Notes under the pieces: generated by a model
What the model was told of the DNA's origin: nothing
The model's database searches: none
What the model saw: the letters and a program-made list of their open reading frames with translations, nothing else
Assembly (NCBI RefSeq): GCF_000015585.1
Contig: NC_008789.1
Location: forward strand, 630,001-662,000
Origin: Halorhodospira halophila SL1
Lineage (GTDB): Bacteria; Pseudomonadota; Gammaproteobacteria; Nitrococcales; Halorhodospiraceae
Direction: 5' to 3'
Length of the DNA: 32,000 nucleotides
Program-made: the position numbers and the translations under genes
Part shown: positions 1-32,000 of the stretch, piece after piece
Numbering within the stretch: the stretch's first letter is position 1
Layout of the letters: each line of letters starts with the position of its first letter

Positions 1-1
1 G

Positions 2-1708
2 ATCCACGAAGGCGACGTGGAAGAGCTGATCGCCGACCCGGTGGAGCACCTGCGCTCGCGGACGACCCTGCGCCACCCGCACCTGCCGCTGCCGTCCGGG
101 ATTTTCGGCCCGGAGCGGGTCAACAGCCGCGGTATCGACTTCTCCAACCGGCAAGAGACCGCCGCCCTGGCTGCTGCCATGACCACCGCCGCCGAGCCTG
201 CCCGCGAGGCGCGGCCGATCATCAACGGCCAGGGCGCCACCGAGGCCGACGGCACCTGGGCCGAGGTCTGCAGCCCCACGGATACCGCCCAGCACGTCGG
301 CCGGGTGCTGTGGGCCGGCCACGAGCACCTGGAGCAGGCCCTAGCCAGTGCCGCAGCGGCCTGGCCGCGCTGGGCCGCGACGCCGGTGGACGAGCGCGCC
401 CGAGCCCTGGAGCGCCTCGCCGACCTCTACGAGGCGCACACCGCCGAGCTGATGACCCTGTGCACCCTGGAAGGCGGCAAGACCCTTAAGGACGGCATCG
501 CCGAGGTGCGCGAGGCGGTGGACTTCTGCCGCTACTACGCCGTCCAGGCGCGGCGGCTGATGGGCGAACCGACCCCGTTACCCGGCCCCACCGGCGAGAC
601 CAACGCCCTGCAGCTGCACGGCCGCGGCACCTACCTGTGCATCAGCCCCTGGAACCTGCCGCTGGCGATCTTCACCGGGCAGATCACCGCCGCCCTGGCC
701 GCCGGCAATGCGGTGATCGCCAAGCCGGCGGAGCAGACGCCGCTGATCGCCCACCGAGCCGTGGAGCTCATGCATCAGGCGGGCATCCCCGGTGACGTGC
801 TCCACCTTCTGCCCGGCGAGGGCCGGCGCATCGGGCCGCCGCTGGTGGCCGATCGGCGGATCGACGGGGTCGCCTTCACCGGCTCGGTGGCCACGGCGCA
901 GCAGATCCACCGCACCCTGGCCGAGCGCGATGGCCCCATCGTTCCGCTGATCGCCGAGACCGGCGGCCTCAACGCCCTGATCGTCGACTCCAGCGCCCTG
1001 CCCGAGCAGGCGGTGGTGGATGTACTGCGCTCGGCGTTCTTCAGCGCCGGCCAGCGCTGCTCGGCGCTGCGCCTGCTGTGCATCCAGGAGGACATCGCTG
1101 AGCCGTTCCTGGCGATGCTGCGCGGGGCCATGGACGCCCTGCGGGTTGGTGATCCGCGCTGGCTGGCCACCGACGTCGGCCCGGTGATCGACAGCGACGC
1201 CCGGGCGCGGCTGGAGGCCCATCACGAGGCGATGGCCGCCGCCGGCCGCGTGGTCCATCGGACACCGCTCGGCCAGGCCGGAGAGCGCGGGCACTTTGTG
1301 CCGCCGTCGCTCTACCGGCTGGATGCCATCGAGGATCTGCAGGAGGAGTTCTTCGGGCCGATGCTCCACTACACCACCTGGCGGGCGGGGGAGCTCGACT
1401 CGGTGGTGGAGCGGATCAACGCCGCCGGCTACGGTCTCACCTTCGGCGTCCACAGCCGCATCGACAGCCACCGGGAGATGGCCACGCGCTCGATCCGCGC
1501 CGGAAACGCCTACGTCAACCGGGACATCGTCGGCGCGGTGGTGGGCTCCCAGCCCTTCGGCGGCGAGGGGCTGTCGGGTACCGGGTTCAAGGCCGGCGGA
1601 CCGAACTATCTGCTGCGCTTCGTCAACGAACGGGTGGTCACCGAGAACACGGCGGCGGCCGGCGGCAACGCCTCCCTCTTCGCCTTGGGGGAGGACGACG
1701 AGGCGTAA
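2..1708 (+). CDS. putA: Bifunctional proline dehydrogenase / L-glutamate gamma-semialdehyde (P5C) dehydrogenase PutA, C-terminal aldehyde-dehydrogenase part. The 5-prime end lies upstream of the window.
   Basis: The frame is open from base 2 with no stop, so the GTG at 17 is only the track's start. The translation has aldehyde dehydrogenase hallmarks (ISPWNLPLAI, FTGS, ETGGLNA, GQRCSA, EEFFGPML, PFGGEGLSGTG) and a PutA-type C-terminal tail (NTAAAGGNASL). Confidence 0.9.
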   Translation: MHEGDVEELIADPVEHLRSRTTLRHPHLPLPSGIFGPERVNSRGIDFSNRQETAALAAAMTTAAEPAREARPIINGQGATEADGTWAEVCSPTDTAQHVGRVLWAGHEHLEQALASAAAAWPRWAATPVDERARALERLADLYEAHTAELMTLCTLEGGKTLKDGIAEVREAVDFCRYYAVQARRLMGEPTPLPGPTGETNALQLHGRGTYLCISPWNLPLAIFTGQITAALAAGNAVIAKPAEQTPLIAHRAVELMHQAGIPGDVLHLLPGEGRRIGPPLVADRRIDGVAFTGSVATAQQIHRTLAERDGPIVPLIAETGGLNALIVDSSALPEQAVVDVLRSAFFSAGQRCSALRLLCIQEDIAEPFLAMLRGAMDALRVGDPRWLATDVGPVIDSDARARLEAHHEAMAAAGRVVHRTPLGQAGERGHFVPPSLYRLDAIEDLQEEFFGPMLHYTTWRAGELDSVVERINAAGYGLTFGVHSRIDSHREMATRSIRAGNAYVNRDIVGAVVGSQPFGGEGLSGTGFKAGGPNYLLRFVNERVVTENTAAAGGNASLFALGEDDEA

Positions 1709-1713
1709 GCGTT

Positions 1714-1968
1714 GAGGGAGCCGGTGGGCAGGCGGTCGACCGTGCTTGCGCGATGCGGCTGACGAAGCCCGGGGGCAGTTCCGTGAAACCGTGGGCGGTG
1801 GGGGCGTGACAACGGCGCTGACGAGCGCACCCCTTCGGGGTCCCCTGCGCTGCTCGGTGCGCTCAATGCGCCGTTGTCACGCCCCCACCGCCCACGGCCG
1901 GAGCACCCACCGGCTCTGGAGCGTTCCGGCACGCAAGCACGGTCGACCGCCTGCCCACCGGCTCCCTC
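1714..1968 (+). repeat. Long hairpin-forming intergenic repeat, copy E1 (mini-core variant)
   Basis: Perfect 37-bp inverted repeat 1714-1750 / 1932-1968. Perfect 28-bp second stem 1791-1818 / 1868-1895. A 9-bp inner stem 1823-1831 / 1856-1864 encloses ggggtcccctgcgctgctcgg, a block shared with E2 and E3. No ORF with coding character. Confidence 0.85.
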
Positions 1969-1976
1969 GCCACTGT

Positions 1977-2957
1977 CTAAGCCTCGTCGTCCAGCCCCTC
2001 GAACAGGGGTGTGGATAGATAGCGCTCGGCGCCAGAGGCGAGGATGACCACCAGACGCTGTCCGGCCAGCTCCGGCCGGGCGGCCACCTGGACCGCCGCC
2101 GACAGCGCCGCCCCACTGGAGATTCCGCACGGGATCCCTTCCAGCCTCGCCACCCGACGGCTCATGGCCAGCGCCTCGTCGTCCGTCACCTGCAGGGTCT
2201 CATCGACCAGGGTGGCATCCAGGGTATCCGGCAGAAAGCCGGCACCGATGCCCTGCAGACCGTGGGGCCCCGGCGCCCCACCGGAGAGCACCGGCGACCC
2301 GGCCGGCTCCACGGCGTAGGCGCGGAAACCGGGCCGGCGCTCCTTGAGCACCCCGGCGATCCCGGTCAGGGTCCCGCCGGTCCCCACCCCGGCGATCAGA
2401 CCGTCCACCGACCCGCCGGTATCGCGCCAGATCTCCTCCGCGGTACGCAGGCGGTGTGCGCGGGGATTGGCCGGATTGCTGAATTGCGCCGGCGTGAAGC
2501 TATCCGGGATCTCCTCGAGCAGAGCCTCGGCCCGGTCGATGGCGCCGCGCATGCCCGCCGCCGGGTCGGTCAGTTCCACCCGGGCACCGTAGAAGGCAAA
2601 CAGCTTGCGACGCTCGGCGGACATGTTCGCCGGCATGGTGAGGATCAACCGGTACCCACGGGCCGCGGCGATGAAGGCCAGGCCAATGCCGGTGTTCCCC
2701 GAGGTAGGCTCGATGAGCGTCGAGCGCCCCGGCGTGATGCGTCCCTCCGCTTCCGCGGCCTCGATCATCGCCAGGGCGATGCGATCCTTCACCGAACTCA
2801 GCGGATTGAACATCTCCAGCTTGGCCAGCAGCTCTGCGGCCAAACCGGCTTCGGCACCCAGGCGCGACAGCCGCACCAGCGGGGTCTCGCCGATGGTGGC
2901 CACGAAGTCGTCGTAGATCCGCCCGCCTTCGGGCGCGGGCGCCTCCATATCGGTCAT
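1977..2957 (-). CDS. cysK: Cysteine synthase A (O-acetylserine sulfhydrylase), PLP-dependent
   Basis: Motifs PLSSVKDR, TSGNTGIGLA, GVGTGGTLTG and ERYLSTPLF. I chose the start at the ATG 2955-2957 (MTDME...) because GGAGG lies 4 nt upstream. The longer ORF start at 3005 has no SD. CysK versus CysM is not fully resolved. Confidence 0.85.
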   Translation of the reverse strand: MTDMEAPAPEGGRIYDDFVATIGETPLVRLSRLGAEAGLAAELLAKLEMFNPLSSVKDRIALAMIEAAEAEGRITPGRSTLIEPTSGNTGIGLAFIAAARGYRLILTMPANMSAERRKLFAFYGARVELTDPAAGMRGAIDRAEALLEEIPDSFTPAQFSNPANPRAHRLRTAEEIWRDTGGSVDGLIAGVGTGGTLTGIAGVLKERRPGFRAYAVEPAGSPVLSGGAPGPHGLQGIGAGFLPDTLDATLVDETLQVTDDEALAMSRRVARLEGIPCGISSGAALSAAVQVAARPELAGQRLVVILASGAERYLSTPLFEGLDDEA

Positions 2958-3033
2958 TCCACCTCCGGGCATCGGGTTCGCAGGGCCATTTCCGATGTGC
3001 AGCATAACCTACGGGGACGCTGCGCTGCGTCAT

Positions 3034-3061
3034 TTGCAAAAGGTTGCATAGCCCCTATTCT
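3034..3061 (+). promoter_or_regulatory. Candidate sigma70-type promoter for phbB (TTGCAA-16 nt-TATTCT), overlapped by the inverted repeat TGCAA-N4-TTGCA
   Basis: ttgcaa at 3034-3039 and tattct at 3056-3061 with a 16-nt spacer. Inverted repeat tgcaaaaggttgca at 3035-3048. Hexamer matches only, with no experimental support. Confidence 0.25.
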
Positions 3062-3139
3062 GGGGAAAAAGTGGCGGGCAGCGGCATCTGCCACGCGCTA
3101 ACAAAACGGACAAGGAACGGCATCAAAGGGGGAGACCTT

Positions 3140-3886
3140 ATGAGCCAGAAGACGGCACTGGTAACCGGCGGCCTCGGTGGGCTCGGCGCGGCGGTGTGCG
3201 AGCGCCTGGGCCGCAGTGGCCACACCGTCGTGACCACCTACACCGCGGACAACGGCCGGGTTGCGCAGTGGCGGGAGCGGCTGCAGGAGCGCGGCGTGAC
3301 GGCTCCGATCCACGCGGTCCAGTGCGACGTCGCCGACTGGGATTCCTGCGCGGCCATGGCCGAGGCGGTCCACGAGCAGGCCGGCCCCGTGGACATCCTG
3401 GTCAACAACGCCGGGATCACCAAGGACGGCAGCTTCAAGAAGATGACCCGGGAGAACTGGGACGCCGTGATGCGGACCAACCTGGACAGCGTCTTCAATG
3501 TCACCAAGCAGTTCGCCGACGACATGGCCGGACGCGGCTGGGGCCGGATCGTCAACGTGGCCTCGGTCAATGGCCGTAAGGGGCAGTTCGGGCAGTGCAA
3601 CTACGCCGCCACCAAGGCGGGCATGCACGGCTTCACCATGTCCCTGGCGCGCGAGCTGGCGCACAAGGGCGTCACGGTCAACACCGTCTCGCCGGGTTAC
3701 CTCGCCACCGACATGGTCATGGCCATGAAAGAGGAGGTGCGTCAGCAGATCGTCGACACCATCCCGGTACGGCGGCTCGGCGAGCCCGACGAGGTGGCCT
3801 CGCTGATCGAGTACCTCGCCTCGGAAAACGCCGGCTTCATCACCGGCGCCAACCTGGATATCAACGGCGGGCTGCACATGGAGTAA
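3140..3886 (+). CDS. phbB: Acetoacetyl-CoA reductase (NADPH-dependent SDR, PHB synthesis)
   Basis: ATG at 3140 is preceded by agggggag. Contains TGGLGGLG, NNAGIT and the PhaB-typical GQFGQCNYAATKAGMHGFTM, and ends GANLDINGGLHME. Confidence 0.85.
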   Translation: MSQKTALVTGGLGGLGAAVCERLGRSGHTVVTTYTADNGRVAQWRERLQERGVTAPIHAVQCDVADWDSCAAMAEAVHEQAGPVDILVNNAGITKDGSFKKMTRENWDAVMRTNLDSVFNVTKQFADDMAGRGWGRIVNVASVNGRKGQFGQCNYAATKAGMHGFTMSLARELAHKGVTVNTVSPGYLATDMVMAMKEEVRQQIVDTIPVRRLGEPDEVASLIEYLASENAGFITGANLDINGGLHME

Positions 3887-3895
3887 CCGCCGATG

Positions 3896-3923
3896 GCGGG
3901 GGACAGGCCGCCCTGCCCCCCGC
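3896..3923. terminator. GC-rich hairpin between the convergent phbB and comEA genes (possible bidirectional terminator)
   Basis: gcgggggacagg (3896-3907) pairs with ccctgccccccgc (3911-3923) with one mismatch. There is no U-tract on either strand. Confidence 0.35.
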
Positions 3924-3933
3924 TCTGGCGCCC

Positions 3934-4233
3934 CTAGTCGGCGCCGTCCACCCGGATCTGCTCCCGGTTCTCCTCGAGCGTGGCCGGGCCGACCCCGCTG
4001 ACCCGGGAGAGGTCCTCGGCATCCTGGAAGGGGCCGTTGGCCTCCCGCTCCTCGATAATGGCCTCCGCCCGGGCCTCGCCGACGCCGTTGAGGACCGAAG
4101 CGAGTTCATCCGCCGAGGCGGCATTGATATCCACGCCTCCGGCAGCCTGTACGGCCCCGGCAAGGAGCAGGGTGGTCGCGGTGCATACGGTGGAGATGAG
4201 CGCACGGCCGGCGCCACTGAATCGCTCAGGCAT
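3934..4233 (-). CDS. comEA: ComEA-family helix-hairpin-helix DNA-binding protein with signal peptide
   Basis: Start ATG 4231-4233 with GGAGG 7 nt upstream. Hydrophobic N-terminus ending AVQAAGG, then INAASADELASVLNGVGEARAEAII..R..GPF...EDL..V.GVG (HhH repeats). Confidence 0.8.
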   Translation of the reverse strand: MPERFSGAGRALISTVCTATTLLLAGAVQAAGGVDINAASADELASVLNGVGEARAEAIIEEREANGPFQDAEDLSRVSGVGPATLEENREQIRVDGAD

Positions 4234-4285
4234 ATCGAATCCTCCCTGATCATGGTTGCCTGTGGTCGCCACTCCCTGGCGACGC

Positions 4286-4306
4286 GCACCGTCGTGTCGA
4301 CGGTGC
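4286..4306 (-). terminator. Hairpin downstream of pyrF / upstream of comEA (9-bp stem, 3-nt loop)
   Basis: gcaccgtcg tgt cgacggtgc. A second hairpin, gtcgcca..tggcgac, lies at 4265-4283. There is no U-tract, so function is uncertain. Confidence 0.25.
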
Positions 4307-4366
4307 ATGAGTCACTTTAGCAGTCTGTCCCGACGACGCCAATCGGGTGGAGCCCCAGGCCCGCCC

Positions 4367-5077
4367 TCATCCGGCGGCGGCGATCTCCGCGGCGATGGCC
4401 GCCGCGGCGGCGGCGGGATCCTCCGCCGCGGTGATCGGTCGCCCCACGACCAAGTGATCGCAGCCCGCCGCTACCGCGGCAGCCGGTGTTGCGATGCGCT
4501 GCTGGTCCCCCAAAGCCGCACCGGCCGGACGCACCCCCGGGGTCACCCGCAGCAGCCCGGCGCCGAACCGCTCACCAATCGCCGCCGCCTCCTCCGGGGA
4601 GCAGACCACGCCGTCGAGCCCGCTCGCCTGGGCTAGGCCGGCCAGGCGCAGGACCGCCTCGCGGGGCGGTCCGGCCAGGCCGATCTCCTCGAGGGTCGCC
4701 GCGTCGTGGCTGGTCAGGACGGTCACTGCGGTGATCAGGGTCCGACCCTCGGCGGCCGCCACCGCCTCGGCGGCGGCCTCGAGCATCCGTCGGCCGCCCA
4801 GGGCGTGGACGTTGACCATCCACACGCCGAGATCCGCGGCCGCACGGCAGGCGCCGGCCACGGTGTTGGGAATGTCGTGGTACTTGAGGTCGAGGAAGAC
4901 CTCGAAGCCCCGGGCGTGAAGTCGCTCCACCAACTGCGGCCCAGCGCGGGTGAACAGCTCCTTGCCCACCTTTAAGCGGCACAGGCGTGGATCGAGCTGT
5001 GCCGCCAGGGCCTCGGCCGGGGCTGCGGCCGGGAAGTCCAGCGCCACGACCAACCGCGGCGGGCCAGGTACGCTCAT
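4367..5077 (-). CDS. pyrF: Orotidine 5-prime-phosphate decarboxylase
   Basis: [38 protein letters not shown] and LVVGRPIT. The start ATG 5075-5077 overlaps the lapB stop (ATGA). Confidence 0.9.
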
Positions 5078-6243
5078 CGGTCCTCCGTCTCGGTCTGCGG
5101 CCGGATGCTCGCCCAGCCCTGGCAACCCGGGCACTGCCAGAACAACGTCCGCGCCGAGAATCCGCAGCGCCGGCAACGGTAGAGGGCACGCCCGGCCTCG
5201 AGCTTCTCGAACAGATCCAGCAGGATCTGCATCTCCCGCGGGCCGATGGGCTCACCCACCGAGTGGGTCAGGGCCACCAGCCGGCGGATACCGTCCAGTG
5301 ACGGCTGGCGCCGCAGCATCAGCGTCAGCTCGCGGATCGCCGCCTGGGTACCGCGGCGCTCGCGAATGACCTCCGCCAGCCGGACCATCAGCCGGCCGTC
5401 GGGCATGCGGGTGACGGTATCCCGCAGGAAGGTCTCCATCTGCCCAGAGCGACCCAGCCCACGGTAGGCGGCGGCCAGGCCATCAAGGACCTCCGGCAGC
5501 AGCGCCGGGTCCTGCTGCCCGACGGCCTCGTAGGCCTTGACGGCAGCCTTGTAACGTCCCAGTTCGCGCTCCAGGTCGCCGAGCAGCATGTTGGCCCGGG
5601 CACAGTCGGGATCGGCGCTCAGCGCACGACGCAGTGCCTTGCGCGCGTGTTCAGTGTAGCCCCGCGCCAGGGCATGGGCGGCCTGCTCGCAGCGCAGCTG
5701 GCCGATCCGCACACGGTAGTCGCCCTCGCCCACCTGCTCGAGCCGCTCGGCGGTCTCGATGGCACGATCCCATTCGCGTTCATGCTCGTAGATGGTCAGC
5801 AGCCGGCGCAGGGCCTGCTCTACGTGGGCGTCCTGCTCCACCACCTCCTGGAAGAGCTTCTCGGCCCGGTCGAAGACCCCCGCCTTCATGTAGTCCTCGC
5901 CCAGCGCCAGCAGGGCGTAGGTGCGCTGCCGCCGGGTCAGCGACGGGCGGGCGATGAGGTTCTGGTGGATGCGGATGGCCCGGTCGACCTCGCCCCGCCG
6001 GCGGAAGACACTGCCCAGGGCCAGGTGGGTCTCAGCGGTATCGCTGTCGACCTCGACCATGCGGGTAAACACCTCCAGCGCCTTGTCCCGCTCCTCGTTG
6101 AGCAGGTAGTTCAGGCCCTGGAAGTAGGCGTCGGAAATCTGAGGAGAGAATGCGTCGTGGTGCTCGTCACTCCCGCCGCGCCGGCCGATCCACCATCCGG
6201 AAAGGGCGGCTACTGGCAGCAGTAGCCACAACAGTTCATGCAT
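5074..6243 (-). CDS. lapB: Lipopolysaccharide assembly protein B (YciM): N-terminal TM helix, TPR repeats, C-terminal rubredoxin-like zinc site
   Basis: [25 protein letters not shown]-like repeats, and the C-terminal CRRCGF...WQCPGCQGW. Conserved lapA-lapB-pyrF neighbourhood. Confidence 0.9.
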
Positions 6244-6248
6244 GGGTG

Positions 6249-6542
6249 TCAGTCACTGTCTCCCAGCGGCACGCGGCGCATGGCCTGCAGCTGCCGCTCG
6301 GCGTAGCCGAGCTGCCGCCGGAGCCGGGAGATTTCGCGACGACGGCGCCAGACAGCGCCGATGCTGGTCAGGGCACCGAGGGCGGCACCCACGATGAGCG
6401 TGATCACCAGGGCCACGGACAGCGCCACCTGGAACTCCGCAAAGAAGATGTCCACGGCGACCGGATCCGCATTCAGCACGGAGAAGGCAAGCCCAATGAG
6501 AATAATCAGAAGGATACCGATGATGGCGAATATGCGTCGCAT
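6249..6542 (-). CDS. lapA: Lipopolysaccharide assembly protein A (YciS), small two-TM membrane protein
   Basis: 97 aa with two hydrophobic helices. It sits immediately upstream of lapB, and an SD (gagggtgagag) precedes the ATG. Confidence 0.8.
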   Translation of the reverse strand: MRRIFAIIGILLIILIGLAFSVLNADPVAVDIFFAEFQVALSVALVITLIVGAALGALTSIGAVWRRRREISRLRRQLGYAERQLQAMRRVPLGDSD

Positions 6543-6576
6543 GGGCCGGCTCTCACCCTCTATGGCTGGAAACGAT

Positions 6577-6885
6577 TCACTGCGAGCGCAGCGGCGCCTG
6601 GTGGCGGCTGCTGTTCACGCGCTCCCGCAGCTCTTTACCCGGCTTGAAGTGTGGCACGTACTTCGCTGGCAGCGCCACGGGTTCCCCGGTCTTGGGGTTG
6701 CGGCCCATCCGCGCTGGGCGATGGTGCAGGGAGAAGCTCCCGAAGCCACGGATCTCGATCCGCTTGCCGTTGGCCAGGGTCTCGCTCATGTGCTCGAGCA
6801 TCTTTTTGACAGCGTCCTCGACGTCCTTATGCGCCAGATGCGGCTGCTTGGACGCGATGGCCTCGATGAGCTCGGACTTCGTCAT
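6577..6885 (-). CDS. ihfB: Integration host factor subunit beta
   Basis: MTKSELIE...[43 protein letters not shown]. Located downstream of rpsA as in other gammaproteobacteria. Confidence 0.95.
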
Positions 6886-6924
6886 GGATCGGGGATCTCT
6901 GCTTGCTGGCTCGGATCGGCAGGA

Positions 6925-6947
6925 CCGGGGGGCCCGAGGCCCCCCGG
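6925..6947 (-). terminator. Perfect 10-bp GC hairpin 12 nt after the rpsA stop (terminator or attenuator between rpsA and ihfB)
   Basis: ccggggggcc cga ggccccccgg. No clear U-tract. Confidence 0.35.
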
Positions 6948-6958
6948 TGTCACCGGAC

Positions 6959-8641
6959 TCAGTTGTCCTGATTGCCCTTCATCTGCTCCTTGAGCAGATC
7001 GCCGAGCTGCGTGGTGCCGGCACTTGGCCCCGGACGGGCGTGCTCCTGCACGGCCACCTGCTCCTCCTCGGCCTCCTGGGCACGCAGGGAGAGGTTGACG
7101 GTCCGGTTGCGACGATCGACGCCGACGAACTTGGCCTCCAGATCCTGGCCCTCCTCGAGGACCGAACGGGCGTCCTCGACGCGCTCCTTGGCCAGGTCGG
7201 AGGCGCGGATGTAGCCCTCGACCCCGCCGCCGACGTCCAGCGTGGCGCCCTTGGCCTCGACGGAGAGGACCTTGGCGTTGACGGTGGCGCCCTTCTGGTG
7301 ATCAGCCAGCCACTGGCTCAGCGGATCCTGCTCGAGCTGCTTGATGCCCAGAGAGATGCGCTCGCGCTCGGGATCGATGGAGAGGACAACGGTCTCGACC
7401 TCCTCGCCCTTGCGGTAGTTGCGCACCGCCTCCTCGCCGGCCTCGTCCCAGGACAGGTCGGAGAGGTGGACCAGGCCGTCGATACCGCCCTCGAGGCCAA
7501 CGAAGATGCCGAAGTCGGTGATCGACTTGATCTGGCCGACCACCCGGTCCCCCTTGGCGTACTTGGCGGCGAACTCATCCCAGGGGTTCGGCTGGCACTG
7601 CTTCATGCCCAGGGAGATGCGGCGGCGCTCCTCGTCGATGTCGAGGATCATCACCTCGACGTCGTCGCCAACGGCCACCAGCTTGGCCGGGTTGACGTTC
7701 TTGTTGGTCCAGTCCATCTCGGAGACGTGGACCAGGCCCTCGACACCCTCTTCGATCTCGACGAAGCAGCCGTACTCGGTGATGTTGGTGACCTTGCCCG
7801 GGACGCGCGCACCCTCGGGGTAGCGCTGGGCGATGGCCTCCCACGGGTCGGCGCCGAGCTGCTTGAGACCGAGGGAGACGCGGTTGCGCTCGCGGTCGAA
7901 CTTGAGGACTTTGACCTCGATCTCCTGGCCGACTTCCACCACCTCGGAGGGGTTCTTGACGCGCCGCCAGGCCATGTCGGTGATGTGCAGCAGCCCGTCG
8001 ATCCCGCCGAGGTCGACGAAGGCGCCGTAGTCGGTCAGGTTCTTGACGATACCCTTGAGGGTCTCGCCCTCCTGCAGCTTCTCGAGCAGCGCCTCGCGCT
8101 CGGCGCTGTACTCCTCCTCGACCACCGCGCGGCGGGAGACCACCACGTTGTTGCGACGGGCGTCGAGCTTGATGACCTTGAACTCGAGGTCCTTGCCTTC
8201 CAGGTAGGTGGTGTCGCGCACCGGGCGGATGTCCACCAGGGATCCCGGCAGGAAGGCGCGGATGTGGCCCAGATCGACGGTGAAGCCGCCCTTGACCTTG
8301 CCGCTGATCTGACCGGACACGGTCTCGCTGTTCTCGTAGGCCTGCTCGAGGGCGCGCCAGGCGTAGGCGCGCTTGGCCCGCTCGCGGGAGAGCCGCGTCT
8401 CGCCGAAGCCGTCCTCGACGGTGTCGAGGGCCACCTCGACCTCGTCGCCGACGCTCACCTCTAGGTTGCCGGCCTCGTCATAGAACTGCGAGACAGGGAT
8501 CACCGCCTCGGACTTGAGACCGGCGTTGACGATCACGTCCTCGTTGTCGATCCCCATGACCTTCGCCGTAACAATGGCGCCAGGCCGCATATCGGTGTTC
8601 GCAAGGCTCTCCTCAAAGAGTTCCGCAAAGCTTTCGGTCAT
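6959..8641 (-). CDS. rpsA: 30S ribosomal protein S1 (six S1 domains)
   Basis: 560 aa beginning [13 protein letters not shown], with repeated S1 motifs (G.V...T.(Y/F)G.FV.L..G..GL.H.S). Confidence 0.97.
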
Positions 8642-8770
8642 CGCTCAGTCGATCCAGGACCGTGTCACGGTCAGTTGTTGATGGTGGATTTCGGCGGCCA
8701 CGCCGCCGGCTCTTCCTTCATCGAATAGACAACACGCCACCGCCGCGAGGCGACAGCGCATTTGTGCCGA

Positions 8771-9454
8771 TTATCCCAGGCGCCCCCGCACCTGTGCCAG
8801 TACCCGCTCGATCACCGTTTCGATGTCCAGACCAGTGGTATCGAGGTATTCGGCGTCCGGGGCGGGCTTCAGTGGCGCCGTGGTGCGGGAGGCGTCTCGT
8901 CGGTCTCGCTCGGCTATCTCTTCCGACAGGCTCGCAAGGCTAACATCGGCCCCTTGCTCCTTCAACTGGTTATAGCGCCGCCGGGCGCGCTCCTCGGCGC
9001 TGGCAGTGAGAAAGACCTTCACCGGCGCATCGGGGAAGACCACGGTGCCCATGTCCCGCCCGTCGGCCACCAGCCCCGGGCAGCGGCGGAAATCGCGCTG
9101 GCGTTGCAGCAGCGCGTCGCGGACCGCCTGCAGGGCGGCCACCTGCGAGGCCAGAGCCCCGGTGGTCTCGGTGCGCAGCTCGGTGGACACATCGTCGCCG
9201 TCCAGGAGAATCCGCTCGGCCTCGCCGGCGACCTGGAACTCCGCCGGCAACACCGCCGCCAGCTCCGCGGCACGCCGCGCATCGTCGGGTGCCACCCCCT
9301 GGCGCTGGCAGTAGAGACCGGTCAGCCGGTAGAGCGCGCCGCTGTCCAGGAAGTGCCAGCCGAGGGCACGCACCACGGCCTTGGCCACGGTGCCCTTGCC
9401 GGCGCCGCTGGGTCCGTCGATGGCGAGTACGGGGGGGAGGTCGGTTTCGGTCAT
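8771..9454 (-). CDS. cmk: Cytidylate kinase
   Basis: [12 protein letters not shown]-loop, then LDSGALYR and [13 protein letters not shown]. Conserved position between aroA and rpsA. Confidence 0.95.
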
Positions 9455-9497
9455 GAGGTTTGTGCGGGTCCAGGGGTTAGGGGTCAGGGTTCACTGT

Positions 9498-10832
9498 TCA
9501 GGCGGTGCCGCGATCGTGGGGGCCATCGACCTCAACCCCCATGCCCAGGCGGCGCAGGAGCTCCACGAACCCGGGGAAAGAGGTGCGCACGTTCTCGCAG
9601 GCCTCGATCTCCACGGGCGCCTCGGCGCGCAGGGCGGCGACGGCGAAGGCCATGGCGATGCGGTGGTCGGTATGGCTGTGCACCCGGCCGCCGCCGAGCA
9701 CGGGCTGGCCGACGATGCGCACACCGTCCTCGCGGGGCTCGACGGTCACGCCCAGTGTCTGCAGCCCCTCGGCCATCACCGCGATGCGATCCGACTCCTT
9801 GACGCGCAGCTCGGCGGCGCCGGTGAGCTGCGTCTCGCCCTCGGCGCAGGCGGCGGCGATGAACAGCGCCGGGAACTCGTCGATGGCCAGCGGCACCAGC
9901 TCCTCGGGGATGGCGATACCGCGCAACGCGGCGGAGCGGACGCGCAGGTCCGCCACCGGCTCGCCGCCGACCTCGTCGGTGCTCAGTACCTCGATATCGG
10001 CCCCCATGCGCCGGAGGATCTCCACCACGCCGGTGCGCGTGGGGTTCCAGCCCACGTGGCGCAGGGTCAAGTCCGAGCCCGGGGCGATGCTCGCCGCGAC
10101 CAGCAGGAAGGCGGCCGAGGAGATGTCCGCCGGCACGTCGACGCCGGTGCCGTAGAGCCGCCGCCCGCCTTCGAGACAGACTGTAGCCAGATCGCGGGAG
10201 ACCGGGTAGCCGAACCCCTGCAGCATCCGCTCGGTGTGATCCCGGGTGGGGGCCGGCTCGGTGACGCAGGTGTGGCCCTCGGCGCGCATGCCGGCGAGCA
10301 GCAACGCCGATTTCACCTGGGCACTGGCCACCGGCAGCGTGTAGTCGATGCCGGCCAGCGGGCTGCCGCCGTGGATACGCAACGGCGCGGTGCCGGCGTC
10401 GCTGGTGGTGATCCGCGCGCCCATCTCCGCCAGGGGCTCGGTGACCCGCCGCATGGGCCGGCGGTTGAGCGAGGCGTCGCCGGTGAGCACGGTGTCGAAC
10501 GGCAATCCGGCCAGTAGCCCGGCGAGCAGGCGCATGGAGGTGCCGGAGTTGCCCACGTCCAGCTCCCGGGCGGGCGGGCGCAGCCCTTCCCAGCCCACCC
10601 CGTGCACCGTGACCGCACCCTGCTCCGGGCCCTCGATGGCCACCCCCAGGGCGCGGAAGACATCGATGGTCGCCAGGACGTCGGCCCCCTCCAGCATCCC
10701 GGTGATCCGTGTCGTGCCGTCGGCCAGGGCGCCGAGCATCACCGCCCGGTGGGAGATGGACTTGTCCCCCGGCACCCGGGCCTCGCCGTGCAGGGCCCCG
10801 CCCGGGGCAACCCGCCAGTTTTCGCCCTCCAT
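9498..10832 (-). CDS. aroA: 3-phosphoshikimate 1-carboxyvinyltransferase (EPSP synthase)
   Basis: Start ATG 10830-10832 (MEGENWRV...). Motifs PGDKSISHR, GNSGTSMRLL, RPM.R and HTDHRIAMAF. The upstream part of the 742-aa track ORF is an out-of-frame read-through over tyrA. Confidence 0.95.
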   Translation of the reverse strand: MEGENWRVAPGGALHGEARVPGDKSISHRAVMLGALADGTTRITGMLEGADVLATIDVFRALGVAIEGPEQGAVTVHGVGWEGLRPPARELDVGNSGTSMRLLAGLLAGLPFDTVLTGDASLNRRPMRRVTEPLAEMGARITTSDAGTAPLRIHGGSPLAGIDYTLPVASAQVKSALLLAGMRAEGHTCVTEPAPTRDHTERMLQGFGYPVSRDLATVCLEGGRRLYGTGVDVPADISSAAFLLVAASIAPGSDLTLRHVGWNPTRTGVVEILRRMGADIEVLSTDEVGGEPVADLRVRSAALRGIAIPEELVPLAIDEFPALFIAAACAEGETQLTGAAELRVKESDRIAVMAEGLQTLGVTVEPREDGVRIVGQPVLGGGRVHSHTDHRIAMAFAVAALRAEAPVEIEACENVRTSFPGFVELLRRLGMGVEVDGPHDRGTA

Positions 10833-10837
10833 TGCGC

Positions 10838-11713
10838 TCACGAGCGGCCCTCCAGCAGGCGCAGGAAGCCGGCGCGGGCCTCCTGGGCGTTTTCGAAGAC
10901 ACGCAGGACCTGCTCGTCGTCGCCGGCGGCCAACGCATCGGTCAGCCGCCCCAGGTCCTGCTGGTACCGGCGCAGCGCCGCGACCAGATGGTCGCGATTG
11001 GCAGTACAGATATCCCGCCACATGGCCGGGTCCGAAGAGGCGATGCGAGTGAAGTCCCGGAAGCCGCCGGCAGCGTACTCGAAGATCTCCTGACGATCGT
11101 CCCAGCCGGCCAGGGCATCCACCAGCGCGTAGGCCAGCGCATGCGGCAGGTGGGAGGTGGCCGCCAGCACCTCGTCGTGGTGGTCGGCCTCCATGCGCAC
11201 GACCTGCGCACCGGCGGCGCGCCACATGGCGGCGACCCGCTCCACGGCGTCTTGCGGGTTCTGCGGCGTGGGGGTCAGGATCACCCGACGCCGGTCGTAG
11301 AGTTCGGCAAAGGCGGCCTCGACGCCGCTGTTCTCGGTGCCGGCGATGGGATGGCCGGGCACCAGCCACGGCGGCGGGGTACCAAAGACAGCCCGGGCAT
11401 CCTCGACCACCGAGCCCTTTACGCTGCCGGCGTCGGTAACCACGGTCCCGGGCTCCACCGCATGCTCCAGGGCGGCAAAGACACCGCGCATGGCACGCAG
11501 GGGGACGCAGATCACCACCAGGTCGGCCCCGGCGGCGGCTTCGGCCGGATCGTGACAACCGCGGTCGATCACCCCCAGGGCCTGGGCCCGCTCCAGGTTC
11601 TCGGCGCTGCGCCCGCAGCCGATCACCTCCTCGACCGCCCCGCTGCGGCGCAGCGACAGGGCCAGCGAGCCGCCGATCAGGCCGACGCCGATGATGGCCA
11701 GACGCCGGATCAC
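10838..11713 (-). CDS. tyrA: Prephenate dehydrogenase
   Basis: The GTG start 11711-11713 overlaps the hisC stop (GTGA). Contains IIGVGLIGGSLALSL (Rossmann), GHPIAGTE and HDEVLAATSHLPH. It is separate from aroA, with its own stop 5 nt before the aroA ATG. Confidence 0.9.
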   Translation of the reverse strand: MIRRLAIIGVGLIGGSLALSLRRSGAVEEVIGCGRSAENLERAQALGVIDRGCHDPAEAAAGADLVVICVPLRAMRGVFAALEHAVEPGTVVTDAGSVKGSVVEDARAVFGTPPPWLVPGHPIAGTENSGVEAAFAELYDRRRVILTPTPQNPQDAVERVAAMWRAAGAQVVRMEADHHDEVLAATSHLPHALAYALVDALAGWDDRQEIFEYAAGGFRDFTRIASSDPAMWRDICTANRDHLVAALRRYQQDLGRLTDALAAGDDEQVLRVFENAQEARAGFLRLLEGRS

Positions 11714-12855
11714 GCCGCGCCTCCATGCAGCTGCCGGGACAGCGCGGCCAGGAAGGTGCGGTTCTCCGTCGGCGTGCCGACGCTCACCCGCAGGTGTCCG
11801 GGCAGGTCGTAGGCGTCCACCGGGCGGACGATAACGCCGCTGCGCAGCAGCCCCTCGTTGAGCTCGGCAGCCCGCGCCCCGGCGTCGAAGGTCAGGAAGT
11901 TGCCGGCGGACGGCAGGGGGACAAAGCCCAGCTCCTCCAGCCCGCGGCGCAGCAGTGCACGCTGCTCGGTGTTCAGCGCCACCGAGCGCTCCAGGTGCTC
12001 GGCATCGGCCAACGACGCCGCCGCCGCGGCCTGCGCCGGACCCGAGCAGTTGAAGGGCTGACGGACCCGGTTCATCAGCTCGGCCACCGCCGGGTGCGAC
12101 AGGGCGTACCCGGCCCGCAGCCCGCCCAGGCCGTGGACCTTCGAGAAGCTGCGGGTGACGATCAGATTCGGGTAGTCGTCGAGCCAGCGGCTGGCGTCCG
12201 GATAGTCGGCCTCCTCCACCGCGTACTCGAAGTACGCCTCGTCGACCACGGCCAGGGTCCGCGCCGGCACGGCGTCGAGGAAGCGACGCAGGGCCTCGGC
12301 CCCGACCCAGGTGCCGGTGGGGTTGTTGGGATTGGCGACGAAGACCACCTGGACCGTATCGTCGGTCGCCGCCGCCATGGCCTCCAGGTCGTGGCCGCGG
12401 GGCTGCGCCGGGTGATCGGCAGCGAGCGCCGGCACCACCCGCGCCTCGGCCCCCACGGCCTGGGTCACGATCGGATAGACGGCGAAGGCGTGCGCCGAGA
12501 ACACCGCGCACCGCCCGGGACCGAGGAAGGTCTGGGCCACCAGGGCGAGGACATCGTTGGAGCCGTTGCCCAGGGTGACCCGCTGCGGGTCGATGCCGTG
12601 GCGCTCGGCGATGGCGTGGCGAAGCTCGAAGCCGTTGCCGTCGGGATAGCGGTGGCCTTCCTGCACCGCCGCGGCAGCGGCCTCGGATGCCCGGGGCGAG
12701 GGCCCCAGCGGATTCTCGTTGGAGGCGAGTTTGATCACCTCCTCGACACCGTACTCGCGGCGCAGCGCCTCGATGGGCTTGCCCGGCTCGTAGGGAGCGA
12801 GCCCGCGTACGCCCGGGTTGGCCTGTTCGAGGAACGGGGGTTCGGGTACAGCCAT
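11710..12855 (-). CDS. hisC: Histidinol-phosphate / aromatic aminotransferase (class II)
   Basis: LASNENPLGPSP, YPD..G..LR, NPNNPTG and SFSKVHGLGGLRAGY (PLP lysine). Confidence 0.9.
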   Translation of the reverse strand: MAVPEPPFLEQANPGVRGLAPYEPGKPIEALRREYGVEEVIKLASNENPLGPSPRASEAAAAAVQEGHRYPDGNGFELRHAIAERHGIDPQRVTLGNGSNDVLALVAQTFLGPGRCAVFSAHAFAVYPIVTQAVGAEARVVPALAADHPAQPRGHDLEAMAAATDDTVQVVFVANPNNPTGTWVGAEALRRFLDAVPARTLAVVDEAYFEYAVEEADYPDASRWLDDYPNLIVTRSFSKVHGLGGLRAGYALSHPAVAELMNRVRQPFNCSGPAQAAAAASLADAEHLERSVALNTEQRALLRRGLEELGFVPLPSAGNFLTFDAGARAAELNEGLLRSGVIVRPVDAYDLPGHLRVSVGTPTENRTFLAALSRQLHGGAA

Positions 12856-12858
12856 GGA

Positions 12859-13947
12859 TCAGATCGCCCTTGGATAGGAGCCGAGGATACGGAAGAGGCT
12901 GGCACGCTCGCGCATCTCCGCAAGGGGACCGCGCAGGCTCTCGTCCTCGGCGTGCCCGAGGATATCGATGAAGAAGACGTACTCCCAAACCCCGCGCTGG
13001 CGTGCCGGACGCGACTCGATCCGGGTCATGTCGATGCCGTTGCGCGCCAGCGGCTCGAGCAGCTGAAAGAGCAACCCGGAGCGGTTGGCGCTGGAGACCA
13101 CCAGCGAGGTCTTGTCGTGGCCGCTGGGCGGCGGGGACTGGTAGCCCAGAACCAGAAAACGGGTGGTGTTGCCGTGGTAGTCCTCGATGCGCTCCTGAAG
13201 CAGCGGCACGCCGTAGCGCTCCGCGGCCGCCTCGCTGGCGATGGCCGCCGCGCTCGGCTCCAGGGCCGCCAGCCGGGCCGCTTCGGCCGTGCTGGAGACC
13301 GGGTGGCGCTCGGCCTGCGGGAGGTGGGTCTCCAGCCACGCGCGGCACTGCGACAGCCCCTGCTGGTGGGAGTAGACCCGGTCAATCGAGGTCAGCCCCC
13401 CGGCGTGACTGGCCAGGGCGTGGTGGATGCGTAGCTCCACCTCACCGACGATGGCCAGCTCCGAATCCAGGAAGCGATCCAGGGTATGACTGACGACGCC
13501 CTCGGAGGAGTTCTCCACCGGCACCACCCCGTAGTGCGCCGCGCCCGACTCCACCTCGCGGAAGACCCCGCCGATGGTGGCCTGGGGCGACATCCCGGCA
13601 TCGTGGCCGAAGTGCTTGCTGGCCGCCTCTTCGGTGAAGGTCCCCTGGGGGCCGAGAAAGGCGACGGTCAGCGGCTGCTGGAGCGCCCGGCAGGCGGACA
13701 TCACCTCGCGGAAGAGCACCGTGACCTGCTCACGGGTCAGCGGCCCACGGTTGTGCTCGGTCAACCGGCGCAGGATCTCCGCCTCGCGCTCCGGGCGGTA
13801 GACCTTGAGCGCCTCGCCGCGGCGGGCCTTGGCGCGGGCCACCTCCTCGGCCAGGCGGGCCCGCTCACTGACCAGCTCGAGGATCTGGTCGTCGATCCCG
13901 TCGATCCGTTGCCGCAGCGCGGCGAGGTCGTCATTGTCGACGGACAT
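12859..13947 (-). CDS. pheA: Bifunctional chorismate mutase / prephenate dehydratase (P-protein) with ACT domain
   Basis: N-terminal CM_2 (LRQRIDGIDDQILELVSERARLA), then FLGPQGTFTEEA, VPVENSSEGVV, TRFLVLG and ESRP. Confidence 0.95.
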   Translation of the reverse strand: MSVDNDDLAALRQRIDGIDDQILELVSERARLAEEVARAKARRGEALKVYRPEREAEILRRLTEHNRGPLTREQVTVLFREVMSACRALQQPLTVAFLGPQGTFTEEAASKHFGHDAGMSPQATIGGVFREVESGAAHYGVVPVENSSEGVVSHTLDRFLDSELAIVGEVELRIHHALASHAGGLTSIDRVYSHQQGLSQCRAWLETHLPQAERHPVSSTAEAARLAALEPSAAAIASEAAAERYGVPLLQERIEDYHGNTTRFLVLGYQSPPPSGHDKTSLVVSSANRSGLLFQLLEPLARNGIDMTRIESRPARQRGVWEYVFFIDILGHAEDESLRGPLAEMRERASLFRILGSYPRAI

Positions 13948-13956
13948 CGCTCCCCC

Positions 13957-15135
13957 TCAGCTGATCACGCGGACCTTCAGAACCCCCTCGATGGCGCGCA
14001 GTTCCTCGGCCACCGCGTCGGGAACCTGCCCCTCGACATCCACCAGGGTATAGGCGAGCTGCTCCTGGGCCTTGTTGAACATGTCGTCGATGTTCAACCC
14101 GTGCTGCGCCAGCAGGCTGGAGATCTGACCAAGCATGTTCGGCACATTGGCGTTGACCACGCACAGCCGGTCACCCTTGCCGCTGCGCGGCATGCCCATA
14201 TCCGGGAAGTTGACCGCATTGCGTACGTTGCCGGTCTCCAGGTAATCGCGCACCTGGTCGGCCACCATGATGGCGCAGTTCTCCTGGGCCTCGTGGGTCG
14301 AGGCGCCGAGGTGGGGCAGCGTCACCGCCCGCGGATGGTCCTTGAGGGCGTTGCTGGGGAAATCGCAGACGTAGGCGTGGAGCCGCTCCTCGTTGAGCGC
14401 CTGGAGCACGTCGGCCTCGTCCACCACCTCGGCACGGGAGAAGTTCAGCAGGGTGGCCCCCTCCCGGGCCTGCGCCAGGCGCGAGGCGTTGATCAGCCCG
14501 CGGGTCGCATCGAGCAGCGGCACGTGGACACTGATCATGTCCGAGCGGGCCATGACATCGCCGACGCTGTGCGCCGCCTCGACGCCGGAGTCCAGGGCCC
14601 AGGCAGCGTCCACGGTGATCTGCGGATCGAAGCCGACGACTTTCATCCCCAGGGCCCGGGCCGTGTTGGCCACCTGGACGCCGATGGCCCCGAGACCGAC
14701 CACGCCGAGGGTCCGGCCCGGGAGCTCGAAGCCGACGAAGCGCTTCTTATTGGCCTCCATGGCCTCGTGCAGCTCGGCGTCACTGCCCTGCAGGCCGCGG
14801 CCGTACTCCCAGGCCGGGCAGATGTTGCGCGCCGCCAGGAACAGTCCGGCGATGACCAGCTCCTTGACCGCATTGGCGTTGGCGCCGGGGGCGTTGAAGA
14901 CCGGCACCCCCCGCTCGGTCATGTCGGCGACCGGGATGTTGTTGACCCCCGCCCCGGCGCGGCCGATGGCCACCACCGAGTCGGGGATCTCCTGGCCGTG
15001 TAGATCGGCGGAGCGCACCAGGATGGCGTCCGGGTGCGCGATGTCCGAGGAGGTCTCGAAGCGTTCGCGCGGCAGCCGATCCAGGCCCTTCACCGAGATG
15101 TTGTTCAGCGTGAGGATGCGGTACATGGGATTCAC
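13957..15135 (-). CDS. serA: D-3-phosphoglycerate dehydrogenase (2-hydroxyacid dehydrogenase with C-terminal ACT domain)
   Basis: [16 protein letters not shown] fold, VHVPL...T..LIN, PHLGAST.EA, and an ACT-like tail ([24 protein letters not shown]). The start is either GTG 15133-15135 (overlapping the serC stop, GTGA) or ATG 15124-15126. Confidence 0.8.
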
Positions 15136-16211
15136 CCGTTTCGCCTCTCGAAATCGGCCATGAACTCGACGAGCCGGTCCACGCCGGCCTCCGGCATGGC
15201 ATTGTAGATTGAGGCCCGCATGCCACCCACCGAGCGGTGCCCCTTGAGCGTGGTCAGACCGGCGGCCTCGGCCTCCTCGAGGAAGAGCTTGTCGAGGCCG
15301 TCATCGGCCAGGACAAAGGGCACGTTCATCCACGAGCGCGCCTGCGGATCCACCGGGTTCGAGTAGAACGGCGAGGCGTCGATAGCGTCGTAGAGCTTCT
15401 GCGCCTTGCGGTGGTTGATCTCGGCCATGGCCTCGAGACCGCCGAGGTCCTTCAGCCACTGGAACACCAGCCCGGCGATGTAGAGCGGATACGTAGCGGG
15501 GGTGTTGAGCATGGAGTCGGCGTCGACCTGCTGCTGGTAGTCCCAGACCGTGGGCGTCTGCGGCATCGCCTCGCCGAGCAGGTCCTCGCGGACGATCACC
15601 AGGGTCACGCCGGCCGGGCCGATGTTCTTCTGCGCCCCGGCGTAGATCAGCCCGTAGCGGCTGACGTCGATCGGCCGCGACAGCAGCGTCGAGGACATGT
15701 CCGCCACCAGCGGCTTGTCGCCGACGTCGGGCAGCCAGTGGAACTCCACGCCGCTGATGGTCTCGTTGGGGGTGAAGTGGACGTAGGCGGCGTCGTCGGA
15801 GAGCTGCCACTGCGACTGCGGCGGCACGTGCATCATGTCCGGCTCGCCGGAGGCGGCAACGTTGACCTCGCAGAACTTCTTCGCCTCGGCGATGGCCTTC
15901 TTCGACCACTGACCGGTGTAGATGTAGTCGGCGCGCTTGCCGCCACGCAGCAGGTTCATGGGGATGGCCGAGAACTGTCCGGTGGCCCCGCCCTGCAGGA
16001 ACAGGACCTTGTAGTTGTCCGGGATCTGCAGCAACGCCCGCAGATCGGCCTCGGCCTTCTCGGCGATGGAGACGTATGCCTTGCCACGGTGGCTCATCTC
16101 CATGACCGACATGCCGGTGCCCTGCCAATCGAGCATCTCCTCGGCGGCCTGGCGCATCACCGCCTCGGGGAGCATGGCCGGGCCGGCACTGAAGTTGAAG
16201 ACTCTACTCAT
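15132..16211 (-). CDS. serC: Phosphoserine aminotransferase
   Basis: Start ATG 16209-16211 ([15 protein letters not shown]) with GAGGA 8 nt upstream. Contains [20 protein letters not shown] and [12 protein letters not shown]. Confidence 0.95.
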
Positions 16212-16286
16212 GCGGTGATCCTCGGTTGCGAAACACGAATACCCGGGCCCCGGCAGCGACACCGCCGGCCGTCGACCCCTGACTGC

Positions 16287-18857
<2,571 letters not shown>

Positions 18858-18894
18858 GCGCTCTTCTCAAGACTCTCCTGGGGAAAAGGCCGAT

Positions 18895-18905
18895 GGTATC
18901 ATACC
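18895..18905. promoter_or_regulatory. Palindrome GGTATCATACC in the gyrA / nhaP2 divergent region, giving -10-like hexamers on both strands (TATCAT on plus, TATGAT on minus)
   Basis: Seen in the 81-bp divergent intergenic region 18858-18938. I found no convincing -35 elements. Confidence 0.2.
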
Positions 18906-18938
18906 GCCGCCCGACCGGGAGCGCAGGGAGCCGTCCGC

Positions 18939-20666
18939 TTGGACTTGACCAACCAACTGATCCTGTTCGGCGCCGCTCTACTGCTGGTGAGCGTGCTCGC
19001 CAGCGTGGTCTCCGATCGAGTCGGCGCGCCGATGCTGCTGGTCTTCCTGGGCATCGGCATGCTCCTCGGCGAGGAGGGGCTGTTCGGGATCGACTTCGAC
19101 GACATCCAGGCCGCCCACCTCATCGGCAGCCTGGCGCTGGCGATCATCCTCTTCGACGGCGGGCTGCGCACCCAGACCTCGACATTCCGCGTAGCGCTCA
19201 AACCAGCGCTGACCCTCGCCACCGTCGGCGTGATCATCACCGCCGCTATCACCGGCGGGGTGCTGGCCTGGGTCTTCGACCTCGACTGGAAACAGGGGCT
19301 GCTCCTCGGCGCCATTGTCGGCTCCACCGACGCCGCGGCAGTCTTCGGGCTGCTCCACGCCCGCGGCCTGGAGCTCAAACAACGCGTGGCCGCCACGCTG
19401 GAGATCGAATCGGGCTCCAACGACCCGATGGCGATCTTCCTGACCATCATGCTGGTGGAGATCCTGGTCCAGCAGCCAGACCTGCTCGCCGCGGCGGCGG
19501 CCCTGGAGTTTGCCCAGCAGCTCGGCCTGGGCGCGGCCTTCGGCGCCCTGGGCGGCCTGGCCCTGGCCGGGCTGATCAACCGCATCAACCTCACTCCCGG
19601 GCTCTACCCGCTGCTCGCCCTCGGCGGCGGCCTGGCCATCTTCGGCGCCGCGGCAGTCCTCGGCGGCAGCGGCTTCCTGGCCGTCTACCTCGCCGGGCTG
19701 ATCGTTGGCAACCGCCGCCTGCAGGCGGCGCAGAACATCCGCCGCTTCCACGACGGCTTCGCCTGGCTGGCGCAGATCACCATGTTCGTGGTGCTCGGCC
19801 TGCTGGTCACCCCCTCGGAACTACTCCCCGTCGCCGCCCAGGGCCTGCTGGCGGCCGCGGTCCTGATCCTGGTCGCCCGCCCGGTGGCGGTCTTCGCCTG
19901 CCTGGCGCCGTTCCGTTTCCCGTGGCGCGAGCAGCTGTTCATCTCGTGGGTGGGGCTGCGCGGCGCCGTGCCGATCATCCTCGGGCTGTTCCCGCTGCTG
20001 GCCGGGATCGATCAGGCAGACCTGTTCTTCAATGTGGCCTTCTTCGTGGTGCTGGTGTCGCTGGTCGTCCAGGGCTGGACCATCGCCCCGGCAGCCCGGC
20101 TGCTGGGCCTTGAGGTCCCGCCGGATACCGGCGCATCCCAGCGGCAGGTGATCGACGTGCCGCAGCAGACCGACTATGCGTTCATCGCCTACCGGATCAC
20201 CGAGACCTCACCGACCCTCTACGAGCCGGTCAGCCGGCTCAACCTGCCGCCCTCGGCCCAGGCGGTGGCGCTATTCCGCAGCGGTGAGGCGCTGCGCCAT
20301 CCGCAGCGCGAGGTGCTGCGTCCCCGGGACTACCTCTACCTGCTCGCCCTGCCCCGGGACATTGCCGACCTGGATCGCCTCTTCGTTGCCCCCAGCGGGC
20401 CGGCGTATCTTGAGGAGCAGCGCTTCTTTGGCGAGTTCACCCTGGATGGGGCGGCGCGATTGGGGGATATTGCCAGCGCCTACGGCATTACCATGCCGAG
20501 CGGTGCCCAGCCCGAGCAGTCCCTGAGTGATTACCTGCTGTGGATCTTTAACAACCGGGCGGTGGTCGGCGACCGGGTGCGAATCGACAACCTGCAGTTC
20601 ACCATCCGGGAGATCCAGGAGGGGCGCATCGCCAAGGTGGGCATGCGCATCGGACAACGGGGCTGA
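18939..20666 (+). CDS. nhaP2: K+/H+ antiporter of the NhaP2/CvrA type (CPA1 transporter domain plus C-terminal TrkA-C/RCK_C domain)
   Basis: Only the last 575 codons of the 1809-aa track ORF look like a protein: 12-13 hydrophobic helices (GAPMLLVFLGIGMLLGEEG, LAIILFDGGLRT, ESGSNDPMAIF), then a soluble TrkA-C-like tail. A TTG start at 18939 is proposed (gggag 8 nt upstream); the TTG at 18945 is an alternative. Confidence 0.85.
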   Translation: MDLTNQLILFGAALLLVSVLASVVSDRVGAPMLLVFLGIGMLLGEEGLFGIDFDDIQAAHLIGSLALAIILFDGGLRTQTSTFRVALKPALTLATVGVIITAAITGGVLAWVFDLDWKQGLLLGAIVGSTDAAAVFGLLHARGLELKQRVAATLEIESGSNDPMAIFLTIMLVEILVQQPDLLAAAAALEFAQQLGLGAAFGALGGLALAGLINRINLTPGLYPLLALGGGLAIFGAAAVLGGSGFLAVYLAGLIVGNRRLQAAQNIRRFHDGFAWLAQITMFVVLGLLVTPSELLPVAAQGLLAAAVLILVARPVAVFACLAPFRFPWREQLFISWVGLRGAVPIILGLFPLLAGIDQADLFFNVAFFVVLVSLVVQGWTIAPAARLLGLEVPPDTGASQRQVIDVPQQTDYAFIAYRITETSPTLYEPVSRLNLPPSAQAVALFRSGEALRHPQREVLRPRDYLYLLALPRDIADLDRLFVAPSGPAYLEEQRFFGEFTLDGAARLGDIASAYGITMPSGAQPEQSLSDYLLWIFNNRAVVGDRVRIDNLQFTIREIQEGRIAKVGMRIGQRG

Positions 20667-20692
20667 ACGGAACACGCGGACTCGCCCCATCC

Positions 20693-20939
20693 CCCGGAAG
20701 CGGCCCCGCACCCGCCGGGGGGTGATCGGGCTCGCCGAACGCGCCCCGGCGGGGTCCCCTGCGCTGCTTGCCCGCGCAGGGCCGCGCGCAAAGGAACGGC
20801 GCTGGAGCGCCGTTCTGCGCTGCGCGCTGACCAGCGCGAACCAGGAAAGGTTCGCGCTGGCCCCCTGCTTGGGCTGCGCTGCTCGGCGCGTTCGGAATGC
20901 GCCCGATCACCCCCCGGCGGGTGCGGGGCCGCTTCCGGG
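20693..20939 (+). repeat. Long hairpin-forming intergenic repeat, copy E2 (full core)
   Basis: Perfect 39-bp inverted repeat 20693-20731 / 20901-20939. An 11-bp inner stem 20735-20745 / 20885-20895. The core has internal hairpins at 20794-20815 (10-bp stem) and 20831-20860 (12-bp stem, loop aggaaa). Direct repeats of ctgcgctgct lie at 20759-20768 and 20874-20883. Confidence 0.9.
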
Positions 20940-20941
20940 AG

Positions 20942-22006
20942 TCAGCCAGCGCCCTCGAATAACCGAGCGATGCCGTCGGCGTCCGGCTGGTGGACCACCC
21001 CGCGCTCGGTGACGATCACATCCACCAGCTCCGCCGGCGTGACATCGAAGACCGGGTTCCAGGCGCCGACCGCCTCGGACTCCGGGGCGATCCGGCGCCC
21101 CCCCGCATAGAGGACCTCCCGGGCATCCCGGGTCTCGATAGGGATCTGCTCGCCGGCGGGGGTGGCCAGATCGATGGTCGAAGTGGGGGCCACCACCATC
21201 AAGCGGACACCGTGCTGGCGCGCGGCCAGGGCCACCGCATAGGTACCGATCTTGTTGGCGACGTCGCCGTTGGCGGCGATCCGGTCGGCGCCCACGATGG
21301 CCCACTGCACCTGCCCGGTGCGCATCAGGGCCGCCGCCGCGCCATCAGCCAGCAGGTCCACCGGGATGCCGTCGGCGGCCAGCTCCCAGGCGGTCAGCCG
21401 GGATCCCTGCAGCCAGGGGCGGGTCTCGTCGGCGAAGACCCGCTCGACCCGACCGTCCGCCCAGGCGGTCCGGATCACCCCCAGCGCCGTACCCAGCCCG
21501 CCGGTCGCCAGCGAGCCCGTGTTGCAGTGGGTCAGCACGCCGCTGCCCGGCTGGATCAAGCCGGCGCCAGAACGTCCCATCCGCCGGTTGGCCGCCACAT
21601 CCTCCTCATGGATAGCCTGAGCCTCGGCGAGCAGGGCCGGCGCCGGGTCCTGATCCTCGGGCAGCCGGGCGGCAAAGGCCTCCATACGCCTCAGGGCCCA
21701 GCCGAGATTGACGGCCGTGGGCCGCGAGCGGCGCAGGGTGTCGATGTCCTCGGCCATGCCGGCCTGCCAGCCCGACCCATGGGTCCGCCAGGCCGCCGCC
21801 CCGGCCAGCGCTGCCCCGTAGCCGGCGGCCACGCCGATGGCCGGGGCACCCCGGACCACCATGTCGGTGATGGCCTGGGCCACGCTGGCGGCATCGGCGC
21901 AGCACAGGTATTGCTCCTGGTCGGGGAGCAGGCGCTGATCGAGCAGATAGAGCCCCTCGTCGCGCCACTCCAGCGCCCGAACCGTGTCGTGGGAGGCAGT
22001 ATTCAA
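20942..22006 (-). CDS. mtnA: S-methyl-5-thioribose-1-phosphate isomerase (methionine salvage)
   Basis: [46 protein letters not shown] and [17 protein letters not shown]. The only in-frame start is TTG at 22004-22006. Confidence 0.9.
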
Positions 22007-22044
22007 GTCGTGGTACCCTCGCTGCAGTGAAAACGGAGCGTATT

Positions 22045-23370
22045 ATGGAACGTGTCGACACTCTGATCCACGCCCGCTGGGTGATCCCGGTCGAGCCGAC
22101 CGGGCACGTGCTTGAGGACCACGGGGTCGCGCTACGCGACGGGCGCATCGTGGCCGTGGCCGGTAACGACGACCTGCGCCGAGCCTACCAGGCCGACGAG
22201 CAACGCGAACTCGGCGAGCACGTCCTCATCCCGGGGCTGATCAACGCCCACACGCACACCGCCATGACCCTGCTGCGCGGCATGGCCGACGACCTGCCGC
22301 TGATGACCTGGCTGACCGAGCACATCTGGCCAGCCGAGCAGCGCTGGGTGAGCGAGGCCTTCGTGCGCGACGGCAGCACCCTGGCCATGGGCGAGATGCT
22401 CCGCGGCGGGGTGACCTGCTTCAACGACATGTACTTCTACCCCGAAGTCACCGGCGAGGCCGCCCGCCAGGTGGGCATGCGGGCACTGCTCGGGATGATC
22501 GTCATCGGCGTCCCCAGTGGCTACGCGCAGAGCCTGGACGAGTACCTGGAGAAGGGGCTGGCGCTCCACGAGCAGTTCCGCGACGACCCTTTGGTGCGCA
22601 CCCTGTTCGCGCCCCACTCGCCCTACACCGTAGACGACAGCTTCCTCGGCCGGATCGGCGAGCACGCCGAGCGGCTGGACGTGCCCATCCACATCCACGT
22701 CCAGGAGACTGCCGACGAGGTCCAGCAGAGCCTGCGTGAGACCGGCAAGCGGCCCCTGCAGCGGCTGGATGAGGTCGGTCTGGTCTCGCCCCGGCTGCTC
22801 GCCGTCCACGCCACCCAGCTCGAATCCGCCGAGATCGAGCGCCTGGCTGCCGCGGGTGCCCACGTGCTGCATTGCCCGGAGGCCAACCTCAAGCTGGCCA
22901 GCGGCTTCTGCCCTGCCGCGGCGCTCACCCGGGCCGGGGTCAATGTAGCCCTGGGCACCGATGGCGTGGCCAGCAACAACGATCTCGATCTGATCGGCGA
23001 GATGCGCACCGCGGCCCTGCTGGCCAAGGCGGTCTCCGGCGACGCCGCTGCCCTCCCCGCCGAGCAGGCCCTGGCTATGGTCACCATCAACGCGGCACGG
23101 GCCTTCGGCCTGGACGACGAGATCGGCTCCATCGTCCCCGGCAAGGCCGCCGACCTGACCGCCATCTCGTTGGCGGACCTCAACCAGCACCCGATCTACA
23201 ACCCGCTCTCGCAGCTGGTCTACGCCGCCAACCGCCAGCACGTCACTGACGTCTGGGTGGGCGGTCAGCCCCGGGTGCGCAACGGCCAGCTGACCACGCT
23301 GGATACCGCCGAGACCATTGCCCGTGCCGAGCAGTGGCGGGAGCGGATCGCCGCAGAACGGGCGCAATAG
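22045..23370 (+). CDS. mtaD: 5-methylthioadenosine / S-adenosylhomocysteine deaminase (amidohydrolase, TRZ/ATZ family)
   Basis: ATG 22045 with acggag 6 nt upstream. Contains PGLINAHTHTAM (HxH metal site), HIHVQET, VHATQL and LGTDGVASNN. Confidence 0.8.
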   Translation: MERVDTLIHARWVIPVEPTGHVLEDHGVALRDGRIVAVAGNDDLRRAYQADEQRELGEHVLIPGLINAHTHTAMTLLRGMADDLPLMTWLTEHIWPAEQRWVSEAFVRDGSTLAMGEMLRGGVTCFNDMYFYPEVTGEAARQVGMRALLGMIVIGVPSGYAQSLDEYLEKGLALHEQFRDDPLVRTLFAPHSPYTVDDSFLGRIGEHAERLDVPIHIHVQETADEVQQSLRETGKRPLQRLDEVGLVSPRLLAVHATQLESAEIERLAAAGAHVLHCPEANLKLASGFCPAAALTRAGVNVALGTDGVASNNDLDLIGEMRTAALLAKAVSGDAAALPAEQALAMVTINAARAFGLDDEIGSIVPGKAADLTAISLADLNQHPIYNPLSQLVYAANRQHVTDVWVGGQPRVRNGQLTTLDTAETIARAEQWRERIAAERAQ

Positions 23371-23396
23371 GCGCACACGGTGACGGAGGGAAGCCC

Positions 23397-24134
23397 ATGA
23401 CCCGGGCCGACGACCAGGGCAGCGAACGCAACGAGGACACCCGCGAGACAGCGCAGTTCGACGCCACCGGGGACTGGTGGGAGCCGGACGGCAGCCAGCG
23501 GGCGCTGCACGACATCAACCCGATCCGCCTGGAGTGGGTCGAGGCACGGCTCGGCGGGCTGGCCGGCAAGCGCATCCTCGACGTCGGCGCTGGTGGTGGC
23601 CTGCTGGCCGAGGCCATGGCCCGGCAGGGCGCGCAGGTTCTGGGCATCGACACGGCACGCCAGGCGCTGCAGACCGCCAAGCTCCACGCCCTGGAGGCGG
23701 AGATCACCACGTTGGACTACCGCGTCTGCACGGTGGAGGAACTGGCCGAGGAAGCCCGCCGCGGCGAGATCGAGCCCTTCGACGCCGTGGTCTGCATGGA
23801 GATGATCGAACACACTCCGCGCCCGGAATCGGTGGTGGCCGCCATCGCCACCCTGCTGCGCGACGGCGGCGATGCCTGTTTCTCGACCATCAACCGCACC
23901 CTGCGCGCCTACGCCCTGGCCATTGTCGGCGCCGAGTACATCCTCGGCCTGCTGCCCCGGGGGACCCACCAGCACGAGCGCTTCGTGCGCCCCTCGGAGC
24001 TGGCCCGCTGGGGCCGCCCCCACGGCCTGGCCCTCCAGCAGGTGACCGGGCTGGGCTACAACCCGTTCGCCCGCACGGCCTGGCTGAAGCGAGACGCCTC
24101 GGTGAACTACTTCGCGCATCTGCGCAAGGCATGA
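23397..24134 (+). CDS. ubiG: Bifunctional 3-demethylubiquinol / 2-polyprenyl-6-hydroxyphenol O-methyltransferase
   Basis: ATG 23397 with GGAGGG 6 nt upstream. Contains FD..GDWW....S.RALHDINP.RL.W, the SAM motif ILDVGAGGGLLAE, CMEMIEH, and the tail YF.HLRK. Confidence 0.9.
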   Translation: MTRADDQGSERNEDTRETAQFDATGDWWEPDGSQRALHDINPIRLEWVEARLGGLAGKRILDVGAGGGLLAEAMARQGAQVLGIDTARQALQTAKLHALEAEITTLDYRVCTVEELAEEARRGEIEPFDAVVCMEMIEHTPRPESVVAAIATLLRDGGDACFSTINRTLRAYALAIVGAEYILGLLPRGTHQHERFVRPSELARWGRPHGLALQQVTGLGYNPFARTAWLKRDASVNYFAHLRKA

Positions 24135-24823
24135 CGGCCCGGCACGGCGTCCTCTTCGATCTTGACGGCACGCTGGTCGACACGGCGCCGGATCTGATCG
24201 CCTGCCTCCAGGGGTTACTCGCCGAGGCCGGCCGCACCCCGGCGCCTAGCGCCGCCCTGCAGGCCACGGTCTCCCACGGGGCGCGGATCATGGTCAGCCA
24301 CGCCTTTTCGCTGCCCCCGAGTGATCCGCACGCCGTCGCCCTGGAGCAGGAGCTGGTCCGGCGCTACCGGGCCCGCATCGCCGATGAGAGCCGCCTGTTT
24401 CCGGGTATGGCGTCGGTACTCGACACCCTGGAGGCCCAGGGCATCCCCTGGGGCATCGTGACCAACAAGCCCACCGACCTCACGGAGCCACTGCTGGAGC
24501 GCCTGGGGCTGGATACCCGTGCCGGGGCCGTGGTTTGCGGCGACACCCTGGCCCGGGCCAAACCCCACCCCGATCCGATCCGCCACGCCGCGGCCACCCT
24601 GGGCTGCCCGCCCGAGGCGTGCTGGAGCCTGGGCGACGCCCGGCGGGATATCGACGCCGCAGCGGCAGCCGGCGCCCGAGGGCTGGTGGCGCTGTTCGGC
24701 TACCTCCACGCCGGCGATCGCCCCGCCCTGTGGGGCGCCCACGGGCTGATCCGGCAACCCGCGGAGTTGCTGGGTTGGATCGATCCGGGGCTGAACGCCA
24801 GACTCGAACCTTCCACCGCCTAG
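24131..24823 (+). CDS. gph: HAD-IA phosphatase (phosphoglycolate phosphatase Gph-like; by its ubiG-adjacent position possibly the MupP-type MurNAc-6-P phosphatase)
   Basis: The ATG 24131 overlaps the ubiG stop (ATGA). Contains LFDLDGTLVDTAPDL (DxDGT), GIVTNKP, KP.P.P and GD...DI.AA.AAG. Confidence 0.8.
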   Translation: MTARHGVLFDLDGTLVDTAPDLIACLQGLLAEAGRTPAPSAALQATVSHGARIMVSHAFSLPPSDPHAVALEQELVRRYRARIADESRLFPGMASVLDTLEAQGIPWGIVTNKPTDLTEPLLERLGLDTRAGAVVCGDTLARAKPHPDPIRHAAATLGCPPEACWSLGDARRDIDAAAAAGARGLVALFGYLHAGDRPALWGAHGLIRQPAELLGWIDPGLNARLEPSTA

Positions 24824-24832
24824 CAGCGCATC

Positions 24833-25684
24833 ATGAGCCCAAGCCACATCCCTCCCGAGACCCTGGCCCGCGCGGCGCCGCCAGGCTCGAGCCTGGACTA
24901 CGCCCTGCGCCTGGCACCGGCGCACCAGCGCGAACCGCTGCAGGCCATCGCGGCGTTCACGGGCGAGATCCGGCGCATCCCGTGGCATACCCAGGAGGCC
25001 GAAGTCGGCCGCGCCACGCTGCACTGGTGGCGCACCGAGCTGGCCCGGATCCTCGAGGGCGGCGGGCAGCACCCGCTGGCGGCGCCGCTGGCCGCTGCAG
25101 TGCATGAGCACCAACTCCCGGGCGCGGAGCTGCGCGCGATCCTCGATGAGGCGGACCGTGCGCTGGACGGCGACCGGCCGGAGACTTTTCCCGAGCAGCT
25201 CCGTCTGGCCGAGCGCCACGCTGCGGCCCCGCTGCGTCTGGCAGCGCAGGTGCTGGTCGGCGACGCTAGCGCCACTGGGTACGCCACGGCCCTGGGCAGC
25301 GCTGTCGGGCTCACCCGCAGTCTGCGCCTGCAGGGGCTGGCTGCGCGCTACGGCGACAGTGATCTGCCCCGGGAGACGCTGCGCCAGGCCGGGGTGCCGG
25401 CGGAGGGGCCGTTGCTCCAGTCCGATGGCACGGCCCTGCCCTCGTTGCTTCGGGCGCTGGCCGTGCAGGCCGATGCCATCGCGCCGTTGTTTCCGGCGGC
25501 GCGCGGGCAGGCGCCGGAGGACCGTCGGCGGGTGGCTGCCTTGCGCCCGGTGACGGCGTACGCTGCGCTGCACCAGGCGCTGATCGCGGAGATCCTGCGC
25601 CGCGGGCCGGCGGAGCTGATCCGTGGCCGGCTGACGCTCACGCCGTTGCGCAAGGTGTGGGTCGCTTGGCGGGGGCAGCCGTAG
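24833..25684 (+). CDS. Squalene/phytoene synthase (SQS_PSY) family protein with degenerate Asp-rich motifs; function unknown
   Basis: GSSLDYALRLAP..R..L.AIAAF...I aligns with the family N-terminus (GSSFYY.F.FLP..R.A..ALYAF.R..DD..D), but the DDxxD position reads GEIRRIP. The second motif position reads RSLRLQGLAARYGDSDLP instead of N(I/L)LRD(V)GED...GR.YLP. Confidence 0.6.
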   Translation: MSPSHIPPETLARAAPPGSSLDYALRLAPAHQREPLQAIAAFTGEIRRIPWHTQEAEVGRATLHWWRTELARILEGGGQHPLAAPLAAAVHEHQLPGAELRAILDEADRALDGDRPETFPEQLRLAERHAAAPLRLAAQVLVGDASATGYATALGSAVGLTRSLRLQGLAARYGDSDLPRETLRQAGVPAEGPLLQSDGTALPSLLRALAVQADAIAPLFPAARGQAPEDRRRVAALRPVTAYAALHQALIAEILRRGPAELIRGRLTLTPLRKVWVAWRGQP

Positions 25685-25687
25685 CCC

Positions 25688-25904
25688 CCGGCCGCAGGCC
25701 CCGGGCCGGATCTTTGCGGACGCGCCGAGCAGCACAGCCCAAGCAGGGGGCCAGCGCGAACCTTTCCTGGTTCGCGCTCTGGTCAGCGCGCAGCGCAGAA
25801 CGGCGCACCAGCGCCGTTCCTTTGCGCGCGGCCCTGCGCGGGCGAACAGCACAGGGGACCCCGCAGGGGCGCGTCCGCCGATCCGGCCCGGGGCCTGCGG
25901 CCGG
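25688..25904 (-). repeat. Long hairpin-forming intergenic repeat, copy E3 (full core, inverted relative to E2)
   Basis: Perfect 25-bp inverted repeat 25688-25712 / 25880-25904. A 10-bp inner stem 25717-25726 / 25868-25877. By my manual alignment, the reverse complement of 25717-25877 aligns to E2 20735-20895 with about 8 substitutions and one 2-nt indel. Confidence 0.9.
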
Positions 25905-26064
25905 AGGGCGGCTGCTCGCGTTACCCACGAGGCCCGCTGGCAGCGCTTGCCTGCCGGGCGGCTCTCACCCCTTCTCCCCTGCATGGGCAGCAGGTTGCGA
26001 AACCGGTAAAGTAGATGCAGCAAATGCGACCCCGTCGGCCACCACAGACCGCGAGAGCAGGCCC

Positions 26065-26646
26065 ATGACCGATCCGCAGCAGCCATCGGCCCGCGACGAG
26101 CAGCGCCTCTACGAAGCGATCACCCTGGCCATGTACATCCACCGCGATCAGCGGCGGCGCTATACCGGCGAGCCGTACTGGAAGCACCTCGCCGAGGTGG
26201 CGGCCCTGACGCGGCTCGGGACAGAAGAGACCGACGCGCTGATCACCGCATGGCTCCACGATGCCGTCGAGGACTCCAGCCTGGAACCCGGGATGCTCTG
26301 CGCCCAGTTTGGTGAGCAGGTGCGCTCCGGTGTGATGTGGCTGACCTGCCCCGCGAGCCAGGAAGACGAACCCCGCGACCAGCGCACGGCCCGCGCCGTT
26401 AAGCAGCTGCGTCAGGCGCCAGGCTGGGTGCAGACGATCAAGTGCGCCGACCTGGCCAGCAACCTCGCCTCCATTGCTGACCACGACCTCGCCTTCGCGC
26501 GTCGCTACGTGCCAGAGTGCCGGGCCCTCTACGAGTCCCTCGGGCAAGCCAGTCCGCCGGTGCGGATGCTTGCCGCCAAGGAACTGGTGGCTGCCGAAGC
26601 CAAGTGCTTCCCCGTGGAGACGAACCCCCGGGGAACGCCTGCCTGA
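26065..26646 (+). CDS. Stand-alone HD-domain hydrolase of the RelA/SpoT (ppGpp hydrolase, HD_4) type; small alarmone hydrolase-like
   Basis: ATG 26065. A..IHRDQRRRYTGEPYWKHLAEVA, ITAWLHDAVEDSSL and FGEQVRSGVMWLT match the SpoT/Mesh1 pattern (H..Q.R..G.PY..H...VA, LLHD..EDT, FG..V...V..LT). At 193 aa there is no synthetase domain. Confidence 0.6.
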   Translation: MTDPQQPSARDEQRLYEAITLAMYIHRDQRRRYTGEPYWKHLAEVAALTRLGTEETDALITAWLHDAVEDSSLEPGMLCAQFGEQVRSGVMWLTCPASQEDEPRDQRTARAVKQLRQAPGWVQTIKCADLASNLASIADHDLAFARRYVPECRALYESLGQASPPVRMLAAKELVAAEAKCFPVETNPRGTPA

Positions 26647-26793
26647 GGACGAGCGCCGCTGTCCCGGAGGGCTCGATGGACCGCCCATTCCCCGGTGTTC
26701 GGCCCCGGGCCCCTCCCGGCCTGCCTTGCTCGCCACCGGAGCGCTGGGTAAGGTACGGCGTTTCCCGTCGTTCACCACCATCAGGGGATAATC

Positions 26794-27570
26794 GTGGCCG
26801 AACAAGCGTTGATCTCCGCCGACTACCAGCCCGCCCAAGACGCCTTTGACGGGCGCGTCATCCTGGTTACCGGCGCCACCGGCGGCATCGGCAGCGCCGT
26901 CTGCCGCCGCCTCGCCGCCGCCGGTGCGACCTTGGTCATCCTCGATAAGGACCTCAAGGCCCTCGAGGCCCTCTACGACCGCATCGTCGAGGACAACCAC
27001 CCGGAGCCGGCGATCTACCCGATGAACCTCGAAGGCGCCACCTTCGACAACTTCCCCGAGGTCGCACAACGCATCCGGGAAGGGCTCGGGCGCCTCGACG
27101 GCCTCCTCCACGCCGCGGCGACCATGGGCAAGCCCGCCCCCATCGAGCTCTACGACATGGAGACCTGGTACAAGACCCTGCAGGTCAACCTCAACGCCGC
27201 CTTCATGCTCACCCAGGCGTGCCTGCCCCTGCTGCGCGAGTCCGACCAGGGCAGCATCCTCTTCACCAGCGACGCCAGCGGCCGCAATGGGCGCAAGGCT
27301 TACGGCGGCGCCTACGCCGTCGCCAACGCCGGGCTCGAGGGTCTGATGCGGGTGCTCGCGGCCGAGCTGGCCGAAAACACCAGCGTCTGCGTCAACACCC
27401 TCGACCCGGGCATCGTCGCCACCGGCTTGCGGCAGAAGGAGTTCCCGTTCGAGAACCCGCTGGAACTCACCCAGCCCCAGCAGGTGGCCGGGGCCTTCCT
27501 GCGCCTGCTCGGCCCCGACGGGCGGGATTGCCACGGCCAGGCCTTGAGCGTCGAGCCCGCGCAGGCGTGA
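26794..27570 (+). CDS. yciK: Short-chain dehydrogenase/reductase, YciK-like
   Basis: GTG 26794 with cagggga upstream. Contains GRVILVTGATGGIGSAV, a YGGAYAVANAG (YxxxN variant) region and LDPGIVATG. It occupies the position after the gph-like gene, as in Pseudomonas. Confidence 0.6.
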   Translation: MAEQALISADYQPAQDAFDGRVILVTGATGGIGSAVCRRLAAAGATLVILDKDLKALEALYDRIVEDNHPEPAIYPMNLEGATFDNFPEVAQRIREGLGRLDGLLHAAATMGKPAPIELYDMETWYKTLQVNLNAAFMLTQACLPLLRESDQGSILFTSDASGRNGRKAYGGAYAVANAGLEGLMRVLAAELAENTSVCVNTLDPGIVATGLRQKEFPFENPLELTQPQQVAGAFLRLLGPDGRDCHGQALSVEPAQA

Positions 27571-28271
27571 GCACGACGGCGCCACGCCCTCACCCCGGTC
27601 TGACCGAGGAGCGTCTGGCCTGGCTGCTCGAGCGGCTGGTGGCCCACCACGGTGAGCAGCACTGGTGGCCGGCGGAGACCGCCTTCGAGGTGCTGGTCGG
27701 GGCGATCCTGACGCAGAACACCGCCTGGAGTCACGTCGAGCGCGCCATGGAGCAGCTCCGGGTGGCCGGGCTGCTCGATCCGGTGGCGCTGATCGAGGCC
27801 GACCCGGAGGAAGTGGCCACGGCCATCCGCCCGGCGGGATACTTCAACGTCAAGACCAGACGACTACGCAACCTGTGCATCACCTACCTGCAGGAAGGCT
27901 GCATGGAGGGCATGCAGCTCCAGCGCACCGAGGCGCTGCGCGAGAAGCTGTTGGCGGTCAACGGGGTCGGACGCGAGACCGCCGACGACATCCTGCTCTA
28001 CGCCTTCCACCGCCCGGTGTTCGTGGTCGACGCCTATACCCGGCGGATCCTCCAGCGCCTGGGCTGGATCCAGGGCGACGAGGGCTACGAGCGGCTACGG
28101 GGCGGCGTCGAGGCGGCCCTGGGGCCGAACACCGCGGCCTTCAACGAGCTGCACGCCCAGATCGTCGCTCTGGGTAAGGACACCTGTCGCCCCACGCCGC
28201 GCTGCCCGGACTGCCCGCTCAACGCCGCTTGCGCCCACGCCGCCGGCGACGCTGCGGGGCCGGCCGCCTGA
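27567..28271 (+). CDS. Endonuclease III-related HhH-GPD domain protein with a C-terminal 4-Cys cluster
   Basis: The GTG 27567 overlaps the yciK-like stop (GTGA). Contains [22 protein letters not shown], the Hh[30 protein letters not shown], and [16 protein letters not shown]. Glu replaces the Nth catalytic Lys in GVGRET. Confidence 0.75.
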
Positions 28272-29076
28272 CCGGCTCCGGCGGGGTCAGACCGACGTGC
28301 TCATAGAGCTCGCGCTTGCCGGCCTCATCCAGCTCGCGCAACTGGCCGCGGCGCAGATCCCGTGGCATCACCATGGGCCCGTAGCGCACGCGGATCAGGC
28401 GGCTGACCGTGACCCCCTGCGACTCCCATAGCCGGCGCACCTCCCGGCGGCGGCCCTCGGTGACAATGACGTGGTACCAGGCGTTGGTGCCCTCCTGGGG
28501 TTCGTCCACCGGCATCCCCGACTCCACGACCTCGAAGTGGGCGGGACCGTCCTCCAGCTCGACGCCGTCCACCAGCCGATGGACCATCTCCTCGGTGACT
28601 TCACCGTGGATCCGGCAGGCGTACTCGCGCTCGACACCGGTGGAGGGGTGCATCAGGGCGTTGGCCAACTCGCCATCATTGGTGAACAGGAGCAGGCCCT
28701 GGCTGTTGATATCCAGCCGCCCGACGGCGATCCACCGCCCGGGCGTGCGCGGCAGCCGCTCAAAGACCGTCGACCGACCTTCCGGATCGGAGCGGGTGGT
28801 CACCTCGCCCTCGGGCTTGTTATAGAGCAGGACCCGCCGCGGCGGCTCGCGGTGGACCCGCTGCACCGTGCGGCCGTCCAGCTCCACGTGATCGCGGGGC
28901 CGTGCGCGGTCGCCGAGCTTGGCCGTACGCCCCTCGATGCGCACGCGTCCGGCCTGGATGGCCGCCTCCATCTCGCGGCGCGAGCCGAGCCCGGCACGCG
29001 CCAGCACCTTCTGCAGTTTCTCCCCTGCGGGTTGATTCCCACCGTCACTCGTCACGGGTCGCCCCCTGTTGTTCAT
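28219..29076 (-). CDS. rluB: 23S rRNA pseudouridine synthase B (RsuA/RluB family) with S4 domain and Arg-rich tail
   Basis: [16 protein letters not shown] (S4), [24 protein letters not shown] and REY..R. The start is ATG 29074-29076 (overlapping the scpB end) or GTG 29053-29055. Confidence 0.85.
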
Positions 29077-29677
29077 CGCTGGTTGCCGGATCCTCGTCGC
29101 TTTCGTCGCCCTCGTCGGGCAGACGCAGATCCAGCTCCAGATGCGCCTGGTCCGGATCCTGCAGCGTGGCCAGATCCGGAAGCTGATCCAGCCCGCGCAG
29201 GTTGAAGTGTTCGAGGAACCCCCGGGTGGTGGCGTACATCGCCGGGCGCCCCGGCACGTCCCGGCGCCCCACCACGCGGATCCAGCCGCGCTCTTCGAGC
29301 GTGCGGATGATCGAGGTGCTGACGCTGACCCCGCGCACCTGTTCGATCTCCCCCCGGGTGATCGGCTGGCGGTAGGCGATCAGGGCCAACGTCTCGAGGA
29401 CAGCCCGTGAGTAACGGGCCGGCCTCTCCTCCCAGAGCCGCGAGACCCATGGGGCCATCTCGGCGCCAACCTGGATGCGGTAGCCGCCGGCCACCTCGCG
29501 GATCTCGATCCCGCGACCCTGGTAGTCCGCGGAGAGCTCGGCCACGGCCCGACGGATGTCATCCCGGCTCGGGGCCCGGTCGGCATCGAACAGACCCTGG
29601 ATGCGCTCGAAGGTCAGGGCTTCGCCGGCGGCGAGCAACGCCGCCTCGATGATCTGCTTGAGTGGTGGCATGTTCAT
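29045..29677 (-). CDS. scpB: Segregation and condensation protein B
   Basis: [44 protein letters not shown] and GRP..Y.TT..FL..F.L. The ATG overlaps the scpA stop (ATGA). Confidence 0.9.
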
Positions 29678-30501
29678 CGCGCGCGGATATAGATCGGGGC
29701 AAAGGCGTCGGCCTGGACCAGTTCCACCATGGACTCGCGCACCAGTTCGAGCAGCGCGAGGAAGGTCACGACCACTCCGGTGCGCCCCTCCTCGACCTGA
29801 AACAGCGCCTGGAACGGGGTGTAGCGCTCATTGTTGAGCCGACTCAGGGTATCGCTCATCCGCTCACGGATGCTGATCGCCTCACGCTCAACCTGGTGGT
29901 TCTCGTTCAGCTGCGCCCGGCGCATGACCTCCGAGAAGGCCAGCACCAGCTCGCGCAGGCTGACCGCCGGCGGTTGCGCCTGGGGCTGGCACGCCGGCGC
30001 CTCGGCCGCCGCCGGGAAGATGTCCCGCCCCACCCGGGGGAGTTCGTCGATCTGCTCGGCCACCTTCTTGAAGCGCTCGTACTCCTGCAGCCGACGGATC
30101 AGCTCGGCCCGCGGGTCGTGGTCCTCCTCCTCGTCCTCCTCGGCCGCCGCCGGCCGGGGGAGCAGCATGCGCGATTTGATCTCCGCGAGCATGGCCGCCA
30201 TCACCAGGTACTCGGCGGCCAGCTCCAGGCGCATCTCCCGCATCAGCTCGACATACTCCATGTACTGCCGTGTGATCTCGGCGATGGGGATATCGAGGAT
30301 GTCGAGGTTCTGTCGCCGGATCAGGTAGAGGAGCAGGTCCAGCGGCCCCTCGAACGCCTCGAGGAAGACCTCGAGGGCGTCCGGGGGGATGTAAAGGTCG
30401 TCCGGCAGCCGCCGCAGCGCTTCATCGCCGACGCGGGCCACCGGCTCGCCGCCGCCGGCTGGATCCTCGGCAGGGGTCGCCTCGGCGGCGGTCTCGCTCA
30501 C
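29674..30501 (-). CDS. scpA: Segregation and condensation protein A (kleisin)
   Basis: FEGPLDLLLYLIRRQNLDILDIPIAEIT.QY, and the C-terminal VVVTFLALLEL. The GTG start overlaps the trpS stop (GTGA). Confidence 0.9.
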   Translation of the reverse strand: MSETAAEATPAEDPAGGGEPVARVGDEALRRLPDDLYIPPDALEVFLEAFEGPLDLLLYLIRRQNLDILDIPIAEITRQYMEYVELMREMRLELAAEYLVMAAMLAEIKSRMLLPRPAAAEEDEEEDHDPRAELIRRLQEYERFKKVAEQIDELPRVGRDIFPAAAEAPACQPQAQPPAVSLRELVLAFSEVMRRAQLNENHQVEREAISIRERMSDTLSRLNNERYTPFQALFQVEEGRTGVVVTFLALLELVRESMVELVQADAFAPIYIRAR

Positions 30502-31715
30502 CGGTACTCCAGGCCCATGGCACTGCGCACCTCGCCAAGGGTCTCTCGCGCCTCCTCGCGGGCCTGCTCACAGCCGTCGACGATGACCGAGCGCACATGC
30601 TCGGGATCGTCCTCGTACTCCCGCGCCCGCTCGCGGATCGGCGACAGCTCGGCCTCGACGGCGTCGATGATGCAGCGCTTGCACTCCAGGCAGCCGATGC
30701 CGGCGGTGGTGCAGCCCTCCTGCACCCACGCACGGGTCGACTCGTCAGAGTAGACCTGGTGGAAGTCCCAGACCGGGCACTTCTCGGGATTCCCGGGGTC
30801 ATTGCGGCGCACCCGGGCCGGGTCCGTGGGCATGGTGCGCAGCTTGCGGACCACGTCGTCGGTGGGCTCACGCAGGCCAATGGTGTTGTCGTAGGACTTG
30901 GACATCTTACGGCCATCGAGCCCGGGCATCTTCGCCGTCGGCGTCAGCAGCACCTCGGGCTCCGGCAGCAGCTCCCGTGTGGTGCCGTCGAGGTAGCCGA
31001 AGAGGCGCTCGCGGTCGGCCACGGTGATGTTCGGCTGCCCCTCGAGCAACGCGTGCGCCACCTCCAGGGCCTCGCGATCGCCATCCTGCTGGTAGCGCCG
31101 GCGCAGGTCCTGGTAGAGGCGGGCGTTTTTCTTGCCCATCTTGCGCGCCGCCTCCTGGGCCTTCTCTTCAAAATCCGGCTCGACGCCGTAGAGGTGGTTG
31201 AAACGGCGGGCCACCTCGCGGGTGAGCTCCAGGTGGGCCACCTGGTCTTCGCCCACCGGCACCTCGGTGGCCTTGTAGATGAGCACATCCGCCGATTGAA
31301 GCAACGGGTACCCGAGGAAACCGTAGGTGGACAGGTCGCGGTCGTTCAGCTGCTCCTGCTGATCACGGAACGTTGGCACCCGCTCGAGCCAGCCCAGCGG
31401 GGTCATCATCGACAGCAGTAGATGGAGCTCCGCGTGCTCGGGCACCCGGGACTGGATGAACAGCCGTGCCAGCTTCGGGTTGACGCCGCAGGCCAGCCAG
31501 TCGATGACCATGTCCCAGACATTGTCCCCGACCACCCAGGGGGTCTCGTAGTGGGTGGTTAGGGCGTGCCAGTCGGCAACGAAGAAGAAGCATTCGTACT
31601 CGTTCTGCAGGCGCACCCAGTTCTTGAGCACGCCGTGGTAATGGCCCAGATGCAGCCGTCCCGTCGGGCGCATGCCCGACAGGACGCGGCTGGGTCGTTG
31701 GTTGATGTTAGCCAA
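30498..31715 (-). CDS. trpS: Tryptophan--tRNA ligase, long form (405 aa) with an internal insertion and a C-terminal Cys cluster
   Basis: TTG start 31713-31715. Contains SGMRPTGRLHLGHYHG (HIGH), ADWHALT, GEDQ..H.ELTRE.A.RFN and KMSKS (residues 270-274). Cysteines at residues 313, 335, 342, 345 and 348. Confidence 0.93.
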   Translation of the reverse strand: MANINQRPSRVLSGMRPTGRLHLGHYHGVLKNWVRLQNEYECFFFVADWHALTTHYETPWVVGDNVWDMVIDWLACGVNPKLARLFIQSRVPEHAELHLLLSMMTPLGWLERVPTFRDQQEQLNDRDLSTYGFLGYPLLQSADVLIYKATEVPVGEDQVAHLELTREVARRFNHLYGVEPDFEEKAQEAARKMGKKNARLYQDLRRRYQQDGDREALEVAHALLEGQPNITVADRERLFGYLDGTTRELLPEPEVLLTPTAKMPGLDGRKMSKSYDNTIGLREPTDDVVRKLRTMPTDPARVRRNDPGNPEKCPVWDFHQVYSDESTRAWVQEGCTTAGIGCLECKRCIIDAVEAELSPIRERAREYEDDPEHVRSVIVDGCEQAREEARETLGEVRSAMGLEYR

Positions 31716-31757
31716 GCAACGCTCCTTATCGTTGATTCGCGATTCGAGCCGGGGCGC

Positions 31758-32000
31758 TCAAGCGCCCTGGAAGACGCGGGTATCGCCGACCCCTTCGCGG
31801 ATGACCTCGGCGGCCTCGCCGGTGAGATCGATCACGGTACTGACGCCACCGCCGGTGGGACCGCCGGCCACGACGGCATCGATCAGCTTGCCGATGCGCT
31901 CCTGGATCGCCTCGGGGTCATTGAGCGGCATGTCGTCACCGGGCATTTGCAGCGTGACGCTCATCAGGGGCTCACCGAGGGTGTTGAGCAACGCCCGGCT
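31758..32000 (-). CDS. tsaC: L-threonylcarbamoyladenylate synthase (TsaC/YrdC/Sua5 family), C-terminal part only; the N-terminus lies beyond the window
   Basis: GEPLMSVTLQ..G......P..I.......IDAVVAGGP.GGG.STVIDLTG....V.R.G.G is typical of the YrdC fold C-terminus. The frame stays open to base 32000. Confidence 0.7.
   Translation of the reverse strand, partial: SRALLNTLGEPLMSVTLQMPGDDMPLNDPEAIQERIGKLIDAVVAGGPTGGGVSTVIDLTGEAAEVIREGVGDTRVFQGA

Follow-up and report, generated by a model that had tools for sequence, protein, structure and literature searches.

Architecture of the region between putA and cysK

The left end of the 32-kb window (the whole stretch of Halorhodospira halophila SL1 DNA analysed here) carries two convergent genes for unrelated enzymes, putA and cysK, and the interval between them is occupied by a compound palindrome of 270-390 bp that we refer to as E1. 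E1, which is confined to the H. halophila clade, is built around a conserved repeat-family core of ~46 nt, with or without an insert of ~115 nt, which is followed on either side by inner and outer arms that are specific to the locus. The core sequence is GGGGTCCCCTGYGCTG; SL1 is without the ~115-nt insert of other E1 alleles, which is flanked by the direct repeat (C)TGCGCTGCT. The product of the orthologous full-length putA gene, of 1055 aa, has PRODH, Pro_dh and Aldedh domains. The coordinates of all of these features, and of two further palindromes in the window, are listed in Table 1.

Table 1. Features of the putA-cysK locus and of the related palindromes E2 and E3 in the window.
Feature	Position	Strand	Basis or comment
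putA 3' part, bifunctional proline dehydrogenase / P5C dehydrogenase	2-1708	+	ORF; window begins inside gene
PutA tail 12-mer, G GAC GAC GAG GC (..DDEA), judged the native copy	1693-1704	+	same codons in element-free L004, L098, L099 and L100
Left linker with putA stop, mismatched palindrome region	1705-1713		half-to-half alignment; alleles
putA stop TAA	1706-1708	+	ORF
Outer left arm, 37 nt, perfect against 1932-1968	1714-1750		orthologous arms in relatives imperfect
Left asymmetric internal segment ('type a' bubble)	1751-1788		on opposite side in strains 9621 and L101
Inner left arm, 30 nt, perfect against 1868-1897	1789-1818		6/7 variable sites mirrored, 5 alleles
Central core, short form, with 9-nt terminal inverted repeats GAGCGCACC / GGTGCGCTC	1819-1867		family also in E2 and E3
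Inner right arm, 30 nt	1868-1897		perfect match to 1789-1818
Right asymmetric internal segment ('type b' bubble)	1898-1931		allele comparison
Outer right arm, 37 nt	1932-1968		perfect match to 1714-1750
Right linker with cysK stop	1969-1980		3-nt insertion relative to left linker in all alleles
cysK stop TAG, seen as CTA	1977-1979	-	ORF
CysK tail 12-mer (..L DDEA), judged the converted copy	1981-1992	-	outgroup tails -DGDS, -GEGS and -DEDGSAAAG
cysK, cysteine synthase A	1977-2957	-	326-aa form WP_041595022.1; 323-aa form ABM61342.1 starts at 2948
Third 12-mer copy inside cysK (TDDEAL), chance near-relative of conserved EDAEAL	2173-2184	-	motif comparison
E2, second compound palindrome, core long form, own perfect 39-nt arms	20693-20939		between convergent Na+/H+ exchanger gene and mtnA
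E3, third compound palindrome, core inverted relative to E2	25675-25915		arm overlaps 3' end of upstream SQS_PSY-family gene

The two genes end alike. The sequence at 1981-1992 is the exact reverse complement of GGACGACGAGGC at 1693-1704 (plus strand), and from the ORF translations PutA ends in NASLFALGEDDEA and CysK in STPLFEGLDDEA, each directly before the stop, so that the two enzymes have the C-terminal tetrapeptide -DDEA in common. The 12-mers lie outside the perfect 37-nt arms, at a distance of 9 nt on the putA side and 12 nt on the cysK side, with both stop codons between them, and all that the original prediction had read directly from the sequence in this respect was confirmed. A gapped alignment of the two palindrome halves spans 1674 to 2008.

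The two halves of E1 are able to pair within one strand, and the predicted folds are very stable (-266 kcal/mol as RNA and -154 kcal/mol as DNA; z below -14, with z = -16.8 for the RNA), the predicted RNA hairpin taking in both 12-mers. No terminator-like site was found in the interval 1500-2200, and as there is no U-tract after the hairpin a canonical rho-independent terminator was rejected. A search of Rfam gave no match at the gathering threshold, the sub-threshold matches being to generic miRNA hairpin models. BLAST against plasmids returned no meaningful match, and no target-site duplication was evident around the whole of E1, E2 or E3. It was also observed that metagenome assemblies break at E1-type elements.

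The shared tail compared with chance

We assessed how often such identity occurs between other gene ends. Two different SL1 genes share an identical in-frame 12-mer with P = 2.9e-6 per position pair. When SL1 gene pairs were aligned at their stop codons (n = 153 pairs) the identical run was at most 6 nt, with putA/cysK alone reaching 12. When CysK homologues were paired at random with PutA homologues (13,806 pairs), the last four residues agreed in none and the last three in 0.1%. Judged by these comparisons, a chance origin of the tail identity is unlikely.

A third copy of the 12-mer is present at 2173-2184, within cysK, where shuffled sequences lead one to expect ~0.01 copies. It encodes TDDEAL in SL1 CysK, and the closest relatives read EDAEAL at the same motif. 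As it arose at a motif of this type, the third copy shows that D/E/A-rich strings of the 12-mer kind arise fairly easily in the GC-rich SL1 genome.

The weaker symmetry further into the genes (CCCTCTTCG / CCCTGTTCG), which the original prediction had counted as part of the repeat, has a different character. It encodes motifs that are conserved in the two families (..ASLF.. in PutA and ..PLFEG.. in CysK), and it is kept at 8/9 positions in a palindrome-free relative; it is therefore not repeat-derived and is best regarded as family-conserved coding sequence outside the palindrome.

The arms of E1 evolve in concert

Five alleles of E1 were compared (SL1, 9621, L090, L101 and L102). In each of them both PutA and CysK end in -DDEA, and tail, stop, linker and arm form a single unbroken inverted repeat. 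The two tails agree at 14-15 of 16 positions, which is similar to the agreement of the arms themselves. Whereas the outer arms of SL1 match at 37/37 and the inner arms at 30/30 positions, the orthologous outer arms of the relatives have at least four mismatches and are not the same in sequence as those of SL1. The 30-nt inner arm has 7 variable sites, and at 6 of them each of the 5 alleles carries the mirrored base in both arms. It can be seen that the arms of E1 evolve in concert, the likeness within a genome exceeding that between orthologous arms of different genomes.

SL1, L090 and L102 carry the whole interior of E1 in one orientation and 9621 and L101 in the other, the breakpoints lying within the outer arms; the CysK proteins of L101 and L102, which differ in orientation here, are identical. 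Arm identity together with interior inversion is what homogenisation of inverted repeats, by template switching or by arm-to-arm recombination, is known to leave behind. Within the tails there has been no clear mirrored substitution since the divergence of the five alleles, and the sole shared tail polymorphism is a synonymous C/T that is seen on either arm.

A homologue search with the C-terminal 300 aa of PutA yielded fragments only, at 66% identity or less and none of them a Halorhodospira PutA; the tails of PutA in close relatives were therefore read from DNA loci. A contig search with the 742-aa protein encoded at 9498-11726 gave 80 distant gammaproteobacterial loci and no Halorhodospira locus reaching cysK.

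Gene ends in lineages that lack E1

One lineage, represented by four independent assemblies (L004, L098, L099 and L100), has putA beside cysK and no element between them. Here the two genes overlap by 4 nt at CCCTAGGA. PutA ends GAG GAC GAC GAG CCC TAG (-EDDEP) and CysK ends GAC GGC GAT TCC TAG (-DGDS), and the longest run common to the two tails is 5 nt. The EDDE of PutA is thus present, in identical codons, where the element is absent, and acidic -DEA-like tails are found in other PutAs also. In two other lineages, which have neither putA nor E1 at the site, CysK ends in -GEGS and -DEDGSAAAG, and a further outgroup tail is -GEGG. The -DDEA ending of CysK was found only with E1, its place being taken by -DGDS, -GEGS or -DEDGS... 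where E1 is absent, although native -DEA-type endings do occur in a few distant CysKs (e.g. ..LSDEA). The original prediction had allowed that the 12-mer would be coincidental or ancient if orthologues from element-free genomes already both ended in -DDEA; this is so for most of the PutA tail (EDDE) and is not so for CysK.

With E1, CysK has GAC GAG GCG, matching putA, in place of the GGC GAT TCC of the element-free lineage; the polarity of this difference depends on few outgroups, one of them with a mosaic putA. Over most of its length this putA shares 97% identity with the L090 type, falling to 91-93% in the last 300 nt, and because of the mosaic the element-free PutA tail is not a fully independent witness. 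The polarity of the change is likewise read from a single outgroup lineage with putA beside cysK. The last codon of PutA differs too (CCC without the element, GCG with E1), and therefore at least one change is also needed on the putA side. E1 and the -DDEA of CysK each arose once on the tree, and their association is a single evolutionary event.

Several other accounts of the element-free state were rejected. The L004 junction is not an assembly chimera, as the same junction occurs in four assemblies from different samples. It is not a deletion of E1 either, since none of the E1 alleles could have given rise to its 14-nt joint CCCTAGGAATCGCC. That the arms were copied from a pre-existing local spacer was unsupported, the element-free E1 and E2 sites holding 0-48 nt of unrelated spacer, although at ~80% divergence this is a weak test.

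E2, E3 and the core family

The core is present in three copies in the 32-kb window (E1, E2 and E3). The copies are dispersed and have terminal inverted repeats of 9-11 nt with mirrored differences among E1, E2 and E3, as in a MITE. The E2 core read as peptide had no match among 1.84 billion representative proteins, and a literature search for palindromic repeats in Halorhodospira returned nothing relevant.

E2 is present in a 91% identical relative (L097) and absent in relatives of 78-81% identity. Its arms match at 39/39 within SL1, yet are only 82% identical to the arm of the 91%-identity relative. E3 lies at the 3' end of one gene and is followed by a gene on the same strand. The upstream SQS_PSY-family gene has its last two codons and its stop within the E3 arm, where the stop falls in a 3-nt bubble, and the tail of the encoded protein (..AWRGQP) differs from that of its orthologues (..AWRGRIAAT). 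The 37-mer and 30-mer arms of E1 are unique within the window; the arms of E2 and E3 are unrelated to those of E1, and GGACGACGAGGC was found beside neither. Three alleles (L090, L101 and L102) have the tetranucleotide GTAG at the CysK-side stop, and E3 has it at its left end; it is absent from the putA side, from the cysK side of SL1 and from E2.

Origin of the common C-terminus

We consider it probable that inverted-repeat homogenisation of E1 spread over both stop codons and rewrote the tail of CysK to mirror putA. According to this model the two arms of E1 would be continually made identical to each other at the DNA level, likely by polymerase template switching ('quasipalindrome correction') or by recombination or gene conversion between the arms, and the same process would also flip the interior. 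RecA-type recombination is as plausible as polymerase switching because the arms are this long, and either may have been the molecular mechanism. In the ancestor of the clade that carries E1, homogenisation would have reached outward over both stops, anchored by a pre-existing common G GAC (PutA ..E-D and CysK ..L-D, both typical of their families). The last three codons and stop of CysK would have been rewritten as the mirror of the putA tail, from approximately GGC GAT TCC TAG to GAC GAG GCG TAR, leaving the length of CysK unchanged and both proteins with -DDEA.

That the EDDE codons of PutA occur without the element, and the -DDEA of CysK only with E1, points to an acidic PutA tail that is native and to CysK as the recipient, its last three residues most likely rewritten at the same length to mirror PutA. 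Copying would accordingly have run from putA to cysK, and the change of tail may well have been selectively neutral. The original prediction had proposed that the 3' ends of both genes were templated by the same palindromic element, so that at least one protein had acquired a new tail from it. The 12-mer is indeed continuous with the palindrome in five alleles and the arms homogenise; given these two observations the repeat is very probably the source of the last residues of one protein. The proposal probably does not extend to PutA, whose EDDE codons exist without the element, and the change in CysK is a replacement of three residues at the same length, not an acquired extension.

A different possibility is that both tails are foreign, having been delivered by a palindromic mobile element, with terminal inverted repeats carrying ..GACGAGGCGTAR, that inserted into overlapping putA and cysK ends. 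GTAG-tagged REPs are known stop-codon donors (PMC3733652), and the distribution of GTAG at the CysK-side stops and in E3, the altered gene end under the E3 arm, and a last codon that is GCG in both genes with E1 and CCC or TCC in the element-free state could all be accommodated in this way. We nevertheless think such a delivery unlikely. The PutA codons GAG GAC GAC GAG are there when the element is not, and acidic tails run across the PutA family; neither the 37-mer, the 30-mer nor the 12-mer has another copy beside an element in the window, the arms of E2 and E3 being of other sequence; and an insertion that deleted 14 nt would have needed luck to keep the ancestral length of both proteins exactly. 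Coincidence would instead have it that both families favour short acidic C-termini, that GC3 codon bias supplies the same codons, and that the 12-mer abuts the palindrome merely as the stops do. CysK homologues do commonly end ..LFEGL[D/E].., with one distant homologue ending ..LSDEA, PutA homologues end ..L[GQ][ED][ED].., some with DEA near the end, the third 12-mer arose at the conserved EDAEAL motif, and the inner 'LF' symmetry is demonstrably coincidental. Against this must be set the absence of any common tetrapeptide among the 13,806 family pairs, the single stop-aligned run above 6 nt (1/153 SL1 gene pairs, namely putA/cysK), the continuation of the identity through stop and linker into the arms in five alleles, and the lack of such identity in the element-free lineage, and we regard coincidence as quite improbable.

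It might also be supposed that selection acted on the transcript, a longer hairpin (as a bidirectional terminator or 3'-end stabiliser) being favoured and compensatory tail mutations fixed for pairing. The very stable predicted hairpin with both 12-mers in it, the location of E1 and E2 between convergent genes and of E3 at a gene 3' end, and the ability of REP-like elements at gene 3' ends to stabilise mRNA (PMC3733652) are compatible with this. However, 12 bp more on a stem of ~100 paired bases would bring a negligible benefit, U-tract, terminator-like site and Rfam match are all absent, the long arms of SL1 are entirely Watson-Crick paired with no G-U wobble, and the flipping of the interior between strains indicates a process at the DNA level; selection for RNA structure is thus very improbable indeed.

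Homogenisation at E1 may be one instance of something broader, although we put this forward tentatively and consider it rather doubtful. The H. halophila clade would then harbour undescribed intergenic 'growing palindromes', in which long arms, specific to each locus and perfectly self-correcting, would grow from a small mobile core. The arms would flip the interior and extend outward into flanking sequence, routinely rewriting adjacent 3' ends and stops, on both sides at E1 and on one side at E3.

Relationship to known inverted-repeat systems

We take E1 to be a clear case, in a bacterium, of a mutational process that is already known, and not a system of a new kind. Template switching between inverted-repeat arms in coding DNA, of the Ripley quasipalindrome-correction type, has been documented to homogenise arms, invert spacers and replace clusters of up to five adjacent residues (Abraham & Hazkani-Covo, 2021; PMC8604942), and E1 likewise shows homogenised arms and an inverted spacer and, probably, a clustered multinucleotide change by which adjacent residues were replaced with no indel. 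It differs in that its arms are long (30-39 nt perfect, ~140 nt in total) with a repeat-family core of 49-166 nt between them, and in that the tract crosses two convergent genes and both stops, giving unrelated proteins a common C-terminus. Inverted repeats of proteobacteria (PMC5941160) and expansion of inverted-repeat arms (PMC13100816) have also been described.

Near-perfect arm identity within a genome, divergence between genomes, and both spacer orientations among close relatives are features that E1 shares with large inverted repeats. Human Y-chromosome palindromes undergo arm-to-arm gene conversion and flip-flop inversion. The same two processes are reported for chloroplast inverted repeats, as cited in PMC5941160. 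E1, in contrast, measures hundreds of bp and not kb to Mb, and its arms end inside two genes.

E1-E3 resemble REP, BIME and REPIN sequences in being intergenic, GC-rich, hairpin-forming after gene 3' ends and mosaic or nested. GTAG-tagged REPs reach into the ends of ORFs and supply their stop codons (Di Nocera et al., 2013, PMC3733652; Nunvar et al., 2010, PMC2817692), and here too a stop codon lies inside the repeat, on both sides at E1 and on one side at E3. As with REPs, the elements follow gene 3' ends, whether between convergent genes (E1 and E2) or tandem ones (E3). However, the palindromic unit of a REP is a conserved high-copy sequence, whereas E1-E3 have a conserved centre and long arms that differ from locus to locus, with GTAG present at some ends and absent from others. 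Palindromic elements of Rickettsia and other MITEs that lie in-frame within genes, which are mentioned in PMC3733652 and PMC2229807, also contribute protein-coding sequence from a palindromic repeat, but they insert a peptide segment, and E1 adds none, three terminal residues being replaced.

The comparative data for the locus indicate that palindrome homogenisation can cross stop codons and leave the same C-terminal tetrapeptide on two unrelated enzymes. Standard tests would call such a clustered change of several residues convergence or positive selection, and annotation pipelines are blind to it. PutA and CysK themselves are probably little affected, since the C-terminal tail of each varies within its family. 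If 'growing palindromes' were real, they would drive change in protein C-termini across the whole genome, and E1 would not be a one-off. The family of long palindromes in Halorhodospira to which the locus points, with perfect arms and an inverting interior, would be a handy natural system for the study of inverted-repeat dynamics in bacteria.

The putA and cysK tails are continuous with the E1 palindrome

The original prediction drew attention to exact inverted 12-mers at the convergent 3' ends of putA and cysK, to the arms of the compound palindrome E1 between them and to the -DDEA tails of both proteins, and all of these sequence observations are correct. SL1 CysK is 100% identical to ABM61342.1 / WP_011813365.1. 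The 268 nt between the two stops make up E1, which has a 49-nt centre and, between its arms, two asymmetric internal segments. When the left half is aligned, with gaps, to the reverse-complemented right half, the alignment spans 1674 to 2008, and the region is predicted to fold as a single hairpin that includes both 12-mers (RNA, -266 kcal/mol; DNA, -154 kcal/mol; z < -14). The weaker symmetry further in (CCCTCTTCG / CCCTGTTCG), which the original prediction described as a continuation, encodes the family-conserved ASLF and PLFEG, and 8/9 of it is also found in a palindrome-free relative; this deeper symmetry is coincidental and lies outside the repeat.

Features of the putA-cysK junction and of the related palindromes
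Feature	Position	Strand	Description
putA 3' part	enters window, ends 1708	+	stop TAA; product ends …NASLFALGEDDEA
cysK	2957 to 1977	-	stop TAG; product ends …STPLFEGLDDEA
E1 outer arms	1714-1750 / 1932-1968		perfect, 37 nt
E1 inner arms	1789-1818 / 1868-1897		perfect, 30 nt
Tail 12-mer GGACGACGAGGC	1693-1704; reverse complement at 1981-1992		third copy inside cysK, 2173-2184
E2	20693-20939		own perfect arms, 39 nt; E1 core family
E3	25675-25915		own perfect arms, 28 nt; E1 core family
Core forms compared	1819-1867 (E1 centre); 20732-20900		also centres of L090, L101, L102 and L002

At the third copy of the 12-mer SL1 CysK reads QVTDDEAL and its closest relatives QVEDAEAL, the substitution completing the exact match. 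This copy is probably due to chance; templating by the tail copy close by, to which an inverted match of 71% between 1693-1733 and 2144-2184 would point, is conceivable.

We compared the putA-cysK junction in four alleles beyond SL1, namely those of Halorhodospira sp. 9621 (L002), of a metagenomic lineage (the L090 type; L090, L091, L092 and L105) and of two strains with the same CysK protein, P0362 (L101, GCA_020740245.1; L102, GCA_016653275.1). All four have a longer E1, with spacers of 380-390 nt, and in each putA ends GAG GAY GAC GAG GCG TAA and cysK CTG GAY GAC GAG GCG TAR, the SL1 cysK alanine codon being GCT. Alignment of the ten half-elements shows a single unbroken inverted repeat that runs through tail, stop, linker and outer arm, with the tails identical at 14-15 of 16 positions, comparable to the arms, and with a constant 3-nt insertion just past the stop on the cysK side. 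Drift among the five alleles takes the form of GAC/GAT on either arm, GCG/GCT and TAA/TAG.

Gene ends in relatives without E1

A more distant, element-free lineage whose cysK is ~77% identical at the nucleotide level has a 4-nt overlap between putA and cysK (…GAG GAC GAC GAG CCC TAG GAA TCG CCG TCC…), with PutA ending -GEDDEP and CysK -LDGDS; the longest run common to both tails is 5 nt, which is the background level. An assembly artefact was ruled out, as four assemblies, each of a different sample (L004, L098, L099 and L100), share this junction. In two further lineages without putA at the site, CysK ends -GEGS (or -GEGG) and -DEDGSAAAG. Thus PutA EDDE, with identical codons, is present without E1, whereas CysK DDEA is seen only alongside E1, and the E1-free CysK tails are alike (…G…S) and unlike DDEA. 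The CysK tail extends four residues past LFEGL both with and without E1, and the tail was therefore replaced, not extended: in place of the newly acquired tail that had been suggested, the last three residues of CysK were most likely exchanged for the same number.

The element-free putA is a mosaic, 97% identical overall to the L090 type, with 600 nt at 100% and the last 300 nt at 91-93% (L004 and L099 against L090), while the adjoining cysK is only 77% identical. These sequences point to putA having recently been recombined or transferred between co-occurring Halorhodospira lineages, among which recombination is evidently frequent. The putA 3' end looks native to the element-free lineage, an imperfectly independent witness given the mosaic gene.

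Two Halorhodospira lineages lack putA, and their cysK is immediately followed by a small membrane ORF and then an SSF (putP-like) transporter gene (L003 5497-5868; L007 2290-2475), so that putA is accessory at this locus. A 4-nt convergent stop overlap of the CTAG type recurs at the cysK 3' end with different partners, an ADH gene in H. halochloris (L005 5478-5481) and putA in the element-free lineage (L004 5484-5487).

The arms of E1 are kept alike

Three observations show that the arms of E1 are actively kept alike. The outer arms match at 37/37 positions in SL1, and their orthologues in the other alleles have at least four mismatches and differ from the SL1 arms; of seven variable sites in the 30-nt inner arm among the five alleles, six are altered in both arms in every allele. 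Variation in the terminal repeats of the core is mirrored among E1, E2 and E3 (GAGCGCACC / GGTGCGCTC, GAACGCGCC / GGCGCGTTC and GGACGCGCC / GGCGCGTCC). Finally, 9621 and L101 carry the whole interior of E1 (bubbles, inner arms and core) in the opposite orientation to SL1, L090 and L102, with breakpoints within the outer arms. L101 and L102, which thus differ in orientation, have identical CysK proteins.

In published work, template switching between the arms of inverted repeats is marked by arm homogenisation together with spacer inversion. It can replace as many as five neighbouring residues of a coding sequence (PMC8604942), maintains perfect repeats in proteobacteria (PMC5941160) and expands arms (PMC13100816). 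At the arm length of E1, arm-to-arm homologous recombination and template switching are equally good candidates (PMC5941160).

E2, E3 and the shared core

The 32 kb hold three such palindromes, whose long arms are unrelated and whose common core has terminal repeats of 9-11 nt around CCYNNCGGGGTCCCCTGYGCTG. This conserved centre with apparently locus-specific arms reverses the architecture of REP/REPIN elements, and the palindromes matched no Rfam family and no plasmid sequence. A multi-hairpin insert of ~115 nt, flanked by a direct repeat, (C)TGCGCTGCT, and falling into an E1-type and an E2/E3-type subfamily, occupies the core of E2, E3 and every non-SL1 E1 allele. The short form is found in SL1 E1 only and is consistent with deletion between the direct repeats; the two forms may reflect either a nested small mobile element with target-site duplication or deletion between repeats.

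In a 91%-identity relative the E2 arm is only 82% identical to that of SL1 and the core ~97%. E2 is missing from relatives of 78-81% identity, where the spacers are 24-48 nt, and ~40 kb of these more distant Halorhodospira contained no comparable palindrome. The final two codons of the upstream SQS_PSY-family gene and its TAG stop, a 3-nt bubble, lie in the left arm of E3 (25675-25726 against 25868-25915). This gene ends ..AWRGQP* in SL1 but ..AWRGRIAAT* in a relative of 80% identity, which suggests that here too a palindrome has rewritten a gene end.

Several metagenome or draft contigs stop inside E1 or E2 (L097 end, 2362; L103 and L104 starts). These palindromes break short-read assemblies and are therefore probably under-represented in MAGs. 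A further repeat in the window, three direct copies with a 261-nt period at 7333-7930, represents ordinary ribosomal protein S1 domains within the minus-strand gene 6959-8641.

Origin of the shared tails

A potential explanation is that both tails arrived with the element, an idea to which the altered gene end within the E3 arm lends general support, and REPs are known to donate stop codons (PMC3733652). However, the PutA tail is present where the element is absent, the window holds no further copy of the E1 arms, whether next to E2 or E3 or elsewhere, and no tail 12-mer lies next to E2 or E3; we regard this explanation as unlikely. Selection for a longer RNA hairpin is harder still to credit and very improbable, as the stem is already very long, no U-tract was found and the process acts visibly on DNA (perfect Watson-Crick arms, flipping).

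Coincidence of two acidic tails is not absurd, because short acidic tails are favoured in the CysK and PutA families alike: CysK homologues typically finish …LFEGL[D/E]… (one finishes …LSDEA) and PutA homologues …L[GQ][ED][ED]…, a few with DEA close to the end. With genes drawn from the window and picked on GC3 and GC2, the probability of an identical in-frame 12-mer between two genes was 2.9e-6 per position pair, ~50 times the uniform expectation yet small, and among 153 stop-aligned gene pairs identical runs were at most 6 nt, the sole exception being putA/cysK with 12. When 118 CysK and 117 PutA homologues, all from outside the clade, were paired, the last four residues agreed in 0/13,806 pairs and the last three in 0.1%. 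A coincidental match would have a probability of roughly 1e-4 per pair, before any correction for the few convergent pairs that the window contains, and we consider it distinctly improbable.

We conclude that the tail identity is part of the palindrome, and that the last three residues of CysK were most likely rewritten by inverted-repeat homogenisation that copied the native tail of putA. The original prediction, that one palindromic element or inverted duplication templated both gene ends, is supported for the link to the palindrome and for the probable rewriting of one protein, but not for two tails derived from a foreign element, since PutA EDDE exists without E1.

In the ancestor of the H. 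halophila clade, a compound palindrome would have arisen at, or inserted into, the site between the two genes, and a homogenised tract would have spread outward from it. The anchor of this tract would have been the G GAC already common to putA and cysK as a family feature of each (PutA …GE-D, CysK …GL-D). The last three codons and stop of cysK would then have been rewritten as the mirror of putA, from about GGC GAT TCC TAG to GAC GAG GCG TAR, a change that takes a minimum of four substitutions in 9 nt. The putA side also changed at least once, because its last codon differs between the two states (CCC and GCG), and the tails have drifted slightly since the five alleles diverged. As both tails vary across the PutA and CysK families, the change to CysK was probably neutral, and the E1 case is a well documented variant of an already known process.

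Follow-up and report, generated by a model that had tools for sequence, protein, structure and literature searches.

A palindromic intergenic repeat with a conserved core and locus-specific, mirrored arms in Halorhodospira halophila and other Proteobacteria

Bacterial intergenic repeats usually have conserved ends and a variable middle. In a stretch of 32,000 nucleotides from Halorhodospira halophila SL1 (contig NC_008789.1, positions 630,001 to 662,000, hereafter the window), three hairpin elements, designated E1, E2, and E3, belong to a family in which this arrangement is reversed. These loci raise the question of what keeps the two arms of each copy complementary when the arms of different copies are unrelated, and of what the conserved core between the arms represents. 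In this study, we compared the three elements with each other, with their orthologs in related genomes and metagenomes, and with known classes of repeats.

Three hairpin elements in the window

All the major ORFs of the window that were examined are housekeeping genes. They include putA, cysK, pyrF, lapB, rpsA, cmk, aroA, pheA, serC, and gyrA, together with genes for a Na+/H+ exchanger, mtnA, scpAB, trpS, and others. The initial annotation of this DNA had stated that transposase, RAYT, and integrase genes are absent; none of these was found among the major ORFs of the window, and no invertase gene was found there either. E1 lies between convergent putA and cysK. E2 has the Na+/H+ exchanger gene on one side and convergent mtnA on the other, and E3 occupies the interval between a squalene/phytoene-synthase-family gene and an HD-domain gene. 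The coordinates of the three elements are listed in Table 1.

The three hairpins are far beyond chance. The predicted folds of the elements were rods with z values of -14.2, -9.9, and -15.4 relative to dinucleotide shuffles, and a shared 19-mer occurred three times against an expectation of 0.12. Beyond E1-E3, no other long perfect hairpin was found in the 32-kb window. The cores of E2 and E3 matched in opposite orientation over 110 nt at 92% and over 65 nt at 95% identity, and their alignment contained eight substitutions and one 2-nt indel, exactly as the initial annotation had reported. The arms of E1, E2, and E3 were mutually unrelated in sequence, and comparison of the arms confirmed the earlier observation that they are self-complementary within each copy. 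The arm lengths of 39 bp (E2), 25 bp (E3), and 37 bp (E1 outer) were also reproduced, and the E1 inner arm, previously given as 28 bp, measured 30 bp. The E3 arms can be extended to a 28-nt version (25685-25712 and 25880-25907) that is 96% complementary with one mismatch. The conserved core described for all three copies was found in E2 and E3; E1 carries a 49-nt remnant of it, left after an internal deletion.

Table 1. Positions of the features of E1, E2, and E3 in the window
Element	Feature	Position	Strand	Basis or remark
E1	Degenerate outermost palindrome, last putA codons (..GEDDEA-stop)	1687..1707	+	21 nt, 86% complementary to 1978-1998
E1	Outer left arm, 37 nt	1714..1750	+	Perfect complement of 1932-1968
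E1	Inner left arm, 30 nt	1789..1818	+	100% complementary to 1868-1897
E1	Short core, 49 nt	1819..1867	+	Basal stem 1823-1831 with 1856-1864; CCCC-TTC-GGGG hairpin; single CTGCGCTGCT at 1845-1854
E1	Inner right arm	1868..1897	+	Complement of 1789-1818
E1	Outer right arm	1932..1968	+	Complement of 1714-1750
E1	Mirror of the putA-end palindrome, in the last cysK codons (..GLDDEA-stop)	1978..1998	-	21 nt, 86% complementary to 1687-1707
E2	Left arm, 39 nt	20693..20731	+	100% complementary to 20901-20939; differences from orthologs L082 and L069 mirrored in right arm
E2	Core, 169 nt between arms	20732..20900	+	Sequence, fold, alignment, covariation; nhmmer 20736-20897, E=3e-42
E2	Core, basal stem P1	20737-20745 with 20885-20893		Predicted fold
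E2	Core, CCCC/GGGG hairpin	20744-20754
E2	Core, direct repeat CTGCGCTGCT	20759-20768 and 20874-20883
E2	Core, stem P3	20770-20781 with 20863-20874
E2	Core, internal hairpin region	20782-20827
E2	Core, hairpin P5	20831-20860
E2	Right arm, 39 nt	20901..20939	+	Ends 2 nt before stop codon of convergent mtnA
E3	Arm beside squalene/phytoene-synthase-family gene	25688..25712	-	Perfect 25-bp complement of 25880-25904; starts 3 nt past the gene's stop codon
E3	Core, 167 nt, opposite orientation to E2	25713..25879	-	nhmmer 25877-25714 minus strand, E=1e-39; 90% identical to E2; inverted relative to L099 ortholog
E3	Second arm	25880..25904	-	Complement of 25688-25712
	Solo arm-like sequence GGTGTTCGGCCCCGGGCCCCTCCCGGCC, after stop codon of HD-domain gene	26692..26724	+	Probable inversion scar (see text)

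The conserved core and its family

The core of the family is GC-rich and about 165 nt long. It is predicted to fold into a basal stem, which bears a small CCCC-loop-GGGG hairpin, and a long stem enclosing further hairpins. Two direct copies of CTGCGCTGCTCGG oppose each other across an internal loop, and the basal stem is GAGCGCGCC/GGCGCGCTC in most copies. Covariation in the core was strong. In an alignment of cores, 47 predicted pairs were paired in 96.9% of the cells, 16 pairs had changed on both sides, and none of 500 shuffles matched these values. Variation in the core almost always exchanged one Watson-Crick pair for another.

A 10-nt direct repeat, CTGYGCTGYT, encloses the interior of the core in both E2 and E3. 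E1 contains a single copy of this repeat, and its short core consists of the left end of the core fused directly to the right end. At the orthologous putA-cysK locus of Halorhodospira sp. 9621, the core is full-length (L102, 4094-4257). Since the ortholog is full-length and E1 retains one repeat copy, E1 in this strain is the product of an internal deletion between the direct repeats; the interior may have been lost through slippage between them.

Orthologous loci were compared for E2 (metagenome contigs L082, L078, and L069), E3 (L099), and E1 (L102). Between the window and L082 or L069, the cores differed by 4-6.5%, and the third codon positions of the flanking genes differed by 26-33%. Judged against this yardstick, the core is under purifying selection, with a divergence well below neutral. 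Orthologous cores were 94-96% identical. Identity was 90% between the paralogous cores of E2 and E3 and only 68% between the E1-lineage core and that of E2.

Short-read contigs often break inside the core (L021, L073, L078, L080, L081, L085, L086, and L107), and the contigs that carry the window's own MtnA protein end at E2 and E3. Such breaks would fit a reading in which the elements are assembly artefacts; a related reading is that the loci of the window are local duplicates of one another. The same elements were present at the same loci in independent assemblies of an isolate, MAGs, and metagenomes, which argues against an artefact. Orthologous cores are more alike than E2 and E3, and the E1-lineage core is far more distant, which argues against local duplication. 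From these comparisons, we regard both readings as already refuted, with a practically negligible probability.

The initial annotation had spoken of a three-copy family. This was not borne out, because homologous cores are widespread in Gamma- and Betaproteobacteria. A scan of one genome per species with the exact motif GGGGTCCCCTGYGCTGYT returned 64 loci, and about 40 of these had extended similarity and were real copies. They were found in an Ectothiorhodospiraceae MAG (five copies), in several Burkholderiaceae MAGs including Zeimonas, and in Inhella, Niveibacterium, Sulfuricella, Sulfurimicrobium, and Gallionellaceae. When metagenomes were scanned with the hairpin GCGCGAACCNGNNAAGGTTCGCGC, about 20 further copies were obtained, all of the Halorhodospira/Ectothiorhodospiraceae type and mainly from soda-lake samples. 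An HMM built from 16 cores of this type (nhmmer) detected the cores of the Burkholderiaceae and Inhella types from end to end, at E values of 1e-7 to 1e-11. The distribution is patchy and covers Ectothiorhodospiraceae metagenomes and many Burkholderiales and Nitrosomonadales genomes.

Copies of the Halorhodospira, Ectothiorhodospiraceae, and Burkholderiaceae types have a common anatomy, in which a conserved core is flanked by near-perfect, locus-specific arms of 25-112 bp. The relatives in Inhella and Sulfuricella are larger and MITE-like, with two diverged inverted cores and conserved termini. Among the Halorhodospira/Ectothiorhodospiraceae copies, the arms of non-orthologous loci showed no significant similarity; the arms at L060 and L070 looked alike by eye, and as a shuffle test did not support this, travel of whole arms was dropped for the Halorhodospira type. 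In the Burkholderiaceae type, an outer part of the arm (ACGTCGAGGCG) and an inner part are conserved between loci, and part of the arm thus seems to travel with the element.

No match to Rfam was found at the gathering score in the window and 18 related loci. At E values up to 10, searched with E2 and one Burkholderiaceae copy, the best matches were at chance level (19-23 bits against cut-offs of 70-88). Both core types gave no blastn match in 72,556 plasmids, and a scan of viral contigs with a 16-mer gave three chance matches whose surrounding sequence was dissimilar. A full-text literature search for diagnostic sequence strings of the element returned nothing, keyword searches returned general inverted-repeat literature only, and these taxa are absent from a large inverted-repeat survey. 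The initial annotation had considered that the core might belong to an Rfam family or a known repeat, that the arms might be conserved termini, or that the loci might be local duplicates; none of these was observed. These results suggest that a family of non-coding bacterial repeats with a conserved core and locus-specific arms is apparently undescribed.

Mirrored arms, inversions, and gene ends

We examined how the arms differ between orthologs. In 16 orthologous comparisons, including Burkholderiaceae loci, 144 of the 177 arm differences were mirrored; 26 were confined to a single arm and 7 were of other kinds. Between L022+ and L020-, 28 of 113 columns differed, 26 of them mirrored and 2 single. 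The arms of this pair, the clearest case, are 107 and 112 bp long and contained one internal mismatch each, and G-U pairs were nearly absent from the arms. Arm divergence between the window and L082 or L069 was 18-40%, which is roughly the synonymous-site or near-neutral rate. The comparison of core, arm, and codon rates indicates that the copies are old residents, in which each core has been selected in place and the arms have drifted freely in concert. Because selection on each pair is implausible for a 100-bp duplex and would slow the evolution of the arms to below neutral, we infer from these patterns between species that a copying process operates between the arms.

The mismatches in the arms were strand-biased, with 12 A.C compared to 1 G.T on the strand that carries GGGGTCCCC. 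This bias is not predicted by a DNA process that is blind to strand.

The segment between the arms was found to be flipped among close relatives at three loci, namely E3 versus L099, E1 versus L102, and L094 versus L075. With blastn, the E3 element was inverted relative to the upstream gene in L099, and the neighbouring HD-domain gene was inverted separately. In L099, the same 39 nt that follow the stop codon of the inverted HD-domain gene abut the arm of the element. The solo arm-like sequence at 26692-26724 occupies the very place that the element's arm has in L099, and it is probably the scar of an arm-mediated inversion, as this arrangement suggests. In E1 versus L102, the entire segment between the outer arms was inverted. 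In L094 versus L075, the spacers from the outer to the inner arm were swapped and inverted with the orientation of the core unchanged, so that two nested inversions are needed. At L068, the 6-nt loop of hairpin P5 was inverted.

Inversion of exactly the segment between the arms at three loci is what would be expected if the element were an inverton, in which a site-specific recombinase flips the core between the arms to regulate the neighbouring genes. An invertible segment is indeed present. However, the arms lack a conserved recombinase site, and neither an invertase gene nearby nor a promoter-like site in or near the core was found. The flips were observed only between species or populations, and none was observed within one. 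A promoter switch also makes little sense between convergent gene ends, where most copies sit. We therefore consider an inverton very improbable.

The palindromes extend up to the flanking genes and in some cases enter their 3' ends, and convergent genes then share mirrored last codons. At L068, both convergent genes end in ..EPA-stop on mirrored GAGCCCGCCTGA within the arms. At E1, the palindrome continues at 86% into both putA and cysK (Table 1). The CysK family natively ends in ..FEGLD/E, and the G-L-D codons of cysK at E1 are native to the family; native cysK codons are thus part of the E1 palindrome. A PutA homolog with a solved structure has 3 residues past the conserved ..NAALLA, compared to 7 in H. 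halophila PutA. A transporter gene at L025 has its last six codons and its stop codon within the 78-bp arm, and both stop codons lie within the arms at L070. Stop codon and arm are often separated by equal distances on either side of an element (-12/-12, -3/-3, 9/7, 21/20, and 74/71). These mirrored gene ends support one part of the second explanation in the initial annotation, that the core creates local inverted duplications.

Most copies sit right after stop codons between convergent gene ends. At loci where a single gene abuts the element, the core was co-directional with that gene in about 8 cases compared to 2, which is not significant; an apparent bias of 8-9 loci against 1 had been reduced to this ratio by resolving the L022 tandem pair. 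Core selection and this co-direction hint at an RNA-level or strand-specific role, which counts against the DNA-copying view. The strand indicated by the mismatch bias is opposite to that indicated by the orientation bias, and neither hint is therefore decisive.

These data bear on the first explanation in the initial annotation, a structured RNA module. In this reading, the core functions as an RNA, such as a 3' UTR-derived small RNA, and the arms make up a stalk that RNase III would cut during processing, as around rRNAs, with pairing alone under selection. The conservation of the core far below neutral divergence and its strong covariation favour such a role; the position directly after stop codons and the weak co-direction with a single abutting gene are consistent with it, and the strand-biased mismatches suggest that one single strand matters. 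However, the arms are near-perfect and almost without G-U even at 107-112 bp, a length at which selection per pair is negligible. The mirrored changes build up at close to the neutral rate, which exceeds what compensatory evolution under selection allows, and three loci show the core flipped with respect to the neighbouring genes. The two strand biases imply opposite strands, and no Rfam match, promoter, or U-tract was found. Selection for pairing of the outer helix is not needed to account for the data. Taken together, we consider the RNA module unlikely, while giving it a modest share of the probability.

The initial annotation had also proposed that orthologous regions be compared for empty sites. 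More distant relatives that share the gene order have an empty E2 site, with an intergenic gap of 24 nt (L104) and 48 nt (L106). The whole 247-nt E2 structure is thus a gain, or it was cleanly lost in those lineages. These empty sites are too diverged to trace either E2 arm to ancestral local sequence. A further candidate, the cysK locus of a more distant Halorhodospira MAG (L103), was rejected as an empty E1 site as it is not syntenic.

An empty site would also be expected of a conventional MITE, with long terminal inverted repeats that arrived with the element and drifted between copies, and a transposase encoded elsewhere. Correia elements (CREE/NEMIS), ERIC, and other bacterial MITEs resemble the present elements in being 150-250 bp long hairpins at gene ends that are plausible RNase III substrates or terminators. 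The family is small, non-coding, multi-copy, and patchy across Beta- and Gammaproteobacteria, with filled and empty sites. Its Inhella and Sulfuricella relatives are MITE-like with conserved termini, and the Burkholderiaceae-type arms have common outer and inner segments. However, known MITEs have conserved terminal inverted repeats and target-site duplications, and neither was found here. No direct duplications were detected at the arm ends, where the flanks continue the palindrome instead, and the window contains no transposase gene among its major ORFs. Arms of different Halorhodospira/Ectothiorhodospiraceae loci have no significant similarity, and arms of 25-112 bp include native gene ends, which cannot have come with the element, and the mirrored changes are not accounted for by drift alone. 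As the initial annotation had pointed out, a conserved core with copy-specific arms is the reverse of the MITE pattern. We consider a conventional MITE quite unlikely.

Relation to known systems and proposed explanation

The elements were compared with other known systems. Like REP/BIME and REPIN sequences of Gammaproteobacteria, they are non-coding, GC-rich intergenic hairpins located after genes or between convergent genes, often as nested or inverted pairs. REP sequences, in contrast, are 20-40 nt long, with a conserved stem, a GTAG or CGTC head, and a variable loop or spacer, whereas this family has a 165-nt conserved centre and locus-specific stems of up to 112 bp, and no RAYT is found among the window genes. 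A REP-like short conserved palindrome with such a head was not found; the ends of the Halorhodospira-type arms vary, and ACGTCGAGG, present in arms of the Burkholderiaceae type, does not correspond to a REP unit. Integron attC sites are likewise imperfect palindromes whose structure is conserved more than their sequence, but they have R''/R' core sites (RYYYAAC/GTTRRRY), cassette arrays, and an integrase, none of which was seen here. An attC reading was rejected, as most copies have GAGCGCGCC/GGCGCGCTC as their basal stem, housekeeping genes surround the dispersed copies, and no integrase is found among the major ORFs of the window. A reading as intrinsic terminators was also rejected; the GC-rich hairpin is present and the U-tract is absent, with no U-tract or T-run after either arm and no terminator-like site at E2 or E3 in our scan.

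The hairpin termini of parvoviruses, such as the AAV inverted terminal repeats, exist in flip and flop forms and likewise carry a tip shaped like a T or Y on a long stem. The likeness is an analogy only, since the viral hairpins terminate linear single-stranded DNA genomes and are processed by an HUH Rep protein, and neither such a protein nor a linear replicon is evident here. A closer parallel in behaviour is offered by quasipalindrome correction and by arm conversion in human Y chromosome palindromes and chloroplast inverted repeats, where mirrored changes, perfected repeats, and inversion of the spacer are also seen. The signature of template switching or arm conversion, mirrored ortholog differences at a near-neutral rate, was found in this family. 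Quasipalindrome correction and large palindromes are generic and affect arbitrary repeats; here, the process is tied to a conserved multi-copy core that appears to nucleate the events. The element is best assigned to the palindromic intergenic repeats, with a minority chance that it is a distinct, palindrome-seeding type of element.

The explanation that we favour, and hold to be probable with substantial room for doubt, is that the elements are DNA-level palindromic repeats. Their arms would be local sequence kept identical by arm-to-arm copying, probably through template switching, and their core is under purifying selection. One arm would be repeatedly copied from the other at the DNA level, and mismatches would thereby be corrected. 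This would most likely occur by intramolecular template switching (fold-back synthesis) when the hairpin is replicated, or else by recombination of one arm with the other. For Proteobacteria, there is a precedent in the proposal that template switching corrects inverted repeats (PMC5941160). When copying overruns the old boundary, the palindrome would lengthen and the opposite flank would be overwritten by a mirror copy, and the same process would invert the core or whatever sits between the arms. Among the three explanations offered by the initial annotation, this corresponds to the third, in which repair within the element keeps the DNA palindromic. It is the best supported of the three by the mirrored near-neutral changes, the arms of 107-112 bp with one mismatch each, and the flips.

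The role of the element in its host is more speculative. Given its location immediately behind stop codons, in most cases between convergent genes, it probably forms a 3'-terminal hairpin on transcripts, serving as a terminator or as a signal for processing or stability. As a U-tract and a promoter are absent, termination by the element is a guess. A factor probably binds the conserved core, which is likewise speculative.

A bolder possibility, to which we assign a rather low probability, is that the core is a selfish palindrome seeder, which spreads and persists by provoking fold-back (snap-back) DNA synthesis. Such an element would create inverted rather than direct target duplications, keep them perfect, and flip itself. 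It would also rewrite the last codons and stop codons of neighbouring genes. A seeder may rely on a hairpin- or single-strand-specific enzyme acting on one strand, which would explain the strand-biased mismatches.

The taxa concerned, Halorhodospira, soda-lake Ectothiorhodospiraceae, and several Burkholderiales and Nitrosomonadales, are little studied. In practical terms, the elements break short-read assemblies and can mislead the annotation of gene ends. The comparative data provide an unusually clean natural record of palindrome dynamics in bacteria. It covers stems of 25-112 bp that stay perfect while drifting, repeated flip-flop, nested palindromes, and palindrome growth, through which two convergent genes come to share their C-terminal codons and stop codon in mirror image. 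A core divergence of 4-6.5%, compared to about 30% at synonymous sites, points to a function for the host or for the element that is to be found. If the core truly nucleates these events, it would be a defined, clonable sequence for studying template switching and palindrome maintenance.

Inversion of the P5 loop and of the HD-domain gene

P5 is a hairpin within the conserved core of the elements, and its loop usually reads GGNAAA. In L068, a related locus in which the core is inverted relative to the locus plus strand, we found that the loop sequence along the strand of the core is TTCCCC (GGGGAA on the plus strand), which is the reverse complement of the usual loop. The P5 stem and the remaining core kept their orientation, and the loop alone was reversed. 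The L068 loop represents a minute inversion between stem arms of 11 bp.

A larger rearrangement was indicated near E3, the third palindromic element of the window. In the window, a solo arm-like sequence lies 3' of the stop codon of an HD-domain gene. In L099, a metagenome contig with the E3 locus, this gene is inverted relative to the window, and the same 39 nt past its stop codon adjoin the arm of the E3 element. The comparison suggests an arm-mediated inversion of the gene segment of about 0.8 kb.

Coordinates of the features described
Locus	Position	Feature
Window	7333-7930	261-nt repeat, in minus-strand gene 6959-8641
Window	15237-20666 (+)	1809-aa ORF
Window	16287-18857 (-)	gyrA
Window	20732-20900	E2 core
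Window	25713-25879	E3 core
Window	26692-26724	solo arm-like sequence
L099	740-830	site where the 39 nt past the HD-domain gene adjoin the E3 arm
L068	3180-3200	region of the inverted P5 loop
L018	2113-2664	head-to-head pair
L066	3957-4490	head-to-head pair
L080	12524-13100	head-to-head pair
L022	210-893	head-to-head pair

Arm mismatches, pairs and contig ends

Mismatches over all arms, read on the GGGGTCCCC-carrying strand, comprised 12 A.C versus 1 G.T; the arms include those of L006, L008, L020, L022, L059, L066 and L068. A strand-blind DNA process leaves this asymmetry unexplained.

Elements are often paired head to head, with a few hundred bases between them and with unrelated arms for each member. 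Short-read contigs frequently stop within core or arms (L021, L073, L078, L080, L081, L085, L086 and L107), and E3 and E2 are the exact limits of L107; assembly is thus interrupted by these elements.

Related modules and other window features

In four Burkholderiales loci (L019, L037, L058 and L067), the core is followed at a distance of about 150-330 nt by a further non-coding module, ..CCACGAGCG.TGCTGCGCGGTGGGCGGTACCCGGTGG..GGCGAGAAGCGCAGC.., that is conserved among them. No Rfam match at gathering score was found in L019 and L067. Inhella and relatives (L023, L026, L038, L044, L048 and L063) have MITE-like elements of 600-870 bp, and each genome has several that are nearly identical. Their termini, (A)GAGCCCGCCGGG, are conserved; each element includes two diverged inverted cores, and a series of short repeats of the CAGCC(G/A)AA type occupies its centre.

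The 1809-aa ORF was rejected as a high-GC artefact overlapping the real gyrA; the Na+/H+ exchanger gene accounts for no more than its last ~600 codons. The periodic 261-nt direct repeat reflects the S1 domains that recur in ribosomal protein S1.

E2 and E3 cores as inverted repeats

The E2 and E3 cores are inverted repeats, 90% identical and 4.9 kb apart, that enclose mtnA and the amidohydrolase, methyltransferase, HAD hydrolase and SQS/PSY-family genes. Inversion of this block was found in neither relative, L082 (a metagenome contig with the E2 locus) nor L099. The block from mtnA to the SQS/PSY-family gene could be invertible through recombination between the E2 and E3 cores.
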